DNA of 63,381 bases, filler included, from Collodictyon triciliatum (GCA_043381765.1; 15 parts of 15 records of this genome joined end to end with filler, not necessarily neighbours in it), one strand, 5' to 3'. Positions 1-63,381 are shown, counted from the first letter of the whole stretch. Notes: generated by a model not told the origin, from the sequence alone. Program-made: numbers and translations.

Positions 1-1901
1 GGAGGGATGGGTTTGTTGGATTTGATAAATCGACATCTATATAGGCAAGGGAGAAAATTGAACTAATTTAGATGATATAACAACGATTAACTATTGTATT
101 GGTTTATTTATTGAGCGATAAACCTACAAATCATTTTCACTTGGAGAAACGAACAAGGTCTAGTTAGGTGAGGGGTATGGGCGTGAAGCTGTGGGCAAAT
201 GATTGCAGGACGGTCAAGGGGAGGGGTGGTGTATCATTCAGCGGCAGACTGGTTTTTAGCGAGAATATGGTATGTGTTTTTCGATTTGGATTTAATAATG
301 GTTCATTAGTTGGTTTTTTTTTTAAAAAAATTCACATTTGATGCAATTGTGTATCTATCGATTTAATTAAAACGGAATTTAAAATACGGATATCAAAATT
401 CTGCAGATAACAAACACTTTCTAGAAGATACGTAGTTTAAAGATTTTTTGTAGATTTAGTATTCACAAGGCGATACATAATACGATTATTGAAAAATAAA
501 CGACGTAGCATGACTATTCCGTAGGCAGACCATTCATCTTGATTTAACTTCATTAGAAAATATGTAGCTGAGGCAATTATATAATAAATATTAAAATATT
601 GATTCCATGTTTACATACTATTATTAAATCTATCAACTGAATAATAAAATAACTAGTATGGCCAGACTCTGATGATAATTCTTAATTTGATAGATTTTGT
701 ACTATCATCATTAGTAATAATTTTACAACTGAAATATTTTTAATTAAAACTATTCGACTTAATGCATGCTGTATTTTATATGTTAAATAGGCAATGTTTT
801 CGAATAAGATTAAGCCTCCTTACCGCAAAAAAGGATACATGACTCTCGATTACAAAAATTTACAACGAATATTATTATTTTATTTATTTTTTGGTCATGA
901 ATGACTGGACAAAGACACACTTACTTCCACACACAACACAACCCAACACCCCCACCGTACGTTCTTAGACCTTTACTTCAGACCATCGGGAAAACTAGGA
1001 GCCGCCGATCCACCAACCCTCCCCCCTCCTCCAAGTAGTAGATCGAAACAGTTCCCTTTCCCACAGATTTTGTCTTTTGTCCCTTCCAATTGCAACTGTA
1101 TCTGAGTTTTGCCCATGACTTTAGTTTGAACAGTTTCTCATTCAAGAAGAATAATTAATGCTTAATATGATATATTGAATAAAATAATGCGATTTTTTGG
1201 CTAGTCCATGATGTTGTCAGATTGAACCATTTATCAAAACGAGACCTAAATTAAGAAGGAATGTTGGTTGATAATCTGCTAAAAATGAGGCTATATACAT
1301 GTACTTGAAATGTGAGTATTCGGTTTTTCTATCGTTGAATATCAAACATGTGGCGAATTTTCTGTCATATAAATTTAAAAATTTTACGTGCTTTTCAATC
1401 ATGAAGGGGATCAGAAGATAAATTAGACAAGAATCTACTTTTTTGCTATCAGAATCTTGGTCAATCTGGCCCAAAGATTGCACTATTCTTTGTAATGCCC
1501 TCAAAGTTTCAATTATGAGTTTCTTGAATTATTGTAAAAAAATTAGATTAATGGAACTTGAAACCTTGAAATAAATCATTTCCTTTCGATGCTATCAATT
1601 GGCTTGGTCAACTTACTGTATGACTTGTTTATCGCCAAAAAATGAGAACTCCAGAGTTCCTTGTACGATGAAATGGTATGACAGATGGACCCTTTCTGAA
1701 ATTTCATGCAGTGCTATGATAAATGGTTTTTTTTAAGTTCATCCAGAGAAATAATCAAAATATTTAAATAGTTGAAAATTTTGTCCTGATCTTCCTCCTT
1801 ATGCAAGCACAAGACCCAGGCTACAGGACAAAATGAAGGATGCAATTCCTGAATACCGATTACTTCTATGCCACTCGGCAACCAAGTAGCGTCCACGCAA
1901 A

Positions 1902-1968
1902 CGATGGCTAGCGAACCAAGGCCAACATCTCCACCGTCTTGCACAAAATGGAATGGAAGAATAAAAAA
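1902..1968 (+). mobile_element. 3' end of poly(A)-type retroposon family B
   Basis: cgatggctagcgaaccaaggccaac..tgcacaaaatggaatggaagaataaaaaa matches 36468-36543(-), 28417-28458(+) and 16011-16057(-). Confidence 0.7.
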
Positions 1969-4204
1969 TAGTCGAAAATTTTGTATTGATTGTATAGATT
2001 ATTTTGTTTCAATGAAACCCTCTTTAATATCGTTGAAATTAACTCATGATTGATTTTATCCAACTTAGCTACTTTTAATTCATACATTATTAAATATCAT
2101 CTACGCCTTATGAAAAATAAAGGTAAAAATTAAGATAGCAAAGAATCATAATCTACCGTTTATTTAGCCATAAAAATACCTGTAGAGATTTTCCCAAATA
2201 TGTGTCATACCTGAATCTGGTTGATTAAAGTATAATTTTGAATTTCAAGGAGTCAAGTTGAACGGACGACGGTCTTCGGACTATTAGAATGGATAATTAA
2301 TTATTTGTGTTTCCAAAATTTTGAGTAATACTGTAGTTGCTAATTAAAAAAATAAAGGTATATTTCTTCAGAGTCTGCAAAAATTATTTACAATATTATT
2401 GCCGGTTCCGCTAATGCCTATGCTGAAGAAGTTATGCTGGTTTGCCGGCTGCTATATGGTATCTGTTGAATACTAGACATACATAAGTCAAGGGTATTGG
2501 ATTTGGAGTCGAATAGAATGAATGAATATAAGGAATCTGATAGTAAAGGAGAGCAGGATAGTCATGAGGACATTCGCCCCAAAGGGGATTTGGCCTCCGG
2601 TCAAATTTAAGTCAGAGTCCTTGGTAGTCGCAACTCTTAAAGGCTGCAACTTTTCTCGACCCTATCGGTTGCATATTAATGAACCACAAATCCAGATTCC
2701 ATACGCTGCTGGCCTGAACCCCTTAACCGACACGTGCCACTGCTTTCAACCAACATGCAACAACTACGGCGTCCTGTAAAAAATTTTAAAAGCCCCTTCA
2801 TTCACTTGTATCGAATAAAGGAAAATATGAATAAACGAGGGATTTATTTTTTTCCACCAATAGGCGAATCATATGAAAAAGGCCGAGTTGAGAAGAGAAA
2901 AGCAAACAGATCAAAAACCAACCTGAAAGCAAATCCAAGATCGAAGAGACGTTCTTGAAGTCTACATTTGAAGGATCTCCATCGAAGTCATCTTACTGTG
3001 AGCAGAGCAACCAGAGATTCAATCACCCCGAAGCTCCTAGAAAGCTTCACAAACCGCATGAGATTGGAATAGAATTCACTTAAAATACTTAGAAACCGCT
3101 AAATGACAAATCCGCTAAAGCTTCAAAAAAATAAAGATAGAATCAAAGGATATTTCATATAGTGTGTATGCGTGGCCAACGATGCTTTGCAACAGAAAGG
3201 CTCAGAAATCCGGAAGATGCCAGCTCTCCTTGGCTTGCGAATAGTTGTAATGATAAGGGCCCTAAAACCTTTGCAGGAAGGATGAATAGTTGAATTTAAT
3301 GTTATTTGGATATGTAAATAAGTTTCCATGGGGTTTGAGTTTTGAGTTTTGGTCGGTTCGTGCGCAACATAACCCAGGGATTATACTGGTAAAGACTAGA
3401 GCCAATCACATGAAGTTTCGCCGAAGGGACCCATCTTTGGCCCGTTCTTGTTTCTTTCATTTTATTTTTATTTGCCAGCTTTTGATAGACTACCCCATTC
3501 TCGATCAAGTCTTCTGACTTTCTGATATAGGTAAAAGACTTGCTTAGGTGTAAACCTCCGTTTTTTGTAAAAAAGAAAAAAAAGGTATAATTTCATGTTG
3601 CATTATTCAGTTTGCTTGGTCTTATGTTGATCGGTGGTTTTTTTTTTGTTTTGTTTTGTTAAAAATAATGAGCGTCCAAGCAAAAGGGATTCAATAGATC
3701 AGTTGTGTTGTGCTGGTCTTTGGCTTTTGTTCTTGGCTGTCTGTGTGCTTTCGTTGGTGGAAATGTGCTGGTGCTGGTGTTGAGGGTGTCTTTTTTTCTT
3801 TATTTGGTATCTTGTCAACAGTTTATTGAGAGAAAATAAAGCAGAGGAAACCGCCATCACCTCTGGGACAGAAATGAGCTGTGGACGAGACAGTGGAAAC
3901 CCCGGATTGTGTGGTTGGAGGTTTTGTGTTTTGGGTGGAAAGAAAAAGAATATAGAAAGGAGAGAAAGAGTTCCCACACACAGACTATTCTACCCGAGGT
4001 GAATCAGCTCCAACGTGATTTCTGGTTGCATTTAAGACTGAGAGAAGAGCGATAAAGTTGTCGGGTCGATGAAAGTACGCACATGGCAGTTACTTCGAAA
4101 ATCGATTCCGACGAGTCCTTTCAACCGTCTATCTCAGACAAGGTTTACATCCTATTTCATTCCACAGGATGAGTCTTTTGAGGGGACAACGGGTCACTTT
4201 CCTT

Positions 4205-4304
4205 NNNNNNNNNNNNNNNNNNNNNNNNNNNNNNNNNNNNNNNNNNNNTTAATTAATTAANNNNNNNNNNNNNNNNNNNNNNNNNNNNNNNNNNNNNNNN
4301 NNNN
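4205..4304. other. Artificial 100-bp contig linker (N44-TTAATTAATTAA-N44); same linker near 8.5, 14.7, 19.0, 23.3, 27.6, 31.9, 36.2, 40.5, 44.8, 49.0, 53.3, 57.7 and 61.9 kb
   Basis: The same N-flanked 12-mer, with stops in all six frames, occurs 14 times between pieces of about 4.2 kb. Confidence 0.98.
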
Positions 4305-4560
4305 GGTAATAGTAATAGTAATAGTAATAGTAATAGTAATAGTAATAGTAATAGTAATAGTAATAGTAATAGTAATAGTAATAGTAATAGTAATAGTAAT
4401 AGTAATAGTAAAAGTAATAGTAAAAGTAATAGTAAAAGTAATAGCAATAGTCATAGCAATAGTAATAGATATAGTAATAGTAATGATAATGATAATGATA
4501 ATGATAATGATAATGATAATGATAATGATAATGATAATGATAGTAACAGTCATAATAGTA
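4305..4560. repeat. (GTAATA)n/(GATAAT)n hexanucleotide microsatellite
   Basis: Direct reading. Confidence 0.97.
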
Positions 4561-4637
4561 TGTAATTGTGGATAAATATCTAAATAAATAGTTCTGTTGC
4601 TCACACTTTCATACTCTAATGTTCACCAATATATCAG

Positions 4638-7600
4638 GAAGCACATGGCAACACACTTTTCCCCGCATGGCTGATTTACCTGTCCAGCGGCAAGATGTTT
4701 TGACCCTGGAAAAGCGTCTGAATGAATTATTGGACATGTGCCCTCAGGTTTTCCTCTTCTAGTAATGCACAACCATTATTACTGGTTTATGGAGTTGAAG
4801 ATGCCCTTCTGAATGCCAAAAGAAAAATAAATAATAATTACCCGATATGTAGTCTGCTTCAGCTCCAGAGAAGGCAGCGTACGACCAAGCATGTATCGAC
4901 CTCGTATACGGCGAGGCTGCACAGATGGTTTCTTATTCTTCCAATAAAATTCGAACCAACTTCATCACATCATGTAATGGAGAAAATGCTCATCTCATCC
5001 TTTCATTACATCATAGTCAGCAGTCATTTGCTATGAGCTTGGTGGTCTTTTCCAAAAACTCAGACAGGCAATAAATCAAATTGTAATTTTACAAATGGAG
5101 AGTTTTCTTCCTTTTTTCTTCTTTCGTTACGAACCCTAATATCTCTCAATACTGATCAGAAATACGCAGAAGTATTCGTTTCCCTGCGAAGCAACCACAC
5201 TGACTTATCAGGACAACTTCAGGATGCACAGAAAGAGATATCTGCGGCCATACAAAAGACTAAGCTGTTGAGCCTTTCTTTATATGCAGACGAAAGACAA
5301 AATTTCAAAGCAATTTCTATTTATTTTCTTTTTTTTTCTCTTTACTTTGGGACTGATATGGTGAACTGATTATTAGAATGCATGATGAAAAAATCACCGA
5401 AATTGCCAACCTCGAATCCCAATATCGACTGATGCTTCACCATGGTGTGTAAATCTCATATCTGATAAAATTCAAACGTTTGATTTCTTCCCATAATAAT
5501 AATCGCTATTTTCTGGTGGCATGTCTCTCAGCAAAAAGCGAGTTTGATAAAAAGTATCAAGAGATGAAGAAATCCCAAGAAGAGACGATGTCCTTGAATC
5601 GAAGGTTGGTATAATTATGCAAACAAATCAAGAGTGATTTTTTCGACCTTTGATTTTCTCCTTTTAATGTAAATTTTCTATTTAGGTTAGAAGAGCGGAT
5701 ATCAAATCTCTTTATCATTTTCAAATACCTCAAGGAAGACCCTGTTTGGGACCAAGTCGATAAACTCAAGGGTTTGTAATATTTGATATGAAAATAAAAA
5801 AAAACTATTCGAAATCACATTCCAAAAATCTATTTATAAATCTAATTCAAATTGCAGATAGTATTTCAAAAAATACTACATATATCCGAAAGCTGGAGTA
5901 CGAGTCATCTGCACTACGTTCAAAGTATTCCCCTTTTTTTTTTTAAAAAAAAAACAATAAAATATCATCCCTATTTTATATTTATTACATAACAAGAAAA
6001 ATGGAAAACATATTCAATACATACCATATTTTGATTATTCATCTATTATCGATTTAAATCATAAGAATACAAGAGCTGCAGTCTAGCTTAGCAGATAAAA
6101 CAAATTTGATTACAAGGATGAGAGACCGAGCAGAGAAGAAAGTATTATCTAGTACACAAAATTTACTATGTTTTCAAACACCATTTTCTTAATTATATAT
6201 CTAAAAATCATATAGCAGCAGGCAAACACTGTACAGGAGAAAGTAGATGCCAATAATCCACCACAAAATGGACTGTCTGATGAGAATGAACCAGCCTTAG
6301 ACTACGTTAGCCAAGAATATATACTTTCTTTTCCTTAAAAATATACAATTGGTGAAAAATGGTCAACTGCATATTTTTTTCAACAACTTAAAGATAAACA
6401 TAAACAAAATAAACCAGAGCGCTTATGACACTGAGGCATACAATGAAGATAGCACAGTTTCTTGCCCAAAATGTGGCACGTATGTCATCGTTCCTTCTGG
6501 GTTTCAAAGAAGCTTATCTGATATCCCAACCTTGTAAGTTAATATCTACATTCCCTTTCAACAATCTGCAAAGAGGCATTCCACTGGAAAGACACTGAAA
6601 CAAAAACAAGACCGACATTTATTCTGATTTACCAATCCTGGGCTTTTTCCTTTAGAGGTGTCAAAGAAGAAAAAAAGAGAACGGGCCCAACTTTAGAGGA
6701 ACTTGAAATCCAAAAAAGAAAACAGCTTGATAAGATTATTCTCGAAAAGGTAAATCCCTATTTTACTTGACAGATTCATTTAATATTATTGTGGATGTAA
6801 TGTAGACCGATAAATTATTTAATGGCTGCGAATGCATTTCCATATCTATATTTTTAAAGTGTAATTTTCATTTATCATAGCTGGATAACACGATGGGAAC
6901 ACTCCAATCTGTAGAAATATTTGATGACTCTCGAAACTCCAAAGGCGCTTCGGCTGCAGCATCAAGCATAGACCATGAAGAAAGCGTAAGCCTCCTACCA
7001 AATTTCGAACAACATTACCTGCATTGCAGCATTTTTCTCTATTCGTACTGGGTATAAGTATCGTGCTGATTCAGCAATATCTATCATTATCATTATAGCC
7101 ATCGCAAAACCTACGGACGATGATTAAAGCTGCCGTGACAGGTAAAATGACTACCAAAATAATTTTTTATTTCAGACTATCACCTAGCGAAGCCGTTTGT
7201 AATATCAATTCGTTGTATTCGCAGATTACAGAAATATTTCAGACGAAGAGGCGGCCAATGGTGAATTGATACAATAAATAATTAATATTTTTTTTTGATA
7301 TTCGTTCATTTCAAATATAACACCATATATTCCATCACTACCAGTAATGCTCAAGAGTATTGAGAAGTTCGATTTCACTGTTAAAACAATGTCTAAGAAG
7401 CTCAGTCAAGGTATCACAAAGAAAATTACGCTCCAAAAGGCTTTTTCATTTTTCCCTCAAAGTAAATTTAAATATCTTTCCTCGAAACTACTACAGCTCA
7501 GTATGCCGTGAATGAGAACATGCATGAAGTCAACAAATTAAAGGAAATTCAGTCGGCATTAACCAGAAAGGTATGTTTCTATGATTTTAACTCATGAAAT

Positions 7601-8386
7601 CCTAATGACTTACATTACATGCGCGAAGATGGAAGAAAGAGACCGAGAATATGAAGCGTTGGCCTCAAAATCCTTCGAAAGTCAGCGTCGTACTTTTCGT
7701 GAGATCGGTGTGAATACAGATGAACCAGTGAGTCAAAACACGAGCAACACGAGTACCCATGATTCAAAATTAATTCTAAAATATTAAATAACATCCAAAA
7801 GCTGAAGCTGGGAGTTGGATTGGCTGGGTAATATATACTTAAGAAAACAGAAAATCGGCGATTTTTTTTTTTTTAAAAAATGAAGATGAAAGAATTGTTA
7901 ATCATGAATCTATTTGTTTAAAATTGGCAGGTCTTCGGTAAATGCCTATCCTCTCATGATTTTGCAGGTTGCTGAAAAACAATAATTAACGATAGACACA
8001 TCTCACATTTACTCTTTAGTCAAAAATTTTAAGGGACGATGGAAAGAAGAAGGTGAAGAAAGAAGAAGGTAACAGAATCAAATCGAGTCCAATTCTGACT
8101 TTATATAGATTGGGAGACTTATAGCGATTTTAACACTTGGGCAAATATCTACGCTATAGAACCCCAATTGGAAACAACCCCGAAGCATACCAGAAATGCG
8201 GGAGATATGATGTGCGTACATATGGTTGTCTCATGAGACATTCATTTTTATTCAAGTCTCTACGATGATGTCGAGAGCAATAACACATATATTCCTTCGT
8301 CTTGCAGGCAATGGACTCTGGCGCACAGAAAGAAAGTTGGGGAAGAAGAAATCAGAAAGAAAAGCTACATTTATCGACTTATTGCC
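4638..8386 (+). CDS. Multi-exon coiled-coil protein with N-terminal axonemal dynein light chain (DNALI1/AXDND1-like) domain; partial
   Basis: Phase-consistent exons give PVQRQDVLTLEKRLNELLDM..CIDLVYGEAAQMSAVICYELGGLFQKLRQKYAEVF, resembling the Ax_dynein_light motif (TRxDVxxL..FxELIRQVTIxCxERGxLL). Coiled-coil exons and a CPKCG motif follow. Confidence 0.65.
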
Positions 8387-8442
8387 GTAATAACTTAATG
8401 CTGTTGAGAAATTATTCATGCGTGAAACTCAAATGTTCGTTT

Positions 8443-8506
<64 letters not shown>

Positions 8507-8606
8507 NNNNNNNNNNNNNNNNNNNNNNNNNNNNNNNNNNNNNNNNNNNNTTAATTAATTAANNNNNNNNNNNNNNNNNNNNNNNNNNNNNNNNNNNNNN
8601 NNNNNN

Positions 8607-8698
<92 letters not shown>

Positions 8699-8935
8699 GA
8701 GAAAGAAAGAAAGGGAGAAAGAGAGAAAGAAAGAAAGGAAGAAAGAAGAAAGAAAGAAAGGAAGAAAGAAGAAAGAAAGAAGAAAGAAAGAAGAAAGAAA
8801 GAAGAAAGAAAGAAGAAAGAAAGAAAGAAGAAAGAAAAAAAGAAAAGAAAAAAAGAAAAGAAAAAAAGAAAAGAAAAAAAGAAAAGTAAAAGAGAAATAC
8901 AGAAGAAAGAGAGTAAAAAGAAGAATAAAAAGAAA
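8607..8935. repeat. (GAAA)n-derived purine-rich microsatellite
   Basis: Direct reading. Confidence 0.95.
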
Positions 8936-8974
8936 AGACATGAAAACAGTGCTGATGGCCCTCTGCCTCAACAG

Positions 8975-9367
8975 AAAGACTGCATGTTATGATGATCGGG
9001 CTCCTCTGCGTGTTCCTGAAGGCTCTTGCCTCTCGCGTCCGAAGCCCGTTTCTGCCTGTTCCTCATCCTCCAACATCAAACGACAACAAGCAGAGCAGCA
9101 AGAAAAACCCAAAGGGAACTGGGTAATCATACCAAATGGGTAAATTGCAGAGATTCATACGCTTAAAAAAAAAAAAGAAAGAAAAAAGGGAATGGGCCAC
9201 AACGAAGAAAAATCGCCGCCTGCAAAACCACAACTCTAACCACAACCAACTGTTTTCTCAACCACCCAAATAGGCACTATCGTTCGGATTGGACTGACAG
9301 CTGCAGCAGTCTAAAGTGTCAGATGAAGAATCACGCCGCTTGTTTCCCAAGAGTCTTGAGCAGATGA
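8975..9367 (+). CDS. Probable last two exons of a hypothetical protein
   Basis: Higher-GC segments with a GT-AG join: KTACYDDRAPLRVPE..WVIIPNG|HYRSDWTD..VLSR*. No recognisable domain. Confidence 0.35.
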
Positions 9368-10169
9368 GCATAGTCGAAGCGTGCATTTGGTAGATTCACC
9401 ATTGTTTCTGCAGGGATGTGCTTTGTTGAGAGATTTCAGTAACTACTGCACAACCAGATGTAATCTGTCCAGGCAAATGGCGATGTTGTGGAATCAAGCG
9501 TCGCCTGTAAGTTTTATGGGTTACTTTTATTTTGTTTTGTTGTGGTGTCACCGCAGGCTGTGTGTATTGTTGCATAATCACACGAATTGTATGTCTTTGA
9601 TACAAAAAGTACAAACATAAGGAGACTGGTAGAGACAGGAAAGCGAGGAAAGAAATTATGTTTGTAAGATAATTGATGAAAAGAAAGAAAGGAGAAAGGA
9701 GAAGAGCCGGTGTTCAAATTAATTGCAGAAAAAAAAATTCAGCAAAGTGGGGTTGTTAAGTGACAATAAAGTAAAGAATTGGTGAATGGTTAATTAAGGC
9801 ATCAGTGAATGGTTTCAGAGTCTTTGATATTAGAAACACATTTTGTCTGCATTATGGAGAGAAAGGATATATATAGAGAGAAGCAGTATATTCTGCTTTC
9901 AAACGATAAATTGCATAAAGTAAATTATCCGATTCAGTGGCTCGTCAGAATGGGAAAAAAAATACGGGTGTGAGTTATCCTGTTACACTGGATAGTTTTC
10001 TTTCCCTCGCTCTGCTCTGGTGGTGCCATCAATATTTCACTACAATATTTTAATTATTTTTTATTATAATCATTGAGATATTGCAATTGCAGAATATTCT
10101 TTGAAATTATTTTTTTTTTGAGTTTCAAGCCTTCGTGATTGTTTTTTATATATAAAAATAACAATCTCA

Positions 10170-10513
10170 CCGTATTTTCGTTTTCAAATAATCCACAAGG
10201 TAGATTTGTTTTTCAGCTGACTACCACGGATGATTTGCCAGGTTCGTTGAGGCAGCTGCTTTAGGTGAGCCTATATCTGTTTATTTAAACATCTATTCTA
10301 ACATTTCATACAATCTTCCAGGAAAAAAAAAAAAGGAAAAAAAAAAAAAAAAAAAAAAAAAAAAAANNNNNNNNNNNNNNNNNNNNNNNNNNNNNNNNNN
10401 NNNNNNNNNNNNNNNNNNNNNNNNNNNNNNNNNNNNNNNNNNNNNNNNNNNNNNNNNNNNNNNNNNNNNNNNNNNNNNNNNNNNNNNNNNNNNNNNNNNN
10501 NNNNNNNNNNNNN

Positions 10514-10557
<44 letters not shown>

Positions 10558-13236
10558 ATTTAACAAGAATGTTGCTGGATTTAATTATGCATCCATAATT
10601 GAGTGTAAATGGGGAATCATACAAAGGTCATGTGGATGTTCAGTAACCGAATCGACCTACAAAAGCAAGTCTATCCTTAATAGCTAGCCTTTTTTTTTTA
10701 AAAAAAAAAAAATAAATTCTTCTAAAAAACAAGATAAAATATTTTCAACCGAGAGACCAAATAGCGCATATCTTACTTGTACAGATACTGCACTTGTGCT
10801 TGCGACACTGTCTGCATGGTCTGGGGTGCTTGATGTTTGCGTATTAATGAATGTCCTTGCCTGTCGCAAAATTATTCTAGTGAGCTCTCTGCTTGTGACT
10901 CTCCAGCCATTTCCACGTCGATGAGTTAGCATTGTGGATTAGAAAAATATTTGAATGTGAAAATAGAATTTAAAATAGAAGGTGCATACATCACGGAGCC
11001 ACGGGTGTTTCATAACCGCTGATGCGGATAAACGATTCTTTGGGAGATATGCTAATGTGCCTTCTAATAGCTCTTGTGCGGGCTTTGGTAAGAACGGGGG
11101 CATCTCAAACTTTCCGCTGCACAACTGGGCAATGGCGGAATTAATTTAAATAGATGAGCAAATATTTAATAGTAGTATCAACTAAGAGAAAAGGACGAGA
11201 ATGAAATTCAGTTTCGAAAAGAGTTTTTGCTTGTGCATAATTAGGTTACTTTAGCTTTGTATCTCGTTTGAACTTCGTCGTAAAAAGGCAGCCTTGTCTA
11301 TGAAAGGTTGATCATTTATTCATTTATTTTTCGAATTAAGAGTACAAAGGTACAAGAGGTATTTGAAAAGTGGTAAGCATGTGTGTTACATTCGTTACTC
11401 TTGCAGAATTTATTGTGTAAAATTTCAAATAAAGCGACCAATTACCGTTAATAATGCATATAAGATAACACCACAGCTCCATATATCAGCTTTGAAACCG
11501 TCGTACGGTGACCCCTAAATATGCATATATTGTCATTGAATTTATCGAGGGAAGTGCATTTACTGGTTGATGAAAATAAAAACTTCAAAAAAAAAAAAAA
11601 AAAAGACGCATTCCCAGATACATGTTTAGAGCTTGCGCTATGAAATGTAAATACAAATGATGCAAATAATTACAAATAAAACTTCAGGGCTGACATAATA
11701 GGTGGACCTGAATCGCATTTTTGAATTATATATGTGTTAGCAGTGATCAGTTTATGCTACAAGCATACTTTATCATGTAATTGACATGCAGTTTGTTGCG
11801 AAACGTATATGTGTCATAAAGTCGAAGATTTATCATCTATCATAAATTCTTTTGTTATTATCTCCATACAGGGTTATACTTAAAAATCATGATTTAATTT
11901 CTTAATTCGAGTAAAAATGAATACCCGCAACAGGTCGATAAAAGATGTCCAGGTCTCATCTCGCAAGCGAAGCCAAAGTCAGCAAGCACAACACGAACAG
12001 ATGCAGAAGTTGGTGATAGCGATGAGCCGGGTAGGGATTTTTGTATCAATATATTTTCTGGCTTTAAATCTCGGTGGCTAAATAATTATATAATTATGTC
12101 GACAAAAGAAATCCAAAGAGCAAATGATCGACTGAACAAGTAGGAAAATGAGAAGCACTGTGCTAGTTTGGTATCAATTGGTTTTCTGGATTTCTTACCA
12201 CATGTTCCTTGAGTGGCAGTAATCAACAGCAAGCATTAACTGATAAAAAATGTCCTTTGCTAATGATTGTTCTAATAACTCGCCTTGGTTCAGGATGTCA
12301 TAAAGGTCACCATCAGGCATGTATTCCAGGATGATGAATCTATGAAAAAAAAAATGAAAAAGAACACATGGATGAAACAGGAAGGTTGAGTTGACAGTTT
12401 TTTTTTCCATTTGAAAGAATGTCTTAGTAATACGAAGCCAATCATTTACCCTCGATAAATAGAGTAATGTAGAACGAGATTATGTCAGGGTTATTTATTT
12501 AATCATTTAAATCATTATATGAAGAAAATCAAAATATACAAAAAGCTTTCATCCTCTGCCTTGCCCAGAAAGTTGATGATGTTTGGGTGCTTCATTTCTG
12601 AAAGGTACTGTATCTCCATCATACAATGTCCCTTCAGTTTTGGGTCGCGAGTTAGATCACGTTTGGATATAACTTTGACTGCTGCACGGTGGTGTGTCTC
12701 TTTGTGCTCCCCAACCCGTACGACTCCTGGTGTAGCAGAAGAATATGTAGAGAGCGTCAGTTTGAGTCTAATAAGTTGACTAATGACTGCTCATAAAAAG
12801 TGATCAATTGGATCCTCTTTTTCTTCCTTTGTTCTTTTGTTCTTTTGTTCTTTTGTTCTTTTGTTCTTTTGTTCTTTTGTTCTTTTGTTCTTTTGTTCTT
12901 TTCATTTCTTCTTTTCATTTCTTCTTTTTTGGCTACATAGACAAAAGTACACTCTTTCAGAGTTTGTGATATTGGTGCATTTGTTGTCTTATCTACCACA
13001 GGCAGAGTTAAAAACACCTGTGCATATGTGAGACTGAGCACCGTAACAATCTCGAACAGAAAAAGACGGTGAAGGAAAAGGGGAAAAAAGAGAGAAAAAG
13101 AAACCAAAGGAAAAGGCAGGAAATGATTGAGAAAAAGAGAAACGCTACCTGTTCGCCCAGAACCGACCGTTTTTGAGAGCGTATATGAGCCCGCCTCGTG
13201 CGCGTTTTCGTGATCGGTCGCTCGAGTAGGATTCAT
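10170..13236 (-). CDS. CAMK-group Ser/Thr kinase (BRSK/AMPK/Snf1-like); 3' end uncertain
   Basis: Spliced kinase motifs: [94 protein letters not shown]. Confidence 0.92.
12825..12902. repeat. (TTCTTTTG)n intronic 8-mer repeat
   Basis: Direct reading. Confidence 0.95.
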
Positions 13237-13728
13237 GGCTGCAGAAGTACCCTACGTTTTTCGCCTCTTTGAGCAGTGAAAAAACACACTATTTTTTTTA
13301 TTATTATTATTATCTCTCTCTGTTGGTCTGTCCCATCGAATCAACTCAAAAGCATTGGAGTGCGTGAAGGGAATCCACAGTGACCACCATTGATCGTGGA
13401 GCTGCTTCGTGGTGTTGGATAGATGTCTGTTTTCTCCCTACTCTGAGGCGATTCTCTTCGTTTTGATTTGGAAATGATCAGTGGCAAACATGAGTGAAAA
13501 AAAAAATACATTTATCGACGCTTGGTTCGTGCCAATAAAACTCTATTAGCATGCTGGAGAATTTCTTCTCCCTCAGACAGACAGGGAAGTTGTTGTGGTA
13601 TACAGCTCAATCGGTACATTTCTTTTCTCCGTTGGGGTGTCGTTTAGCCCCGAGTGATACATTCACAATATTTTATATCTTCCCAACAACAAATGAACAT
13701 GATTCCGTTATATTAGTGGCTGATATAA

Positions 13729-13877
13729 TTTGTGATTTGTGATTTGTGATTTGTGATTTGTGATTTGTGATTTGTGATTTGTGATTTGTGATTTGTGATT
13801 TGTGATTTGTGATTTGTGATTTGTGATTTGTGATTCGTGATTTGTGATTTGTGATTAGTGATTTGTGATTTGTGATT
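13729..13877. repeat. (TTTGTGA)n heptamer tandem repeat
   Basis: About 21 copies read directly. Confidence 0.97.
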
Positions 13878-27789: not shown

Positions 27790-28260
27790 ACTCTACTTTG
27801 CCCACAATACCAAATGACCCACTACTCTAGAATCTCTGGACAGTCATAAGGGGACATATGCTGTGGTCCTTATGGAGTGTGCGCGCATTCTCTCGCTCTA
27901 ATGATTCACCCGAACGAGAAATCGATGTATCCAGGCTTTCAAGCCTCGTGCAATACAACTTCCTGAACAGCCTGCTGAAACACGCCCGCATTATTCACTA
28001 CTCTGACCGCAAACAAAGAGAGATGTGGGAATGTGTCGTGCGATATCTCCCACAGCCCATCCAACCCCTGCTACCCACACAATCAATCAACCAGTTGGGA
28101 CGCCCACCTGACCAACCCGCTATCGCTGATTTCTTTCCAGTGCTACCCTCTCCACGGTAGTGTCTTCCCCTACTCGCGTTTGCTCTCTCCCATGCGCTCC
28201 CATCTCGCCCCGTTGTATGGCATAACCTCGCTGCATTTTGAATCGAATAAAAAAAAAAAC
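27790..28260 (+). mobile_element. LINE family A 3' end: ORF2 C-terminus, 3'UTR and poly(A)
   Basis: HMLWSLWSVR (W-x-x-W-x-x-R, typical of L1/Tx1 ORF2 ends), followed by a UTR ending tttgaatcgaataaaaaaaaaaa. Bases 28126-28235 recur at 48935-49044. Confidence 0.75.
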
Positions 28261-29540
28261 AAAGTCGAAAGCCAGTGCGATAGTCACTGGGTTAACAAAC
28301 TGTGAAGAAGCCACGAAAAAGGAAAAAAAAGAAAAAAAAAAAACGACTGTAAGGCAGCAAGAGACATAGCATGTGCTCAAAGCCTTAGTTGCTTCATTTT
28401 CATCAGAATTGACACAGCCAACATCTCCGCTATCCTGCACAAAATTGAAGGAAGAATATATATCAGCATAGACATGAATATATCATTTTGTGATTGATAG
28501 AAAGCGCAACGACTAAAATATTTTTTTTTAAATAATTACGAGAACCGAAATATTTTAGATCGAGTGATGGAATATTCCAAAAATTCCTCAGCTTGCGCAC
28601 GAAATTCTGCCGTTATGCGCACATTTCCCGAGCATTGACAATGCATCTGTCGAAGGAGCAGGCCCACACCATTTAAGGGTTGGCAGCTTTTGCCGCGAGT
28701 TAATCCAATATTCAGGCGAAAAAGCCAATTGAAAGCAAAATCTATGAAAATTTTGTCAACACGCGCCAAACTGTAGCCCGCATACGCGCCAAAAAATAAC
28801 AGCCTTTGAGAACCGTTTGCTAAGTGCGCTAAAGCCGTTTCTCGAATATATGAGTCGATTGCTATAGGTGTCTTCGGATTTGCTAAAACTTAGCAGGGTC
28901 GATTCTCCGAGAATTTGACAATCTTAATTCCTGCACTAACTCAAATAACTTTCATAAAATATAGCTTGATCGAAGTTCTGGAGAGTAACTATATATTCAA
29001 AATGACCGTGCATAAAAGTGGTCTTTTAGTATTTATGGTTCAAGAATGCAAGACAAATGATAGATGGTCTATAAATACGTCACTACCTTGGTACGGGTGA
29101 ACTCATACCCACCGCTATGTGATATTTTCTCACCGACAGCGGGGTACACCAAGTCAAAGGCGTTGGCATTGAATACCGAAATTTAAAAGCAAAAAGCATT
29201 TCGTAGATACAATGCCGTTTTCACAATACACAAGGAGGGATTTGTTTCATACGGAAAAATGCAGAGATGGTGTACCTTCACATAGCTATATAAATTTTGA
29301 TTGTATAAACCACAAATATTGCTTTTAGTGCCACAAAAAAAAATTTCTATTCATATTTAAAAAAACCACGAGGCGTCCATTATCAATACAGTGCTCAGTT
29401 TTTTTTTGTTTTGTTAAAAAGCCGATATTTCAAATAGGATGGGCTAAAGTGATACCATTAGACACAATATCTTTCATTTTGATTCATCGGTCCTAAACTA
29501 AGTTTTTTTTTTCACAGACCAAGCACTCAGGGGGAAGCAG

Positions 29541-31898
29541 ATGGCCACCAAGACACAGGATAACAAACCACGAATCTCTTTGGCGTCGGATGACTCGTCT
29601 GGTCCCAAAGACCCAAATAATAACGCATGGGCAGACGTAATATTTTGTATATAATCAAGATATTATAACTCCATGGTGCGTTTTCTAATATGAAGTAATG
29701 GCCGTTTTGTCTACAAATGATAAATTATAAATACTTATTAACTTGAATAATAGAATTAACTTTGTGTCGACCATCAATAACATGCTTTTATATAAAGGCT
29801 GAGATAAGGAAGAATATCAGAAGCACGGTATCACTGCGAAATTCAATCTTGCTTCTATCTTTCTTCTCTGTGGTTTCTGTTGCGTTGGTGAGCGTGGTCC
29901 CATCATATACATTTGGGTTCTCGGTATGTGGGTTTCAAATATTCGCTTTTTTTTTTTAAAGTTCGAGACGCGCCTACAGTTTTCCTGAATATTGTATCAT
30001 TTTTGCTTAATTTCTTTTTCATTTATAATATCCCTCCTAAACACACACGCTAAAATTTTGGTCACTTTTTAGTCTGTGAATGACGTCTCCAACCAACTGC
30101 AAACACAGGTCCGGGTCACCAATATTATCCTTACCACACACACACACCAAGCATATTGTGTAGCTTACTGACATTATTTTTTCAGCGTAGAAATGTTTTT
30201 TTTTTAATGACAACTTTAGACCGTAGAGAGAATCAGGCAAGAAATTCAGGCTTCTTTGGACATTCCTCACGAAATGCTGCGTGGTTTTGAGGCAACACTG
30301 TTCCAAATGGATCTGGAAGCTAATGGACTCAGCTGTGATAACTTTGCAGCCCGTCTAATGAATATTGGCATCGTAGAGGTAAATAGTTTTACTCAGACGA
30401 AACGGTCTTTGCAGTCTTTTTTTTTTTTTTTTTTATAAAAAACTAGATGATGGAGACAGAGCCGTTGAATAGAGCTGAAAATACCATTGATAGAAATCAA
30501 CAGCATTTTCACAAGCCTTCTTTGGAACAGAAGATGGGAGCGCCGCAGGCAACTTTCGATTTGTGAAACAAAATAAAAATAAGATCATAAACACAATATT
30601 CAATGTATCAAGTCTCCAGTAGTAGTCATGCAATTCATAACGAAACCTCCGTTCAATTAAAAAGGTATTGTCAAGGACCGAGGTCCAACCTCATGGGCTT
30701 GCGCAGCACCCGAGACAAACTTCGAACTGAGAGATGCTCTCGTGACAAGAGCAACCATCATGACCCCGCTCAGTCAACTTTCCATCAGGAATAAGGTTCC
30801 TGGGTTCAACTCTACCATAAGGCCATGGTACACTGAATATTATCGCGTATAATGATATTCGATACTGGCATTTGTGTTTGGTGAGTATGCCACAAGACAT
30901 CATTTCACTTCATATTGAATATAAAGGTACAAAGCAGCCAAAGGTAAGAGGGGGCCAACATGGACCCCTGTGTACACACTAATCGCAGCGGGTGGCGGAG
31001 TATTGAGCATAGCTGCCGCAAGACCTATATTCAAAGACTTGAATGATTGTATAATATAAATTAATATGGAAATATGACAGCGGAGCAAAATAATAATTCA
31101 AAATTTTCTCTTAGCCTGGTTTCATTATAAGCAACTATAATTCATGGAACATTTTCATAATAGCTAAAATAATTGGTGTTGCTGTCGTTGGCATGAACTT
31201 GGATTTGGTGCAAGCAAAATTGAAGAGTATCAAAACGAGCGAGAACGGCCAAGCGTATATTCTACAAAAGGTATGTATCTTAGCTGTCAAATGGCATTAA
31301 TTCAGCCTTGACGTGCGCATATTACTTTATCACCAATATGCATTTTGGTATGCAGCTTCTGCCACTCATTATTCTAACAAAAAGGACGGGAGCATCATCG
31401 CCAATACCCTTGGCGTCGCCATCATCGATGAAAATAAAAAGATGGTGCCCTATGTAAACTCAAAAAACCAGCTAATGATCAAATCCGGAAATGTAATACC
31501 ACAATCCATCTATCATCTAATCACAAAAAAAAAAAAAAATTCGTTTGAAAATGTGACCCGTGTACTCACAGTTTTATCTTTTTATTTTAAAGGAGCTGAA
31601 AAAGAACCCTGGGGGTGGATTCGAACCAATAAAAGGAATCCGCAAGTTTTCAACGTACAAAGGAGATAAAGAGTACCTAACATTTGCATCTACCTTGGTT
31701 GACCCAAGAGGCGGAATCGAATGGGTATACCTACATGCCTGCTTCCTAACCCCACAATCTTCTTGCTCCTCACTTTGTGCGATGGTAGCAGTGAGGTCAT
31801 TTGATTAGCTAACCACATGACTTGTAGACCGTCGTCATTCTGATTCCTCGCAGCGACATCTTCTCCAAAGTCGACAGTATGATTGTGCTGTCTTCGTC
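29541..31898 (+). CDS. Transmembrane sensor with extracellular double-Cache (dCache_1) domain; C-terminal output domain missing
   Basis: TM1 (SILLLSFFSVVSVALVSVV), then FFGTEDG, FNSTIRPWYKAA..PTWTPVY..LSIAAARPIF..IIGVAVVGMNL..LKSIKTSENGQAYILQKDGSIIA..GIEWTVVILIPRSDIFSKVD, then the start of TM2. Confidence 0.85.
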
Positions 31899-31998
31899 NN
31901 NNNNNNNNNNNNNNNNNNNNNNNNNNNNNNNNNNNNNNNNNNTTAATTAATTAANNNNNNNNNNNNNNNNNNNNNNNNNNNNNNNNNNNNNNNNNNNN

Positions 31999-32100
31999 AT
32001 GTATGTATGTATGTATGTATGTATGTATGTATGTATGTATGTATGTATGTATGTATGTATGTATGTATGTATGTATGTATGTATGTATGTATGCATGTAT
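31999..32100. repeat. (ATGT)n microsatellite
   Basis: Direct reading. Confidence 0.97.
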
Positions 32101-32152
32101 TCAATATTTTATTCAATGAAATCACTTCACGAGTTACCTGGCTGCCAAATAG

Positions 32153-35100
32153 ATTTATCAGACGAAAAAAAAGGAGATGAAAAAAGCTATGGAACGATTT
32201 CATAAAAAGAACATGCTTCGCTTTGGACCGGATAGAGAGAAGTCTACGTTTGATTCATCACAAGTTGACATATGGGCTTTTCAGAGCATGCATGTAAGTC
32301 TATTCCCAATCTTCTTCTAAGCTCACATTCCATTGACATTAATTGTAAAAATATTCTTTACTTATGTTAATGAGTAGGGTCTGTCAAAAAATAGTCACAG
32401 TGTCAACATTACTTGGCTTATCAATTAATCTCGTACTTAGGCCGTTTTTATGCTTCCTATTTTGAAGGATTTTTATCCCAATGCAAAAATTGTGCATGTC
32501 ATTGAAGATGGCAGATTCTCGAGCTTGGAAAAAAAGTCTAGTTTAGTCATACATATCTTATTCCTTTTTTTTAACTGCAACATACCGATTTACTTCAAAC
32601 TATAATAATTTAATTTATTTCAGGAGCATGTCAATGTTTTAATATATATACTATTTTATCTCAACACCTGAAAAAATATTGTGATTCATTTCCAAATGTC
32701 ACTTGTTTGGTTAAAACAACGTGGAATATAAAAATCCATTCTTGAACGATTGGTTAATATCCCTAAAATTTAGATATCGTATGGCCGACCTTAATTCTAT
32801 CTCAAAAATTGTCTTTTCCAGGAATGGAGAAGTGGGAAATACACAAATGGTATATATATATTTATTACAAAATAGCTCATCTTAACTATAACACCAAACA
32901 GAGGTCTACGCAAAAAAATATATATTTACTACACTAGGATAATTAGAAAACTACCTCTGATTTTTTAAATAAGTTTGTAGTTTATCAATATTCATGATAA
33001 AAATGGACTTTCATAAACAGGACAAGTCGAGACTTGTTGCTTCCTTGTGGAATACAATCAACACACAAATTAGTGACAATGCTCCTGCTGTATACGGAGA
33101 AGATTACTTTTTTATAAAGTATAAATACTGTATTATTTATACTTTTTGTGTAAAAAAAAATAAAATAAATTAAGAGACCAGTTGGTTAGCATAGCTTAAG
33201 AGAAATACATCGTAAAAAAATATTCATCATACAGACTAGAGGATGCATGCGACGATTTTAAGGGGAATATTATAAATATAATAAATAATCTATCCATCGA
33301 GAATCCTGGTATTTCCTAGCATTTAATTATTGAAACTATTTTTCAAGAAATGTATTTTTAATAAAAATTTAATATGTTTGAATAAAAAAAACCATGTTTT
33401 ACTAGTATCATCCGTAGATGAAGTTTTCTCTCGATTTCAGAAAAATCGAGAGGCTGATTGGAATGTTGTATGCTCTCGCTCCAAACAATTATATCAGCTA
33501 CAAAAGGTGATTTAATATATATATATATATGGTTTACTCCACTCAAACGTTCCCTAATTTTCTCAGTTTCGATGACAACATATAATGGTGCATAAATCAA
33601 AGGGAATTATGAAAAATGGAGCATATTAATTATAAAGTTAACTTTGAACAGTGCCACTCAGCAATAATAATAATTGAATGATTCAACATTCACTCATAAA
33701 TTTTAATAATACTCTCATTTTAAGGTTTTTGAGGTGTCCTTTCTTGAAGAACTGGAAAATATTACCTACTCAAGTAAATTGATTTATACACTTAATCATG
33801 ACTACATCTTGGTCTCTCAACATGCCATTTAACTACTAGTTGTTTTATATGTTACCTTGCATCTCCATGTATTGATGCTTGTTAAAAAAAATTATAATTT
33901 AGATCTTATTAGATATGGATATGCTTCACCTGAAAATAGCACTTTTCTCTTGAGAAAAGTACGATGTATTATTTTCTGTTTATATGGCCCACGCAAAATA
34001 GATATTGCCATTATTATTTTTTGTCTTATGTGCCTTTATTATCTTAAATTCATAACATGGTAAATTCAATCATACCAATTTAGATTCATTTAAGATGATA
34101 CCCGAGGGATACTTGATTATTTATGTTTAAAAAGCAATTATGCATACTGAACGACACATTTTAAAAGGACGATCTGAAAAAAATTGCCAACCTCGTCTCC
34201 AAAGACAAATTTCTTGTCGTGACATTTGTGACATCTCACTACCACAGACTCCTTTTAAACTGGCTCATAGGTTCATACTTTTCGTGTGTAGTGGTCATAT
34301 TCTTGTATTTCTAAGAATAAAAATTTTGAAGAACAGCCTGTTATCAATACTAACTAGATAAGCCCTCGTTGATTTCATGATTAGATATTGTTTAGCTTTA
34401 TTTGTTTATTCATTTATTTATTTATTTTTGTCTCAGGCATGAACAAGATCGACGTGGAAACAGTACTTCCAATTTGCCTCGACTTTGAGTGCTCAACTTT
34501 TCTCAAATCAATCCCCGTGATTCATTTCTTTGATGCTTCAATATGCTGCATGAAAAAATATTATGATATTTTACACATGAGGACGCAGGTTCGAAAAAAG
34601 TTCCACTCTATATTAATCTTTTGCGATATTATTGCGTTGAGTGGTGAAAAATGTGACGAATATATGCGACTCAGTATATGCGAGTTCTCCTTGAGTTTGG
34701 ATTCGATGTTGTAATGTCTGATGCTGACGCATTGTGGTCCAAAAATCCTCTCCCCATTTTGTTTAAGCAGCAAACAGATTTACAGGTCTCTCAGAATTAT
34801 CAAAAAAAAAAAAAATTAATACTTTCAAGGCTTCCCCTTTCCATCTTCAATCAAACAAAAACTTAGTAATTGTTTGGGTATTGTCAAACAGTAATATTAC
34901 ATGATACAATTTACATAGCCTCTAAATTAAAATATTGTATTACGTTAGGCGATGGCTGGCATATTCCCCAATAACCTATATAAAAAGTGGAAGTGGGGGA
35001 CGATGAATTGTGGACTTATCTTCTTTCGTAGCACCTCAGCAACTAAACTATTTATTAAAAAGGTTATCCTTATTGATTCAGAAAAAGATTATGAGTCTCA

Positions 35101-36038
35101 AATAAAGTAAAAAGCAAAATAGACAAACGATAATTCACACATGTGTATGATACATGGGCCTTGAATTTCCTGATGAGAATTTTTTGATTGCTTGTCTTAC
35201 GAAGAATTGGTCATAGCTTTCCTAGTATTGCTTATTTAATAATACTTACCCTTTAATTAGATGATGCACAATATGCTCCAACAGCGTGATGACCAGATAT
35301 CTGCCAATCTTGGTTTTCTTTATAAAATTAAATTATGTCAACGAGAGATTGAGTATTTTCTGTAGTTATAAATTCTATGTTTATATACAAATACAATTAG
35401 AATACCTGTGCTTTGAATTTACCCTTTCATATTTTTTTCTTTTGTAAAAAAGTGTTCGATCAGAACAACATCACATGGACAACAATCTTAGAAAATTCAC
35501 CGCGATGCTTGTTAGGTAACATAATGAATCTGCCATTTTCAAAATAACACACACGTATATCTTATATTACTCCTTGACCACGATAAACCCCCTTAGAAAA
35601 GATGGATATATGTAAAAAAAAAATTTTAAAAAAAATTCGATGTTCGTAGGTTTTTTTTATCACCTTTATTCTATTCGATTTTCGAATTCAATATTTGTAG
35701 ATATTTGCTAACTCTAATCGAAATCGCACAGGGAATTGCAATTATGGATATGTTGAATCAATGAATTTGACAGTCACACTGATGGACAAGCGCCTCTTCA
35801 TTACTGCCTGCCGAAGCAAGGTTGTTTTGAATATTAGGACATTGCCGCTTTCTCTCATATGTGTATATATTTTTTTTCTTTCGCTCTCACCACTTTCGAA
35901 TATGATTACCAAATTCTCGAAACTTTGAACCAAACAAATAATAACTATACCTTGTACTCCCTGCTTGCGAAGAATCGCGGAGAAGAGACTCCTTTCGTTA
36001 TTCATGCTGCTTGCACAAAGAAAGAGGAACCAGTCAAG
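32153..36038 (+). CDS. Sulfotransferase-like domain followed by nucleotide-diphospho-sugar transferase (GT77-like) domain; partial
   Basis: LPILKDFYPNAKIVHVIEDGR, ASLWN..FFIKLED and YGY; then VLPICLD..LLEFGFDVVMSDADALWSKNP..MNCGLIFFRSTSAT..DDQISAN..PFVIHA. Confidence 0.75.
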
Positions 36039-36467
36039 GTGACTTTTGCAAATGATTTTTAGTATGTTTTCAAGTCGGGTGCAGAAAATAGAAAAGAAAG
36101 AGAGAAAGAGAGAAAGAGAGAAAGAGAGAAAGAGAGAAAGAGAGAAAGAGAGAAAGAGAGAAAGAGAGAAAGAGAGAAAGAGAGAAAGAGANNNNNNNNN
36201 NNNNNNNNNNNNNNNNNNNNNNNNNNNNNNNNNNNTTAATTAATTAANNNNNNNNNNNNNNNNNNNNNNNNNNNNNNNNNNNNNNNNNNNNCATTTTTAA
36301 AATTTATTTGGGCACTGTCGTCATTAAATTCAAATGGTGATTAACTACGTAAAAGTATATAATTCATAACTGTAGGGGAAATCCAAAAAAAAATAATGAT
36401 ATTAGAAATTCAAAAATCATAATTTGAGTGGCCAGTAGATGTATAATGTACAGTTCTTTTATGAGGC

Positions 36468-36543
36468 TTTTTTTTTTTTATTCTTCCTTTCAACTTTTGT
36501 GCAGGACCGAGGGGGGGTGTTGGCTTTGGTTCGCTAGCCATCG
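36468..36543 (-). mobile_element. Family-B retroposon 3' end interrupting an LRR-gene intron
   Basis: Reverse complement reads cgatggctagcgaaccaaagccaac..cctgcacaaaagttgaaaggaagaat(A)12. The intron diverges from its paralogous introns exactly at this point. Confidence 0.8.
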
Positions 36544-36580
36544 ATAGGAATGTCTTGTTAAAAAAAAAGGATTTAGTTAC

Positions 36581-38955
36581 CTGGTTGGTGGATATATTGA
36601 GTGATGCGACGAGTGTCAATGTGCAGATGGTTTCAGGGAATTCGTTGAACTTTGGGGTGTAGGTAATCGTCAGAACACTCTCATTTATGATAGGCTGAGA
36701 TTTATGTTTATATGCTCTTTTATTCGAGTATTCTTACACTGTTGCTGCTGATGCTGAGATTTGTGAGATTATTCAAGTTCGATATGTTTTTTCTTTGAAT
36801 CAAACAAAGGGAAAAAAAAAAGGTCGATATGTTTGCTGGCAGTGTGGATATCTGTTTAATTATTAATTATAGAGATTTTAATTGCAATCAAAGTATTACT
36901 ATAGTAGATTGGCGAATATAGGAATGTCTTGTTAAGAAAATGATTTAGTTGCCTTGTTGGTGGATATATCGAGTGATGCGATGAGTGTCAATGTGCAGAT
37001 GGCTGCAGGCAATTCGTTGAACTTTGGGGTGTAGGTAATCATCAGAACACTCTCATTTATGATAGGCTGAGATTTACATTTATATATTCTTGTTAAATCA
37101 AGTACTCGTACCTTGTTGTTGCTGATGCTGAGATTTGTGAGATTCGTCAAGTTCGATATGTTTGCTGGCAGTGTGGATATCTATTTATTGATCAATTAAA
37201 GAGGGTTTAATTACAATCAAAGTACTAATATACTGTATTAATGAATATAGGAATATCGTTAAAAAAGGATTTAGTTGCCTGGTTGGTGGATATATCGAGT
37301 GATGCGATGAGTGTCAATGTGCAGATGGCTGCGGGCAATGCGTTGAACTTTGGGGTGTAGGTAATCGTCAGAACACTCTCATTTATGATATGCTGAGATT
37401 TATGTTTATATATTCTTGTTAAATCAAGTACTCGTACCTTGTTGTTGCTGATGCTGAGATTTGTGAGATTCGTCAAATTCGATATGTTTGCTGGCAGTGT
37501 GGATATCTATTTATATATTAATTAAAAAAATGTTGAATGAAATCATATTATTCATAAAGCGGGTTAACGAAAACAGGTATTATGTCCATATATGAGTCAT
37601 CATAAACCTGGTTGTTGGTTATATCAAGCAAATTGGTGGGCAGCATGAACAGTTCATTTGGTAAATCTTTGATGTTTCGTCCAGATAGACTTATTCCATC
37701 GCTTTTTGCGAGATTGATTGAGTCTAAAATTTGTTGGATGTGCGATGGAAAAGCATTTTGCTTCGTGTCCAGCTTCTTGAGCATTGTCAAAGCTCGCAAA
37801 TCAGGCAAAGTGGATATCTGTTAATTGAAGGGAAGTTTTTTCCTTAATATCGGCGGTTGGTGCATGAATCTGGAAGCAAATCAAAAGCATATAGTTTGTT
37901 TATGAATCAATCATCAATCATTCTGTCTGAATCAAGCACTAATGCTCGTACCATATTGCTGCTGATACTGAGATTTGTGAGATTCGTCAAGTTCGATATG
38001 TTTGCTGGCAGTGTGGATATCTGTTCATTTATTAATAAACGATGTTTAAATTACAATTAAATTACTAATGAATTGGATAAACCATCACATGAGTGAAGGA
38101 AAATAAACCTTATCATCCGAAGCATCGATCATCGCGATGTGGTCATCATGCAGAAAGGTAATTATTGCCAAGTCATGTGGAATTTGTTGTTTATCAATTA
38201 TTGAGATTTATGCTTGGACAGTGATATTGATTCACATACCTTGTTCTGGCTGATGTCGATGGAGCCCAAATTCACCAGGAGAGAGATGTTGGCTGGAAGC
38301 ATGGAGATGTTTTTTCTGGTCAAATCCAGCGAGTGGAGCTGGATATATGCCTCGCTTGGTGTCCATCCCGGCTTCATAATTTCGTCTTCCTGTTTTTGTT
38401 TTGTATTTAGGATACTTTTCATTATTTATTTATCTTTTTGTGCTTACGGGGTCGTAGAGCTGCAGCGCGCGGATGAGTTTGTAGTCTGCGTTTGACGTGC
38501 TGTTCCACACTGGAAGGGCTGTGATGCCACGCGGCGCTCTCTTCATGGTCTGTCGGCCCTCCCATTCGATGCAGAGTTCCTTCAGATTCAAGAGCGCTGT
38601 GATTTCTAGAGGAAGCTCCTCCATCTGCATGTGTCATCATCAGTAGAATTTTCTTTTCACCATAAATAAAAATTGGAGCAACGAGTGAATAAAAACATAC
38701 CGGGTTGTCATAAACGCTAAGATATGTGAGACCAATCAAACACAATATTTGAGGAGGCAGCGATGACAGCTGATTATAACCAAGGCTCAAGCTTTTCAGA
38801 CCGGTCAACAAAAAGACACCACGAGGAACGAAAGTCAACTCATTCCCGGCTAAATATAGACTCGTGATGCTTTTTAAAGAGGCGATGTTGTCTTTCCCGA
38901 CGATCTCTCGAACCTCTTCTAAAAGCGCGGCCTGGACAGACGGAGCGTTTCCCAT
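36581..38955 (-). CDS. Leucine-rich repeat protein with N-myristoylation-type start (MGNAPS); 3' end disrupted or absent
   Basis: LxxLxLxxNxL repeats. Tandemly duplicated 69-nt exons ISTLPANISNLTNLTNLSISNNK and FNELPAAICTLTLIASLDISTNK in a ~326-bp genomic unit. Confidence 0.88.
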
Positions 38956-40580
38956 CAGACGGAGGCGGTCTGGATGAGTTCCGGAGGCTGTGAGGACGAA
39001 CGGACTGGGTTGTGTCAGTGCGCTGCAGTGTTTATTTGTTTTGTGACTTCGCCTGGCAAATCATGGTCAATGTCGCTCGTACGCGGTGTGTGGCTCGTGT
39101 GGTCTTTGGGATGGCAGAACATTCTGGAGTACTCTGAGTGCAATATCATTCTATAATGCGTAACATGTATTTCTGCTTCACAAATTTGGTTAATCAAAGA
39201 AATAGTATTCAAGATGCAACACAAAATATTTAAATGCTGTAAATTCCATATTTACACTTTATGATGATAATTGTATGGAATTAATATTACTTCTCTGTTA
39301 TTCAAATTATTTGCTTCTTCATGCCATTAATGCCCATGAATATTTTTAGCTTTTTATTCTTTTTTTTTTTTTTATAACTGCGAGGGCGTTACATGTCTTG
39401 TGTATGGAGTGAGCGAACCTTTCATCTTTGCCGCAGCGAGTTCGTATTCTTCCTTGTGCTGGTGTGAAGCAAACTTCATCGTATTCCGGCACAGTGGAGT
39501 GCCTTTGCGGGTCGTCGAGTCTCGTGGGTGCAGGTGTGTTCGTGAGTCAGCATTGCGTTGCTTGTGCGAGTGGTTGCGTGTTGTAGACAACATTTGATTG
39601 TAGACTCGAGACTCGAGACTGGTTGGCGACTGGCCGGCTGCTGCAAAAAAAAAGGGTACGAAACTTGAATAAACGGATAACTCTGAGCGCACAGGCTTAG
39701 CGTTACCGAGGTTTACATACAGCTCTATCTCGACTCTTTATGTACAAAGGCGTTGCCCCAATGAGGAGCAGTTTACCCGTGGGCCCAGCAAGGGTTGCCT
39801 GGCAGTAGTGCCTGGATGGGGATGGGAAAATAATTATCGGGTCAGATTGGTTTGGATGAATAGATTCGATGTGATTGAAGATCATAGATTAAGCATGACA
39901 TGTATGAAAATTTAATGTGGAATATAATAGTAATTGACAAAATGATCAAAGTATAGCAAAAATTAATTGGATTGGGTCTATTGTTTGATGGGTTTATTTC
40001 GTTGTTTTTTGTTGTATTCTTTAAACAACATGCAGAAAGAGTACAGAACAATGAAAACAAGAAATTTGAGGGTATAGTTTGCATACGGGTCGTACCTGAT
40101 GGGTGCGTTGTTTCCCGCAGCAGACACTACTGTCAGGAGCCTTGCTGAAGCCACAGGGTTGCTCCCCACCGAGTCGGGATACGGCACCGCGTATAACCGT
40201 TGGAAAATACCCCACCAGTTTGCGTAGTGGCTCCCTTTAATTGTTCAGTTCTGAGCGAGGACGGGTTCCAACTGTGGAGCGCTACAAACCTCGGCCATCC
40301 CATGATAAGAAAGATACGCGCTGCGTGGAGCGCCGAAGCCATTCAATGAACTCCATAACGCCGCGCTCAACGCCCACCTACCCATCTTAACCCGGCAAGG
40401 ATAGCCTGCATGAATGAACCGATGATGAGAGGACGTTCTATTTGAGTAGTTGGCTTCGTTGGGGGGGGGGGGGGGGGGGGNNNNNNNNNNNNNNNNNNNN
40501 NNNNNNNNNNNNNNNNNNNNNNNNTTAATTAATTAANNNNNNNNNNNNNNNNNNNNNNNNNNNNNNNNNNNNNNNNNNNN

Positions 40581-40701
40581 AGATACAGATACAGATACAG
40601 ATACAGATACAGATACAGATACAGATACAGATACAGATACAGATACAGATACAGATACAGATACAGATACAGATACAGATACAGATACAGATACAGATAC
40701 A
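40581..40701. repeat. (AGATAC)n microsatellite
   Basis: Direct reading. Confidence 0.97.
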
Positions 40702-40792
40702 AATAAAATCCTGCTTCGCACGACGTATTGGCGTCTGCATGCTTGTCAGGCTAGGCTATATTCTTTGCCCAGAGTCAGGATGAGATACGATT

Positions 40793-43397
40793 TTAATTGA
40801 GGAGTGAGGGTAAGTCCGGTGTTGTTTGTCGAACGGTTGATGCACTCGGCATTTTGCCCATGCGGAAAAGCTCATATGCCGCAGCCGCAGTGGTATCGGC
40901 ATTGATGGTTGCAACAGCCAGAACACTATCACCTTTGGTAAAATATGCTTCCACTTTCTGAGCCTGCCAATGACAACATAAAACAAAATTAAATCCAGTT
41001 TTACTTGAAAAGACAGCGTGGATTATCAACCATACCTTGCCCTCTATCAGTTCAGTCGAGCCCTTGATAATGAGTTCATCCCAGGTAAAAGCGTGGCCAG
41101 CGTAGCGGACCGAGACACCAAACTTTATTTGTGGATAGGGAGTCAGGAGATTGAGTGCCAGCTTTTCGTTTGTCTTTTTTTTCTTTTTTTCTTTTTTTTT
41201 TACTTATTCAATAAAACAGAAATCAATAAAATCGTATTTCTGTTCTCCCCACCTGTTGGGTCCAGAAGAAAAGGACACTTTCGTATGGTTCAGCCTTTCC
41301 AATCATGTTGCGTGCAGCGACACGGCCATGTTGCATGGCAACGTCTAAGAATTGCGTCCATATGTTTGCGTTTCATTAGCGTAAATATTTTGGTTTCTGT
41401 ATATAGTTAGGTGATGCATGAAATCATTCATGTCATCCTAGAAGTTCAAATAAAAATCTACATATACTTGGTCAAATGTCTTCTGCGTACCCCAATGCTC
41501 AACACGAACGTGATGGTCAGTCGATTTGTAAGGGAAGCGCGCGATGTCACCAGCAGCATAGACCCCGTCGAATCCAGGAACTCTCAGATACTGAGTTGAA
41601 ACAAAAGTTTGTGCAAAGAAAAGGCAGGCAGATTGGCATTTGTTTTTGTTTTGTTTTCTTCTGATTGTATTGTTGGGCATTTCATGAATCACATAAAACT
41701 AGGTGGATTTGGATACCTTGTCGACAATTACGCTGCCATCGCGTTCCAAGGGGATTCCAGAATCACGCAGAAACCCGGTGGAAGGGATGATACCAGCACC
41801 AATCACTATCATATCAGCGGCGAGTTCTTCTCCATTATCCAGGACAACTCCTGTAAAGTTACAAACATAGTGGCTATCAGTGAGATGGACGTTGAAGAGG
41901 AAGAAAAAAAAAAGGCTGATGCGGGTTCAAAAATTTTATCCCGTTGAAACAACGATGAATAAGAGTAATGAAAACAAATGCTAGATAAAAAGAGTGATTT
42001 GTGCATTGATTCTTTTCAGATTTATTTCAAGCACGTATGCTAATTGATTCATTTCCAAATTGTGCAAGAAAAGAAATAAGGACCTGTTACTCGCGTTTGT
42101 CCAAGGAATTTGGAAACAACGCGACCCATCCTAAAGGACACACCCCTGTTGATAAAAAGCAACATCGGTGAGATTTTGTTCCAATATAACGTGTTAAATT
42201 AGTGATTCGCAAGCGGGCAAAAAAGAAAAAACATTGCATCGTTAATACCCAAAATTACAAGCGCACGCAGTAATTGATAATACTTCTTTTTCTTTTTTCT
42301 TTTTTTTACTTTACTTCATTCAATTCAAATCAGTGATAAAAATTAGTAAATGCCAGCCAAAGCTACCTGTGCTCGTGAATCTTCTGGAAAACAGAGCCCA
42401 ATTCAGGTCCAAGAACACGCTCGAAAGGAACCTATTTAGATACATCTGACATGTTAAGTTGGCGGATTGGCTAGGGTTTTCGATATTTAGCTCTAGCGCT
42501 ATGTTTCCGTATATTTTGCAGGCACGGGCTCGAGTGGAATCATATGTAAGAAATAGTTTGGTAGCTGAATGCAAACCTTTTCCATACCGACAACAACGAC
42601 GTTTGGAATCTTGTGGGACTGCTTCAAAAGGGATGCCATCTTCGCGACAATAGAGAAAGAAATTATCAGTATGGGCGGATATATGAAAGAACAGCTTAAC
42701 AACATGATATATATTTCTTCAAAGGGAAAGAAGTATGTAGATATATAATCATGATTAAAATTCGATGATTACCTCCATTCCAATAAAGCTGGAGCCAATC
42801 ACCACAACGCTTTGGATATCGCGAGACCCCTTAAAAATGTCTACAATGGTCATTGAGGGTATATTTTAGAGTCTTGTTTTAGAGGGAAAAATAATGTGTG
42901 TGAATGTCTTGTCAAGTTATAAGATCTAGTTACTATATAAGTGAGGCAATTTGATTAGTACTTGCTGAGTCTTCGATATTTCTAACAGTGTGGATGTTTT
43001 CCAGATGCTTTCCTTCACAATTTAGAGTTCTTGGACTTCCTATTATCCAAATGATGAGAAAAAAAGCATGCTGATGAGTCACTCACTGCACCAGGCAATG
43101 ATTACGTTCACTTTGCCTGTAAGGGGCAAAGGTATGCGTGTGTTGATTTATAATATCACTCAACCTCCGGTGGCGACAAGAACTCGGTCGTAAGGAAGAG
43201 CAGCATTATTGGACAAGATCACTTCTTTCTCTTTTGTGTTGATTTTAATGACCTCCTGTACATCGACGCACAAAGTAGGATGAAATCGATTATCCATTAA
43301 ATTCTGTAAAACGCTACAGGAATACTATTCGAGCATATATGGTATTTGGTTACAGAGGAAAGTTGAGAATAAGACTGCGTTTGCCGTATCCCTTGTC

Positions 43398-43459
<62 letters not shown>

Positions 43460-44548
43460 ATTTTGCTTCCCTTACCACAGACGGGATAAATTCGATCTTG
43501 TGGTCGTCATAGAAACTCTCTGGACGAAGAAGGGCACTCTTAAGCTCAAGGCTAAAGGGGGAAAAAGACGGCACTCAATTAATAAAACTTCTCAATTCAT
43601 CGAAATAATGTATGACGCAATGATAAGAACAATAGTAATGATGGAAATAATACAATACTTTGCACTCTTGCTGATCTTGATGCGGTCGTAAGGTAAATGC
43701 TCTTCATTGGATATTATAGTAATATTGCCTGTGTATCCCTCCTCGCGAAGCGTCTGGGAAGCAGTAAATCCAGCGGCTCCCCCACCCACGATGATAATGT
43801 TCTGATAGTTGTAGTTAGTTATTGGAATTATATTAACTTCTTCTCAGATAAGTTGAAATAGTCGCAAAAATAAATGATAGAGAATGATAGTGTCATTGAT
43901 CATGAATGGGATTGTAAAATTCTTGAATATACGCCAACGTTAGCATACTTTTGGCTCCGCAGATTTAGGCGAGCCAGCTTTGAAATCACGTTTGAAATGA
44001 GGGAATGGGATAGGAATCTATATGGCGTGGGATTAGGAGCAGTTGAGGTCATTTCTATCAGTATTTCAATTGTTGCTGCATCCATTTAATAAATAAATTA
44101 ATAAAAATGGGCTCAATCTAACTTGGAGTTTTAGTTGTGGTATTGTAGAAAAAACTTCAACAGATAGGATAATCAAATATATTACTTTGACCAGCACTTG
44201 ACCAGATTCATTAACCCTTGTCTATGAAAGGGATAAAAACGTTAGTCTTTTGGATGTACTGTGATAAAAAAAAAAAAAAAGGACTGTTTATGGACGTATT
44301 GGCTAAAAAAAAAAAAAAAAAAATTGGATGCGTGGCGGCATGACATATCATGCAGACCGAGAAAGATTGCAGAGCATCCAAAGCCGGAGCATCCTCGATA
44401 TCTCCAGTGCGGCAATTGAACGTAGCTGCGTGCCACGGGCAGACAATTCGGTCGCCGCAGAGGACACCCTTGGAAAGCGGTGCGGCGTAGTGCGTGCATT
44501 TCGACGAGGTTGCGTGGAAATTACCGTCGCTGGTTCGGACAAGAAGAA
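40793..44548 (-). CDS. Rieske [2Fe-2S] plus FAD/NADH oxidoreductase (AIFM3/AIF-like); 5' end missing
   Basis: CTHYAAPL..IVCPWHAATF, IVGGGAAG, PYDRIKISK, VVVIGSSFIGME, YAAGDIA, RVEHWDVAMQHGRVAA, FFWTQQ; stop TAA at 40793. Confidence 0.93.
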
Positions 44549-44652
44549 TCTACGTCGAAAACGCATCGGTTACTTGAATAATGTCACGACATCATATTAA
44601 CTCCTTCTGCAGATGAAAATATTCTTATTCAAGAAGCGATTATTTTGTTACT

Positions 44653-44756
<104 letters not shown>

Positions 44757-44856
44757 NNNNNNNNNNNNNNNNNNNNNNNNNNNNNNNNNNNNNNNNNNNN
44801 TTAATTAATTAANNNNNNNNNNNNNNNNNNNNNNNNNNNNNNNNNNNNNNNNNNNN

Positions 44857-44916
<60 letters not shown>

Positions 44917-45024
44917 CTTCTTGCCTCTCGAAGTACTTGGAGACGCGTCTTCCCCCTCTCCTACAACCCCTCCCGACTCTTGCCAAGTCCCTCCCTCCCC
45001 CAGAGAAGCCTCCTGCCACACATC

Positions 45025-46326
45025 ATGGCTGAGCAGGCGATAATCGAGGAGCTTTTCCTGGAGTATCGAGCCCAACTCATGGAGCTGACAAACACTAGAG
45101 CCCTGATCAACAACTTAACAGAGATTGCCTCGGAGAGCCGCATGTTCGCCGACGGCATTGCCAAGGTCATCATGGAGAGAATCCAAGAGGTAAGGGTCCA
45201 CAGCCATACCTCCCATCTGAGAGAACACCCTGCCCAGACCGCAGCGTCATGCGGACCTCTGGACTTGCCTCGTTGTGTACACTGTCATTCCCACTCGTTT
45301 TTTTCAGGATTAAGCTTATTGCATAACAGGTTCCGAGCCAGCTGTGCATCCCACCGCTCTATCTAATGGACTCCATAATCAAGAACGTCGGCGCACCGTA
45401 CTCGGACCTCTTCCGGCCGCACCTTGAAGCGCTTTTTATGCAAAAGTATAGCACTAGCCCACCCGAGCTGAGAAACACTCTTGGGCGTCTCCTTGCCACA
45501 TGGCGAGAATACTTTCCGGTCGAGCATCAGCGCATCTGCCAACACGTAGAGGCTATGAATCTTCGCCTGGGGAGTCAGCCACCAGCCGGCCCCAGAAACA
45601 CGCCCGCCAGCAACGGACACCATTTACATCAGCCCCAACTTGTGGGACAAACACCACCGCCAGCCCAAAACGTGGCGCAAGCACAGATTCTCTCCTACAC
45701 ACAAAGGGCTCCTCAACAAGGCCATCGCCCGGTCCAGCCGCACACTCATCAACAGCAGCATGTGGCGCAGGGCCAAGTCTACCCCCAAGGCCAGGTCGCC
45801 CCTGCCCAGCATTCTCAACGCTATCTTCAGCCGCAGCCTCAGGCCCCTGCCGCTGTTGCTCCCCGCCCCCTTTCTCATCACCAGAGTCACCACCAATCCA
45901 CGCCACAGCCACACAACCAAGCACAGCATCAGATGCAGCCTCATCCAGGAAACTACCTCTCAAAGACTCACGTCTCTGCCTCCGGTTACGCTCCAGCCGC
46001 AGCCACGCAATTCCAACCACATATGAGGCCTGCTGCTCCCGAGCCCCATTCCACGGCTACCCATATGGACAGGAAACTCAAGAACGGACATATAAACTCT
46101 TTTGAAGACACCGTCGCAAAGTACCAGAGAGTGGGTGATGCCTACAATTCGACTCATGGCTCTGCAATGGGCTCCAAGTTGCCCATGGCCTCGCTCTCGA
46201 ACACCCAAGCCCCATCAAAATCCCCACCTCTGGACTTGCATGCCCGAACATCTCCTGTGGTTGACATGAGACCTTCTCCTAATGACTTTAGCACAGAGAA
46301 CCTTCGAAGGTGAGTAAAAAATACAG

Positions 46327-46414
<88 letters not shown>

Positions 46415-47224
46415 TTTTCCCGTCTTTATTGCAGCCCCCGTTTGTTCCCCTCCTCTTTACAACATGGCTAGCCATTTGCATGCCTTGAGATACTTGTTAT
46501 CCCTTGTTGAAAGCCGTTAACACACCACTTCACTTGTCCGATTACCTAGGCGTAATCCAGATGCTATCTCGAGCATATACAAGAACCTTCCGTACCAATG
46601 CGGTCAGTGCGGATTTCGCTTCCAGTCCAAGGACAAGAATGATCGGCACCTGGACTGGCACTTTCGGAGAAATGCTGAGATGCTCGACCGACAAAAGCAA
46701 TATAGCTCCAGGAAGTTCTACCTTAAAGCTCAGGTACGAGACTATTTCAAACTTTTGTCTTCGTGAGCATGATGGTGCATGCAAAAATGAATAAATTAAT
46801 AAAAAAAAAAAATTATAATAATAAAAAAAACCGGAAGCAAACATTATTCAAATATTTATTCATTCTGTCAAACAGGACTGGCCAGATTATAAAGAGATGG
46901 AGGCAATATCGAACCTAGGTAGTTGCGTCATCCATGCGTATATACTGAATGAAAGCTTAACGAAGGGATATGGACATATGTGAATTTATCCTTCACTAAC
47001 CTAATGATCGCATCATCGAAACTTCAGAACCCCAGGACATTACAGAGCCCGACCAAGACCAGCCCCAAGAGCCATGTTGCCCGGTGAGCGAAGATCAAAC
47101 CAGTTGTGCGAAGTGTGGTGAAGAATTTGTTCGTATGTACGACGGTGACCGCGATGAATGGGTTTTTCGGGGTGTCGTTGTTCATCCAACACAGGCCATT
47201 CTAGTACATGCAAAGTGCCTATAG
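45025..47224 (+). CDS. PCF11: Pre-mRNA cleavage/termination factor Pcf11
   Basis: CID domain (LINNLTEIA..LYLMDSIIKNVG..LLATW), a Q/P/H-rich linker, zinc finger QCGQCGFRF..HLDWHFRRN..SRKFY, and a second finger CAKCGEEF..DEWVF..VHAKCL*. Five exons. Confidence 0.93.
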
Positions 47225-47539
47225 TATTATCACGTCCCTTTCTGTTATTCCTTCCTTCACATCCATTTCTTCAAAAAAAAAAAAAAAACAAAAAAAAAAA
47301 AAAACCAAAAAAAAAAAAAACGAAAAAAAAAAAAAAAAAAAAAAAATGGAGAAGAATACGAAAGTGAAGAGGGAATGAGAAAAAAAAATACCCCTACCAG
47401 AGTCCATCCAGATTTTGCCTGCTTTTTGTTCCTTTCTTCCCTTGTGAAGCCCTCACCAGGAAACGAACCAATGCATCCCCCAGTCCAAAACATTCCTTAG
47501 TCACTTAAAAATGAAACGAAATAAAATCTAAACTGACAA

Positions 47540-47621
47540 CCTTAGCTGCGCCACCTCGCTTCATAAACGGCATTTTTCGTGACAGGTTTTTATTTCACTG
47601 GGTGTGCGGGCGCAGCCAAGG
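47540..47621. other. GC-rich inverted repeat (hairpin) in intergenic DNA
   Basis: ccttagctgcgcc (47540-47552) pairs with ggcgcagccaagg (47609-47621) at 12 of 13 positions. Confidence 0.6.
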
Positions 47622-48088
47622 ACGCAAATTAAATATGGATTGACGAAAGCAGGAGCTTTGATGAATCCAAGAAAGAGCCTGAATGATAAATAGTATAATT
47701 AACATATAATAGGGTTAAAGTACTTTATAATAATCATTCTATTCCTTTAATTAATTTATATTTTCTTTTTATATGTGTAATATCATTAAAATCCAAAAAT
47801 GACAAACAGGCCCTTACCTTGGCCCAGACAAAAAAAAAAAAAAACCATAAACCTGCCACCAAACACGCATTTCAAAAAGCATACATTCCACACTTGCGAC
47901 GATAATCTTGTTGTTTGGGGCCGATGTGTTGATTTTCAGTCGCAATGGCTATACGGCCGTCCTTTCGAACTCGCCGAATCGGCTCGCAGCGTTTTGTTTC
48001 AAATCATCTATAAGAAAACTTGGTGTGTTTGTTTGCCATAAAGCATCCTTTTTGAGAGTATCGGTGAACGCTTGATTTTATGGATTGA

Positions 48089-48177
<89 letters not shown>

Positions 48178-48201
48178 TGGCTGATTGACTAATGTTTTAT
48201 T

Positions 48202-48209
48202 AAAATTGA
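48202..48209 (+). promoter_or_regulatory. AAAATTGA motif (Mimivirus early-promoter consensus) about 50 nt upstream of the Fanzor-like ATG
   Basis: Exact 8-mer, overlapped by a small perfect hairpin gaaaact-cggt-agttttc. The 8-mer also occurs by chance elsewhere in this AT-rich window. Confidence 0.3.
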
Positions 48210-48255
48210 AAACTCGGTAGTTTTCTAAAGGAAAAAGTAAAACAAAGACTTTCAG

Positions 48256-48936
48256 ATGAAGAAAAGAAAACGTCTTGAGTCTGAGAATCTAAAGTCTGTA
48301 AAACCAGAATATCGAAATGTGAAAACATCTTTAAAGTCGATTATAAAGAATGCAGATGACTATGATAAAATCAACGATACGGCTTTATTATGTCATCATT
48401 TAGTTACTGACAATTATCTGTTTGCAAGATGCTACATATTGAAATTATAATCACTCCAAACAATCGATGAAATTATTTGTTTCTTTTTTTTGTTCACTTT
48501 AAAGACAATCGGAGTAGTTTCACAAGATAGAACCACAAGTTTAAAAATCCAGATATGAGAGACAACATGTGACTTTTTATTCCAATGATTTTCGATTCCT
48601 TCTGTTCCGAGAAGAACGCTTTCCGTCGGTTGGACTGTCTCATGTATTACCGTGCTTGGCGAAGCAAATGTTAGCAGCTTATCATAATAACATTAAGGAA
48701 CATTTTGTAAAGAGGTCTGCGCTTTATAAATCAAAAAGTTCCTAAAATGAGAGGATATGGCGGAAGCTATTAAAAAGGCGGAGTTACGAAAGTTAAAAAA
48801 AAAAAAAAAGAAATCTTCAAGAAACTCGAAATACTGGAACAATATAAAGAATGGACTAAAACATATTTGCATCGTATCATTCCCAGCGATATTGTAAAAG
48901 GTATCGAATATGACGTCAAAGTCAATCCAAACAACT
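48256..48936 (+). pseudogene. Decayed Fanzor-like (TnpB-derived RNA-guided endonuclease, Fanzor1-type) N-terminal region
   Basis: Across stops and frameshifts: YRNVKTSLKSIIKN..KINDTALLCHHLVTDNYLFARCYIL*..QTIDE..LKTIG..FYSNDF..GLSHVLPCLAKQMLAAYHNNIKEHFVKR/LRFIN..ELRKLKK..YKEWTKTYLHRIIPSDIVKGIEYDVKVNP. Intronless; RuvC part absent from this contig. Confidence 0.75.
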
Positions 48937-49044
48937 GATTTCTTTCCAGTGCTAGCCTCTCCACGGTAGTGTCTTCTCCTACTCGCGTTTGCTCTCTCCC
49001 ATGCGCTCCCATCCCGCCCCTTTGTATGGCATAACCTCGCTACA
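48935..49044 (+). mobile_element. 5'-truncated LINE family A 3'UTR inserted into the Fanzor-like ORF
   Basis: 110 bp matching 28126-28235 with 5 mismatches by manual comparison. Confidence 0.88.
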
Positions 49045-49145
49045 NNNNNNNNNNNNNNNNNNNNNNNNNNNNNNNNNNNNNNNNNNNNTTAATTAATTAA
49101 NNNNNNNNNNNNNNNNNNNNNNNNNNNNNNNNNNNNNNNNNNNNC

Positions 49146-50510
49146 ACGAAAGACTCGCAATCATGCTATGCTTGTCCAAAAGGCACAATCAACTCAAACT
49201 CCGGCTCATATGGAAGCTCATCATGTTATGAGTGTCCACAAGGCACTTGGAATGATAGAGAAGGTCAAGCATCATGCATATCATGCCCAGCTGGGACATT
49301 CAACAACAAAACTGGCTCATTTGATCAATCATCATGCATCTCCTGTCCAAATGGAAGCTACAGCTCAGAAAGAAGCTCATCATGCAGCTTGTGTTTATCA
49401 GGATTCTTTCAAAAAGAAGGAATCACGAAAGACTCGCAATCATGCTATGCTTGTCCAAAAGGCACAATCAACTCAAACTCCGGCTCATATGGAAGCTCAT
49501 CATGTTATGAGTGTCCACAAGGCACTTGGAATGATAGAGAAGGTCAAGCATCATGCACATCATGCCCAGCTGGGACATTCAGTTTTGAAATTGGCGCATT
49601 CAACGAATCATCGTGCATTTCATGTCCGAATGGAAGCTACAGCTCGAGAGGAAGCTCATCATGCAGCTTATGCTTATCAGGATTCTATCAAAAAGAAGGC
49701 ATCACAAAAGACTCAAAATCATGCTATGCTTGTCCAAAAGGCACATTCAACTCGAACTCCGGCTCATATGGAAATAAGTCATGTATCGAATGTCCACAAG
49801 GCACTTGGAATGATAGAGATGGTCAGGCATCATGCACATCATGTCCAGCTGGGACATTCAGTTTTGAAACTGGCGCATATGACCCCTCATCGTGCATTTC
49901 ATGTCCAGATGGAAGCTACAGCTCAGAAAGAAGCTCATCATGCAGCTTATGCTTATCAGGATTCTATCAAAAAGAAGGCATCACAAAAGACTCCAAATCA
50001 TGCTACGCTTGTACAAAAGGCACATTCAACACAAACTCCGGCTCATATGGAAGCTCATCATGTTATGAGTGTCCACAAGGCACATGGAATCATAGAGAAG
50101 GTCAAGCATCATGCACATCATGCCCAGCTGGGACATTCAGTTTTGAAATTGGCGCATTCAACGAATCATCGTGCATTTCATGTCCAAATGGAAGCTACAG
50201 CTCAGCCGGAAGCTCATCATGCAGCCTATGCTCATCAGGATACTATCAAAAAGAAGGAATCACGAAAGACTCGAAATCATGCTATGCTTGTCCAAAAGGC
50301 ACATACAACTCAAACTCCGGCTCATATGGAAGCTCATCATGTTATGAGTGTCCACAAGGCACTTGGAATGATAGAGAAGGTCAAGCATCATGCATGTCAT
50401 GCCCAGCTGGTACCTTCAACAACAAAACTGGTTCATTTGACCCCTCATCGTGCATTCCATGTCCAAATGGAAGCTACAGCTCAGAAAGAAGCGTATCATG
50501 CAACTCATGT
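49146..50510 (+). repeat. 279-bp (93-aa) coding tandem repeat, about 5 copies
   Basis: Units start at 49146, 49425, 49704, 49983 and 50262. Confidence 0.93.
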
Positions 50511-52397
50511 CCTATTCGCTCAACGACAATTAGAGAAGGTTCTCAATCAATCGATCAGTGCAAATGCATTTATTCCTATATATCATTCAATGGTGCTTGC
50601 ACGTGTCCTCCAGGAAAATTTGAGGATGGAAGTGAGTGTGTTCCGTGCAGATTTGGCTCATACAAACCAACAAACGGCACAAATTTCTGCCTATCTTGTG
50701 GTGATAAATTTACGACAAAAAATTACGGTTCGATGGATTCAACAGATTGTATTTGCAGTACAGGATTTGAATTAAGAAATTCCACTTGTGAATGCAAACC
50801 AGGATGGTATGAAAAGCAGGAAAACTGCTACGAATGCCCTCCGGGTACTTATAGCGAATACTATGGCCAAAACTATTGCAAAGATTGTCCAATCAATTCG
50901 TACACAAACGTGACAGGAGCCCTCAGTATTAAAAGTTGTATATGTATACCATCATCATTTTTAGATGTCATAACCCAACAATGCCTTTCTTGTCCTGTGG
51001 GAATGGTATGCGACGGGAGCAGCAAATTTCACGCTGCACCTGGTTACTGGGCTGTTGAAAACTCTGATGGTTCGTATTCCACCTACAGTTGCCTGAATAG
51101 CAAGGCCTGTGCTGGAGAAAATAAGTGCGCTGAGGGATATACTGGAACTCTGTGCAGCGCATGCGAGGAAGGGTTTTCGCAAAAGGGAGACGAATGTTTA
51201 CCCAGTCCCGAGACAGGAGGTAGTGAAATTTTGGTTATATTGAGCTACGTGCTCCCCATCGGGTTTTATATTTACATGGTGACTTCAATAGACGAACCAA
51301 AGAATGAAAGCATAGGGACATTCAAGATCTTGGTAACCCACTTTCATATTCTGACCATATTGTCTAATTTTGATCTGAATTGGAGCCTGGGGGCCTTGTT
51401 TGTGATGAAAATACCTACTGCTTTCATGTTGTCGCTCTCTGTGGATACATTCCCGATGGAATACCAGTTTAGTTTGAGTATATATGACAGGGTACTATAT
51501 GCCATGCTGACGCCGTTGATACTTGTCGGAGTGACTTTTGTCATATCCATCTCGATGTTTCTCGTCGATAAATTCAAGTCCAAGAGCAGACAGGCGGAAG
51601 AAGTGTCATTTTCTTTAACAATGACGAAAAATATTCTTGTGATGCTTTTCTTTGTTCACCCTCTTGTCATCTCCACTGTGGCCAGTGTGTACCCATGTGA
51701 ATCTATAGGAGACTCGAGTTACTTAAGGATGGACCGATCGGTAGAATGCTACGACTCCTCTCACGATACATGGAAGGACAGAGCAACAATCTACATCGTT
51801 GTATACGGATTCCTTGCTCCTTTCCTTCTGTGGGGCTTCATGTTTGCCAAAAGAAACTCAATCACCATCTCCAACTCTCGGACAAACAAAATCTTGTCAT
51901 TTTTTGTCTGTGGCTACAAGGACGGAGTTTATTACTGGGAAGTACCCAATATGCTCCTGAAGCTTTTCATGGCCATCATAAGCTTCTACATTTCATCTTC
52001 CTTGCAAATATACTTTGGTCTATGGCTGATTTTTATTGCCACGTTGACCGTGCAGTTTGTCAGGCCCTTCCTTGTTGAATCTTTGAAGACTCAACAGACC
52101 CTGTCATCAATAGTTCTGTATTTCACTCTGATGTTGGGCATCATATTCCGGTACACTAGTATGAGCGATGCAACAAAGACATTTTTGGTTGTCATGATTG
52201 GAGTTTCCAATGGAGCGCTTGGTTTGTTTTTATTTTGCATCTCTGGCCCTTCGTTTTTAAGGACCCCAACACAGAACATGTCCGAGTACATCAGCTCGTC
52301 TAAGGCTTCCCTTGGTGTCCAATTCTTTGGTGACCAAAGAGAGATTACAAGAGAAATGAATACTCTCGATTCGACAACAGTGGGTGTGGACCTTTAG
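49146..52397 (+). CDS. Intronless Cys-rich surface protein: GCC2/GCC3 (ephrin-receptor-like) repeats plus multi-pass TM C-terminus; 5' partial
   Basis: The frame is open from the contig start to TAG for 1083 sense codons. CxxCPxGT(Y/F/W) repeats, CAEGYTGTLCSAC, KILVTHFHIL, C..YLRMDRSVECY, GYKDGVYYWE, RPF, and about 9 hydrophobic segments. Confidence 0.92.
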   Translation, partial: TKDSQSCYACPKGTINSNSGSYGSSSCYECPQGTWNDREGQASCISCPAGTFNNKTGSFDQSSCISCPNGSYSSERSSSCSLCLSGFFQKEGITKDSQSCYACPKGTINSNSGSYGSSSCYECPQGTWNDREGQASCTSCPAGTFSFEIGAFNESSCISCPNGSYSSRGSSSCSLCLSGFYQKEGITKDSKSCYACPKGTFNSNSGSYGNKSCIECPQGTWNDRDGQASCTSCPAGTFSFETGAYDPSSCISCPDGSYSSERSSSCSLCLSGFYQKEGITKDSKSCYACTKGTFNTNSGSYGSSSCYECPQGTWNHREGQASCTSCPAGTFSFEIGAFNESSCISCPNGSYSSAGSSSCSLCSSGYYQKEGITKDSKSCYACPKGTYNSNSGSYGSSSCYECPQGTWNDREGQASCMSCPAGTFNNKTGSFDPSSCIPCPNGSYSSERSVSCNSCPIRSTTIREGSQSIDQCKCIYSYISFNGACTCPPGKFEDGSECVPCRFGSYKPTNGTNFCLSCGDKFTTKNYGSMDSTDCICSTGFELRNSTCECKPGWYEKQENCYECPPGTYSEYYGQNYCKDCPINSYTNVTGALSIKSCICIPSSFLDVITQQCLSCPVGMVCDGSSKFHAAPGYWAVENSDGSYSTYSCLNSKACAGENKCAEGYTGTLCSACEEGFSQKGDECLPSPETGGSEILVILSYVLPIGFYIYMVTSIDEPKNESIGTFKILVTHFHILTILSNFDLNWSLGALFVMKIPTAFMLSLSVDTFPMEYQFSLSIYDRVLYAMLTPLILVGVTFVISISMFLVDKFKSKSRQAEEVSFSLTMTKNILVMLFFVHPLVISTVASVYPCESIGDSSYLRMDRSVECYDSSHDTWKDRATIYIVVYGFLAPFLLWGFMFAKRNSITISNSRTNKILSFFVCGYKDGVYYWEVPNMLLKLFMAIISFYISSSLQIYFGLWLIFIATLTVQFVRPFLVESLKTQQTLSSIVLYFTLMLGIIFRYTSMSDATKTFLVVMIGVSNGALGLFLFCISGPSFLRTPTQNMSEYISSSKASLGVQFFGDQREITREMNTLDSTTVGVDL

Positions 52398-53432
52398 TGG
52401 CATCGCAATTGCCAGACGGCAAAGGGATACCTGCACATTCTTTTCTTTTCTGAATTTTTTTTTTAAAAAAAAACATATCCCTTTGCCTCCTCTACTCGTG
52501 AACCTCTCGACTTCTGCTCTATCCAACCCATATCATTCAATCTTATCCTCTGTTGTCCCCCAGAGTTCACGGATACTATTCTGCGCCGGTAAGACGCGCA
52601 TAATAAAGAATGGGTTGGTAATCTTCATGCAGTCGCCGCGCCAGTCGTCATGACTCTCCCTTTCCTTGTTTTTATGTATTTAAAGCCTTCAAATACCAGA
52701 CAAAGGTAATGCCAAGAACCGGTCAAGCGAAATGACGCATCATATTATTATAAAATCCACATTAGTTTTACTCATTTGGTATGATTCACACTTGCATTTC
52801 TCTAAGGTATAAGCGCAACCACCAACCAGCTCTCTCTTGCTTTATTTTTACTCCCTGGCATCGCATCTTGCCTTTTTCCTTCATTCGATTCATATGGTTT
52901 TTTAACTTGCCCTTGATGCGTTACTTATTTTTCCTCTCGGTCAAAAGTAACACCTTGAGTTATATATTCAGGAAAACCTGCCACATTATGAAAGCAAACC
53001 ATCAAGCATGCATTATTATGTCACAGACACCTTTCATACTTTTTCGATTTCTAAACAAATTGTCATGTGCTTTTACATATATCAGAAATATGTTAAGGAA
53101 AAATGCTTTTTTTATTAAGCTCGTTTATCTTCATTCATCCATTCGTTCCCTAAATCTCGCCATTCTAATTAAGGCTTTCATTTTTATGCCATCTCTAGAT
53201 TGATGTTCAAAGAAAGCCTGTAAATATCAATAATATCACAGAATCTATCTGTTCCTGCCGATCTCTAGTCTTTCGACTGAGTTATGTAAAGGTTAAGAGA
53301 GCTGGTTGCTGTTGAATCTCTTCTTTCAACATNNNNNNNNNNNNNNNNNNNNNNNNNNNNNNNNNNNNNNNNNNNNTTAATTAATTAANNNNNNNNNNNN
53401 NNNNNNNNNNNNNNNNNNNNNNNNNNNNNNNN

Positions 53433-53548
53433 AAGGAAAAAGGAAAAAGGAAAAAGGAAAAAGGAAAAAGGAAAAAGGAAAAAGGAAAAAGGAAAAAGGA
53501 AAAAGGAAAAAGGAAAAAGGAAAAAGGAAAAAGGAAAAAGGAAAAAGG
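53433..53548. repeat. (AAGGAAA)n repeat
   Basis: Direct reading. Confidence 0.95.
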
Positions 53549-54094
53549 CTGATGGGTTCAACAGGTCAGAGGTTGTTTTTTAAAGTTCTATGGTGGATAT
53601 TGCTTCGCTGCTGCGCTTTGCTGAAGTACTTCGTTTCATCCTCCTTTGTTTCTCCTTGGCTGTGGGTATCGCTTAGATCAACGGAGAACAGAAAGCGCCG
53701 ATAAAAGCGGAGAAAGGGAAGAATAGAAGCAAGTGAGGAGACTCCAGACATGTACACTATACCTAATTATATATATGTATGCTTTTTGATAATATTTAAC
53801 CTCTTTAAACTGATTTATTCAGCTAAAATATGAAACATAAATATATTCCAGAAATATCCATGAAGCTTTTCGGCGTTGCAAACGGCTTTTGCGGCCGCTT
53901 GTGCATCGAGCCAACAGAAGCGCCGCGCTGGATAAGCAACAGCACACGATGCGGATTGCCCCAAGAAAACAAATATTATATGTTTAATGATGAATATATT
54001 TAATACAGTGATATAGAAAACAAAAACTGAGGCCTTTTTTTTATTTTTTTTATTTTCAGTTTACCAGAACAGCCTCGTAGTTCCTGCCAACGTC

Positions 54095-57251
<3,157 letters not shown>

Positions 57252-57389
57252 AACTTAGCAACAAACATCGGAAAGCCTTACCAGATAAAAATAAAATGAA
57301 GGACACCATACACATTCAGGCATGAGCAGAGTTGCCTTGCCATCCACTTTTGATGCACACAACAAATATTGCTTTACTCTTTCCTTGCA

Positions 57390-57659
57390 GATTTCAAGCA
57401 TCGAGCATTACAACTACTTTCTTTCGTTAAGCTAATTCTACGAAGCACGCAAAGTCAGCACCGAGTGGTCTGGGGCTTCGACACGCAACGACAAACCTTT
57501 CGTCGACTGGACCATCAGGCACAAGCTGCAAGACCCTGGAAGGCGCTCAATCCTCACTATCTAGGAGCAACGTGCAGAAGACATACAAAAAGCGGCTTCA
57601 CGTGGAGCAGAATCGACCGCTTCCTCTGCTCAAGGGACTTGCATGCGTGGTTCAAGAAA
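57390..57659 (+). mobile_element. LINE ORF2 apurinic endonuclease fragment, frameshifted
   Basis: L(Q)DPWKALNP..GAT..GFTWSRIDRFLCS; DxW..P..T..SRID is the hallmark of APE-type LINE endonucleases. Confidence 0.75.
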
Positions 57660-57759
57660 NNNNNNNNNNNNNNNNNNNNNNNNNNNNNNNNNNNNNNNNN
57701 NNNTTAATTAATTAANNNNNNNNNNNNNNNNNNNNNNNNNNNNNNNNNNNNNNNNNNNN

Positions 57760-57858
<99 letters not shown>

Positions 57859-57900
57859 TCTGCAAACATAAACTATTTGATCATGATTGAAAAAAAATAT

Positions 57901-59872
57901 TTAGAAACGGGAACATAATAGTACAGAGGAAATCAGAAATAAGAGCACCCACGAATCTTTGTACTGTATGTCATCCATTCCAATTGAGGTCAAAGCCCCT
58001 TGGAGACATGAGATGAATGCGAAAGGACTGAATTTTTTCAAAATAGATTGAAGAGTAACCCCTTCGTCAAGAAAGCAAATTTGTGTTAATGCAGGTTTCG
58101 AAAGATTGAATGACTCCATGATATATTTTGGCAAAAAATCAGACTCGTAGGGATTTATGTTAAAGAGCGAAAATATAGCCAATCCAGCACAAATGAGGCA
58201 CTCTTTCGGAAGATTCTGAAAATAGAATCAAATCAGTTTTCTGCACAAACACATATGACGAATTGATATAGAAGTAAAATATATAGACTTTGCTCACCGC
58301 ATTTAATGTTTGGAAGTAAGATTGAATCATCATTTTAAGCAATTCTATCGTGCATTTTTTGTCTTCTGAAGCATAAAAAATTCTTCGAAGCTCAAGTTTG
58401 AACTTGCCACATATCCAAACAACAAATTTGGCCGTTTCATGGCATTCAATCACTTCATCCTCTGTTGGAGCATTTTGAATCGAGTACTCATCCTGAATAA
58501 TGGCTAGATAGATGGCAGCAACAGTCAGAATACTATACTGAACAAACAAATGGGCGGGGTAGAATATGTCTGTGACAGGGATTCACGGTGGGTGACTCTG
58601 CATTCGATGCATATTAGTTTCATTAAATACATATGTAAAGGCGCAAACATCTAGTTATTCGGAGATAGGCGCAGTGGAGCATTGGAAGAATCCTGTGGAG
58701 ACACTTGGAAAGAACTGCCCCGCCTGATTCCAGCTCTGATATGGACATGAACGCTCTTACGTGAGTTACCTCAAAGTCCTCGTCATCCGTTTGTTCAAAG
58801 AAATGTCCAATATATTCGGACAAAAAAAAGGGTTGGTGATTTGATGCTGCATCGATGGCATAGTAAAGTTGACGCATCGATACTCTAATACGGTAATAAT
58901 GTGAGTTCTTTCTTTCGGGCTTGAAAAAAATATCGTTTTTTTGTCATGTATTGGAAATAGCATATTAAAAAAAAAAAGAAGCTGTTGGGCATAGATTAAT
59001 ATAGTTAAATGCTTGGTTCAGGACAGGAGCTAAGAACCTGAATGAAGGTAGAAAAACGATAAACACATAGTACACATGTGTTATACCTTGACCGCTCCTG
59101 GTGGTGGAAAACAATAGACATAAAAAAATCGAGAATCATATTCGCATCGTCCTTGCAGTCTTCTTTTTGAGAACTCTCATTGAAAATTTTTGCTAAAGAG
59201 TTCAATAACAGATAAGAATATAAGGACGTAGGTAAGTCAACCCGATCTAACCAAGATACGCGTTGTAGTGGGATATCTTGATTCTTACAATAGTACATGG
59301 ATGATAAGGAAAAGAAAGGAAAGTGAAAATAGAAAACATAGCAAAACAAAAAAATCGAGATACTAAATGAAGAAAATATTGGCATAACATCCAAAGCAAT
59401 TTATGGTAAGGGAGGTAATATATTTTTTATAAAAAAAACAAAACAAACCGACGAGCTTGAGGATTGAATTTTGCTCATCGGTGGTAGATACCTTGTAATA
59501 TTTTATTTAAATATATAAGAAAATTGATAGATTTCCGCTCTCTCTTGGTAAAAGTAATTAGAATGAGGTAAATATAGGTTGCCAGTTACTTTTTAAAAGA
59601 TGGGGAAAGGAATAAGAGCAGGCAACCTCCTTGAAACTCAATGTTGTAAATGAAACCTTGACAAAATCTGCCATAAGGTGGCTTAGGGTCGAATTCTGAA
59701 GCTGAAAAGTAGGATTTTCTTGCGGAAAAACAAGTGTTGCATCCGAGCGACTTCTCGGGACAGTCTTTTTCGCCCGCTTGCCCTGCAGGAAGGAAGTGAT
59801 TAAAAAGAGGGTGATCATAATTGCGCAGTGCGCAGCCACTGGAAACAAACGACCATTTTCGATTTCAGCCAT
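57901..59872 (-). CDS. Multi-exon helical hypothetical protein; boundaries uncertain
   Basis: Long open exons with GT-AG ends (DIPLQRVSWLDRVDLP.., HLFVQYSILTVAAIYL.., NLPKECLICAGLAIF..). No family confidently recognised. Confidence 0.6.
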
Positions 59873-60752
59873 AGACCATATATCACACTCTCTTACCATG
59901 TGTCGAAACAAGTTTATGGACTTTGTCTTGGTTGCCGGTAGGTTTTCCTCCTAGCTGTGCGGCTATCAAGAAATGACGTGAAAGGATAGTAGTTTGCGTT
60001 TGTGCCGTACTGAAGTAAACACGACAGAAAGGAAGTAGGCTTTGGACGTGTTTTTTTTTTTTTTTTCTGTTTATTTTTCTTTTCTTTTTTTTATTGACTC
60101 TTGAGATATCTTCGTGCATCTTAGAGACAACGTGCTACCCAGACGGCCAGCCCCACGAGAGTATCGCTGCGCTCGATTTCACCCAAAGACCCGCCGCAAA
60201 CGAAGGCTGGCCTGGTGTTTCAGATTCAAAGCAAGACGGATGCAATCGGTTGTTGTCGTGGTCTTGTCTTAATCTGGAAAATATGTTTTGTCCGTTTCGA
60301 GTGCGCTCGCCGCGATTGTGTCCCGTCGGAAAGTGAGAGGAGGGCATTGGAAACACAGTCCCTGGGAGAGAAATGGAGGTCCAGGCAGCGGCATTCTTTT
60401 TATGTTTATTTTATCTAACTTTCTCTTTCGAAAGTGCAATTGATGTAGAATATGGTAGGGTTTGGTGTGTGTGTGTGTGTGTGTGCCATAGCCACTAAGC
60501 TGTTTGGTGGGATTTTCTGGGGTATGGCCACTATCCTTCCAGACATGAAGTCCTTGAAGGAAATATGTCAAGATAAAGAAGAATGCAGCAAGATATAAAA
60601 AAATATATATGAAAAGTGATAGTAAATCTATCATCGATAAATTAGACTTCTATCTAATTCATTCATTCATTTATCTTCGATCGTAGCTGGAATGCGAAGA
60701 GGAGAGCTGTTACCGTTAATGTCCTTTTATTTGGGAGCAGAGACGACTTTCA

Positions 60753-61820
60753 TCACATTCGGCTCGACTGATTAAGATAATATTGGTGATTATGATAGAA
60801 AAGTAATCATGGATAAGTGAAAGAAGAAGAAAAAATATTCTGCTCGATGGGTAGTGATTTGCACCTATTTTCGGGGTAGTTATTTGAACCTCAAGTACTT
60901 CACCAAGTGCCTGGTATTTCTCTTGACAAAGTTTGTAATACCCTATGCACGTGCGGAGTATCTAATAAAAGGAGCACGGTGAACTTCTGTGTCAAAATTT
61001 TTGCCAGTTGGAAGTACTTACGTCCGAAAGAACACTATCAACTTTCTCAGGGTGCTGTTCGCAGAATTTTGTCAGGTCGGTGACGAGTGTATCCTAGCAT
61101 GTTTGATGTTTATATTAACGCGTCATTGGCAAAGCAATAACAAAATAGATAAACATGAGTGTCTCTAATAGTAGTTGTATGAAAGAAAAACCTGGTATGC
61201 GGTATATTCTGCTTGTGCTTTTTCCATCTTTTCTTTGGCCTTTGTAGATTTAATCATGGTTTGATTTTTTGTTGATTTTTTTTCTTATTCATTTAATTTG
61301 TCAACATGATAATTCTCCATATTTGCACTAAATTTTGAACCAGAAAAAAAATAGTGTAACTTCAATCAATTTATACCGAATTCATCTTCGATGTCTCTCC
61401 TGCAGCTTGATACGATTCAAACCTTTCTCTCAACACGTCATAATCAACAATAAGGTCTTTCCTTTTGGATATTCTATCCTGTTGTGGATTGGTTTCATAA
61501 TAAATGAGTGCTTAGTTGAGAAAAAATAGTTAGGGCATATAGAGATAGTAACCTTCAACTCCTTGAATGAACCATGGTACTCTTTCATATACCTGATTAC
61601 ACTATCCTGCTGTCGAGCCTAGATGAGAATTCAGTTAGATAGTAGGAAGAGAGAAACCCCGTGGTCAATAATTATCTCACCACAGCCTCCTCCACAAATG
61701 CCTTGATGGCTTCGTGCTCTTGCATAAACTGACGATATTTTTTGGCGATTGGTGCATCTGTTTCACCCTGGTAGGCTGTTGACACACACCTAGCCAAACT
61801 TTCTGCATGCAGGGTCATAT
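60753..61820 (-). CDS. BAR-domain protein (amphiphysin/Rvs/BIN-like); 5' partial
   Basis: Phase-0 exon chain: AESLARCVSTAYQ..FKELKDRISKRKDLIVDYD..KAQAEYTAYQDTLVTDL..SSRM*. KRxxxxxDYD is the BAR helix-2 motif. Confidence 0.75.
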
Positions 61821-61852
61821 CTATATTGTGTTTTGTTTCTTTTTTTTAAGAA

Positions 61853-61944
<92 letters not shown>

Positions 61945-62224
61945 AANNNNNNNNNNNNNNNNNNNNNNNNNNNNNNNNNNNNNNNNNNNNTTAATTAATT
62001 AANNNNNNNNNNNNNNNNNNNNNNNNNNNNNNNNNNNNNNNNNNNNTCTGGAATAACATGTACTTATGCTTTCTTATCCCCCCCCCCCCCCCCCCCCCTT
62101 TTTTTTTTTTTATTTGATTCAAAGGAAGGGAGGAAGGTAGGAAGGGGAGGTTATATATTTTTCTAAGTTTAATTGTGTATCTTATAGACTTTTGGGCTAA
62201 GAGCTGGAATATCATATTCTTCAG

Positions 62225-63253
62225 AAGATGAAACAATATGTTCTCTGGTTATGGAACATGTATAATTTCCCGACCGATATATCTTCTGGGTGACATTTAA
62301 TGAATATATCCACACTGACTTGAATTTTTAAAATCAAGGTTGGTTCAATAATGGAGCGGAACCAAAATTTTAGCAGTATGAAAAATGAACTCATACATGT
62401 CAACCAAGCCCTTAGCAACAGAACAATTTTATTGAGTTTCATTACATCCGCCACAAGTGAATCCGAAATAGGAAATAAACTAGAGAGCCTCTTACAACAG
62501 GTAGTTATATTATTCACTCAAAAACATAATCTGAAATGGCGCATGCGCGACAAAGCAAGCCATATACCTGTAATACTGGTTTCCTTCAATCAAAATATAC
62601 AGTTATGGAAGTCTGGTACCAAACATATTCATGAAACAGGTATGCATGACACTTGATTGCCGAAAGGCATCTGTATTTCTAGTAGACCAAGAGAAGAAGG
62701 AGTTTTACACTCATAACTTTGATATTCAACCAGCAGAGTGCAGCGTAAGCTATAATATGATTCTCATCCTTATCGCATCTCTTTCATCTACCTGCTTTCA
62801 TATGAGTGTATTCCGTCTCAATAAATATGATTTGAATCGAATAAAGGAAAATCATGATTTGCTAAATGCATCACTGTTTTCAATTAACCCAAAAGCTTCG
62901 CTGATTACTTCTTTTCTGAATATAATTTTCATTTTTCTAACAGAGTTGCATATACGATGTTGGCTTACATTTTAACATTTTCAAAGGTAACGGCTTTGGT
63001 AGTTTCACCATCCGAATCCTTTCGATTTCCTATAAGCGAGGTACCCAAACAAAGACCAGCGAACCAAGGCCAAAGGCCCATTACCTTTACGAATAGAAAA
63101 GAGAAATAAGAAAATTTTTGATTTACGTCATCAATATTCTACTTACCAAACTATAGGGAATTGCTGGTCATGTTTATGGGACAAGGAAATTGTTCCGTAG
63201 CCCAAATGCATATGATGAGCCTCATTTTAGTCCCAATATTGATAAACTTACAG
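62225..63253 (+). CDS. GAF-domain protein (cyclic-nucleotide PDE/cyclase type), internal fragment
   Basis: LDCRKASVFLVDQEKKEFY..FRFPISEGIAGHV..PNAYDEPHFSPNIDKLTG. Confidence 0.85.
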
Positions 63254-63381
63254 GTATTGGGCCTCTATCATCTGACATTTTACTGTTACGAATGAAAGTA
63301 AATAAAAAAAAAAAAAAAAGAAACAAAAAACACAAAAACACACAAACACACACACAACACACAAAAAACAAAAAACAAAAA

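Follow-up and report, generated by a model that had tools for sequence, protein, structure and literature searches.

Positions 48256-48932 of the window, i.e. of the whole 63,381-nucleotide stretch of Collodictyon triciliatum DNA (GCA_043381765.1) that was analysed, very probably represent what is left of a Fanzor1 gene that is dead and has lost its 3' part. Within the TnpB family of transposon-borne, omegaRNA-guided RuvC DNA nucleases, Fanzor1 proteins form the branch of eukaryotes and viruses. The remnant (677 bp, plus strand) is colinear, over three reading frames, with residues 1-222 of a 648-aa protein designated P0004.

The window is composed of approximately 15 contigs, each of about 4.2-4.3 kb, chained by N44-TTAATTAATTAA-N44 linkers, as seen from the N-run table (for example, 44757-44856 and 49045-49144). 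Since separate contigs are chained in this way, features placed on either side of a linker are not physically linked. The sequence after position 49044 belongs to another contig and is therefore uninformative on the locus of the fragment. The contig bearing the fragment (44857-49044) is eukaryotic nuclear DNA, as judged from the intron-bearing gene that it carries (45025-47224, plus strand; the end is approximate). This host gene has GT-AG introns, an exon encoding a CID domain and a zinc-finger exon, an architecture which we take to be PCF11-like. The CID-domain exon matches Pfam family PF04818 barely at the cut-off (E = 5.8e-5), the score being borderline because this exon holds just half of the domain, and a comparison of the exon with longer proteins gave no match at E ≤ 0.001. 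The intergenic and intronic DNA contains AAT/ATT trinucleotide microsatellites (46330-46415, 48084-48176 and 55700-56480; one of about 0.8 kb) and poly-A-rich tracts (47270-47350). A 1002-aa open frame (49389-52397, plus strand) was also observed in the window. It encodes ten Ephrin_rec_like cysteine-rich repeats (E = 3e-77) with near-identical 93-aa repeat units, and a hydrophobic, multi-pass C-terminal half.

In a tblastn comparison of P0004 with the whole 63-kb window, residues 1-96, 105-153 and 191-222 of the protein were matched colinearly, with a joint E-value of 1e-53. A profile built from 29 relatives matched exactly three of the 2549 six-frame pieces of the window, in order, at profile positions 2-65 (E = 3e-15), 106-155 (E = 1e-11) and 177-224 (E = 5e-11), while the next-best piece reached only E = 0.34. 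No other match or paralogue of P0004 was revealed in the 63-kb window by either search. The use of protein profiles had been proposed in an earlier note on this DNA, made from the sequence alone; the profile of the 29 relatives recovered the fragment, and Pfam did not, as none of the five window pieces submitted to it scored above the cut-off (the best hit, E = 0.033, was a DUF). A blastn search of the region against phage records yielded chance matches only (at most 5% query coverage, E ≥ 0.3). In a frameshift-aware alignment, 132 of 219 residues were identical to P0004 over its residues 1-222, as were 100 of 118 to P0001 and 98 of 119 to P0002, two shorter relatives. The closest full-length protein found among 5.8 billion clusters (P0004/P0007) is only 60% identical to the window copy.

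The earlier note had described an intronless frame of about 680 bp, ridden with stops and frameshifts, within positions 48176-49044. All of the motifs that it listed are present, in the order given, in three plus-strand frames of this region, and the 64-aa ORF fragment that it mentioned corresponds to 48256-48450. The coding similarity is confined to 48256-48932. At position 48176 nothing but an (ATT)n microsatellite (48084-48176) ends, located 80 bp upstream of the ATG, and the last part of the span, 48935-49044, is unrelated to Fanzor1.

The following pieces of the fragment, all on the plus strand, can be distinguished: (i) piece 1a (48256-48447; the first of the three profile matches), comprising the ATG and residues 1-64, with the basic MKKRKR start, the first WED strand and the first REC helices; (ii) piece 1b (48451-48568), which corresponds in the frameshift-aware alignment to residues ~65-104 and contains two frameshifts; (iii) piece 2 (48569-48715; the second profile match), corresponding to residues 105-153 and constituting the best-preserved stretch, 71% identical to P0004 and 90% identical to P0001; (iv) pieces 3 and 4 (48716-48795), placed by the frameshift-aware alignment in two further frames and equivalent to residues ~154-185; and (v) piece 5 (48796-48932; the third profile match), equivalent to residues ~186-222. 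The last piece ends at the conserved YDVKVNPN, with the last residue showing homology, and the relatives go on with ...KYIPC....

The fragment can be read without any intron, and the frameshift-aware alignment revealed one in-frame TAA and five frameshifts, in agreement with the description given in the earlier note. The stop codon (48448-48450), found also by tblastn, occupies a position at which the relatives have a residue; it arose by substitution and involves no indel. The frameshifts are placed near 48535 and 48570 (piece 1b), near 48716 and 48750 (pieces 3 and 4) and near 48796, where piece 5 is entered. Several of them lie at or beside short A/T runs (those near 48535, 48570 and 48750), and the shift at 48796 falls in an A13 run. 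The shift at 48716 is outside any homopolymer. A domesticated REC-domain gene was also considered, and this candidate was dropped because of the stop codon and the frameshifts.

In the structural model of P0004, residues 1-222 comprise a disordered basic tail (MKKRKR...), a strand (19-25) and helices (33-219), with pLDDT values mostly of 80-95. Comparison with the residue labels given for SpuFz1 of Spizellomyces punctatus in PMC10432273, where WED is marked by H21/T22/K25, REC by R96-S269, WED again from R291, and RuvC by D383, E541 and D606, places the fragment, as modelled, over the first strand of WED and the greater part of the helical REC domain. Nothing of the second WED part (with the TDG motif), RuvC, the zinc finger or the 3' guide-RNA region remains in the window copy: the DPG aspartate, the alternative glutamate, the C4 zinc finger with RD, and TDG all lie beyond residue 222, at which the homology ends. 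An Rfam search of the contig carrying the fragment returned nothing. RNA-guided DNA cleavage is impossible for this copy because it has no RuvC domain. Judged from its sequence, the copy is functionally dead, with neither a nuclease nor a guide RNA possible, and this holds whatever the status of the frameshifts, since all of these parts downstream of REC are missing.

The sequence comparisons give the Fanzor1 identity strong support, and we hold it with high confidence. The assignment is transitive through P0004, since the window pieces taken alone do not match solved Fanzor1 proteins significantly: piece 2 has GtFz1 as its top match among PDB chains, yet with E = 0.25, and piece 1a gave no Fanzor match in the PDB. 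A search for longer proteins with the best-preserved region (48545-48742) yielded 5 proteins among 12 candidates, all of them Fanzor-like sequences, i.e. the short P0001-P0003 (82-90% identity), P0005 (331 aa) and P0004 (648 aa, 71% identity). When P0004 was compared with all PDB chains using phmmer, it matched GtFz1 of Guillardia theta (9cer, E = 2.1e-28), PpFz1 of Parasitella parasitica (9cf0, E = 2.7e-24) and SpuFz1 (8gkh, E = 3.7e-23), and both halves of the protein were aligned, including the N-terminal residues 17-272. The earlier suggestion of an N-terminal Fanzor1-type fossil is borne out by this two-step link. Full-length homologues without a RuvC domain had been named as evidence that would speak against it; the relatives carry both the RuvC triad and a zinc finger, and the Fanzor1 assignment therefore stands.

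An AlphaFold2 model of P0004, obtained from a 29-sequence alignment (pLDDT 76.1, pTM 0.66), pointed to the same group. Its top PDB matches were seven Fanzor1 chains (E = 3e-26 to 1e-23; query-normalised TM 0.59-0.68), in structural alignments with just 18-20% identity, while the TM value was 0.20 (E = 7.5e-5) against the TnpB of ISDra2 (8h1j) and 0.19 (E = 1.4e-4) against the mimivirus Fanzor2 ApmFz2 (9b0l). As modelled, P0004 does not have the Fanzor2/TnpB identity. Fanzor2 and TnpB belong to the same superfamily and likewise combine a RuvC nuclease with a zinc finger and a guide RNA derived from the 3' end of the element, but the P0004 family differs from them in having the TDG motif and a large REC domain, which are described as Fanzor1 hallmarks in PMC10711439.

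The residues invariant in all 29 relatives are T312-D313-G314, G362/D364-P365-G366, G521/W523, E555, the zinc-finger cysteines C562/C565 and C587/C590, and R603-D604, with the contexts G521-[DN]-W523 and E555-x-x-[TS]-S-x-x-C. A regular expression for the ordered TDG/GxDPG/G-[DN]-W/alternative-Glu/zinc-finger/RD signature was applied to 121 near-full-length proteins among the matches listed (P0004, P0007 and P0009-P0127) and was satisfied by 120 of them; the one exception lacks only an exact TDG. These features correspond to published accounts of Fanzor1, in which DPG, a RuvC domain with an alternative glutamate, a Fanzor1-specific TDG in WED and an enlarged REC are described (PMC10711439), the canonical RuvC-II glutamate is replaced by glycine or proline and compensated by a glutamate elsewhere (PMC10530073), and the motif D...[TS][TS]xx[C4]...RD is given (PMC3627910). 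The family thus shares with the solved Fanzor1 proteins the DPG aspartate, the displaced glutamate, the RD aspartate, the C4 zinc finger and the large helical REC, and the window pieces correspond to the N-terminal WED/REC part of these proteins. The window copy differs from them in its many lesions and in having nothing past residue 222. Pfam revealed nothing relevant on P0001-P0005; the precomputed label given in the database is PF26935.

Of 7037 candidates in the search with P0004 at similar lengths, 243 proteins matched at E ≤ 1e-5; the best 120 of the 243 are all 494-661 aa long, and one of them bears the UniRef name 'Transposase, viral metagenome'. A metagenome scan with P0001 gave 307 pattern-matching stretches, from which 2 distant relatives (36-42% identity) were confirmed. 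Among the closer sequences, P0003 has an out-of-frame beginning, and P0005 and P0008 have tails that diverge beyond approximately residue 325. These three look like conceptual translations of broken copies, and P0001-P0003, which originate from contigs of only 626-740 nt, look as if they were likewise derived from such copies. Because the close copies look broken and the nearest complete protein is only 60% identical, the sequences suggest an old, multi-copy family, decayed for the most part, in this organism or its relatives.

The Fanzor1 homology stops at 48932, about 110 bp short of the contig end. The unrelated tail (48935-49044, plus strand), which runs to that end, is a copy of positions 28126-28235 on another contig of the window (95.5% identity over 110 nt, E = 7.6e-46), and these positions hold the final 11 codons of an ORF (27831-28157; no Pfam match) together with its 3' UTR. 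This sharing suggests a duplicated gene end, or allelic or paralogous contigs, and the junction at 48932/48935 is either a true deletion or rearrangement or an assembly join within a repeat. It had been expected that the RuvC half and the omegaRNA of the copy would lie beyond the contig break; because the homology switches inside the contig, with the copy of the other gene beginning before the break, the RuvC half is not simply past it.

The ends of the carrier element, sought as proposed in the earlier note, could not be recognised in the flanks of the window copy. Neither an inverted-repeat end nor a transposase remnant was found upstream of the fragment, and no target site duplication (TSD) or meaningful inverted repeat was detectable around it. 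A search of the window for the core of the viral terminal inverted repeat (TIR, see below), allowing up to 6 mismatches, revealed no TIR-like motif, and a tblastn comparison of the window with the transposase and the small upstream ORFs of viral locus L004 gave nothing better than E = 0.14. With no TIR, TSD or transposase remnant at the window copy, the type of its carrier element is deduced from relatives that are 38-47% identical to P0004.

These relatives were identified in viral contigs. A scan of IMG/VR with the alignment matched at least 596 stretches, of which at least 465 were confirmed, and 80 loci with 38-47% identity to P0004, on contigs of up to 289 kb, were kept. Giant-virus MAG names are attached to 34 of these 80 loci. 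A gene for a fused mRNA-capping enzyme and cap N7-methyltransferase (E = 4e-15 and 5e-31), of a kind typical of giant viruses, flanks the Fanzor gene of locus L004, which fits a giant-virus origin. The closest matches in a fold search of BFVD were proteins of Hyperionvirus, Homavirus, Yasminevirus, Klosneuvirus, Gaeavirus and Tetraselmis virus (E = 4e-39 to 2e-19). The P0004 relatives fall within Fanzor1 and are abundant in giant-virus contigs; they do not form an obscure family, and the word 'uncharacterised' used in the earlier note does not suit a group that occurs in Tc1/mariner elements of a published type.

In an all-against-all blastn of 50 loci, unrelated contigs remained similar for about 480 bp upstream of the match and for about 190 bp downstream of it, where the similarity stopped, and alignment of these boundaries revealed a 32-bp TIR with TA on both sides. 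In a motif search of 41 loci, the right end was found in 37 and both ends in 18. The 18 two-ended elements are 2186-2626 bp long, and 15 of them measure 2368-2398 bp. In the subgroup closest to P0004 (L001 and L002/L004), the unit is 3.3 kb long, has its own inverted ends and contains a divergent 343-aa ORF with DDE_3 (E = 1.5e-15) and HTH domains. By its domains this ORF is predicted to encode an IS630/Tc1-mariner-type transposase; the transposase neighbouring the Fanzor gene in L004 is of the DDE_3 type and not a serine recombinase, unlike in the IS607-type context of Fanzor2/TnpB.

Several further features of the viral loci were observed. The stretch from the left TIR to the start of the Fanzor gene holds a small Lys/Glu-rich ORF with no Pfam match (97 aa at L016:5598-5891; also L004:5442-5948), whose own beginning is conserved among the loci when their left ends are aligned. 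In the two viral loci nearest to P0004, the Fanzor gene has a higher G+C content than its locus (0.48 vs 0.35 for L001:6001-7860 and 0.42 vs 0.33 for L002:6001-7788), which hints at a recent arrival from a GC-richer genome, whereas in eight other viral loci its G+C content is like that of the locus. At L036:7583-7823 the right TIR is interrupted by a segment of about 60 nt with short hairpins, and a canonical TIR end lies further downstream.

Folding of the 3' region, another check proposed in the earlier note, found no object in the window copy, and was informative for the viral relatives. For 28 of the 36 distinct right ends, the terminal 200 nt were folded; the other eight had been left out beforehand, four because of atypical spacing and four as near-duplicate or edge loci. 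The fold comprises 27 predicted consensus pairs, 5 of them with compensatory changes (for example, CG 15 / AU 7 / UA 6 at one pair and CG 24 / GC 4 at another). In one predicted stem, the TIR end is base-paired to a TTTACA box upstream of it, in accordance with PMC10711439, where TIRs are said to contribute to the guide-RNA scaffolds of Fanzor1. The conserved, apparently structured 3' end of the viral elements is consistent with a candidate omegaRNA.

Similar arrangements have been published. A mariner-associated Fanzor1, PGv-1 with Mariner-2_PGv, was described in 2013 from Phaeocystis globosa virus (PMC3627910). In an endogenous giant virus of Chlamydomonas, a 2024 preprint reports three Fanzor1 families (A-C) accompanied by IS630/Tc1-mariner transposases, as well as Fanzor-only and fragmentary arrangements; it also reports a Fanzor fragment on a host chromosome with 80% nucleotide identity to a viral copy (10.1101/2024.09.03.611062). 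Compared by description, the viral relatives of P0004 resemble these systems in occupying TA-flanked TIR elements, some of them Fanzor-only (~2.4 kb) and some with a DDE_3/HTH transposase (3.3 kb); the window copy differs in showing neither TIR nor transposase. A literature check of limited extent found no published description of the 2.4-kb element. Partial or decayed copies are a normal state of Fanzors, as judged from the counts given for S. punctatus in PMC10432273, where 19 of 42 Fanzor loci are full-length and the others partial, and 3655 unique Fanzor sequences were reported in PMC10530073. The window remnant differs from the partial loci of S. punctatus in being isolated, without recognisable ends and without a known intact sibling in its genome, and it is a further instance of a known situation, an ordinary Fanzor1 pseudogene fragment.

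The following history may be proposed for the locus. An intronless, Fanzor1-bearing, TA-flanked and TIR-bounded element associated with Tc1/mariner, of a kind frequent in giant viruses of protists, would have inserted about 1 kb downstream of the host gene. The copy would then have decayed neutrally, gaining the stop codon and the five frameshifts, and would have lost its 3' two-thirds by a deletion or rearrangement that joined the fragment to the duplicated 3' end of another gene. In intact relatives, as published for Fanzor1, the protein would bind RNA from the right end of the element, TIR included, and would cut guide-matching DNA beside a TAM. A wider reading of the fragment, as a footprint of exchange with Klosneuvirus-like giant viruses in which a TA-targeting Fanzor1 element jumped or was delivered into the nucleus, is put forward tentatively, as a possibility that falls short of being probable. 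Under it, P0004/P0007 would represent a still-active, compact lineage of the host group or its viruses, with the TIR included in the guide scaffold, and the clade of the element would rank with the most common mobile elements of giant-virus genomes from freshwater.

The fragment might instead be the leftover of an integrated giant-virus genome, i.e. an endogenous viral element, and not an independent transposon insertion. The many relatives in IMG/VR viral contigs and the giant-virus MAG names among them, the Klosneuvirus-like structural neighbours and the Chlamydomonas host fragments reported as near-identical to viral copies (10.1101/2024.09.03.611062) all accord with such an origin, and the fragment is AT-rich (33% GC) in comparison with the long exon of the host gene (57%). 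The surrounding intergenic DNA is, however, equally AT-rich (32% GC), and composition therefore does not discriminate between host and virus. The flanks are host-like, with the CID-domain gene 1 kb upstream and the duplicated host gene end downstream, and no other viral gene is present on the contig; we consider this origin rather unlikely. Still less probable is a truncation produced by the assembly, with the RuvC half and the 3' RNA region of the same copy placed elsewhere in the genome. The assembly is very fragmented (window contigs of ~4.2 kb), and the contig ends 110 bp past the junction, within sequence present at least twice in the assembly, but the switch in sequence occurs inside the contig and not at its end, and the profile search of the 63-kb window found no piece of the C-terminal two-thirds on the other contigs. 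Even if the junction were an artefact, the copy would keep its stop codon and five frameshifts.

That these lesions are homopolymer sequencing errors in an intact or nearly intact gene is very improbable. Several of the five shifts do occur at or beside A/T runs, the A13 run at ~48796 included, but the substitution at 48448 and the shift at 48716 are not errors of this kind, the adjoining host exons are open across 328 and 1098 codons despite their own homopolymers, and the homology stops at residue 222 of about 648. We give practically no credence to membership in another family of proteins that has only an N-terminal domain in common with Fanzor1. The silence of Pfam on the fragments and on P0004 would be compatible with it, whereas the near-universal RuvC and zinc-finger signature among the matches listed, the lengths of 494-661 aa among the best 120 of 243 matches and the recovery of only Fanzor-like sequences with the best-preserved piece all argue against it.

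The fragment by itself matters little, as Fanzors have been recorded in thousands of genomes, eukaryotic and viral, and partial copies are common. Its value is that of a marker: it shows that a Fanzor1 element once established itself in the host lineage, one for which the nearest intact relatives occur mainly in giant viruses. It is also one more observation in line with the published idea of selfish elements being ferried between protists by giant viruses. The abundant, tightly defined ~2.4-kb giant-virus element with 32-bp TIRs, a side result of this analysis, may be more useful than the fossil: the viral elements with a conserved structured 3' end and the complete signature are candidates for tests of natural Fanzor1 guide RNAs and TAMs.
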